A stretch of DNA of 33,724 bases from Methanosarcinales archaeon (GTDB lineage: Archaea > Halobacteriota > Methanosarcinia > Methanosarcinales > Methanocomedenaceae). Location of the stretch: positions 1 through 33,724 of the forward strand of contig DAOUSF010000003.1 in NCBI GenBank assembly GCA_030627385.1, given 5' to 3'. The translations under genes and the position numbers were made by a program. Shown here one piece after another: positions 1-33,724 of the stretch (positions are counted from its first letter, which is position 1; the number at the start of each line of letters is the position of its first letter). The notes under the pieces were generated by a model. The model was given only the letters and a program-made list of their open reading frames with translations. It did not search any database and had not been told where the DNA came from.

Positions 1-153
1 CCATGGAGACAATTTGCAATAACCTTATGGAACATAATCTGTCTCTATGATTTCCAAAGCCCCCATCTGGTGAGTGTTTAACGCATCCGTCCTGTGTTAT
101 TAGCCGGATGCTGTCTTTCCCGGTGCGTGCCCCATATATCACTACACCCCACC

Positions 154-1131
154 TCACAGATCCAGGTGCGGGTTCAGGTCGCATCCGGTACAGGGCAGGC
201 ACATAGTACGGGACACATCGGCCCGCAGCCCGTGATCATCCAGTATCCGGCGCAGTATCCGTGTAAGTTTTAAGAGCCGATCCCTGTCAGGCCGCTCAAT
301 ATCTACCTCACCAACCCGCAGCGGATGCATACTTGCTGCCCTTAGTATGGGCACCACATCCATTAAAGCCAGTTCCTCAAGTCCTGCCTCCACTGTTTCG
401 TCAGATTCCCCCAGGCCGATAATAAAGTTGGAAAACACGAAGTTCCTGCCGAACAATCCAACTGCTTCTTTCAGTTTCCCAATAATGAAATCGTGGTCCA
501 TACCCGGGCATACACGTTTGAATATTTCGCGGTCCATGGTCTCCACATTGTACTTTATTTCTACTGCTCCAGCTTCCTTCAATTTCCGGTTGGAATCAAC
601 TGTGGGGTAGACAGACACCCCGATAGGTAGATTGTATTTCCCGAGGGCTTTCACAGCCTCTACTGCCCTTTCCACTTCCTCTTCAGCAGACCCTGCCACG
701 CCAGACGTAATGGAAATCGCCTTCAAGTTACCCGTGCTGTACGCCTCCTCCACCATGCGAACGATCTCATCCAGGCTCTTGATCTTACCTGAAAGTTTTG
801 GGACCGGACAGTACTTACAATCAAAAATACACTGCTCACTGATAGTGATATATGCCTGTTGTGGGCAGTGTATCAGTTCCGCTTCAATATGCCCCCTGAC
901 CAATACTTCTGGTCCCTTGAATATCACGATATCGCCGTTATCAGCTACAGCTTTCAACCCGGACCCTTCATCTACTGCCAGCCTGACCCGGTGAGCGTTC
1001 CAGCTGAAGAAAAAGGCAGTTCCACCTGCTCCGGGTCCTGCCGTTGGTACGGTAATCTCACCAAGTAATGACCTGTCGATATCAATAGTACCAACGGCTA
1101 TAAGCTCGGCTTTAATTTCTGCATCACTCAT
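154..1131 (-). CDS. Radical SAM protein, biotin-synthase-like fold, function unknown
   Basis: CxxxCxxC motif (CIFDCKYC), TSG and IIGLGE motifs typical of BioB-like radical SAM proteins, and an extra C-terminal CxxCxxC (CLPCTGC). ATG at 1131 preferred over the TTG at 1152. Confidence 0.85.
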   Translation of the reverse strand: MSDAEIKAELIAVGTIDIDRSLLGEITVPTAGPGAGGTAFFFSWNAHRVRLAVDEGSGLKAVADNGDIVIFKGPEVLVRGHIEAELIHCPQQAYITISEQCIFDCKYCPVPKLSGKIKSLDEIVRMVEEAYSTGNLKAISITSGVAGSAEEEVERAVEAVKALGKYNLPIGVSVYPTVDSNRKLKEAGAVEIKYNVETMDREIFKRVCPGMDHDFIIGKLKEAVGLFGRNFVFSNFIIGLGESDETVEAGLEELALMDVVPILRAASMHPLRVGEVDIERPDRDRLLKLTRILRRILDDHGLRADVSRTMCLPCTGCDLNPHLDL

Positions 1132-1182
1132 GGCTATTACATTCCTTGTCAATTACTGCTATGATTTAATTACATTATGCAC

Positions 1183-1230
1183 GTATAGTTGTTGACCGTT
1201 TATAGGTATAGTTGTTGACCGGTTCGTCAA
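1183..1230. promoter_or_regulatory. 16-bp direct repeat (GTATAGTTGTTGACCG x2) in a divergent promoter; putative operator
   Basis: Identical 16-mers at 1183-1198 and 1206-1221 flank TTTATAG. The second copy overlaps TTGAC-N6-GTCAA (1215-1230). Confidence 0.6.
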
Positions 1231-1286
1231 ACGACGATGTGGTATTCGTTAGGTTTATATTATGTGCAGGTAAATTAGTACAATGC

Positions 1287-2015
1287 ATGCAAGGGGACAA
1301 TACCGATAGTGATATTAAGAACCGCCTTGCTGAAAAAATGGCTGGCGAAATAACACTCTCTAACAAGCCCGGAGAGGTTATGAAAAAATGGAGGATAAAT
1401 TTTGATGTGGCCCAGTCCGACCTATCCACATTTCTGGATGTTTCGCCTTCTGTTATCAGTGATTACGAGAGCGGGCGGAGGAAATCACCTGGTACTGTTA
1501 TTGTGAGCAAGATCGTGAACGCACTGCTCGATATCGACGAACAGCGCGGCAGTAAGAAGATCCGTGCGTATGAGAATATGATATCTGAGAGTTATGATAA
1601 AAAAATTGTGTTCGACATCCATGAATACACTTCCCCCATGCCCATGACCGAACTAGCAAACCTCATTGAAGCTGAAATAATACATGAGCAGAACTCAGAA
1701 TACGATAAGCAGCTATACGGTTATACGGTGGTGGACAGCCTCAAGGCAATCCTTGAATTGCCCTCCTATGAATTCCAGAGACTTTACGGTTGGAGCACAG
1801 AGAGGGCCATGATCTTCACCAGGGTATCAACGGGCAGGTCCCCGCTGGTTGCCATCAGGGTTACCAGCCTCAAGCCCGGTGCCATTGTGCTTCACGGGCT
1901 TAAAGGAAAGGACGTTGACCCCATTGCCAGGAAGATCGCAGAGGTTGAGAACATTCACTTAATGTCCACGATGATGCCTGTGGAATCAATGATCAAGATA
2001 CTTCAATCACGTTAA
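1287..2015 (+). CDS. XRE-type HTH transcriptional regulator of the archaeal family found upstream of HMG-CoA synthase
   Basis: HTH segment QSDLSTFLDVSPSVISDYESGRRKSPG. ATG 1287 lies 27 nt after a TTTATAT box (1254-1260), suggesting a leaderless mRNA. Confidence 0.85.
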   Translation: MQGDNTDSDIKNRLAEKMAGEITLSNKPGEVMKKWRINFDVAQSDLSTFLDVSPSVISDYESGRRKSPGTVIVSKIVNALLDIDEQRGSKKIRAYENMISESYDKKIVFDIHEYTSPMPMTELANLIEAEIIHEQNSEYDKQLYGYTVVDSLKAILELPSYEFQRLYGWSTERAMIFTRVSTGRSPLVAIRVTSLKPGAIVLHGLKGKDVDPIARKIAEVENIHLMSTMMPVESMIKILQSR

Positions 2016-2093
2016 TGGTGACCACAACAGATTTACCGGATAGGTCATTATTCTTCGAAATATAATATTATTACCATAATCCAGGTGAACCAT

Positions 2094-3134
2094 ATGAATG
2101 TAGGAATTATGTCTTACGGCGTATATATCCCCCGATATCGCATAAAATTAGAAGATATTGCTGCGGTCTGGGGAGCAGATGCCGCATCTATCAAGAAAGG
2201 GCTGAAGGTTAATGAAAAATCAGTCCCGGGTCTTGACGAGGACGCCATTACCATTGCTGTGGAAGCAGCACGCAGTGCTGTAAAAAGAGGTAATATTGAC
2301 ACTTCCGGGATCGGCGCTATTTATACCGGGTCCGAGAGCCACCCGTATGCCGTTAAACCCACAAGTACCATAGTAGCAGCAGCCATCGGGGCTGAACCCG
2401 TCCTCACAGCAGCAGATTATGAATTTGCATGCAAGGCAGGTACTGCCGCCATACAGACCTGCATGGGCATGGTAGCTGCCGGCATGATCGATATTGGCTT
2501 GGCCATAGGTGCGGACGTGTCCCAGGGTGCACCCGGCGATGCACTGGAATATACGGCTGCTGCCGGAGGTGCCGCATATGTGATCGGCTCCTCTCGGCTT
2601 GCAGCAATTATCGAAGATACATATTCGTTTACTACCGATACCCCTGATTTCTGGAGGCGTGAGGGAATGCTTTATCCTGAACACGGGGGAAGGTTTACCG
2701 GAGATCCGGGTTATTTCAGGCACGTGACCTCGGCGGCAAACGGCCTGATGGAAAAGATAGGTTCAAAACCTTCTGATTATGATTATGCTGTATTCCACCA
2801 GCCTAATGGGAAGTTCCCTGAAAGGGTTGCCGGGATGCTGGGATTCACAACCGGGCAAATAAAGCCAGGACTGGTGGTTCCAATGCTGGGCAACACATAT
2901 TCCGGTTCTTGTATGATCGGGCTGGCCGCCATTTTAGACCAGGCAAAGGAAGGGGACAGGATATTTATGACAGCATTTGGTTCAGGCGCGGGCAGTGATG
3001 CATTCAGCATCACGGTCACTGATAAGATAGAGGATATACGAAATAATGCCCCAAAGGTGCAGGAATTGCTTGCTGATCCTATATACCTGGATTATGCCAG
3101 CTATGCCAAGCACAAGGGCAAAATAAGGATGTGA
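2094..3134 (+). CDS. Hydroxymethylglutaryl-CoA synthase (archaeal)
   Basis: [11 protein letters not shown], catalytic [16 protein letters not shown] and GNTYSG motifs; AGGTGA RBS before ATG 2094. Confidence 0.95.
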
Positions 3135-3140
3135 TGCCGG

Positions 3141-4313
3141 ATGAGGGATGTTGCAATAATCGGTACTGGCTGTACTAAGTTCGGAGAGTTATGGGATCGT
3201 TCCTTAAGGGATATTTTCGTTGAGGCCGGAGTGTCCGCCATTGTGGATGCAGGTATCCAGGGAGAAGAGATCGACGGTCTGTATATGGGTAATATGAGCG
3301 GCGGCAGGTTTGTGGATCAGGAACATGTGGGCAGCCTGATAGCCGATTATGCCGGTTTGGCAAGTAAACTGCATGTGCCCGCCACAAGAGTGGAAGCTGC
3401 CTGTGCTTCCGGCGGCCTTGCACTGCGTCAGGGCATTCTTGCCGTGGCTTCCGGATATGCTGATATTATAGTAGCCGCGGGTGGTGAGAAGATGACAGAT
3501 GTGGACCTGGACACAGCCACAGATGCACTGGCAGCGGCTGCCGACAGGGAATGGGAAGGCATCATGGGTGCCACGTTCCCTGGTCTGTATGCAATGATAG
3601 CCAGGCTCCATATGCACAAATACGGTACTACATCAGAGCAGCTGGCTGCTGTTTCTGTGAAAAACCACCACAACGGTACCATGAACCCGATCGCCCAGTT
3701 TAAAAATGAGATCACCCTTGATACAGTGCTGCAATCCAACATGGTGGCTGATCCCCTGCACATGTTCGATTGTTCTCCAATATCCGACGGTGCGGCTGCT
3801 GTGGTGCTGGCCCCGGCAGATGTTGCAAAAAAATATACTGACACTCCTGTATACGTGAAGGCCACGACCCAGGCCAGCAGTCCTATCTCCCTCCACGATC
3901 GTTCGGATATAACCACACTGGACGCTTCAGTGGTGGCGGGTCAGCGTGCATATAAAATGGCCGGACTTACCCCTGGCGATATTGATCTAGTGGAAGTGCA
4001 TGATTGTTTCACCATTGCCGAGATATGTGCCATAGAAGACCTTGGATTTTTCGAAAAAGGTGATGGCGGCAGGGCATCGGAAGATGGCGAGACTGCCATT
4101 GGCAGTAGCATACCTGTGAATCCATCGGGCGGTCTTAAGGCCTGCGGGCATCCGGTGGGAGCAACCGGTATCAAACAGGCAGTGGTGATCACAGAGCAGT
4201 TGAGGGGAACAGCAGGTAAAAGCCAGGTCGATGGTGCCGGAATCGGTATGACCCATAACGTAGGCGGTTCGGGCGGCACTGCTGTGGTACATATTTTTTC
4301 GAGGGACAGGTGA
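3141..4313 (+). CDS. Acetyl-CoA C-acetyltransferase (archaeal thiolase)
   Basis: [30 protein letters not shown] and HNVGG motifs; operonic with HMGS. Confidence 0.95.
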
Positions 4314-4319
4314 TATAAA

Positions 4320-4709
4320 ATGACAGTTGCAAGGTTCTGGAGAAAGATCCCGCACAGGTATAATCTCATAGGTACCCACTGCACTACTTGTGGAGAATAT
4401 TATTTCCCGCCCAGGCAGATGTGTCCCACCTGCCGCAGGGATGGGAAGATCGAGAATTACCAGTTCGAAGGCAAAGGCGAGGTTATCACTTATACCGTAA
4501 TCCATACGGCAGCTAAGGGCTATGCCAACCAGGTCCCGTATAACCTGGCAATAATTAAACTTAACGAAGGTCCCAGCCTGACCGGTCAGGTAATATGCGA
4601 ACCAGGAGAATTAGAGATCGGTACCAGGGTACGTCCGGTGTTCAGGAAACTGGGCGAGGAAAGTGAAAAGGGTATGATCTATTACGGTACCAAGTTCGTT
4701 CCCGAATAA
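4320..4709 (+). CDS. DUF35 Zn-ribbon/OB-fold scaffold subunit of the thiolase-HMGS complex
   Basis: CxxC...CxxC (CTTC, CPTC) plus an OB-fold-like C-terminus; AGGTGA RBS; third gene of the known archaeal thiolase/HMGS/DUF35 set. Confidence 0.93.
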   Translation: MTVARFWRKIPHRYNLIGTHCTTCGEYYFPPRQMCPTCRRDGKIENYQFEGKGEVITYTVIHTAAKGYANQVPYNLAIIKLNEGPSLTGQVICEPGELEIGTRVRPVFRKLGEESEKGMIYYGTKFVPE

Positions 4710-4711
4710 CA

Positions 4712-6091
4712 TTAAATTCCATCAAATCCTTTACGGACTATCTCGATGCCATGATCCCCGATAATGTATTTCCGTACCGACAGGTCATGGTGGCTGCCCC
4801 TTAGCTTAAGAACTGACAGGGTACGGTCAAACCTGTTCTCTGCATCTGTAAAATTAAGCATGATAATGGCATCGGCTATGGATGATATACTCATATTATG
4901 TATGTTATCAGGTGCTATTTTCTTTGATAACTCGTTGGTCAACATAACGGTGATGTCTTTGTACTTTAAAAAATCAGTGAGCAGCCTGATATGTTCCCTC
5001 AATTCTACCGGATCCGGTATGACTGATTCAAGGTTATATACCCCATCATATAGCAATCGTTTTACATTAATGTCCTCCACTTGTGACTTAATCTCCAGGT
5101 TATGTTCGTCCGGTGAAATATCCCTGGGATTTGCATAGATTATCCTAAGCAGGCCACTATCCATGAACCCCTTAAGGTCCCAGCCCATCCTGGAAGCTTC
5201 ATATATCAACTGGTCCCCGCGTTCCTCGAACAATATGATCATTCCAGGTTCACCCAGTTCCAATCCTGCCATTATGAACTGCAGGCCAAGAATTGTCTTA
5301 CCCGTCCCTGGTCCCCCCATGACCAGTATTGTGGATTGGGAAGGTATCCCTCCATGCATCATGCTGTCAAGTCCCATGACCCCGGTTGATAATTGATGAT
5401 TGCCTAATTGCCGATTGCTTATTGCAGGTTCAAGTTTGGGGAAGATACAGATACCTTCTGTTTTGATCTTGAAATCATAACATCGGGTAATATCAGATGT
5501 TTTACCCACACCCCGCATTTTAACCATATACATCTTCCTTATAGTCCTGTTCCCGATTGTTCTTTGGTCCAGGTATATCACGCCGTCTGTAATGTGGGAC
5601 AGGATCGAATTGTGGACTTCCTGCCTGCTCAATTCTCCTGTTACCAGTGTTTGGGCAGACCAGTCCTGCAGCATTGCATCAAAGGAATAATAAAAGCGGC
5701 GGATATCACTGACAGGAAAGCCAAAACCCAGCGTAGTCAGGGGGTTTATCACTACCCGGTCAGGATTGATGGAAGCCATTATGGTACCTATGTCCAGAAG
5801 GATGGTCAGTGGATCCTTCTCTGCAGTGGATCGGTCCACAGGACGCACAATGATATTGTCATTAAAAAAGGTGTAATTGTGTAAATAGTCCACCAGTTTT
5901 TCCGCTGACTGGGACGTGATTGGGATATAGAGTGCTTTTTCACCGTTTGCAGCAGCAGCTGATAATGATTGTAGTGCCAGGGTGGTTTTCCCGACACCTA
6001 CGCTGCCTGCGATAAGGACCAATGATGGTTTTGGCAGGCCACCACCTAATATTTTATCCAGGTATGCAATGCCGCTGGGACAAAGTTTCAT
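4712..6091 (-). CDS. KaiC-family double-domain RecA-like ATPase
   Basis: Two Walker A motifs (GSVGVGKT, GGPGTGKT), KMRG and KLRGSHH arginine-finger motifs, and SSIAD at the KaiC phosphosite position. Confidence 0.9.
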   Translation of the reverse strand: MKLCPSGIAYLDKILGGGLPKPSLVLIAGSVGVGKTTLALQSLSAAAANGEKALYIPITSQSAEKLVDYLHNYTFFNDNIIVRPVDRSTAEKDPLTILLDIGTIMASINPDRVVINPLTTLGFGFPVSDIRRFYYSFDAMLQDWSAQTLVTGELSRQEVHNSILSHITDGVIYLDQRTIGNRTIRKMYMVKMRGVGKTSDITRCYDFKIKTEGICIFPKLEPAISNRQLGNHQLSTGVMGLDSMMHGGIPSQSTILVMGGPGTGKTILGLQFIMAGLELGEPGMIILFEERGDQLIYEASRMGWDLKGFMDSGLLRIIYANPRDISPDEHNLEIKSQVEDINVKRLLYDGVYNLESVIPDPVELREHIRLLTDFLKYKDITVMLTNELSKKIAPDNIHNMSISSIADAIIMLNFTDAENRFDRTLSVLKLRGSHHDLSVRKYIIGDHGIEIVRKGFDGI

Positions 6092-6174
6092 AAGTATTAA
6101 ATATGTTTAACATTTAAATATTTATACTTATTGAAAACAAACTTTATCCCAAATCCTGCAATGGTAAGGATATA

Positions 6175-8142
6175 CTATCCATGGTTTTTCTTATTGTTCT
6201 GTAGTGCTATTTCGATTTCATGCACAGCTTCCGGATTGGCAAGGGTGGAGATATCCCCTACTTCCTTTGATATAAGGGCCAAGCGCACTATCCTGCGCAT
6301 GATCTTACCGCTTCGGGTTTTTGGGAGGTCGTTGACAAAGTATATCGTGTCCGGCCTGGCGATCTTCCCGATCTCTTCGGCCACGTGGCCCCTTAGTTCC
6401 TGCAACAGTTCTTCATTGTGATCAACTCCGATCTTTAACACTACAAATGCAGTTATGCTCTCACCTTTGAGGTCGTCGGGACGGCCTACTACCGCTGCTT
6501 CACTTACATGTGGGTGACTGACCAGTGCGGATTCCACTTCTGAGTTGCCTATCCTGTGGCCTGATACGTTCAATACGTCATCGCCCCTGCCCTGTACCCA
6601 GAAATAACCGTCACTGTCTATCCTGGCAATATCCCCTGTTATGAATTCACCGGCTTTGTTGTAGTAATGCTCTTCATACCTCCCTGAGTCATGGTAGAGG
6701 GTACGCAGCATGGCTGGCCATGGACTGTTCATAACCAAATTGCCACCTTCATTTATGACAGGTTTGCCATCATGGTCAAGTACCAGGGCACTAAAACCAG
6801 GCAATGGTCTTCCTGCAGACCCGGGTCTGGTGGGCGACAGGGGCAGCGGGGAAATTACAAAACTACCGGTCTCGGTCTGCCACCAGGTATCCATTACCGG
6901 GCACCGTTTATTACCAATGTTCTCATAGTACCATATCCAGGCTTCAGGGTTGATGGGTTCACCCACACTGCCCAGGAGCCGCAGGCTGTCCATATTGTTT
7001 TTCCGGGTCCATTCTTCGCCAAAGCGCATGTGCATCCGGATGGATGTGGGTGAAGTAAAGAGTACACTTACCTTGTGCCGTTCAATCATTTCCCATAACC
7101 TGTTTGGCTGTGGGTGGGCGGGAGCACCTTCATAAAGCAATGAGGTCACGCCAAGTATTAAAGGGGCATATACAATGTAGCTGTGTCCGGTTATCCATCC
7201 GATATCGGCGGCACACCACCAGATATCATCTGGTTTCAGGTCAAATACCCATTTAAGTGTGAATGAAATTCCTACAGCATATCCGCCGTGAACATGTAAA
7301 ACGCCTTTTGGCTTACCTGTGGTACCGGAGGTGTACAGGATAAAGAGCGGGTCTTCCGAATCCATTATCTCGGTTTCGCATTCTAATGGCTGGTCATTTG
7401 TCAACTCATGCCACCACAGGTCGTTTTCTCCCATTTGAACATCACAATTAGCCCATTTGTATACAATCGTATTATTGACCTCAGTACCCTCGACTCCTTT
7501 CTCTGCCTCTGCTTTTAAGTTGATGACCTTCCCTTTTCTCCAGAAACCATCGGCAGTTATCAATGTCTTTGCATCTGAACTGATAATCCTGTCTTTTAGT
7601 GCATTGGCAGAGTAACCTGAGAATACTACACTGTGTACTGCACCGATCTTTGCACATGCCAGCATGGCTATGGGCAGGGCAGGTATCATGGGCATGTATA
7701 TTTCCACTCTGTCGCCTTTACCCACACCCAGTTGTTTAAGGCCGTTGGCCAGCTTGTTAACCTCATGGTACAGTTCCAGGTATGTAAGTCTGGTCACATC
7801 GCCTTGTTCGGATTCGAATATGTAGGCTACCTTGTTCTCTGTGGGTGTACCGATGTGGCGGTCGAGGGCGTCGTGGACGATGTTGTATCTGGCATTGGTG
7901 AACCAGTGGTAGAAGGGTTTTTTGGAATCGTCCAGGACTTTATCGTAGGGTGAGTACCAGTCTACTAAGTCTTTTTCTACTTCGCCCCAGAACCATTCGA
8001 TGTCCTGGCTGCGCTCATAAAGTGACTCGATATCAGGGATGTCATGGGCGTCCATCCACTGTTTGACATTGCTCTGTTCAACTATTTCTTCCGGAGGATG
8101 GAATGTTCGGTTCTCATCTAATAGCACTTCTACTCTGGTCAT
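6175..8142 (-). CDS. acs: Acetate--CoA ligase (AMP-forming acetyl-CoA synthetase)
   Basis: [31 protein letters not shown] and [12 protein letters not shown] signatures; AAGGAG RBS. Confidence 0.95.
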
Positions 8143-8364
8143 TTTAAAAAAAACTCCTTTATTTAAGATTGTGTTAATATTATTGTCTGGAAGGATAAAA
8201 TTTTCTAACGCAAGGGGAGGTGGGGGAGGATAGAAATATTCATATAATCAGAGAATAATTTTGAAGATGTGTTATATACAAGTCTCGTTACATTTTGTAT
8301 AGGGTATACTGTGACTTGAATATTAAATAACTTACTAAATAATTAATAAATAGGCGGTATAAAA

Positions 8365-10020
8365 ATGAATCAGTCCCAATTCATAATGCGTTTTGATCCC
8401 CTCACAATTAAACATCTTGGAGTACGGATGTATTCTACTCTTACTCCTGCATTAGCTGAAATCATTTCAAATTCCTATGATGCCGATGCAACAAATGTAA
8501 CTGTTAAATTAATTCAAGATGGCAACGTCCCAAAAGAAATAAAAGTTGAAGATGATGGAATGGGGCTATCATTTGATGAAATAAATGATAAATTTCTAGT
8601 TATTGGACGCAATAGACGGGATGATATAGGTGATGTTCCTTCACCTAAATATAAACGTTATTCAACCGGGAAAAAAGGACTCGGCAAACTTGCACTTTTT
8701 GGTTTAGCAAATACCATCACAATTTCAACAATACAGAAAGGAAAAGTAAATGAATTTGTATTAGACTGGGACGATTTAATGGCAGCAACAGGAAATTATC
8801 AACCTAGAGCGACAATTACAAACGAAAATACTACAGAAGCCGATGGTACAGTAATTACGATGTCAGGCTTAAAAAGAAAAACGCCGTTTGATTTTACAGG
8901 TTTGGCAGATAGTTTATCTCGAATATTTATTTTCGACGAGACATTTAATTTATTGATTGAATCATCTTCTGGAGACCGAACATCTATAGATAATAAAAGA
9001 AAATACAGTTTGATCACAAAACAATTTGAATGGAATCTTGACTCCACTCTATATGTACCACTCGATTGTCCATATTTCGGAAAAATTGAAGGCAATATCA
9101 TAACTTCAGATAAACCATTGAAACCATCATCAGGTCTGAGAGGAATTACCTTGTTTTCGAGAGGAAAACTTGTTAATGCACCTGAATATTTTTCTGATAC
9201 CCAATCAAGTCACTTTTATCAATATTTAACCGGATGGATAAGTGTAGATTTTATTGATGAATTAGAAGATGATGTTATATCAACAAATCGTCAGTCTATA
9301 GATTGGGAACACTCGGAAATGGCAAGCCTTAGGGAATTTCTTTCAGGGATAGTATCTCAAATTAATGGCGAATGGCGACTAAAGCGAAAAGAAATAAAGG
9401 ACGATGATTTAAAAGAAAAAACAGGAATTGATACAGAAAAATGGATAAATACTTTAACGGGTGATGTAAAAAATAATACCAAACAAATTATCGAATCATT
9501 GGGCGAAGAAGATGCTCTTGAAAAATATACTCCTGTCATAAAAGCACTTCATAATATGATTCCCGAATATCCATTTTATCATTGGAGACATTTGCATTCT
9601 GAAGTTCAAATAATATCAAAAGAATATTATGAAACTGAAAATTATTATACTGCATTTCTTGAAGCAATAAAAAAATATTCTAATGCCGTAAAATCAAAAT
9701 CCGGCAGCAGTGCAACTTCTGATCTTAATTTAATGGGAAAAGTTTTTAACGACTCAGATGGAATTCTAAAGGTTATAGGAGAATATAAAAAAATAGATGG
9801 GGTCAATTTTTCGGAAGAGACACAAAGAAATGTGCAAAATGGACAACAACATTTATCACAAGGTATTGTTGCTGGTGGACGAAATCCTCTTTCTCATGAA
9901 GAAATTGGTGAATTAAAAATCTCCGGTTTATTCTCTGAGAGTGACTGTTTAGATATGCTTAGTTTATTATCTCATTTGTTTAAAAGACTGGATAAATCAA
10001 CAAAGGAAACTAATGATTAA
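8365..10020 (+). CDS. GHKL (MORC-like/HATPase_c_3) ATPase fused to a C-terminal TIGR02391 (Ymh, HEPN-like) domain
   Basis: GHKL motifs EIISNSYDA, EDDGMG, GKKGLGK and DGT. The C-terminal region LHSEV...YYTAFLEA...LMGKVF...GRNPLSHE carries an Rx4H motif (9880-9897). Confidence 0.8.
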   Translation: MNQSQFIMRFDPLTIKHLGVRMYSTLTPALAEIISNSYDADATNVTVKLIQDGNVPKEIKVEDDGMGLSFDEINDKFLVIGRNRRDDIGDVPSPKYKRYSTGKKGLGKLALFGLANTITISTIQKGKVNEFVLDWDDLMAATGNYQPRATITNENTTEADGTVITMSGLKRKTPFDFTGLADSLSRIFIFDETFNLLIESSSGDRTSIDNKRKYSLITKQFEWNLDSTLYVPLDCPYFGKIEGNIITSDKPLKPSSGLRGITLFSRGKLVNAPEYFSDTQSSHFYQYLTGWISVDFIDELEDDVISTNRQSIDWEHSEMASLREFLSGIVSQINGEWRLKRKEIKDDDLKEKTGIDTEKWINTLTGDVKNNTKQIIESLGEEDALEKYTPVIKALHNMIPEYPFYHWRHLHSEVQIISKEYYETENYYTAFLEAIKKYSNAVKSKSGSSATSDLNLMGKVFNDSDGILKVIGEYKKIDGVNFSEETQRNVQNGQQHLSQGIVAGGRNPLSHEEIGELKISGLFSESDCLDMLSLLSHLFKRLDKSTKETND

Positions 10021-11050
10021 ACAAAATTTCAAAGCCATTGATCTTTTCTCTGGTTGTGGTGGTCTGACCGAAGGAATGAAACAAGCCGGGTTTAAAGTGA
10101 TTGCAGCAGTGGAGATAGATCACTATGCGGCCGAAACTTACAAAAATAACCACAAGAATGTAAATTTATTCGAACAGGATATAACAAATGTGAATCCGGG
10201 TGATATTAAAATAATTTTGGGCGGGGAGCCATTGCATTTATTGGCTGGTTGCCCACCATGTCAAGGTTTTTCATCCGTCCGAAGGTTAAATAAAAAAGAA
10301 CCTGTGAAGGATGCAAGAAATGATTTGATTTGGGAATATTACAGGTTTGTCGAAGCTCTGATGCCCTTAACGCTTATGATGGAAAACGTTCCGAGTTTGG
10401 CGGATTATAAACCCTTTCAAAATATGGTAGAAAAATTAAAACATCTGGGATATTCTAGTGTCAAATATGAAAAAATTATGACTCATGAGTATGGCGTTCC
10501 GCAAAGAAGGCGGAGATTGGTTCTGGTGGCTTCGAGAATCGGGAAAATCGATATACCCCAAGGAAATAAAAAATTCAAAACCGTTCGGGATTGTATAGGC
10601 AACATCGAACCAGTCGAATCCACCACGGATTTACTGCACAAAATATATCCTATACATACTCCAAAAGTATATGAAAAAATTTCCAAAATCCCTTTGGACG
10701 GTGGAAGTCGAAAAGATTTACCTGTTGAGTATCAGCTGAAGTGCCATATGAAAGAAAATGTTGGATTTAATGACATTTATGGAAGATTGAAATGGGATTC
10801 TTTTTCATCGACCATTACTGGCGGTTGTCTGAATCCGTCAAAGGGTAGATTTCTTCATCCTCAAGAAAACAGATGTATTACGGCGAGGGAGGCGGCATTA
10901 TTGCAGACATTTCCCAAAAAATATAAGTTCCCTATAAATATCAATAAAAGTGCCATTGCTCTTATGATAGGGAATGCCTTACCGCCCGAATTCAGTAGAA
11001 TACAGTGCAATAATATTTATAACCACTTGAAGGATAATTTAAATGGTTGA
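10013..11050 (+). CDS. DNA (cytosine-5) methyltransferase
   Basis: FSGCGG (motif I), GCPPCQGFS (IV), MENV (VI), QRRRR (VIII) and IGNALP (X); overlaps the upstream gene by 8 nt. Confidence 0.95.
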   Translation: MIKQNFKAIDLFSGCGGLTEGMKQAGFKVIAAVEIDHYAAETYKNNHKNVNLFEQDITNVNPGDIKIILGGEPLHLLAGCPPCQGFSSVRRLNKKEPVKDARNDLIWEYYRFVEALMPLTLMMENVPSLADYKPFQNMVEKLKHLGYSSVKYEKIMTHEYGVPQRRRRLVLVASRIGKIDIPQGNKKFKTVRDCIGNIEPVESTTDLLHKIYPIHTPKVYEKISKIPLDGGSRKDLPVEYQLKCHMKENVGFNDIYGRLKWDSFSSTITGGCLNPSKGRFLHPQENRCITAREAALLQTFPKKYKFPININKSAIALMIGNALPPEFSRIQCNNIYNHLKDNLNG

Positions 11051-11459
11051 CAAATTTTCAAAACACAAACGTTCCGAAATAATGAGTCATATCAAATCGA
11101 AGAATACGAAGCCCGAAATAACTGTGAGGAAAATCATCTATTCGTTGGGTTATCGATATAGACTGCATCGAAAAGATTTACCGGGTAAACCAGATTTGGC
11201 TTTCATCAAGAAAAAAAAAGTAATTTTCATAAACGGTTGTTTTTGGCATGGACATTCGGGCTGTAAAAAATCGGCCTTGCCAGATACAAATTACGAATTT
11301 TGGAATGATAAAATAAAAAATAATGTCAATCGAGATACGCAAAATTATAAACTATTGGAAGATATGGGTTGGAAATATTTGTTAATTTGGCAATGTGAAA
11401 TTAAAAATTATAATCTTGAAAATATTAAATCAAATATTATACACTTTTTAAACGAATAA
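11043..11459 (+). CDS. vsr: Very-short-patch repair endonuclease Vsr
   Basis: RSEIMSHIKSKNTKPE, LPGKPD, FINGCFWHGH and IWQC motifs; overlaps the methylase by 8 nt. Confidence 0.95.
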   Translation: MVDKFSKHKRSEIMSHIKSKNTKPEITVRKIIYSLGYRYRLHRKDLPGKPDLAFIKKKKVIFINGCFWHGHSGCKKSALPDTNYEFWNDKIKNNVNRDTQNYKLLEDMGWKYLLIWQCEIKNYNLENIKSNIIHFLNE

Positions 11460-11582
11460 AAGCCAAAAAAACAAAAAACGATAAAAACCCTAATGCACCC
11501 GCACCGGAATGCCTCCGATTTTTCAATACGAGACCCGTGACTACCTACTTATTTTTTACGCAGAATTTGTATCTTCAGTAAT

Positions 11583-12944
11583 TCAATTATCAAGGGATAA
11601 ATGCTTTACCTTAGGACCCTCTGCAATTAATTCTGACAAAATTTTCGAAAAATCATCTGACCGATAATAGATTAACTTCTTTTTTCCAATAATGTTCTTT
11701 TCGACCAGCCCAAATTTTTCCAACCACATTATATCTGTTCTCGCAGTTTGATAAACAGTATTAAATCTATTTTGAATCTCTTTTATTGTTAAAGTTAATT
11801 TAGGGTCATCGTATAATAATTTCAATATGTGAATTTGCCTGTCATTAATATTTTTAATTTTCTTAAAATCATATAATTCACTTTTTTCCAGGATTTTTCT
11901 ATTAATATACTCTGTTAAACTATCAAAAGCCAAACCCATTGTTTTTAATTGATAATTTATAAAATAAGTTAAATCGTTTTCATCAAGTTCTGTGTATAAA
12001 TAAGCTCTTGCATATTGTGCAGGAGATATCAAAATCATTCTGGAGATAGACATATATTCAATAAGCCAATAACCTTTCTTAAGCAAATACCAATAAAAAA
12101 TTGCTCTTGCTGTTCTTCCATTTCCATCTACAAAAGGATGGATATAACCAATTAAAAAATGTAAGATTGTGGCTCTGATAATTGGATGAATAAATCGTGA
12201 TTTGTTTTTATCATTTGCAAAAACACAAAAGTCATCAATGATTTTGTCAATATATTTGCAATCCGGTGGAAAATAAATAACTTCTCCATTTGAATTTACA
12301 ACCGTAACATCATTTGATTTTCTGAAATTTCCCTCATCACCTGGATTTTTCAATGTATCTTTTGTAATAATCGAATGAATTTCAAGAATTAATTCATTTG
12401 TTATTTTTTCATCTTTTAATTTTGTCAATTTTTTTATTGTATGATAATTATTCAAAATCATTTGTTCAGATCTATCTTTTGGCTCCCTTTCTTCCCTCAA
12501 CATCTTCTTTGCATTTTTTCTCGTTGTGGCAGCTCCCTCTAATTGGCTTGAAGCAATTGCCTCTTCCATAATCGAATTAATTAAATATTTATTCTTATCA
12601 GCACTTGGAATTATCTCTTCTCCCCCAAGCCTTCCCCCCAGATTAAGATCAAATTCATGTAATTTTTGTTGAATATCAGCTGTTAAATTATATTTGAAAT
12701 CAAATCCTTCGATATCACTTATTTTAATTTTTTCTGCATTTAAATTTCTATTTATTTTAACAAGTATCCATAATTTTTCTGGATCAATTTGTCCAATTCT
12801 TTTTTTGTATTTGAATTCAGACCAATATAAATATCTATCAATGGCCTCTTTGATTAGTGGTCTACAAGCATCATTTTCTAAATATTTAAGTGCATCACCA
12901 AAATCATCACCTGTTATTTTTGGTGGACTTTCCGGAATTTTCAT
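11583..12944 (-). CDS. Fic-family AMP transferase (class II, N-terminal inhibitory helix) with probable C-terminal wHTH
   Basis: Canonical HPFVDGNGRTAR motif, inhibitory SSQLEG motif, and C-terminal TIKEIQNRFNTVYQTARTDI helix-turn-helix-like segment. Confidence 0.9.
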   Translation of the reverse strand: MKIPESPPKITGDDFGDALKYLENDACRPLIKEAIDRYLYWSEFKYKKRIGQIDPEKLWILVKINRNLNAEKIKISDIEGFDFKYNLTADIQQKLHEFDLNLGGRLGGEEIIPSADKNKYLINSIMEEAIASSQLEGAATTRKNAKKMLREEREPKDRSEQMILNNYHTIKKLTKLKDEKITNELILEIHSIITKDTLKNPGDEGNFRKSNDVTVVNSNGEVIYFPPDCKYIDKIIDDFCVFANDKNKSRFIHPIIRATILHFLIGYIHPFVDGNGRTARAIFYWYLLKKGYWLIEYMSISRMILISPAQYARAYLYTELDENDLTYFINYQLKTMGLAFDSLTEYINRKILEKSELYDFKKIKNINDRQIHILKLLYDDPKLTLTIKEIQNRFNTVYQTARTDIMWLEKFGLVEKNIIGKKKLIYYRSDDFSKILSELIAEGPKVKHLSLDN

Positions 12945-12959
12945 GAATTATTTTACCTG

Positions 12960-13048
12960 CTGTTAATTACTAATTTTAACAATATTAGTAATTAATAGTA
13001 AATAAACATGTCTGAATGTTAATTACTAAATTAGTAAATATTAGTAAT
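12960..13048. promoter_or_regulatory. Two palindromic operators ATTACTAA-N11-TTAGTAAT upstream of fic
   Basis: Copies at 12966-12992 and 13022-13048. The first extends to a perfect 12-bp inverted repeat (12963-12974 / 12984-12995). Confidence 0.6.
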
Positions 13049-13144
13049 CTTTTACTATTAAAGAGTCTGTCCAACAATTACTGTGAACCCTAGAAATGCC
13101 TCCGCATTCATTCGGGAGTAGTGCGACGTCGTACTTTGAAGCAC

Positions 13145-13222
13145 AAGAAAAAAAGACAAACAAACAAGACACCAGAGATAAAAAAAGAAGTCAACGCCGG
13201 CAAAAACACACCCCACCGGCGT
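13145..13222 (-). terminator. Probable terminator of the heat-shock operon
   Basis: Stem ACGCCGG (13194-13200) / CCGGCGT (13216-13222), followed on the minus strand by several T tracts just after the hsp20 stop. Confidence 0.55.
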
Positions 13223-13239
13223 AAATCTTACATCAATAC

Positions 13240-13764
13240 CTAATCGACCTTAATAGATTTATTATCAGACCTGTCATATTTGAACACCACTTCCAGCACT
13301 CCATTCATATAAGTAGCCTTTGCCGAATCAGCCAGCACCCTGGCAGGCAGTTCCACACGTTCCGAATACTTCCGGTCCCCATTCCTTGCCTTAATATTCA
13401 GCACAGTCCCGGAAATCTCAAGGCTGACATCCTCCTTGGTAATACCAGGCATTTCCACAACCACATGCAAGCAATCCTCAGCTTCCATGATATCAACAAG
13501 AGGCTTGCGCACACCCGCCTCCACATGTGCAGCACCACCCTGGTGCTCCAACCCAAACCCGGAGAACATTTCATCCCTCAGGCTTACATTACCGAACTCC
13601 CTGATCTCAGGCGGTTCATTACCGTGCTGGGTCATGGAATATCCCCATACAAGTGGCTCACCCATCTCTTCATTATCGATCCTGGATTCGAACATACTTC
13701 TGATCATTTCATCCATATCTTCGAAAATATCCTCAAATATATCCTTTCGTCGTCTATTCCCCAT
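13240..13764 (-). CDS. hsp20: Small heat-shock protein Hsp20
   Basis: Archaeal EFGNV motif and alpha-crystallin domain (PLVDI...EMPGITKED...ATYMNGVLEV); AAGGTGA RBS before ATG 13764. Confidence 0.93.
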   Translation of the reverse strand: MGNRRRKDIFEDIFEDMDEMIRSMFESRIDNEEMGEPLVWGYSMTQHGNEPPEIREFGNVSLRDEMFSGFGLEHQGGAAHVEAGVRKPLVDIMEAEDCLHVVVEMPGITKEDVSLEISGTVLNIKARNGDRKYSERVELPARVLADSAKATYMNGVLEVVFKYDRSDNKSIKVD

Positions 13765-13789
13765 TATCAATCACCTTGTAATATTGTTA

Positions 13790-16048
13790 TCATGCATATA
13801 TCTTATATTTTTCCTCAGTTTCATCCTTTGAACCCACAGTGGCATACCTGGCGAATTCACTTGCAAGCTTTTCATAATCCTGGAGTTTACCACAGGACGT
13901 AGTGGGCTTAACCCGAGTCATGGCACTATCGAAATTGTCCATTGTGATGATAATGGAATCCTTGATCTTCTTAGCTTCTTCCCTGTCCATACCGGGCGTG
14001 ATCTTCTCCCGGAGTGCCATAATGGATGCTTCCCTGCAAATAGCCTCGATATCAGAACCCACATATCCATCTGTCATCCTTGCCAGCTCGGTCAGGTCCA
14101 CTTTGTTATCCAGCGGTTTGCCATCCAGATGTATCTTAAATATTGCCTTCCTGGCATCGGCACCAGGCGGCGTTACATAGATCAACCGGTCCAGTCGTCC
14201 GGGTCTTAGCAATGCCGAATCCACCATATCCGGTCTGTTGGAAGCTGCTATTACCAGTACGTCCTTAAGTTCTTCCATACCATCCATTTCAGTCAGCATC
14301 TGGCTGATGACCCGTTCAGTGACATGGCTATCGAAACCTGCTCCCCTTACGGGTGCGATACTGTCCACTTCATCAAAGAATATGATTGCCGGACTGGCCT
14401 GTTTCGCTTTCCTGAAAGTCTCACGTACGGCTTTCTCACTCTCACCAACATACTTGCTCAACATCTCAGGTCCCTTGATACTGATAAAGTTAGCCTCACT
14501 CTCATTTGCTACTGCCTTGGCGAGCATGGTCTTGCCTGTACCCGGAGGCCCGAAGAGTAGTATACCCTTGGGTGGTTTTGTGTTGATGGCCTCGAAAGCT
14601 TCAGGGTACTTCAGTGGCCATTCTACTGCCTCTACCAGTTCCTGTTTGATGGCATCCAGTCCACCGACGTCAGTCCACCGCACCTGGGGTATCTCAAAGA
14701 ATACTTCCCTCAATGCCGAAGGTTCGATATTCTTAAACGCCTCATCAAAGTCCTTGTGAGTAACTTCCAATTTTTCAATGACTTCGGCAGGGATCTCCTC
14801 ATCCATATTGATCTCAGGAAGGAACCTGCGCAGTGAGTGCATGGCCGCTTCTTTACAAAGTGATGACATGTCGGCACCCACGAACCCATGTGTACGCTCC
14901 GCAATCCTTTTCAGTTTGCCTGTATCGTTATCATCACCATTAAGTTCAGCAGATAAGGGCATGCCCCTGGTGTGTACTTGTAATATCTCCAGCCTGCCGT
15001 TCATGTCAGGGATACCTATCTCGATCTCCCTGTCGAACCGTCCGCCCCGTCGCAGAGCCTCATCAATAGCATTTGGCCGGTTTGTAGCTGCTATCACGAT
15101 AACCTCGCCTCTGCTCTTCAGCCCGTCCATCAGGCTGAGCAACTGGGCCACTACCCGGCGTTCGACCTCACCTGTGACCTCACCACGTTTTGGTGCGATA
15201 CTGTCGATCTCATCAATGAATATGATAGTAGGTGCGTTCTTTTCTGCATCATCAAACATATCCCTGAGATGTTTCTCACTCTCGCCGTAGTATTTAGATA
15301 CTATCTCGGGACCGCTGATGGAAATGAAATTAGCATCGGTTTCATTAGCCACTGCTTTAGCTATCAGGGTCTTGCCTGTTCCGGGCGGACCATGCAGAAG
15401 TACGCCTTTGGGCGGGTCAATTCCCAGTTTCTGGAAAAGTTCGGGATGGCGCAGTGGGAGTTCGATCATCTCCCTGACAAGTTCGATCTCGCGCCTTAAA
15501 CCCCCGATATCCTCATAAGTTGTCTTTGACGACCCTTTAAGTTTTCTTTCATCCACAATCTCATCCTTGAGGTTGATGGCTGTGCTCTTTCCCACAAATA
15601 CAGGGCCGTTGGGGCTGGTAGATAATACCACGAAGTTCAGGGGGTTGCTGACAGTCTCTACCCTGATCTGCTGTCCCTTATTTATAGGCCTGCCTTCAAG
15701 CAGCCTGTGGATATACTGGGCACCACCGACAAGCCTGATGGCCTGGGTAGGTGCAAGTGTAACCCTCTTTGCTTCTTTAGCCTCTGCTTTTTTGATCTTT
15801 ACTTTGTCATCCAGGCTGGTCCCGGCATTATTACGAATATTACCATCGATCCTGATCAGGTCATTCCCCCGGTCTTCAGGATAAGCAGGCCATACGATGG
15901 CATATGTGGTATCCTTACCAACAATCTCTATATAATCGCCGCTTACCAGTCCGAGCATTTCCATCTTTTCCCGCTCGATACGTGCGATGTCGCGTCCCAC
16001 ATCACGGTGGTGGGATTCCGCAACCCTGAGTGTCAGTTCCTTGGCCAT
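13790..16048 (-). CDS. cdc48: CDC48/VCP-family AAA ATPase
   Basis: N-domain plus two AAA modules (GPPGTGKT twice; FIDEIDS and FFDEVDS). Confidence 0.97.
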
Positions 16049-16081
16049 TTTTTTTGTCTCCTTTACTTATTCTTATAGATT

Positions 16082-16107
16082 ATATCTATTAATGATATCT
16101 ATTAATG
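16082..16107. repeat. 13-bp tandem duplication ATATCTATTAATG x2
   Basis: Identical units at 16082-16094 and 16095-16107 in the spacer between the regulator and cdc48. Confidence 0.7.
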
Positions 16108-16130
16108 AATAGTATTTATTATTTGTTGCT

Positions 16131-16808
16131 TTAGATAAGGGTCAATAACTGCCTGTTGTTTATTTGCCGTTCATTCATTATTCCCCTATCCCTCAATGAC
16201 CGGATAAGTTCTTCCATAAAATATTCGGGTCTCTCCATGCTCATGGAAAGAGAGCGCATATCCTGCGGTTTTTTCAGGACCGCCATTAATATCTCTTCTT
16301 CAGATTTGTTCTTTGCCACTTCATGTATCCAATTGACACAATTAGCCATAACATCTGTCATTTCCCCTTCGATCTTATGCTGCTGGTCAGCAAGCTGCCG
16401 CCTCCGGGATTCCAGTTCGAACAATTCCGTGTTCAGTTTTTTCAGTGTTTCAACGGATTTTGTGTCATCCGTGGGATCCCGGTGGGGACTTTTCGGCTTT
16501 TCCGGTTGTGGCTGCTGCAGGACCGTGCATGTTTCTACAGTATAGGAGTACGGCGACACAAATACTTCCAGTTTCAGGTTCCCTGTTATGTGGTAGTATT
16601 TGCGCCGCTGTTTATTTGTGTTTGCACGGACCAGTCCGGTCTGCTCAAGCTGCTCCAGATGCCCCAGTATTGCCTTGGGACCTACACCAAGGCGCTCAGC
16701 TATCTCGCTTACATAGTAGGGCCTGGTGGCGAGTAGCCGGATGATATTCCTCCGGTTCTCGTTTCCAAGCAAATCCAGCAGTTGTGTTGACTCCATAGAC
16801 CTGTTCAT
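16131..16808 (-). CDS. ArsR-type wHTH heat-shock regulator (HSR1/Phr family)
   Basis: LLDLLGNENRRNIIRLLATRPYYVSEIAERLGVGPKAILGHL N-terminus and a coiled-coil middle; same regulator-cdc48-hsp20 set as the Archaeoglobus HSR1 operon; cognate motif upstream. Confidence 0.88.
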   Translation of the reverse strand: MNRSMESTQLLDLLGNENRRNIIRLLATRPYYVSEIAERLGVGPKAILGHLEQLEQTGLVRANTNKQRRKYYHITGNLKLEVFVSPYSYTVETCTVLQQPQPEKPKSPHRDPTDDTKSVETLKKLNTELFELESRRRQLADQQHKIEGEMTDVMANCVNWIHEVAKNKSEEEILMAVLKKPQDMRSLSMSMERPEYFMEELIRSLRDRGIMNERQINNRQLLTLI

Positions 16809-16826
16809 CCTGATATTTGATTGTAT

Positions 16827-16910
16827 TTACATGTGGTTAGTAACACGAGGTTAGTAATTTATAGTTACTAACCCACAGTTATTAACACCTGGTTACTAAC
16901 CTTTAGTTAG
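16827..16910. promoter_or_regulatory. Array of six HSR1-type operators (TAAC-N5-GTTA) with 14-bp period
   Basis: GTTA at 16836, 16850, 16864, 16878, 16892 and 16906. TAAC at 16841, 16869, 16883 and 16897, with variants TTAC (16827) and TAAT (16855). Perfect CTAAC-N5-GTTAG at 16896-16910. Confidence 0.85.
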
Positions 16911-16977
16911 GGATAGTAGTATATAAATATATCTGCAGGCAAGATTATTGGATTCTGCACATTCCGAACCATTTTTT

Positions 16978-18177
16978 CTATTCCAGGGTTTCCTTAAGGA
17001 AAAAAGCAATGACCGTTGCCAGGCCTGTAAGTGCTGCCAGTACAAAAAAACTGGTCCTGGCACCTTCTTGTTCCATGACCAGGCCCGCAATCATAGGTCC
17101 GGCGGCTGCTCCCAACCACCTGACCATATTAAATGCACCCAGTGACGTGCCAAGAATACGGGGGTCCTTTTTCACTACCTGGTCTGCCATAATAGCTATA
17201 GTCAATGTAACCACCGGACCCAGGCACAGTCCCACAAACGCAAAATTTATAGCTATCACCCATGGGCTCAGAGTCACATGTGACATTAACAACAGTGCGC
17301 CACCTCCCAGGATGATCATAGCAATGAGTGGAGTTTTCCTGCCAATGCGATCACTCAGTGTACCGGTAACGGATGCGCCCAGGCTGCTGGTTATGGCGTA
17401 AGGAATAAATAAAAACCCCATCTGGACGGGAGAAACAGTGCTACTGGCAAAGAAAGGCAACACGTAGGATGCCCCGATAACTGATATGCCGCACAGCATG
17501 CTCACTATGCTTGCCATTAAAATGTTCCTGTCCCTGAACATGAGCAGGGTGGTCACCATCATTTTTCTGGCTCCGAAACCCAGTTCCCTGCTACATAGGC
17601 TGGTCTCGGTCAGCCAGAGGCTGACCCCTGCTATTGCCAGGGATACCCAGAACATGGACAGGAATACGGTCCTCCATCCGAACAATCCTCCCACCACTCC
17701 GCCTAATATGTAGCCGGATACAGTTCCCAGTCCTACTGCCAGACCAACGATACCAAAACCCTTCCCCCTTTCCCTTATTGGATAGATGTCTCCCACAATA
17801 GCGTATGCAGCCGGGAAGAACATGGCCACCCCAAGACCCGACAGGGAGCGGGCAACCAATAATTGCATCCCTGAACCGGCAGTTCCGAAGATGAGGAGCC
17901 CGAAGCTGAATACCAGTATGCCGATGGTGATGAAAGGACGGCGCCCGTACCTGTCAGAGAGTACGCCGATCGGTATTTGGGGGATTGCCATGAACACCAT
18001 GAACGAGCCCATGATTATACCCATCATGGTTTTACTGACCCCTAGTTCACCGGATACTGCAGGAAGCATTGGGATCAGGGACAGGACTGACATGAAAACA
18101 ATTAACAATCCCCCTGTCAGGATGAACATGATCCTGGTGCGGGGGAGTCTGGAGCAGTCCGGTGCTGTATGGGGCAT
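16978..18177 (-). CDS. Major facilitator superfamily transporter (DHA1-like)
   Basis: About 12 hydrophobic segments; motif A twice (GVLSDRYGRR, GTLSDRIGRK). Confidence 0.92.
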   Translation of the reverse strand: MPHTAPDCSRLPRTRIMFILTGGLLIVFMSVLSLIPMLPAVSGELGVSKTMMGIIMGSFMVFMAIPQIPIGVLSDRYGRRPFITIGILVFSFGLLIFGTAGSGMQLLVARSLSGLGVAMFFPAAYAIVGDIYPIRERGKGFGIVGLAVGLGTVSGYILGGVVGGLFGWRTVFLSMFWVSLAIAGVSLWLTETSLCSRELGFGARKMMVTTLLMFRDRNILMASIVSMLCGISVIGASYVLPFFASSTVSPVQMGFLFIPYAITSSLGASVTGTLSDRIGRKTPLIAMIILGGGALLLMSHVTLSPWVIAINFAFVGLCLGPVVTLTIAIMADQVVKKDPRILGTSLGAFNMVRWLGAAAGPMIAGLVMEQEGARTSFFVLAALTGLATVIAFFLKETLE

Positions 18178-18300
18178 GGTGGATAGAAAGTTGATGTGGC
18201 TAATTAAGTTTTCCTGGAATGAGATGAGGATTGTCTGGCAGGTTTCACGGTATCCTTAAATACTTTTTTGTCATTAATATCGCCCAGAGGTGTAATAATA

Positions 18301-19494
18301 TTGTTTTTAATCGGAGAAGCACTCATTGGCGAGGAACCTGAACTCGCTCACGTTGATATTATCATTGGAGATAAAAACGGCCCGGTCGGGCAGGCTTTTG
18401 CCACAGGGTTCACCCAGTTGTCAGCAGGGCACACACCCCTGCTTTCTGTGATACGGCCAAACCTGCTTACCAAACCGGCAACACTTATCGTACCAAAGGT
18501 GACGGTACAGAATATGGATGGTGCGGCCAGGATATTCGGGCCGGCCCAAAGTGCGGTTGCACGGGCAGTAGCCGATGCTCTGGATGAAGGTATCATACCA
18601 AAAGAACAGGCTGAGGACCTTGTAATTGTGGCCAGCGTATTCATCCATCCCCAGGCCGAGGATTACAGTAAGATATACAGGTACAACTACGGTGCCACCA
18701 AGCTGGCAGTGCAAAGGGCTATGGAAGGCTTCCCTGATGTTGATACTGTGATGGAGGAGAAGGACAGGACCATGCACCCCATAATGGGATTCAATGTGAC
18801 AAGGTTATGGGACCCACCGTACCTGCAGGTAGCTATCGACATTCCGGATATGGATTTCGTTAAGAATGTCTTGAAGCAGTTGCCACAGAGCGACCACCTG
18901 ATAATCGAGGCCGGCACGCCTCTTATCAAGCGATACGGCCTGGATGTGGTATCAAAGATACGCGAGGCTCGGCCCAATGCGTTCATCGTGGCTGACCTGA
19001 AGACTCTTGATACCGGCAACCTGGAGGCCAGGATGGTGGCTGATGCTACTGCCGATGCTATTGTAATATCAGGACTGGCACCGCTCTCTACTATTGAGAA
19101 GGCCATCAAGGAAGCAAAGAAGACCGGCATCTATGCATGTATTGACATGCTCAACGTGCCTGACCCTGTAAAGGTGCTGAAAGACCTGAGCGTGAGGCCG
19201 GATATCATTGAACTGCACAGGGCCATTGATGCAGAGGACAGCGCATACGCATGGGGCAGCATTCCTGATATGAAAAAGGTTCACCCCAAGTTGCTGGTAG
19301 CTGTGGCCGGAGGTATAGGCAAGCTGGAAGCGGGTTCGGCGAAAGTAAGCGATGCCTGCGGTGCCGGAGCCGATATTATTGTGATCGGCAGGTCCATTAC
19401 CAAGGCCAAGGATGTCAGATTGGCTACCGAGGTATTCCTGGAAGACATGCAAAAAGCTGAGATCGACCAGTACAGGGTCATGACTGATTTCTAA
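18301..19494 (+). CDS. fae-hps: Bifunctional formaldehyde-activating enzyme / 3-hexulose-6-phosphate synthase
   Basis: Fae N-terminus (FLIGEALIG...AHVD...[12 protein letters not shown]) plus Hps barrel ([24 protein letters not shown]); GAGGTG RBS before TTG 18301. Confidence 0.95.
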
Positions 19495-19536
19495 TTGTTA
19501 GTACAGGCCCAAAATGATTATTTGAGGGATTTGATT

Positions 19537-20385
19537 TTGAAAATAATCGGAGGACCCGCATCTCAACTGTTAGCAAGCAGAGTGGCTGCGAAACTGAATT
19601 GCGAACTTGCGCTGTGTAAGTCCAGGACGTTCCCGGATGACGAAAAGTATATCCGCATCATAGACGATATCGGTCCGGAAGCTGTAATAGTACAAAGTAC
19701 AACAACCGACTCGGATTTAGTAGTACTGTTGCAGCTTATCGATGCATGCAGTTCTGCTAATCGCATCCATGTTGTAATCCCCTACATGGGCTATGCCAGA
19801 CAGGACAAGATATTTAACCAGGGCGAAGCGCTCAGTGCCAGGGCCATGGCCCGGACCATTGAAGCCGATAATGTGATCACTGTGAATATACATGAGGATT
19901 CTATACTCAATTACTTCAGGTGCAATTCCGTAAATATCAATGCTGCACCCTTGATGGGACAATTTGTAAGTGCTATGGATCTGCACGATCCAGTGATATT
20001 AGCTCCCGATAAGGGTGCAAAAGAACTGGCAGCTTCGGCTGCAAAGGAGATGGGGATCGAATACGATTACCTGGAAAAGAAACGGATAAGCGGCGACACT
20101 GTGGAAGTGAGCCCAAAGAACCTTGATGCCAGTGGCAGGGATGTGGTGATACTGGATGACATAATATCCACAGGCGGTACTATGGCAGAGGCGGTGCGCA
20201 TGCTCAGGGAACAGGGTGCATCCGATGTATATGTTGCCTGCATCCACCCGGTACTGGCCGGCAGTGCTGTAAACAAACTATATCATTCAGGCGTAAAGGA
20301 CCTGATCGCCACCGATACCATTGAAAGAGCCATTAGCAGGGTCTCAGTTGCACCCATACTGGCACAGGCCCTTAAGGAATTATGA
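19537..20385 (+). CDS. prs: Ribose-phosphate pyrophosphokinase
   Basis: FPDDE, PYMGYARQD, APDKGA and DDIISTGGT motifs; TTG 19537 chosen from the archaeal MKIIGGPAS N-terminus. Confidence 0.95.
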   Translation: MKIIGGPASQLLASRVAAKLNCELALCKSRTFPDDEKYIRIIDDIGPEAVIVQSTTTDSDLVVLLQLIDACSSANRIHVVIPYMGYARQDKIFNQGEALSARAMARTIEADNVITVNIHEDSILNYFRCNSVNINAAPLMGQFVSAMDLHDPVILAPDKGAKELAASAAKEMGIEYDYLEKKRISGDTVEVSPKNLDASGRDVVILDDIISTGGTMAEAVRMLREQGASDVYVACIHPVLAGSAVNKLYHSGVKDLIATDTIERAISRVSVAPILAQALKEL

Positions 20386-20388
20386 TCT

Positions 20389-21312
20389 ATGGGTTCCCCA
20401 AAAAAGATGAAACTTATGGCTCCTGCCGAATCCATGGCTACTGCTGTTAATGTAATAGAGGCGGGTGCTGATGAGATTTATCTTGGCCTGGAGACTCCCG
20501 GACTTGTAAACCTGAACCTTTCAGGCAGGGGCAGGAGCTGCAACGCAAAAGACCAGGCCGAGTTAGCGGATATTGTAGCGTATGCCAATGACAGGGGTGT
20601 GCTTGTGGATTATACTGTCAATACCCCATTCATGGCTGATACACTTGAGGAGATGTATATCGAGCATGTGATGCGGGGGGTGGATGTCGGTGTGGATGCA
20701 CTGATCGTGGGTGAGTTCGGTGCTCTGGCATTGGTACATGAAATGGACCTTGGAATACCAATTCATGCCAGTGTGCTGCTTAATAATTTTAACAGGGGGC
20801 AGTTAGAGATGCTTAAGGACATGGGGGTAGCTAAAGTAGTCCTTCCATTCAAGATAACTATAGACGAGATACGACAGCTATCTGACCTGGGAATAGAACT
20901 GGAATTGTTCGGACAGTTCGGGTGTTCTAACATTAACGGCACCTGCCACCTGATCCATAATGCCGATGAAAGTATCAGCCTGGGGTTGCCATGCAGGGCG
21001 AATTACAGGGTGTCGGAAGACGGCAGGCTGCATAATATCCTGGATGCGGGCACGGACTGCTCGCTGTGCAGTATAGGGGATTTGACGGATGCCGGAGTAT
21101 CAGCCCTGAAGGTGGTTGGCAGGTGCATGAACCCTGAGATGATACGAACTATCATCCGGACATATCGCAGTGCTATTGATATGGTCCAGAACGGTGCGGT
21201 ACCTGGCGAGATTAAGGCATGGGTGCTGGAGGAGATACCTTTCTGGATGATGCTGTGCGACCAGGACAGATGCAAGTACTTGAAGACGCCCATAAATGAT
21301 TCATATATTTGA
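20389..21312 (+). CDS. Peptidase U32-family Fe-S protein, UbiU/TrhP-like subunit
   Basis: LMAPA, AGADEIYLG, IHASV and ALKVVGR motifs; Cys pattern C-x6-C-x15-C-x21-C. Confidence 0.88.
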   Translation: MGSPKKMKLMAPAESMATAVNVIEAGADEIYLGLETPGLVNLNLSGRGRSCNAKDQAELADIVAYANDRGVLVDYTVNTPFMADTLEEMYIEHVMRGVDVGVDALIVGEFGALALVHEMDLGIPIHASVLLNNFNRGQLEMLKDMGVAKVVLPFKITIDEIRQLSDLGIELELFGQFGCSNINGTCHLIHNADESISLGLPCRANYRVSEDGRLHNILDAGTDCSLCSIGDLTDAGVSALKVVGRCMNPEMIRTIIRTYRSAIDMVQNGAVPGEIKAWVLEEIPFWMMLCDQDRCKYLKTPINDSYI

Positions 21313-21321
21313 GGTTGACGT

Positions 21322-22200
21322 GTGATTGAGATACGGACTGCTGATGCGGCAAAGATCGGACTGGTTCTTGAGCTCTCCGGAGAGTTCGGGTTGAATGTGG
21401 GTATTGGAAGTGAGTGCTGTGTCCATAAGTTACCCAGTCCCGGGCAGGTGGATGAGATTGCTTCACAGGTGGATGACCTGGCTGTGGTCACGCCCATCAC
21501 ACCGCAGAAACATTATGACAGGGTGCTGGACTTTATCAGGGGGCTGCCGCGTGGTGTAAGGCTGGTTGTCAATGATGTGGGTGTGCTGCACTCTTTGTAT
21601 CGGGATGGTACGCTGGATGATTTTAGTGCTGTGGTGGCAGGCCGGGGTATTGTGCATACGTCCGAGGCATGTCCGTGGGTGGACCATTTGCTGCGGGATG
21701 AATCGAAAGAAGTGAAGGATGCTTTTTTGCAGACCAATCTTAACTACAGCAGGACTTTGGGATTTTTCAGGGATATGGGTGTTACGGCTCTTGAGACCGA
21801 CCTGGAATTGAGGACGGTTGAGGCTGCGCTGAGAACGGGACTGCCTGTGGCCGGTCATGCTGAATTTATTGCCGTATCGTATGCCCGTTCCTGCCATACT
21901 GCCAGGTTCTTTGGTGAAGTGCCTCCTGGTTGTACGGGAAGGTGTAATGCTCCTATGGAACTGGAACTGGTGGATATGTTCGACCTGTCTGGCTCGCCGC
22001 CGGGGTTTGCACAGCCCAGCCCTGAGATGCTTGGGATTTTTCCTAAACTGTACTTGCTGGGTGCTACTATTTTCATGAAGAAGGATGTGCATTTTGTCCA
22101 GGGTATGGAGAGGGTAATTGTTAATGGGGATATGTATGATCCTGCAAAACTGAGGGATGTTGTGATGGCTTTTGTTGAGGGTATGGGGAAGCCGGTCTGA
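21322..22200 (+). CDS. Second U32-family protein, UbiV-like subunit
   Basis: N-terminal GSECC, VVTP, VVND and ARSC-x12-C-x3-C (UbiV-type Cys spacing); GAGG RBS and GTG start 9 nt after the first U32 gene. Confidence 0.72.
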   Translation: MIEIRTADAAKIGLVLELSGEFGLNVGIGSECCVHKLPSPGQVDEIASQVDDLAVVTPITPQKHYDRVLDFIRGLPRGVRLVVNDVGVLHSLYRDGTLDDFSAVVAGRGIVHTSEACPWVDHLLRDESKEVKDAFLQTNLNYSRTLGFFRDMGVTALETDLELRTVEAALRTGLPVAGHAEFIAVSYARSCHTARFFGEVPPGCTGRCNAPMELELVDMFDLSGSPPGFAQPSPEMLGIFPKLYLLGATIFMKKDVHFVQGMERVIVNGDMYDPAKLRDVVMAFVEGMGKPV

Positions 22201-22358
22201 CCATGCCGAAGTGCTTTAAGCCGGCGTCATTGTAAACTCTGGAAATATTTCATTTGTTATTGGCAATAAGATTACCTGCGGACTCACTGGAGCTAAAGGA
22301 ATAATCATTTATCATTATTTTTTCGATAATATTAAGCATGAACATTAGAATTGTCTGA

Positions 22359-22424
22359 TAGCGCCTTGGAGTTAGTATGTGAATATCCCCTCAGATATAT
22401 CAAATGAATTATTTCAAGGCGCTA
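22359..22424. mobile_element. MITE-like element 1 (TA|GCGCCTTG...CAAGGCGC|TA)
   Basis: Perfect 10-bp inverted repeat at 22359-22368 / 22415-22424 including terminal TA, with an AT-rich noncoding core. Confidence 0.45.
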
Positions 22425-22463
22425 CAAATGTAAAATAAAACGGCATATTATATTCAGGACTAG

Positions 22464-22541
22464 TGTCAAGTCAACCCTATAATGTATCCAAATACGCTAT
22501 CAATACACCTTACAATCGGACACTTTGATGTTGACTTGACA
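22464..22541. mobile_element. MITE-like element 2 with 12-bp terminal inverted repeats TGTCAAGTCAAC
   Basis: TGTCAAGTCAAC (22464-22475) / GTTGACTTGACA (22530-22541), flanked by CTAG and CCAG; 16 of 17 positions pair over 22459-22546. Confidence 0.65.
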
Positions 22542-22607
22542 CCAGTTACATCTTGTCAGGGGTATACCGAGACTGCAAGATGGCAAATTCAGGCCCGGAT
22601 AAGGTGA

Positions 22608-23876
22608 TTAAAATTTACAATCACTCCTCCCATCCATCAAAAACTTATACCCCTTCACCACCTCTATCACCTTTCCCTCCACCTCCAGCCGCTCCTCTCT
22701 GTCAGGCGTAACAATATACCCCTTATCCACACCGAACTTCTCCATAAAAGTAACCAGACCCTTCGTCTCAATCTTCCCTGCCTTTATCTCCACAGGAACC
22801 ACCTTCTCATCAGCAATAACCACATCAACCTCATGTTTATACGAATCCCTCCAGAAAAACTCAGCCCCCAACTGGTTTACCATCAACCATTCAAAAACCC
22901 TTGACCTTGACAGCACGTCTATCTCAAACACCACATCAAGCAGCAGTGTAGAATAATACTTCTTCAACTTCCTTTCAGTCTTCCTCCTGTTAGTAGAGAA
23001 ATTGTATAGCTTCTTCACTAAAAATGATTCCTGGAGATACATCAAATAATTGGAAACTGTCTGCCTTGAAACATTGAGTTCCTTGCCCAGGTCAGAAATA
23101 TCAACAAGCTGCCCGGGCCTGTCAATAATAATCTTCAGCAGCGAATCCAGCACACCCACATCCCTGACCTTGAACAACTGTGAGATATCCCTGTAAACGA
23201 TCTTTTCGATAATGCTTTCCCTGATGTACTTCAAAATAATCTCCCGGTCCCCGATTCCCACAAGTTCAGGAAATCCCTGGGTTTGTATGAACTGCTGGAA
23301 TAATCCTGCCAGTTCCCTTTCATATAATTCAACCGGCTGGAACTCCGTCTCGTTAAATCTCAGGAATTCATTAAAAGAGAGCGTATCAACTTTAAATTCA
23401 AAAATCCTGCCAGATAATGTTTCGTTTGACTCTTTTCTCAAAAACAGCGACTCTGAGCCCGAAAGGATTATTTTCACACGCTTGCCGTAAATGTCATAAA
23501 TCCTTTTTATCTGGTCTTCCCAGTTCGTAAGCTTCTGAATTTCATCCAGCAGCAACAGATACCTGCCTTCCTTAACATTCTTCTTCATCAGTTCTTCATA
23601 TTCTACTAATACCTCACTGACCTGTGCATCCCTGAAGTCATCGAATGAAAAGTAAATAACATTATTGGGGTCCCACCCACTGTCGATAAAGTCTGAGGCA
23701 ATCTTGAACATCAATGTGGTCTTACCCACTCTCCTAAGTCCGGTAAATGCAATGATCTGGGGAAGTGGTAAAAATTTGGATACCTGATCAAAAATATCCC
23801 TCTCATGATATTCCAGTTCAAATTCTCCCCTCCACCATTCATTGGAGTCCAGAAGCACCTTTCTAATGTTTGCCAT
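22608..23876 (-). CDS. AAA+ ATPase of the COG1373 type (AAA_14 + wHTH + DUF4143)
   Basis: GLRRVGKT, LLDEIQ, SGS, LSGR and GFPE motifs; C-terminal EVD...VEIK PD-(D/E)xK-like motif. Confidence 0.9.
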   Translation of the reverse strand: MANIRKVLLDSNEWWRGEFELEYHERDIFDQVSKFLPLPQIIAFTGLRRVGKTTLMFKIASDFIDSGWDPNNVIYFSFDDFRDAQVSEVLVEYEELMKKNVKEGRYLLLLDEIQKLTNWEDQIKRIYDIYGKRVKIILSGSESLFLRKESNETLSGRIFEFKVDTLSFNEFLRFNETEFQPVELYERELAGLFQQFIQTQGFPELVGIGDREIILKYIRESIIEKIVYRDISQLFKVRDVGVLDSLLKIIIDRPGQLVDISDLGKELNVSRQTVSNYLMYLQESFLVKKLYNFSTNRRKTERKLKKYYSTLLLDVVFEIDVLSRSRVFEWLMVNQLGAEFFWRDSYKHEVDVVIADEKVVPVEIKAGKIETKGLVTFMEKFGVDKGYIVTPDREERLEVEGKVIEVVKGYKFLMDGRSDCKF

Positions 23877-23917
23877 ATATACTTAACCCAGATTCGATTC
23901 TACGTTAAGTATAAGCA

Positions 23918-25828
23918 TCATATAATAGATACATCTTTGGTATTCAAATACCTCACTACCGGGCACGCCTTCAAACACAACCCGCAGTGATTGCATTTCT
24001 CATTCACCACAGCCCGTCCATTCTTCACCTTAACGGCCCGCACCTCGCATTTTGCCACACACAGCCCGCAGCCCGTACACTCCAGCGAGCGCCGGATCGA
24101 AGATTCTGCCCCACTCATCAACCGCCTGGCTCCGGAGTCAGTATCGCTCCTGGCAGTCACAGTGCCAGATGCGAACACCTGCACATTATCCTCGCCACTA
24201 CCGGACGTGATCACACCGTCCATGGAATGCACCTCACCCAGCACCCTCATCATACCCGAATCCTCGATAGCCTCAAGGTTCAATGGCACACCGAAACTAC
24301 CCTCTGCCGAAACCCCGCCAGCTTTACACGGCCTGTACCCTAAAACCATTGAGAATTCCATTTCACCCTCGAACTCTTCAGGCACCAGGTTGATGCCCAG
24401 CCTTTCTGCCATCTCTCGCTGCACCTTCGGAGGATTTTGCCAGCGCCACAGCCCATAATCCACCCAGCCCCGGCCATAGCCGAACTTCTCTGCATGGGAG
24501 CGCAGCTTTTCTTCGAACCTGGCCCACATCTCAGGATGAATATCCCTTATACGCGACATCTCAGCCATACTCCCTGACGGGCACAGCCAGCATCCGATGC
24601 GGTCGAAACCCTGTTCATACAACTGATTGTACGGCGCCCCTTTCCAGAACAAATACAGCCAGATATGCAGCGCAGTCCAGTTCTGGATTGGCGAGGCCGC
24701 TATCTGGTTACCGATCCAGGGATTCTTCCAGATCTTATCACTCCTGGCGCGCCCCTCGCTCTCGTACTTGCGCTGGCCGATAAATGTCAGGCAGCCCCCT
24801 GGAAAGTTCTCTTCAATGAGCATGGAGATGGGGCCCAGTTTACAGGTCTTGCAGCACCACCTCGCCTCAACCGTGGGTGGTCCGAAAGCATCGATGGAGT
24901 CCCAGAACACGTCCCCTGCATGATAAGTTTTAACATTCAGGCCGTAGTGCCTGCCAACCTCTTTTACATTTTCCAGGGTCTCAGGGAACTCAAGTCCGGT
25001 ATCGGCGAACAGTACATCGAACCCGTCCTGGCAGTCCATGACCAGTAGTAAGGTGGCCAGGCTGTCCTTGCCCCCCGAGTATGATACACTAACCGGCCGG
25101 TTTGTGGATCTTGAAACGTTCCTGATAAAATTGTGCGCCTTTGCCTCGAAATCCTCCAGGATATTAAGATTTGCAGTAACTACCTCATCCCATGAGTGGG
25201 GAACGGATTCTGTAACTGTTTCAACTATCCCGCTCCATCTGGTCTTGACAGCCACGCCCCTTGTGGCTTCCACCATTTCCACGCCGTTCATCTTAGCCCT
25301 GCCCGCAGACACGGGTATGCCGTCAGGCGATACCACCACTACTTCAACGCCAGGGATAATCCCGGGGTCGGCATCGATGACACCGGGTGCCAGCGTGCTG
25401 GCACCTTTTTGTATGAACGGTACTGCAGATTCGTCAATCACCACCCAGTTACGGCGGCCATCCATTTCATTGAATATCCGGGCTGCTCCGTCCATCCTTG
25501 GCAGCAGTACCCACTTACCTGACTCCACATCGAACCTGATATTGGCAAGGGCCACGCCACTGGCTATGATCTCTTCCATCCTGTCATCAGATGGCACTTT
25601 GTTCATGATGGCAATAGTCCCGTCAGGTATCATAGGACTACCGAACTGCGCTGTAGCAGTGGCATTGATATGGTCAATATCATGCTGGAATGCAGGCCTG
25701 ATATCACCGGGCGGTGTAACCTTGACCTTGCCGGCAGGTGAGCCGCATGCACATGTGGGCTCCAGTACCGGCAGATCGCATTGGGGGCACCAGTGCAGCA
25801 CCATCTTTCCCAGATATACCTTTGTCAT
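23918..25828 (-). CDS. Phosphoadenosine phosphosulfate reductase-family protein with N-terminal Zn ribbon, PUA domain and C-terminal 2[4Fe-4S] ferredoxin domain
   Basis: PP-loop SYSGGKDS, DTGLEFPET, WCCKTCK and RIGCWLC; PUA segment GASTLAPGVIDAD; C-terminal CTGCGLCVAKC and CNHCGLCLKACP. Confidence 0.88.
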   Translation of the reverse strand: MTKVYLGKMVLHWCPQCDLPVLEPTCACGSPAGKVKVTPPGDIRPAFQHDIDHINATATAQFGSPMIPDGTIAIMNKVPSDDRMEEIIASGVALANIRFDVESGKWVLLPRMDGAARIFNEMDGRRNWVVIDESAVPFIQKGASTLAPGVIDADPGIIPGVEVVVVSPDGIPVSAGRAKMNGVEMVEATRGVAVKTRWSGIVETVTESVPHSWDEVVTANLNILEDFEAKAHNFIRNVSRSTNRPVSVSYSGGKDSLATLLLVMDCQDGFDVLFADTGLEFPETLENVKEVGRHYGLNVKTYHAGDVFWDSIDAFGPPTVEARWCCKTCKLGPISMLIEENFPGGCLTFIGQRKYESEGRARSDKIWKNPWIGNQIAASPIQNWTALHIWLYLFWKGAPYNQLYEQGFDRIGCWLCPSGSMAEMSRIRDIHPEMWARFEEKLRSHAEKFGYGRGWVDYGLWRWQNPPKVQREMAERLGINLVPEEFEGEMEFSMVLGYRPCKAGGVSAEGSFGVPLNLEAIEDSGMMRVLGEVHSMDGVITSGSGEDNVQVFASGTVTARSDTDSGARRLMSGAESSIRRSLECTGCGLCVAKCEVRAVKVKNGRAVVNEKCNHCGLCLKACPVVRYLNTKDVSII

Positions 25829-25962
25829 GGGCCATCATATGATAGAGAAGTATAGAAATATTGTGCCGGTTGCCAGTAAAAACATATTTAATAAAGGGAA
25901 TGGCATATACTATTTGAATAAAAATCATTGTTAATATTTTATGATTGGGAGTCTTGTGTTAA

Positions 25963-26280
25963 ATGATTGCTCAGGAACAGATTGAATCAGTTGTTCAGGT
26001 CATAGTTGAAGGTTATGAGCCCATGAAGATAATTCTGTTAGGGTCATATGCATACGGGCATCCAACGAAGGATAGTGATTTAGATCTATTAATCATAAAA
26101 GATGGTGAAACTTCTGGAATACAGAGAAATCGGTGTGTTAGAAATATTCTCAAGGATTTTTCAATTCTAATAGATGTTATTGTCAAAAGCAGTCAAGAAT
26201 TCGATATGTTAAAAGATGTTATCGGCACAGTGATCTATCCTGCAAATAAATATGGGAAAGTTGTCTATGAACAAAAATGA
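25963..26280 (+). CDS. Minimal nucleotidyltransferase (MNT antitoxin)
   Basis: GSYAYG...DSDLDLL motif, 105 aa, overlapping a HEPN start. Confidence 0.88.
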   Translation: MIAQEQIESVVQVIVEGYEPMKIILLGSYAYGHPTKDSDLDLLIIKDGETSGIQRNRCVRNILKDFSILIDVIVKSSQEFDMLKDVIGTVIYPANKYGKVVYEQK

Positions 26281-26418
26281 GATTATAGATGACCTGATCA
26301 TAAAATGGGTAAATATTGCTGATAGGGATTTGATGGCAGCAGAGCAGGGGCTTAAGGTGTATCCTGTTCTTACGGAAATTGTATGTTTCCATTGTCAATA
26401 GGCGGCAGATAATATACT
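26267..26418 (+). pseudogene. Truncated HEPN-domain protein (partner of MNT)
   Basis: Reads MNKNEIIDDLIIKWVNIADRDLMAAEQGLKVYPVLTEIVCFHCQ*AA. The HEPN CFHCQQAAEK motif is broken by TAG (26399-26401) and the C-terminal part is absent. Confidence 0.8.
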
Positions 26419-26475
26419 GATATTGGATTATACTGATATGAACTGATATGGACTGGTCAATTCCCAGGCAGGGAC

Positions 26476-27342
26476 ATGAAATATAAACAAATAATCAAAG
26501 TGCTGGCCTTCGCACTATCAATGAACCTGGTGGTAGCATTTGCAAAGCTGGTATATGGCCACCTGACCGGATCCATCAGCATGAAGGCCGACGGTTTCCA
26601 TTCCTTGATGGACGGTGCATCGACCACAGTAGGAATGCTGGGTATCTGGGTGGCTTCCCGCCCGCCTGATGAATCCCATCCTTACGGACACCGCAAACAT
26701 GAGCAGTTCGCCTCGCTGTTCATAGCCGGCCTGCTGCTCATAACAGGGTTCGAAGTGGCCAGGGGTGCCATTCAAACCATATATGAACCTTCTATCCCCA
26801 GGGTCACATCATTGAGTTTTGCAATCATGCTGGGTACCATGGCCGTTAACCTTTTCATCACCAAACTTGAAAGCAAAAAGGGCAGGGAATATAATAGCCA
26901 GATACTTATCGCCGATTCCCTCCACACCAGGAGTGATATCTTCGTATCCATTGGCGTGATATTAAGTCTGGTAGCAGTTAAGGCAGGTTACCCAATAATC
27001 GATGTAGTTGCAGGTATCGTGATCGCAATGATTATTACAAAAGCCGGGCTGGACGTGGTGAGGGAAGTATCCTTCACACTGCTGGACGCATCGGTCCTGG
27101 ATACTGATATGCTGTGTGAGATTGCACTGGAAATAGAGGGGGTAGAAGACTGCCACAATATCAGGACCAGGGGTACGGCCGATAATGTCTATGTGGACCT
27201 GCACGTGCAAGTAAATGAAGATATGCACATTGATGAGGCGCACTGCATCGCCCATGCGGTGGAGAACCGCATCAAGGAGAGGGTGGAAGGTGTGAAGGAT
27301 GTGATGGTGCATCTTGAGCCTGGTGGTAAGTCAACTCTATAA
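26476..27342 (+). CDS. Cation diffusion facilitator (FieF-like) metal efflux transporter
   Basis: ADGFHSLMD, PPDESHPYGH and ADSLHTRSD motifs; C-terminal VDLH...AH...VHLEP domain. Confidence 0.93.
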   Translation: MKYKQIIKVLAFALSMNLVVAFAKLVYGHLTGSISMKADGFHSLMDGASTTVGMLGIWVASRPPDESHPYGHRKHEQFASLFIAGLLLITGFEVARGAIQTIYEPSIPRVTSLSFAIMLGTMAVNLFITKLESKKGREYNSQILIADSLHTRSDIFVSIGVILSLVAVKAGYPIIDVVAGIVIAMIITKAGLDVVREVSFTLLDASVLDTDMLCEIALEIEGVEDCHNIRTRGTADNVYVDLHVQVNEDMHIDEAHCIAHAVENRIKERVEGVKDVMVHLEPGGKSTL

Positions 27343-27469
27343 TTTCGAGTCGTGTGAGTGAGTTGTTGACAATATCTGAAAAGAAACCGATACAATAGAA
27401 ATCTTTTAGTGGTATTGACAACCGGGCCATTAGTATGCAATTTCCTATACGTTCAAAAACAACTTCATT

Positions 27470-28432
27470 TTATACAAAAGTCAGCGGATGATAATCCATT
27501 TTCTTCCCGCAAGAGGGGCACTCCACATAACCTATGTGGGGAATTACAGATATCTCTTTGGAACAACCTGTGCAATGGATCAAATCCTTTATCCCAAAGC
27601 GCACCTCCAATACAACCAATATCCTGTGCAATATCCTGAAAATAACTTCCCTGTACTTGACAGCAAAATAATAACTAACTATTGCCAGTACCGCCCCGGC
27701 AACCAGGTCGGTGATCCAGTGTATACCCAGGTACACAGTAGAAAACAGGATAGCAGCAGTGGATACCGCAACAAACACTTTGTAGCGATCAAGATTCGTC
27801 CTGAACACCACTACCATAAGGGCCATTATCGACAGTGCGGCATGCAGGCTGGGAAAATCATTGTCCAGGAAAGGGTCCACCACCCTCACACCCTGGTCGA
27901 TGATCGGACTTAAGTCATACAGCAGAGGTACAACATTAGGCAGGGCGTATCCGGTAACCGTAACCGGTACAAAAATATAGAACGGGAATGCCGTCAGGTA
28001 GATGATGATAAAAGCTATAGTAAACTCTTCAAGAGCATGAAGATTGCGGGTATATATCAATATCACAAATGTAAAAATCATCAGGAATGAAAAAATAATC
28101 AGGTAAATGAACCCGTTGAGGTATGTCAGCATGGGCATGGCAAAACCCTGGAAATAACTTACAAGGTCACCTTCTATCATTAATAGATATCCGGTATAAT
28201 CAGCATTCACCTCCAACCCAAGCATATTGACAATGGACGACTGGGACTGCACAAGCATATAGACAAGAATAGCAGATACCAAAAACGGCCAGAACCCTAT
28301 CAATAACCTGCGCCTGGATATACTGTGCGTCTGCTCTTTAACTTCACCAGGTATAAGGGTATAGATGCCGACCACTGTCATCAATGCAAGAAGGGGCAGC
28401 ATAATTATTGTCATTAAGTATGTTGAAGTCAT
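27470..28432 (-). CDS. PAP2-superfamily membrane protein (inositol-phosphorylceramide-synthase-like) with C-terminal Zn ribbon
   Basis: FPSLH and TVYLGIHWITD motifs, several TM helices, terminal CTGC...CPSC. ATG 28432 avoids overlap with purA. Confidence 0.82.
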   Translation of the reverse strand: MTSTYLMTIIMLPLLALMTVVGIYTLIPGEVKEQTHSISRRRLLIGFWPFLVSAILVYMLVQSQSSIVNMLGLEVNADYTGYLLMIEGDLVSYFQGFAMPMLTYLNGFIYLIIFSFLMIFTFVILIYTRNLHALEEFTIAFIIIYLTAFPFYIFVPVTVTGYALPNVVPLLYDLSPIIDQGVRVVDPFLDNDFPSLHAALSIMALMVVVFRTNLDRYKVFVAVSTAAILFSTVYLGIHWITDLVAGAVLAIVSYYFAVKYREVIFRILHRILVVLEVRFGIKDLIHCTGCSKEISVIPHIGYVECPSCGKKMDYHPLTFV

Positions 28433-28535
28433 TCCACTAACCTTGAGTGGAGTATAATAAATCCAAAAAATATAAAGGTTTATGTGAGATTCCAACAAAA
28501 TCTTATTATTCAATAATCTCATTCTACGTGGTACT

Positions 28536-29807
28536 ATGTTCACGATTATTACAGGCACCCAGTTCGGTGATGAAGGAAAAGGAAAGATTGTTGACCTGAT
28601 GGCCAGGGAATATGACCTTATCGTCCGTTTCCAGGGAGGCGATAATGCAGGTCATACCGTTGTTGTTAACGGTAAGAAATACAAACTGCATCTCACTCCT
28701 TCCGGTGTGTTGTTCGATGCCAGGTTACTTATCGGTCCAGGTACTGTGCTGAATCCACAGACCCTTGCAAAGGAACTTGACACTCTCGCCGATGACGGCA
28801 CATTTGTGGATGAAAAAAAGCTTGGAATAGATGCCAAGACAAGCATCATTATGCCGTACCATGTGGAACTGGACGGCCTGGGGGAGTCAGCACGAAGCGT
28901 GAAGATAGGGACAACTAAAAGGGGCATCGGCTATGCATATATCGACAAAGTGACCAGGGATGAAGTACAGATGTCAGACCTGGCAGATGAAGAACGGCTG
29001 CGTAGACGCCTGGAAGAGCTTACTCCGATCAAAACTGCCCAGATACGGAGCATGGGCGGCGACCCATCTATAATGGAAGATGAGACCTGGATCAGGACAT
29101 ATATTGAACTGGGGCGCAGGTTCGCTCCCTTTATTGCTGATGTATCCCATGAAGTGAACACTGCTCTTGACCAGGGTAAGAAGGTACTGGCAGAAGGTGC
29201 ACAGGGAGCACACCTTGACGTGATCCACGGTACCCAGAAATTCGTGACATCTTCATCATGCATCGCAGGTTCGGCCTGTGCAAACCTGGGCGTGGGACCC
29301 ACCAGGGTGGACGAAGTGGTGGGAATATTGAAAGCTTATATTACCCGTGTGGGCGAAGGACCGCTGCCTACCGAACTTAAGGACAGTACAGGAGATCTTT
29401 TAAGGGAGGCGGGCGGCGAGTTCGGCACTACAACCGGCAGACCCAGACGTTGTGGTTGGTTCGACCTGCCCCTTGTAAAGAAATCAGTGGCATTGAACGG
29501 CTATACTCAGATAGCCCTGACCAAACTGGATGTACTGTCAGACATGCATCCTCTTAAGGTGTGTGTGGCATATGAACTGGATGGTGCAAGACTGGATTAC
29601 CCGCCAGAGTCCACCGCAGACCTTGCCAGGTGTGTACCGGTTCTCGAAGACCTGCCTGGCTGGGATGGGGACCTTACCGGTATTCGCAGTATGGATGCCC
29701 TGCCGGATGGTGCAATTGTATATTTATCCAGACTTGAGTCGCTTGTAGGTGTTCCTTTTAAATATATATCGGTCGGGCCCGGACGGGAACAAACATTTAT
29801 GAAATAA
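28536..29807 (+). CDS. purA: Adenylosuccinate synthetase
   Basis: QFGDEGKGK, GGDNAGHT, IGTTKRGIG, EFGTTTGRPRRCGWFD and TKLD motifs. Confidence 0.98.
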   Translation: MFTIITGTQFGDEGKGKIVDLMAREYDLIVRFQGGDNAGHTVVVNGKKYKLHLTPSGVLFDARLLIGPGTVLNPQTLAKELDTLADDGTFVDEKKLGIDAKTSIIMPYHVELDGLGESARSVKIGTTKRGIGYAYIDKVTRDEVQMSDLADEERLRRRLEELTPIKTAQIRSMGGDPSIMEDETWIRTYIELGRRFAPFIADVSHEVNTALDQGKKVLAEGAQGAHLDVIHGTQKFVTSSSCIAGSACANLGVGPTRVDEVVGILKAYITRVGEGPLPTELKDSTGDLLREAGGEFGTTTGRPRRCGWFDLPLVKKSVALNGYTQIALTKLDVLSDMHPLKVCVAYELDGARLDYPPESTADLARCVPVLEDLPGWDGDLTGIRSMDALPDGAIVYLSRLESLVGVPFKYISVGPGREQTFMK

Positions 29808-29820
29808 CTGATAATTAATA

Positions 29821-29891
29821 AACCACAGAGAGCGAGGACACAGAGAGTAAAATCAGATGGAAGCTATGTGTTTCTCGTGTCCTCTGTGGTT
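29821..29891. repeat. REP-like inverted repeat AACCACAGAG...CTCTGTGGTT
   Basis: Perfect 10-bp arms at 29821-29830 / 29882-29891, plus inner GAGGACAC / GTGTCCTC complementarity. Confidence 0.65.
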
Positions 29892-29938
29892 AGATTATAA
29901 TTGTGTTAGAGGGCATGGGGGATGTGTGAGGGATATAT

Positions 29939-30952
29939 ATGATCCATGAAGCATCGTTGTTTGAAAAGCTGGAAAATAGAAAGGTCAAATGCCATGTGTG
30001 TGCGCACGAGTGCACAATAGCAGATGGTAAAAGAGGCATCTGCGGTGTACGGGAGAACAGGGGCGGCACACTGTGTACCCTTATTTACAATACCGTATCC
30101 AGTGAGGCCGTTGACCCTATTGAGAAAAAACCTCTGTACCATTTCCTGCCCGGTACTTTAAGTTACTCCCAGGGCACTATCGGCTGCAATTTCAGGTGCG
30201 CTCACTGCCAGAACTGGACAATTTCCCAGGTTAAACCTGAGCAGGCACATATCAGGGAGATCACGCCCGAAGAATCTGTTGCCAGGGCACTGGCTTCGGA
30301 TTGTGCCAGTATCTCCTGGACGTATAACGAGCCTACTATCTGGCACGAGTTCACTTACGACTCTGCCAGACTGGCCCATGAGGCAGGACTGAAAACTGTG
30401 TATGTGACCAACGGCTATATCACAGAGGATGCATTGCGGGATATTTCCCCTTACCTTGACGCTTTCAGGGTGGATATTAAGGCATTCAGGGATGAGTTCT
30501 ACAGGGATACGTGCCGGGCCCGTCTGCAGCCGGTGCTGGATTCAAGTGTGGTGGCAAGGGAACTGGGCATGCATATCGAGGTGGTTAATTTGATCATACC
30601 TGGCAAAAATGATGACCCGAAAGAGACGAGGGATCTCATTGAATGGGTGCATGACAACCTTGGACCCCAAACGCCAGTACATTTCACAAGGTTCTATCCC
30701 ATGTATAAAATGAAGGATGCCAGCCCTACACCGGTGGCTACACTTGAGAGGGCGTGGCAGATGGCAAAGGATGCGGGGATGGAGTATCCGTATGTGGGTA
30801 ATGTGGCCGGGCATGATTATGAGAACACGTACTGTCCCGGGTGCGGGGCGCTGCTGGTAAACAGGAGCGGTTTCCAGATTGCGAGGAATGTTATTACAGA
30901 GGATAAGAAGTGTCCCGATTGCGGGCACGGGATTGCCGTGGTATTGGATTGA
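29939..30952 (+). CDS. amrS: AmmeMemoRadiSam-system radical SAM enzyme
   Basis: CHVCAHEC...GICGVR, DPIEKKPLYHF, GCNFRCAHCQNW, TYNEP and YVGNV motifs; C-terminal CPGC/CPDC. Confidence 0.92.
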   Translation: MIHEASLFEKLENRKVKCHVCAHECTIADGKRGICGVRENRGGTLCTLIYNTVSSEAVDPIEKKPLYHFLPGTLSYSQGTIGCNFRCAHCQNWTISQVKPEQAHIREITPEESVARALASDCASISWTYNEPTIWHEFTYDSARLAHEAGLKTVYVTNGYITEDALRDISPYLDAFRVDIKAFRDEFYRDTCRARLQPVLDSSVVARELGMHIEVVNLIIPGKNDDPKETRDLIEWVHDNLGPQTPVHFTRFYPMYKMKDASPTPVATLERAWQMAKDAGMEYPYVGNVAGHDYENTYCPGCGALLVNRSGFQIARNVITEDKKCPDCGHGIAVVLD

Positions 30953-31017
30953 TTTCCGGTTAAGGACGCAATGTTCGAAATAAAAATCCAGACAACACTA
31001 TCTTTGCATAGGCCGGG

Positions 31018-31065
31018 TCAGTCTTTCAACCATTCTTCTCTTGATATATTTGCTTGTTTTAGGAT
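31018..31065 (-). pseudogene. Possible C-terminal remnant of a HicA-family toxin
   Basis: Minus strand reads ILKQANISREEWLKD*, resembling the HicA C-terminal ILKQAGIS.EEW helix; the upstream frame is closed by TAG. Confidence 0.4.
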
Positions 31066-31124
31066 AAAGACCTAGATAAACTTGATATCCGGCTGCCAGT
31101 GCTTACTCCACGTATATTCATGAA

Positions 31125-31256
31125 TTATACGAATCTTGAAGATTTGGATCCAGGCACATCATCTGGCGAATTGATGCTGGAAAACCGACGCTGGATTTTG
31201 GCTAACGCCTCATCAATCTGTTCTAACTTTTCAAGAAGCAACGTCGCATCATACAT
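31125..31256 (-). pseudogene. Truncated DUF86/HepT-like toxin (N-terminal ~33 aa)
   Basis: Reads MYDATLLLEKLEQIDEALAKIQRRFSSINSPDD, then unrelated residues and a stop. Overlaps the MNT stop by 8 nt; no Rx4H motif. Confidence 0.7.
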
Positions 31257-31536
31257 AGTATGCTTCCCTGTCGATTCGTCTTTTAAGGTACTGGTTCATA
31301 CGTCGCCAGTAACGCACAACACCGACCTTTGACCTGAGAATCGTCTCCAGTTCTTCTTTGAGGCTTACTCTTGCAAACATATCGGGCGGCATCTCAACGA
31401 CCACGTCCACATCGCTGCGTTCATCTGCTTCATCTCTTGCTACAGAGCCAAAAATCCCCAGCCTGGTGATTCCATATCGTTCTTCCAGGTCCTGCTTATG
31501 TTTACGTAAAATTTTTAGTGCTTGCTCCCGTCTCAT
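31249..31536 (-). CDS. Minimal nucleotidyltransferase (MntA-like antitoxin)
   Basis: GIFGSVARDEADERSDVDV motif, 95 aa, GAGGTGA RBS. Confidence 0.9.
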   Translation of the reverse strand: MRREQALKILRKHKQDLEERYGITRLGIFGSVARDEADERSDVDVVVEMPPDMFARVSLKEELETILRSKVGVVRYWRRMNQYLKRRIDREAYYV

Positions 31537-31976
31537 ACATTCACCTCAACGATATCAATATCCATGGAAAAGTCCGCACCCACATCAAACGGCGGGTCGA
31601 TATAGATCAGCTTGATACCGCCATGTTTTTCAATCTCCTCCCGCAGGGGGCCGTTCTTCAGGCTGGATAGGATGAGTTTGTTATCGCCCCATATCAGCTT
31701 GTTGGTCCAGCCTTTGAGCTGCCGGCCCCGCCCGTCAACATCGAACAGGGTCATCTGTTTGTATCGCTCTCTGGTTGCTTCTGAGCGCGGCTCATCCACC
31801 TGCTCAATTATCTGAAATGGCAGCACCACGTTGGTTACTTCCGAAGTCTTGCTGTTCCAGATAAGTTCTACATCCCGGTCATCATCGAATAACAGGAACC
31901 GGTATTTATCAGGGAGGGGTTTTCCTGCTTCGATCAGCTTGATGACATCTCTTTTTTCGTTATCGGTTAGGTTCAT
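31533..31976 (-). pseudogene. N-terminal fragment of a type III Mod-like amino-methyltransferase (beta class)
   Basis: NKLIWGDN...LIYIDPPF is present, but the ORF ends 17 residues later with no FxGxG SAM motif; the last codons are the MNT RBS. Confidence 0.82.
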
Positions 31977-32060
31977 TCAATGCTCCGGTTTTCTTCTGAC
32001 AATCCGCTATTTACATAGGGTATTTCAAGAGAGGTAGGTTTTTTAATTCGAAAGTCACAA

Positions 32061-32093
32061 CCCCGGATGCCGCTTCGCTCTATACGGGGCATC
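32061..32093. repeat. Single REP-like hairpin
   Basis: CCCCGGAT-GCCGCTTCGCTCT-ATACGGGG; the reverse complement resembles proteobacterial GTAG-type REPs (CCCGGATGGAGCGAAGCG..ATCCGGG). Confidence 0.45.
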
Positions 32094-32205
32094 ATGGATG
32101 ATGCTCGTGGTTTTTGTATTTCTATTAGTTTGCACATTTCCAAATTTATTCAGGTATATGGTGCATAATATAGGTATGTAAAATTGAAATCATGCATCTA
32201 TATAA

Positions 32206-32937
32206 TTAGTATTCCCAAGCACCAGACACTGGAATAAGAACACCAGTAAGGTAGTGTGGACTTTCAGTAACCAGCCATTTGACCACATCTGCGATCTCAT
32301 CAGGTCTTCCTGGTCTGCCAAAAGGTATTTGTTCCGCCATCTCCTGACGTTCCAGTTCTGTAGTAGCTCCCTCTTCAATTAAACCCGGACAAATTGCATT
32401 TACTCTTACTCCTGAAGAAGCCAGGCTGGCAGCTAATGACTTTGTCAAAATTACAATTCCTGCTTTTGCAGCGCAGTATCCTGTAGACATACTCCAGGCC
32501 TTGAGATTTTCAACGCCTGAAAAAGCAAAATTGATTATATGTCCTTGGGATGCGCAAATTTTTTCCCTTGCAAAATATGTAGTATTAAAAGAAACCTGAA
32601 GATTCATATTAACAGATTCTGACCATTCTTCTGGTGTAACTTCAAGAATATCTTGATAATAAAAAGGCCCTATAGTATTTACTAAAACATCAATACTTTT
32701 GAATTGTTTCACTACTGCGTTTACCATTTCTTCTGCCTGCTTAGGATGAAACAGATTAAAACAGAATAATCCAGTTTCAACGCCCTTTTTTTGTGCCTCC
32801 TCTTTAATCTTTTGAACTGCAGCAAAATTCTTATGGTAATGAGCGGCAATGTTGAACCCCTCGGAAGCAAGAGATATGGCTATAGCCTGACCAATATCTG
32901 AACTTGCACCTGTTATTAATGCTGTCTTTGTCCCCAT
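32206..32937 (-). CDS. Short-chain dehydrogenase/reductase (FabG-like)
   Basis: TGASSDIG, YCAAK, VRVNAICPG and IPFGRPG motifs; AGGAGG RBS; AT-rich. Confidence 0.92.
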   Translation of the reverse strand: MGTKTALITGASSDIGQAIAISLASEGFNIAAHYHKNFAAVQKIKEEAQKKGVETGLFCFNLFHPKQAEEMVNAVVKQFKSIDVLVNTIGPFYYQDILEVTPEEWSESVNMNLQVSFNTTYFAREKICASQGHIINFAFSGVENLKAWSMSTGYCAAKAGIVILTKSLAASLASSGVRVNAICPGLIEEGATTELERQEMAEQIPFGRPGRPDEIADVVKWLVTESPHYLTGVLIPVSGAWEY

Positions 32938-33439
32938 CTTTGCCTTCCTCCTTTTATAAGCTGATATTAAATAAACGCCATATTTTGTAAAAACTCTTTA
33001 TAATCTTTGCTTTCGTTAATTATTTGGTCATGATAGCGATTTTCCAAAACAAAAGCATCATTTACTGAATGTTATTTCAGTCCCACCTTAGTGCGCGCCT
33101 ATTCTCTGGATACAATAATTATTATTTCTGCTTCATTTCGCCCCGGAGCATGAATCTGCAATTCTCAGTCACATACTCCAGACTTAAAAGCCAAGGCCTG
33201 TAAATAATACTCTACATCACTATTTTGCATTTTGTCCGTCAACCCTATAGCAATATTGCCATTCAACATATTCAATGAACTATACATATTTACAACCTTC
33301 TGTATCATCTTTCAGATAAATCTTCTTATACATATTGTATTTGTTCTGTACCCGATCAAAGTAAAACTTCTGGTTTTATTTCATAAAAATTTGAGACATA
33401 TAATTCTGAACCAACTCACCCATGCCGCACCCTAATTTT

Positions 33440-33690
33440 CCCCCCAGAACCACAGTCCCCAACCCCAGCGAGACTGCCTGTAGATAGATATTCCGGGCAG
33501 CATGCCCCAACAACATATGCACATACCGCACCCTCCTCTCACCATACTTCCGGGTCGTCCGTTCATAGACAGCAGCAAACACCAGTACTGCCGCACCATT
33601 TCCATAATTCCTGGTTGACCTTCTTTCAAGTAGGGCTTCCTCGACCGGGATGCTGCCGGAGTGCCGGGTGTGCCTTTGAGGTGGCAGGAG
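33440..33690 (-). pseudogene. SagB/ThcOx-type nitroreductase pseudogene with internal deletion
   Basis: One frame reads SGSIPVEEALLERRSTRNY directly joined to AAVLVFAAVYERTTRKYGERRVRYVHMLLGHAARNIYLQAVSLGLGTVVLG. The central PSAG region, a start codon and the normal C-terminus are missing. Confidence 0.8.
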
Positions 33691-33724
33691 AGGATAAAAT
33701 GATGAAGTTTATCAGTAGTAAGTA

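Follow-up and report, generated by a model that had tools for sequence, protein, structure and literature searches.

A predicted GHKL ATPase–HEPN protein in the restriction endonuclease position of an archaeal cytosine methylase cassette

A three-gene cassette of a Methanosarcinales archaeon couples a C5 cytosine DNA methyltransferase to a protein in which a paraMORC-type GHKL ATPase is fused to a Ymh/TIGR02391 HEPN domain. With a probability of roughly one half, we read this cassette as a defence resembling type II restriction–modification (R-M), in which the methyl mark would denote self and unmethylated DNA would close the ATPase clamp and activate an RNase, leading to dormancy. The cassette lies on the forward strand of the window (the whole stretch of 33,724 nucleotides analysed, from contig DAOUSF010000003.1) and comprises the R.NmeAIP-like ATPase-HEPN gene, in the position of a restriction endonuclease (REase; 8365..10020, 551 aa), the methylase gene (10013..11050, 345 aa) and the gene of a Vsr T:G mismatch endonuclease (11043..11459, 138 aa), an optional accessory, with 8-nt overlaps at both junctions. 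The GC content of the three genes is 33, 38 and 30%, against 45–49% in the four flanking genes tested, with the genome at 43.6%, and their GC3 is 0.20–0.36 against 0.48–0.53 in the flanking genes tested. Open reading frames, GC and GC3 agree with the initial annotation of three low-GC genes coupled by short overlaps.

Between the left-hand neighbour acs (6175–8142) and the right-hand neighbour hsp20 (13240–13770) there is no separate REase gene; besides the cassette, this interval holds only a SoFic-like Fic-wHTH gene (11583..12944, reverse strand). The earlier statement that the cassette lacks an REase holds for a separate gene but fails for the ATPase itself, which counts as REase-like because residues 8–381 match the BbrUII/HgiDII model NF050001 (208.7 bits, under the cutoff of 550), two PADLOC REase_II models match the protein, and REBASE files the fusion as a putative REase. 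No control gene that could delay a toxic effector on entry into an unmethylated host was seen. One RNA run, available as contigs only, covers a few fragments at a depth of 1–3, with acs and hsp20 at 100–3700, and none of its pieces extends across the stretch. A sigma-70 promoter scan was discarded: it returned 27 candidates against 27.5 by chance, and the promoter type is wrong for an archaeon.

Comparison with congeners resolves the low-GC stretch into two pieces, the Fic gene, common to congeners (92–95% identical beside hsp20 in G001 and G006), and a strain-specific insert carrying the cassette (about 8316..11545), absent from them and lodged upstream of acs in a slot whose content varies. 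Congener DNA matches stop at 8316 on the left and restart at 11548–11579 on the right, with a loose contig end at 11535, and no convincing direct repeats or target duplications were found at the insert ends. The Fic gene was considered as a fourth member of the cassette and rejected, being common to congeners and near only 3 of 82 fusion loci. In one congener the same slot is occupied by a Lamassu-like system, which supports the defence role first proposed for the cassette. The fusion is not peculiar to archaea: the named close relatives are bacterial, and within the phylum 2 of 401 genomes carry it. None of three matches in a phage collection spans the whole ATPase-HEPN protein; in a plasmid collection, 3 of 31 do.

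Profile searches of the 551-aa protein place HATPase_c_3 at residues 26–148 (E 1.6e-20) and Hypoth_Ymh at residues 408–542 (E 2.5e-19), and TIGR02391 scores 64.5 bits (cutoff 39.45). Fold and residue conservation delimit a GHKL and S5 ATPase module (8389..9405, about residues 9–347), followed by a helical linker (9406..9585, about residues 348–407) and, on profile, fold and residue evidence, the Ymh/TIGR02391 HEPN domain (9586..9993, residues 408–543), all on the forward strand; the Rx4H motif RNPLSH lies at 9880–9897 (residues 506–511, same strand). In the predicted structure (pLDDT 90.9), the ATPase module resembles MORC3 (Z 23.4, r.m.s.d. 3.5, 292 residues aligned) and the tail resembles the HEPN structure 2hsb (Z 9.8, r.m.s.d. 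3.0, 108 aligned), with many HEPN chains next. Since a Z value of 9.8 is modest for a helical bundle, the HEPN call rests jointly on the fold and the TIGR02391/PF09509 matches. A sequence search of the tail against the PDB gave nothing under E 0.6, and the Foldseek list for the protein is taken up by GHKL matches. In line with the complete GHKL motifs and intact RNPLSH noted at first, E32, N36, D63/G65/G67, G102–K108 and R309, as well as R506 and H511, are invariant in 78 of 78 complete proteins; in a more distant set, Rx4H is present in 57 of 65 rows, the other 8 being without a clean motif. The HEPN-like nature of the C-terminal domain is likewise upheld by the over-cutoff profile match, the fold and the conserved Rx4H.

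The protein is predicted to form a homodimer (score 0.70, best control 0.00), with pLDDT of at least 70 and runs agreeing in at least 61% of contacts; among solved structures, 20 of 30 homodimers came up to this mark, as did 1 of 23 monomers. The predicted interface includes the linker and takes in residues 503–509 and 511–512, that is, the Rx4H region. The initially suggested dimer with the motif at its interface is thus borne out as a prediction, and the model points to a composite HEPN active site, although resemblance to HEPN dimers of solved structure may account for the score.

The ATPase has its closest relatives among the paraMORC3 (HgiDII/BbrUII-like) enzymes, which bear a PD-(D/E)xK tail. 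Relatives of 615–670 aa match NF050001 over their own length, 19 of 20 carrying a D-x-(I/V)E(L/I)K motif, and together with the Ymh proteins they form one clade (SH-aLRT 99) with three tail changes, at least two of them forced. L087 and the REase-tailed L105 share 53.5% identity over residues 9–398, and the L087 tail is 52% identical to the window's HEPN domain, which itself bears no likeness to PD-(D/E)xK tails (best 4.8 bits). REase-tailed and HEPN-tailed ATPases share methylase subgroups, and one locus (L232) has its genes in the window's order, with a methylase 49% identical to the window's and a 662-aa ATPase that lacks a Ymh tail. The same clamp and methylases are found with tails of PD-(D/E)xK, HEPN or TIR-like type, the exchange point being about residue 400. 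As far as sequence comparison goes, then, the ATPase fills the REase slot with its tail swapped near residue 400. It is a tentative further step, to which we give somewhat less than an even chance, that an HgiDII-like GHKL clamp reads the methylation of a DNA site and fires a HEPN RNase on unmethylated DNA, which would amount to RNase-based R-M. REase position and chassis, and the REBASE entry of R.NmeAIP as a putative REase of subtype P, would also suit a true type II REase whose Ymh domain cleaves or nicks unmethylated sites in DNA; given a tail with a HEPN fold and an invariant Rx4H, unlike PD-(D/E)xK tails, this strikes us as quite improbable, the more so as characterised Rx4-6H HEPN domains are RNases (PMC3710099) and no nuclease fold could be assigned to the R.NmeAIP family (Orlowski and Bujnicki 2008).

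Neighbourhoods were surveyed at 82 loci with a GHKL-Ymh fusion, 45 of them with full context. A C5 methylase lies within 5 kb of the fusion at 74 of the 82, overlapping it or within 50 nt at 65, in several gene orders; Vsr is present at 34, and any other family recurs at no more than 5. The three-gene order is not a fixed unit, being found at 10 of 82 loci, and Vsr is a dispensable accessory. No separate REase was recognised within 1.5 kb at 29 of the 45 full-context loci; of the remaining 16, 13 have an REase with a methylase of its own, 2 have a methyl-directed one, and at 1 (L080) the methylase is shared. No single REase family recurs at more than 4 of the 82 loci, in keeping with the original expectation that homologous loci conserve no separate REase. 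That the cassette is what remains of a larger R-M locus after loss of its REase, as some REase near those 16 loci might suggest, is very improbable: the neighbourhood counts contradict it, the catalytic residues are invariant, and in many genomes the unit of two or three genes stands by itself as an insert amid housekeeping genes. Given the recurrence of C5 methylase and Vsr, with any other family at 5 loci at most, the cassette is not a deletion remnant. The gonococcal copy, with methylase and ATPase-HEPN both broken and Vsr intact, was at first taken for NgoAXIII, an assignment dropped for putative NgoAXIV/NmeAI on gene order and the comP neighbour.

The surroundings of some loci recall a different arrangement, a PrrC/RloC-like backup as proposed in 2013 (PMC3710099), in which the methylase or a neighbouring R-M complex would silence the ATPase-HEPN protein without the methyl mark being read, and viral inhibition of the silencer, DNA damage or nucleotide changes would release it. 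At four loci (L003, L005, L007, L051) a type III mod-res operon contains or adjoins the cassette, at four it is found beside HaeII systems, a stand-alone Ymh adjoins HsdS (L229), and a conservation comparison found no ATPase column that follows methylase type independently of phylogeny. We nevertheless hold such a backup to be rather unlikely: the 29 loci above have no REase to back up, the chassis is common to DNA-reading REases, and partner methylases are exchanged at 24–38% identity, which tight protein contact would hinder. That exchange, with subgroups swapped freely, would also suit a methylation-independent sensor-effector, one that responds to a DNA structure or a product of the virus, with the methylase as a passenger from an R-M ancestor. 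Three full-context loci, L087, L089 and L094, with at least 2.5 kb on either side, carry the fusion intact but lack a C5 methylase, stand-alone paraMORC3 genes have been noted (Iyer 2008), and VcSduA, a GHKL-nuclease, protects as a single gene. Such a sensor is an unlikely reading, as a passenger methylase would be lost more often than the 65 close pairings allow.

The methylase (DNA_methylase match, E 8e-57) has intact motif I, PC motif and ENV, and Vsr scores 143.8 bits with TIGR00632 (cutoff 97.85); Vsr enzymes repair the T:G mismatches that arise from deamination of 5-methylcytosine. The methylase partners of ATPase-HEPN proteins fall into at least four subgroups that differ in target-recognition motifs. 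At L008, the ATPase-HEPN protein is about 80% identical to those of L004 and L011, and its methylase only 33% to that of L004. CCGG is the HpaII site, and M.NmeAI methylates CCGG. The ATPase-HEPN protein of L080, 51% identical to that of the NmeAI-like locus L084, comes after an HpaII pair, and the methylase of this pair shares only 24% identity with that of L084; this suggests that protection comes through the mark and not through the methylase protein; L080 reads equally, in the backup arrangement, as an add-on to HpaII. The cassette's methylase is 33% identical to that of L084 and belongs to another subgroup with another target-recognition motif, so CCGG should not be assumed to be its site. 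Word avoidance in cassette DNA ranked CCGCGG first for the window's group (3 against 14.7 expected), a candidate not trusted because the positive controls failed (CCGG, 178 against 174.6 in the NmeAI-like group; GTCGAC, 15 against 16.6 in the HgiDII-like group). Genome-wide word depletion is uninformative for a recent insert.

In the type II-like reading that we prefer, the restriction component would be an ATP-gated RNase in place of a DNase. The methylase, with its intact motifs, would mark its own site in host DNA, and the ATPase-HEPN protein would act as a homodimer joined through the linker and the HEPN domains, its two Rx4H motifs lying at the interface. The protein's ATP-dependent closing on unmethylated cognate DNA, likely in light of the close sequence relationship of the ATPase module to PD-(D/E)xK-tailed paraMORC3 REases, would switch on the composite HEPN site, and cleavage of cellular or viral RNA would then bring dormancy or death. 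Counted in favour were the methylase coupling, the 29 of 45 full-context loci at which no separate REase was recognised, the shared REase chassis and methylase subgroups, the L080 case for protection through the mark, the invariant residues, the predicted dimer, the defence slot and the broken gonococcal copy with its intact Vsr. Counted against were the varied methylase subgroups that no ATPase column tracks, with L008 hard to square with strict sequence reading, the three loci without C5 methylase, the 8 of 65 distant rows without a clean Rx4H, the reliance of the L080 argument on one locus, the lone defence by VcSduA and the absence of a visible control gene.

The family is widespread and has stood in REBASE as a putative REase without an assigned nuclease fold since 2008. 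If the type II-like reading is correct, R-M self-marking could be coupled directly to dormancy by destruction of RNA, and two genes would suffice to test the methylation-reader role long proposed for prokaryotic MORC-like ATPases. If the exchange of tails means what we suggest, one methylation sensor would drive either direct restriction or abortive infection. Natural pairs exist, with the same methylase subgroup beside an REase or a HEPN tail, and with a HEPN-tailed ATPase beside HpaII.

Classical type II R-M systems have a separate cognate DNase gene, which is absent from the window and was not recognised at 29 of 45 full-context loci. PrrC and RloC are likewise NTPase-controlled HEPN RNases, PrrC being tied to an R-M system, but they combine an ABC ATPase with type I R-M, whereas the cassette combines a GHKL-fold ATPase with a lone C5 methylase. 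VcSduA (a GHKL Shedu) and Tiamat share the GHKL clamp and a C-terminal effector that also dimerises, and both ATPase and nuclease are required for defence; their effectors, however, are DNases, and VcSduA works without a methylase and leaves the host unharmed. The PADLOC profile of PD-Lambda-3 B matches the Ymh tail (residues 408–549, E 1.9e-10); PD-Lambda-3 B has neither GHKL module nor methylase, and the literature searched held no description of that protein's activity. The paraMORC3 (HgiDII-BbrUII) enzymes have the same GHKL-S5 module, a C5 methylase of the same superfamily branch and Vsr, and differ in their PD-(D/E)xK tail, replaced here by HEPN, the family match ending at residue 381 and well below its cutoff. 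The paraMORC-Ymh proteins of Anantharaman 2013 (PMC3710099) show the same fusion, with Rx4H, in the same R-M context; there they were read as backing up an R-M system as its second line, whereas most loci here have no REase, which makes the fusion the only effector.

Closest is the NmeAI system of Neisseria meningitidis, which likewise has a C5 methylase, a GHKL and Hypoth_Ymh protein and a patch-repair gene (Vsr), in the order methylase-R-vsr rather than ATPase-methylase-vsr. The intact Neisseria-type locus L084 shares 44% identity with the window's ATPase-HEPN protein, the methylases being of different subgroups; that L084 and L032 belong with NmeAI is inferred from their gene order and their place next to comP. 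Outside the primary NmeAI reports (Claus 2000; Kwiatek 2004), no experimental test of the fusion or its mechanism turned up in the literature searched. The novelty initially suggested gives way to a printed record of the fusion in R-M loci: Orlowski and Bujnicki (2008) described an R.NmeAIP family of 18 members, and the cassette has its features, GHKL and Hypoth_Ymh in one protein beside a C5 methylase and Vsr. The archaeal copy adds one member to a known layout, described computationally in 2008 and 2013.

The three ORFs of low GC content and two 8-nt overlaps reported in the initial annotation were borne out on re-examination of the window. In profile searches, gene 1 (8365–10020, + strand; 551 residues) contains HATPase_c_3 (residues 26–148) and Hypoth_Ymh/TIGR02391 (residues 408–543) domains, forming the ATPase-HEPN fusion, while genes 2 (10013–11050, +) and 3 (11043–11459, +) encode a C5 methylase and Vsr. 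Gene 1 also matches the PADLOC models REase_II, PD-Lambda-3_B and Aga_HEPN and, over residues 8–381 with a score below the model cutoff, the BbrUII/HgiDII restriction-enzyme model NF050001. A genome search found no second copy of any of these genes elsewhere in the same genome. The cassette is real and intact.

The structure model of gene 1 (pLDDT 90.9, pTM 0.76) aligns to MORC3 through residues 9–338 (Z 23.4, r.m.s.d. 3.5, 292 aligned residues) and to HEPN proteins through residues 410–547 (best Z 9.8, r.m.s.d. 3.0, 108 aligned). All 78 complete fusions conserve E32, N36, D39, D63, G65, G67, G102, K104, G105, G107, K108, R309, R506 and H511, the last two belonging to the Rx4H motif of HEPN RNases, which is kept in 57 of 65 rows of a more distant set. 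The model and the invariant R506/H511 pair both point to a HEPN-like tail, as initially proposed. Two copies of residues 52–548, the N-terminal strap being omitted for size, were predicted to form a homodimer with a score of 0.70 versus 0.00 for the best control (pLDDT ≥70; run agreement at least 61% of contacts); this mark is attained by 20 of 30 homodimers of solved structure as against 1 of 23 monomers, and resemblance to HEPN dimers of known structure may lie behind the pass. The predicted interface comprises linker 367–409 and HEPN residues 471–537, including 503–509 and 511–512 of the Rx4H region, consistent with a composite HEPN site.

The window matches congener DNA up to position 8316 and again from ~11550, in a region flanked by genes for acetyl-CoA synthetase, KaiC, Hsp20, CDC48 and Fae-HPS, a set that suggests a methanogen-like archaeon. 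The same slot, upstream of acs, holds in congener G005 an ABC-3C/Lamassu-like set (CTD10, MC6 and an ABC ATPase split into two ORFs; L223, 6881–9758). The full-length fusion occurs in 1 of 40 relatives and in 2 of 401 genomes of the phylum, its own included, and its named close homologues (72–75% identity) are bacterial. The cassette is a patchy, transferred unit in a variable defence slot, and is likely defensive. The stretch is contained in sequencing runs from metagenomes of marine sediment and cold seeps. A Fic-wHTH gene (11583–12944, − strand; 28% GC; PADLOC SoFic, 158.8 bits), preceded by AT-rich direct and inverted repeats (12952–13048), lies beside hsp20 in congeners G001 and G006 and is missing from that position in G003 and G005; since it adjoins hsp20 in two of five congeners (92–95% identity) and different DNA comes next in G006, it is a separate resident. 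An AAA_14 + DUF4143 ATPase gene (22608–23876, −) of somewhat lower GC (40–45%) has no relation to the cassette. Genome-wide, CTAG and CTCGAG are strongly depleted (0.28 and 0.24 of expected).

Loci carrying the fusion were drawn from all 16 of one search, the best 80 of 565 and best 80 of 159 of two others, and four further searches, so that close relatives weigh more in the sample. Both parts of the fusion were present in 86 entries, and removal of four duplicates (L017, L018, L085, L091) left 82 loci including the window. The fusion is coupled to a C5 methylase, present within 5 kb in 74 of the 82 (40 overlapping, 25 within 50 nt, 4 within 400 nt, 5 further). Gene orders were methylase-ATPase (35), methylase-ATPase-vsr (14, one vsr on the opposite strand), ATPase-methylase-vsr (10), vsr-methylase-ATPase (5), ATPase then methylase or opposite strands (4) and other (14). 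The three-gene layout that had drawn attention stands in the window's order in 10 of 82, and Vsr is present in 34. A mismatch glycosylase gene follows in L011 and L016; HhH-GPD glycosylases replace Vsr beside the methylase-ATPase pair at L011 (7633–8337), L016 (7260–7988), L231 (8294–8947) and L233 (4697–5392). No other recurrent family was found near the fusion in more than 5 of the 82 loci. Individual loci show a ~600-residue ABC ATPase (PADLOC HEC-04-like) within methylase-ATPase-vsr operons (L056, 3364–5154; L066, 4466–6247; L097, 5139–6977), the three-gene cassette between mod and res of a type III restriction-modification operon (L003, L005, L007), and one methylase flanked by HEPN-tailed and 698-residue REase-type GHKL genes (L106, 545–6066). 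Stand-alone linker + Ymh proteins of 238–245 residues occur in archaea of the same phylum (L229, 5940–6656, after a type I HsdS gene; L230, 5483–6220).

Restriction endonucleases (REases) were surveyed in the 45 loci that have 2 kb of sequence to either side of the fusion. Of their 160 neighbouring ORFs, 142 were scanned in Pfam, and unlabelled ORFs plus 14 of the remaining 18 in PADLOC; the last four comprise two genes of the window, covered by its own scan, and two outside the survey. By hand calls, an REase-type gene lies within 1.5 kb in 16 loci; in 13 of them the REase has its own methylase (one uncertain), in two it is methyl-directed and in one it shares the methylase. None was recognised within 1.5 kb in the other 29, where some REases may have escaped recognition. 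A separate REase is not a conserved companion of the fusion, and it is highly improbable that the cassette is a remnant.

The ATPase chassis is common with REases. The nearest non-Ymh relatives of gene 1 (615–670 residues) match NF050001 end to end, and 19 of 20 tested contain D-x-(I/V)E(L/I)K; one 586-residue relative type has a TIR-like tail (spbK profile). TIR-like-tailed copies of the module, a third effector, also stand beside a C5 methylase (L104, 5942–7702; P0209). In a quick IQ-TREE phylogeny (LG+G4, without bootstrap) built on the ATPase module alone from 64 of 146 rows, a branch with SH-aLRT 99 unites 41 Ymh with 15 other-tailed rows beside a group passing the NF050001 cutoff. The tree has three tail changes, counted without direction, at least two of them forced by starred branches. 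Over residues 9–398 L087 shares 53.5% identity with REase-tailed L105, and its tail matches the window HEPN at 52% identity, which locates a swap near residue 400. In L087 and L094 an REase-type ATPase seems to have received its HEPN tail recently and in a separate event. Partner-methylase subgroups are common to both tail types, and L232 has the window's gene order and methylase subgroup with a 662-residue non-Ymh ATPase. The HgiDII site is GTCGAC (PMC5867850). This kinship would suit a fusion acting as a true DNase, an option made quite unlikely by the invariant Rx4H pair.

Our preferred reading, held at a probability of about 0.5, is that methylation would mark self, unmethylated DNA would activate the ATPase-HEPN, RNA would be the substrate of its predicted HEPN RNase, and dormancy would result. 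Eight loci have no C5 methylase within 5 kb; five end at a contig edge and three do not, their ATPase-HEPN genes being intact (L087, 4763–6424; L094, 6971–8623; L089, 5131–6831). Such loci would accord with sensing independent of methylation, which the 65 of 82 loci with the methylase overlapping or within 50 nt render unlikely. At L080 (4652–8635), a C5 methylase, an HpaII-family REase and, directly behind this pair, an ATPase-HEPN form one run from which the usual methylase subgroup is absent. This fusion is 51% identical to that of the Neisseria-type L084, the two methylases sharing 24% identity. The HpaII site is CCGG. M.NmeAI methylates CCGG (PMC4676702, PMC7973814), and the common site at this single locus fits protection by the mark; L080 offers a naturally occurring test of CCGG sensing. 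L084 and the gonococcal copy L032 are assigned to NmeAI solely from gene order, the 98% identity of the methylase to the gonococcal one and a location next to comP. The Neisseria gonorrhoeae copy beside comP (L032, 4933–8072; L117), with methylase and ATPase-HEPN both broken and Vsr intact, is likely the NgoAXIV/NmeAI locus (see also 10.1101/630434). Over the Ymh rows of the tree the methylase subgroup changes four times, L008 has exchanged its methylase with its ATPase still about 80% identical to those of L004/L011, and no alignment column of the ATPase was found to track methylase type; these observations count against a strict sequence reading.

No experimental test of the fusion was found in the literature searched, which takes in few subscription papers, so that one may exist outside it. 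The kind itself had already been described by computer. Nothing bearing on the cassette was found in PMC6116569, PMC10952713 and PMC9519451; VcSduA and Tiamat are treated in PMC12137116 and a preprint (10.64898/2026.09.30.754977). NmeAI comprises three genes (PMC3787668). Orlowski and Bujnicki 2008 (PMC2441816) entered R.NmeAIP, a family of 18 GHKL + Hypoth_Ymh members, as a putative REase to which they gave no known fold. The REase-type relatives correspond to paraMORC3, defined by Iyer 2008 (PMC2292703). A PrrC-like guard is fairly unlikely; it draws on the proposal that paraMORC-Ymh fusions in restriction-modification neighbourhoods are PrrC/RloC analogues (Anantharaman 2013, PMC3710099), and the cassette is an added example of this previously described kind.

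Follow-up and report, generated by a model that had tools for sequence, protein, structure and literature searches.

A UbiU/UbiV-like pair of U32 genes in methane-oxidising archaea: a candidate hydroxylase of a small aromatic metabolite

Two adjacent U32-type genes, here called A and B, are nearly universal in ANME-2a/b, -2c and -3 and are missing from the methanogen relatives searched. A large share of the methane escaping from the sea floor is consumed by ANME-2 and -3, whose membrane electron carrier has been assumed rather than measured. The genes lie in a window of 33,724 nucleotides, which is the whole stretch of DNA analysed (contig DAOUSF010000003.1). The first-pass annotation had argued from methanogens, which do not make ubiquinone; the host is an ANME-2a-like methanotroph and not a methanogen. 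With a probability of about 0.5, A and B form a heterodimeric U32 enzyme, likely an O2-independent, prephenate-using hydroxylase that acts on a small aromatic metabolite; this may be the membrane electron carrier of ANME-2a/b, -2c and -3. By analogy with UbiU-UbiV, each subunit would likely hold one [4Fe-4S] cluster, the aromatic ring would undergo a two-electron oxidation, and prephenate would donate the hydroxyl group, releasing phenylpyruvate and CO2.

Gene A starts at position 20389, 3 nt after the end of prs at 20385, as annotated earlier, and is separated from gene B by 9 nt (Table 1). A belongs to the U32 (PF01136) superfamily by its Pfam match (102.6 bits, cut-off 22.4). B has zero matches among the Pfam and NCBIfam models and belongs by profile homology: in profile-profile comparisons it matches the UbiV profile at 97% (E 1.2e-10) and the gene A profile at 92.5%. 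Its assignment to U32, first made from the motif only, is now supported by the UbiV match. A Pfam search found no further RNA-binding domain on A or B, in agreement with their earlier description as short proteins lacking an obvious one. Among the loci checked, prs is kept upstream of the pair only in ANME-2a/b and the basal genome G109; its absence from the checked ANME-2c and ANME-3 loci rules it out as a functional partner. Across ANME loci the flanks vary by lineage and no conserved neighbour reveals a substrate; ubiT (SCP2) was found beside the pair neither in the window nor in annotated ANME loci. A plasmid search with a relative of B gave no match. RNA runs contained at most 0.17 of the words. 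Contigs of relatives covered both genes in 4 runs from 4 studies, and one contig crossed the A/B junction; with no silent-region or DNA control, these do not demonstrate transcription.

Table 1. Features of the U32 pair and its upstream neighbour (window coordinates)
Feature	Position	Strand	Remark
prs (ribose-phosphate diphosphokinase), upstream neighbour	19495..20385	+	context only
Gene A, large (UbiU-like) U32 subunit, predicted TIM barrel	20389..21312	+	307 aa; Pfam PF01136
E172...C179-x6-C186-x15-C202-x21-C224-x2-C227, predicted Fe-S ligand region of A	20902..21069	+	probable cluster binding, by analogy with UbiU (PMC6747719)
C295 of A, invariant	21271..21273	+	in the tail W-x-x-x-C-x4-RCKY; UbiU lacks this cysteine
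Gene B, small (UbiV-like) partner subunit	21322..22200	+	292 aa; start codon GTG
C33 of B	21418..21420	+	aligns with N-terminal ligand cysteine of UbiV (GSExC vs GExxC)
C191-x12-C204-x3-C208 of B	21892..21945	+	UbiV-type ligand motif

The conserved four-cysteine U32 motif is present in both proteins. The C-x6-C-x15-C-x21-C motif first described for A is exact, to which C227 and C295, not listed then, can be added; the N-terminal Cys and C-x12-C-x3-C of B correspond to C33 and C191-C208. The A cysteines are invariant in 31 A-family rows, and the invariant residues of this family are E172, C179, C186, C202, C224, C227, K241, G244, R245 and C295. Three of these (C224, C227 and C295) are candidates for the fourth ligand. 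In 41 B-family rows, with identity down to ~20%, C33, C191 and C204 are invariant and C208 is conserved in more than 90%. The motifs arose by chance in 0.02% (A) and 0.1% (B) of 5000 shuffles, and R-x-C-x12-C-x3-C occurs in one of the 2401 ORFs of the genome.

A and B are predicted to pair into a heterodimer. The complex model, a check proposed in the first-pass annotation, scored 0.93 in three runs, against 0.00 for the best of 3 controls, with at least 95% of the contacts common to the runs and a partner pLDDT of at least 91. Among solved pairs, 116 of 157 reach the mark for this score, as do 2 of 215 mismatched pairs; these figures apply only roughly to the present alignments. B was modelled as a TIM barrel (pLDDT 91.6); Foldseek with B returned generic TIM barrels only, none at E 0.001 or better, a PDB sequence search with A returned nothing at E up to 1, and neither sequence nor fold searches turned up a solved U32 heterodimer. 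The nearest ESM Atlas clusters are bacterial proteins (0.93-0.94), with recognition below the tool's mark, and the nearest named cluster, 37% PF01136 at 0.84, is a lead only.

The pair formed a clade of its own (100/100), and the UbiU rows formed a separate clade (100/100). A 76-row tree built in quick mode also sets the pair apart, on a long branch. The split from RlhA and TrhP was also 100/100; the phylogeny that had been suggested as a check thus places the pair inside no characterised RNA-hydroxylase clade. A sister position of the pair to UbiU was not rejected (p-AU 0.199). The separate clade, the complex model, the co-inheritance of the genes and an A-B fusion protein (P0263) all favour the original proposal of a UbiU/UbiV-type heterodimer acting on a substrate other than ubiquinone.

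The distribution was surveyed in 392 Methanosarcinia genomes. A was found in 49, B in 50 and both in 47, that is, in 47 of the 52 carriers; the 5 single-gene carriers are incomplete genomes or have the gene at a contig end. Genus g4 keeps both genes on separate contigs. The carriers are ANME-2a/b, -2c and -3 plus one basal ANME-2d-family genome (G109, 67% complete, its assembly without mcrA). The pair was found in none of 49 genomes of Methanoperedens (ANME-2d, g13), none of 59 of Methanosarcina (g30 being read as Methanosarcina from its McrA) and none of 108 of the other methanogenic Methanosarcinaceae (Methanosarcinaceae other than carriers together 0/167). Its absence from Methanosarcina and Methanosarcinaceae held with a broad B profile (f6, 0/52) and with all candidates scored, which leaves the deletion of Methanosarcina orthologues proposed in the first-pass annotation with no target gene. 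ANME-1 lacked B (0/54) and A (0/4), and the pair was not found in ethane oxidisers. 'Peptidase U32' families are enriched in ANME-2a/b, -2c and -3 versus methanogenic Methanosarcinaceae in the supplement of Woods et al. (PMC12180501; bioRxiv 10.1101/2024.05.23.595608). These families may include gene A; the parts of that work on the enrichment call it hard to interpret and name no partner, motif, clade or substrate.

The pair and the menaquinone pathway never occurred together in the surveyed genomes. The futalosine menaquinone gene MqnA/D (PF02621) was found in 0 of 52 pair carriers, in 38 of the 42 genomes from alkane-oxidiser lineages that lack the pair and in 0 of 19 methanogens. This anti-correlation represents a handful of lineages and not 94 independent genomes, and its most informative member is the incomplete G109; six pair-less genomes of carrier lineages (60-83% complete) also lacked it. 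Any other trait common to ANME-2a/b/c/3 would yield the same pattern. Methanophenazine has been predicted, not demonstrated, in exactly ANME-2a/b/c and -3, and its potential fits badly with electron transfer to sulfate reducers (PMC9012536, PMC13748539). Because the pair is present in methane oxidisers without menaquinone genes and not in the methanogens searched, it may tailor the ANME membrane electron carrier. Taken by itself, the distribution tentatively suggests methanophenazine or a related carrier as the substrate, with an added hydroxyl that methanogens can do without. More tentatively still, marine ANME-2a/b, -2c and -3 might use no plain methanophenazine: the U32 heterodimer would hydroxylate it or build a related carrier, shifting the potential so that methane electrons reach the sulfate-reducing partners, ANME-3 would have re-acquired the pair in its change from methanogenesis to methanotrophy, and ANME that use menaquinone would never need it. 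Chorismate mutase was present in 5 of 5 genomes tested; being a general enzyme, it gives no specific connection between prephenate and the pair. G021 has a further chorismate mutase-like gene, which showed no link to the pair. UbiA (5/5), UbiD (5/5) and PhzF-like PF02567 (4/5, one weak match) did not usefully separate ANME from methanogens in the 5 genomes each was searched in.

The genome holds five U32 families. RlhA-type genes separate from the pair are C153, which carries DUF3656 as does E. coli RlhA, and C48, which is cut by a contig end. A C114-type U32 with DUF5402 occurs in 52 of 53 genomes of the ANME-2d family, in 26 of 27 of ANME-2c, in ANME-1 and in none of 59 Methanosarcina; one copy lies 2.1 kb upstream of mcrB. 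A C148-type U32 was found in 14/14 Methanosarcinaceae, 8/10 ANME-2a/b/c, 0/10 ANME-2d-family and 0/4 ANME-1 genomes. Plain methanophenazine, MCR hydroxytryptophan and rRNA are each better matched by another U32 of the genome than by the pair. Sorting the families by distribution thus also yields candidates for two further steps, the C114-type with DUF5402 for MCR hydroxytryptophan and the C148-type for the methanophenazine hydroxyl.

Bacterial relatives suggest a small-molecule role, since fusions of B with an ACP domain (P0158, P0162) and with a methyltransferase (P0274) occur and bacterial pairs lie inside small-molecule clusters with ACP, AMP-ligase, KS III, methyltransferase and radical SAM genes. 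The fusions came from a separate search; among 7996 proteins scored for longer members of the B family none was found, which is weak evidence. Instead of a membrane carrier, the pair might oxidise or hydroxylate a cofactor that is soluble, or a metabolite or signal that the consortium of ANME and sulfate reducers secretes. In bacteria, the closest relatives serve as tailoring genes in small-molecule clusters, A and B are acidic (pI 4.7 and 5.1) with no SCP2 partner, and prs lies upstream, as does fae-hps in some ANME-2a. This reading is nevertheless rather unlikely: no ANME locus seen has a biosynthetic cluster around the pair, the F430 of ANME-2c MCR is canonical, and ethane oxidisers and ANME-1 also partner sulfate reducers (PMC9012536) yet lack the pair. 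The chemistry itself may differ from that of other U32s, because the A family has Val/Ile where the K-x-E-G-R motif shared by UbiU, RlhA and TrhP has Glu, the shorter E-x6-C in place of E-x7-C, and additional cysteines. These changes, the long branch and the radical-SAM-rich contexts of distant relatives would suit a two-cluster Fe-S oxidoreductase for desaturation, sulfur insertion or electron transfer. Such an enzyme is unlikely, as E172, C179 and C186 of A are counterparts of RlhA E161, C169 and C176, which are required for hydroxylation, and a DAHP synthase in one bacterial pair cluster (L083) and methyltransferases beside or fused to B fit hydroxylation followed by O-methylation.

Among the substrates listed in the first-pass annotation, another aromatic cofactor fits best, plain methanophenazine and MCR hydroxytryptophan are not supported, and RNA is unlikely. 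Modification of RNA (ho5C or ho5U type) is improbable: the 100/100 split from RlhA and TrhP, the lack of DUF3656 and U32_C, the genome's own RlhA-type genes and the ACP and methyltransferase fusions all stand against it, even though RNA hydroxylation makes up two of the three characterised U32 functions (PMC5727448, PMC10990095) and loci L013 and L015 have an RlhA-type U32 close to the pair. The lack of an extra domain on A and B is not decisive here, because TrhP1 is also short and acidic. Loci L149 and L150, which we take to be TrhP1/TrhP2 of Bacillus, would be the precedent for such a pair. Hydroxylation of a protein residue, in MCR or another ANME-2/3 protein, is very improbable. ANME-2c MCR carries 6-hydroxytryptophan made by an enzyme that is not known (PMC12413448, PMC7581889), but ANME-2d and ANME-1 have the modification (PMC12413448) without the pair, the C114-type U32 with DUF5402 is better suited, and no mcr genes were seen next to the pair. 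The 2-hydroxy group of ordinary methanophenazine is the least probable product, largely refuted unless the ANME route is non-orthologous: the pair does occur in those ANME for which methanophenazine use is predicted, and the pathway to methanophenazine was unresolved as of 2026, but known producers lack the pair, so that the proposed match to their phylogenetic profile failed, and the C148-type U32 has the better distribution.

Whatever its substrate, the pair is among the few genes separating phenazine-type methanotrophs from methanogens, and a hydroxylase of a small aromatic metabolite would extend O2-independent U32 chemistry past ubiquinone and RNA. If a carrier is hydroxylated, anaerobic methane oxidation of the phenazine type would owe a key innovation to these two genes, which would also be its marker. 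According to PMC10990095, direct hydroxylase activity in vitro had been reported for no U32 as of 2024.

The top fold match of A is Mk0906 (PDB 5D88), a solved archaeal U32 (Z 17.4, rmsd 3.3, 208 aligned); at 12% identity, and with unrelated TIM barrels scoring about as well (CutC, Z 16.9), it is evidence of fold only. RlhA, which makes 23S rRNA ho5C2501 (PMC5727448), has the same U32 barrel with E...C-x6-C, and some RlhA1 proteins have a second U32 domain; unlike RlhA, A and B lack DUF3656 (PF12392) and the C-terminal Cys pair and fall in a different clade. TrhP (tRNA ho5U34) is a U32 protein that also exists in a two-gene version (TrhP1-TrhP2), but A reaches 56 bits against the NF011996 cut-off of 534, U32_C (PF16325) is absent, the clade differs, and B keeps UbiV-type cysteines that are missing from TrhP1. 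UbiU-UbiV (E. coli YhbU/YhbV) is an O2-independent, prephenate-dependent ubiquinone hydroxylase (PMC6747719, PMC10990095). A scores 92.7 bits against NF047963 (cut-off 440; true UbiU controls 462-547), its fourth cysteine lies 21 and not 38 residues on, and it has the extra C227 and C295 and K-x-V-G-R. B has no match to NF047965 (cut-off 275; true UbiV controls 353-356) and carries a ~28-residue insertion. Unlike ubiTUV, the pair has no adjacent ubiT and an archaeal host. It is therefore below the equivalog cut-offs, outside the UbiU clade and without the ubiT neighbour, yet it shares with UbiU-UbiV the adjacency of two short U32 genes, large then small, with no extra domains, their co-occurrence, Cx6Cx15/16C in the large and CxnCx12Cx3C in the small subunit, and a predicted heterodimer.

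Genes A and B, which encode a UbiU-like large U32 protein and a smaller UbiV-like partner, lie behind prs in the window (see the table). The first-pass annotation had read C-x6-C-x15-C-x21-C in A and an N-terminal cysteine plus C-x12-C-x3-C in B; both patterns were confirmed, and they are seldom seen in shuffled sequences (0.02% for A, 0.1% for B; n=5000). A matches PF01136 of Pfam at 102.6 bits and stays well under the NCBIfam cut-offs for UbiU (92.7 vs 440 bits) and TrhP (56 vs 534); B has no match in Pfam or NCBIfam. The B profile aligns with a five-row UbiV profile (97%, E 1.2e-10), the N-terminal cysteine and three C-terminal cysteines being in register, and B is predicted to fold as a confident barrel (pLDDT 91.6). 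UbiU and UbiV are reported to hold one [4Fe-4S] cluster each, through C169/176/193/232 and C39/180/193/197, respectively (PMC6747719). In the A family (31 rows) E172, C179, C186, C202, C224, C227, K241, G244, R245 and C295 are all invariant; in the B family (41 rows, down to ~20% identity) so are C33, C191 and C204, with C208 kept in >90%.

Features of the window around the U32 pair
Feature	Coordinates	Strand	Remarks
fae-hps		+	directly 5' of prs, gap 0 nt
prs	19495-20385	+	3 nt before gene A
gene A	20389-21312	+	307 aa; 9 nt before gene B
gene B	21322-22200	+	292 aa
MITE-like element	22459-22546		88 nt; 17-nt inverted ends, 94% complementary; two further genome copies (~90% identity) on contigs C72 and C242
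likely restriction-modification cassette	8365-11459		HATPase/Hypoth_Ymh protein, C5 DNA methylase and Vsr; adjoins a Fic protein gene

The two proteins are joined in a natural fusion, P0263, in which the A profile scores 279 bits at residues 1-318 and the B profile 152 bits at 360-623. The modelled A-B complex scored 0.93 in three runs (best of three controls, 0.00), with shared contacts of 95% or more and a partner pLDDT of at least 91; the score mark was reached by 116/157 solved and 2/215 mismatched pairs, counts that are only rough for the alignments used. The prediction supports binding of A to B. Sequence and fold searches for a solved U32 heterodimer returned only the single protein Mk0906. 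Co-inheritance, the fusion and the predicted complex together argue that A and B work as a unit.

Gene A is 96% identical to its Ca. Methanocomedens counterpart (L011), and the host is therefore ANME-2a-like. Other lineages were labelled from the best PDB match of McrA, one genome per code behind each label: f4, ANME-2c (9QM5); f5/g13, ANME-2d (9QQT); f3, ethane oxidisers (7B1S); f17, ANME-1 (3SQG); f7, Methermicoccus-like (7NKG); and g30, Methanosarcina (8GF5/1E6Y, the organism names of these two entries being presumed). Genus g31 was taken as Ca. Methanovorans (ANME-3) since its protein scores equal those of L020, a record of that organism, and f8, judging by size and rank, we take to be Methanotrichaceae.

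In the 392 class genomes there are 50 with B and 49 with A (threshold for A, E 1e-55); of the 52 carriers, 47 contain both. Apart from the host, which has both, the carriers fall in f1 (ANME-2a/b; B 15/19, A 16/19), ANME-2c (B 24/27, A 22/27), f6 (9/177, every one in ANME-3, where the pair is in 9/10) and f5 (1/53, genome G109; 0/49 in g13). The pair was not found in f2 (0/1), f3 (0/6), f7 (0/3) or f8 (0/105). A broad B profile matched 3/401 phylum genomes, confined to f1, with 0/54 in ANME-1 and 0/52 in f6. Scoring in both scans was limited to 5-6 candidates per genome; when A was rerun on 52 chosen genomes with every candidate scored, the split was unchanged (14 carriers at E 1e-137 or better, the rest at 1e-47 or worse). 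Since 167 pair-less methanogen genomes surround ANME-3, re-acquisition there would be more parsimonious than repeated loss.

The flanks are variable, prs being 5' of the pair in ANME-2a/b and G109 and not in ANME-2c or ANME-3 loci. In genus g4 both genes are present but split between contigs, A lying between prs and the cdh operon and B tail to tail with tuf-rpsJ (L004, L012, L032, L041). G109, the sole pair-bearing genome of the ANME-2d family, keeps the order prs-A-B (L201, G109:C89); it has no MqnA/D or MqnC matches, and its assembly, 67% complete, lacks mcrA. The same order stands in records titled Anaerolineales (L003, 95% identity to the window) and Nanoarchaeia (L013, 80%), whose titles or bins appear wrong because they are so near the window sequence. 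At one ANME-2 locus a tetraether synthase (Tes) gene, over the NCBIfam cut-off, lies just 5' of prs-A-B (L009:4315-5814).

MqnA/D of menaquinone synthesis was searched in 119 genomes, including 21/49 from g13 picked mostly for completeness. It was found in none of 52 pair carriers, 6 incomplete pair-less genomes of carrier lineages and 19 methanogens, and in 38/42 genomes of pair-less alkane-oxidiser lineages (f2 1/1, f3 5/6, f5 minus G109 24/24, ANME-1 6/9, f24 2/2); MqnC over its cut-off gave the identical split in 10 genomes. The pair follows methane oxidation in genomes devoid of menaquinone genes, and its link with anaerobic methanotrophs of the phenazine type is unusually sharp. Published work holds that ANME-2a/b/c and -3 probably use methanophenazine, whose pathway it describes as not yet worked out and whose potential, -165 mV, makes electron transfer to sulfate reduction (-217 mV) awkward (bioRxiv 2024.05.23.595608, PMC9012536, PMC13748539). 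A tailored carrier would account for the pair in methanotrophs but not methanogens. A membrane carrier is nevertheless a rather doubtful target: related genomes do not count as independent, the totals come down to only some five to eight events at lineage level, and the same pattern would follow from any trait that ANME-2a/b/c/3 alone share.

The host genome holds five U32 families with differing distributions, two of them RlhA-type (C153, C48), and two others bear on products that the first-pass annotation had offered for the pair. The C114-type, a divergent U32 of 340-350 aa that precedes DUF5402 (G000:C114:4592-6027, L029; L196:6793-8213; L198, L199, L200), occurs in 165/392 class genomes, including 52/53 of the ANME-2d family and 26/27 of ANME-2c, and in 4/4 ANME-1 genomes checked, with tandem copies there; Methanosarcina has 0/59. 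One copy lies 2.1 kb upstream of mcrB. MCR hydroxytryptophan is reported from ANME-2c, -2d and -1 (PMC12413448). With its distribution and the copy near mcrB, the C114-type with DUF5402 fits as the candidate hydroxytryptophan enzyme; the pair does not fit. Several methylotrophic genera of the Methanosarcinaceae have the C114-type too, and the modification is accordingly predicted there. For the hydroxyl of ordinary methanophenazine the C148-type, a 402-aa U32 (G000:C148:4138-5343, L026), is likewise a better-fitting candidate than the pair: it is in 22/52 genomes tested (Methanosarcinaceae 14/14, ANME-2a/b/c 8/10; ANME-2d family 0/10, ANME-1 0/4, f8 0/4). Its absence from f8 and its neighbours cast doubt on this role; the neighbours look, by inspection, like iscS/iscU/tusA and make a tRNA or Fe-S role a rival.

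A profile search returned 484 B-like 50%-clusters. Among 17 chosen relatives scanned are three B fusions, two with an acyl-carrier domain and one with a methyltransferase. Non-ANME pairs stand in at least ~15 loci (best 80 loci from 12/64 parts of a metagenome scan). The closest with long flanks, from anaerobes, cluster with ACP, AMP-ligase, KS III, radical SAM and PLP decarboxylase genes (L061, 3-10930), with KS III and a methyltransferase (L062, L063), or directly after DAHP synthase, KS III, two AMP-ligases and ACP (L083, 2-11800); these clusters apparently belong to small-molecule pathways of a class not yet described, in which tailoring is independent of O2. More distant pairs neighbour Tes-like radical SAM, UbiE-like and B12 radical SAM genes (L086, L089, L095; Tes-like genes precede the pair in L086 and L095) or hydrolases, sugar genes and transporters (L078, L079, L081, L084). 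L076 and L082 have two A-type genes head to head, with a B-type gene after each where the contig extends. No comparable biosynthetic cluster surrounds the ANME pair. The fusions and cluster settings of the relatives favour small-molecule tailoring, and overall a small-molecule target for the pair has about an even chance.

By analogy with the reaction scheme put forward for UbiU-UbiV (PMC10990095), A-B would oxidise an aromatic ring by two electrons via its two clusters, after which prephenate would supply hydroxide through its decarboxylative aromatisation. We put the probability of clusters, prephenate use and hydroxylation in A-B at about 0.6. The available sections of the literature on U32 proteins in archaea, ANME or Methanovorans, on U32 gene clusters, and on UbiU/UbiV in archaea or methanotrophs contain no account of the pair, nor do the matches listed on hydroxytryptophan/MCR/DUF5402; on these sources the subfamily is undescribed. 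Woods et al. note ANME-enriched U32 members that are hard to interpret (bioRxiv 2024.05.23.595608), which may include gene A; "U32" does not appear in the main text of Chadwick et al., as far as available.

In a 22-row maximum-likelihood tree, with references from annotated records verified by NCBIfam and Pfam, the ANME proteins group together (100/99) inside a larger clade (100/100) that also holds members of bacterial pairs and is separate from UbiU (100/100), TrhP and RlhA-type rows; a quick tree of 76 rows shows the same (SH-aLRT 99). This separation rules out a UbiU, TrhP or RlhA identity for A. A constraint joining the pair clade and UbiU was not rejected (p-AU 0.199), so the two may be sisters. 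The pair represents a real subfamily of predicted U32 heterodimers, probably UbiU-UbiV-like in its working yet outside UbiU-UbiV. Where the characterised U32 families UbiU, RlhA and TrhP have K-x-E-G-R, the pair family has K-x-V/I-G-R, and it differs from them further in its E-x6-C spacing and additional cysteines.
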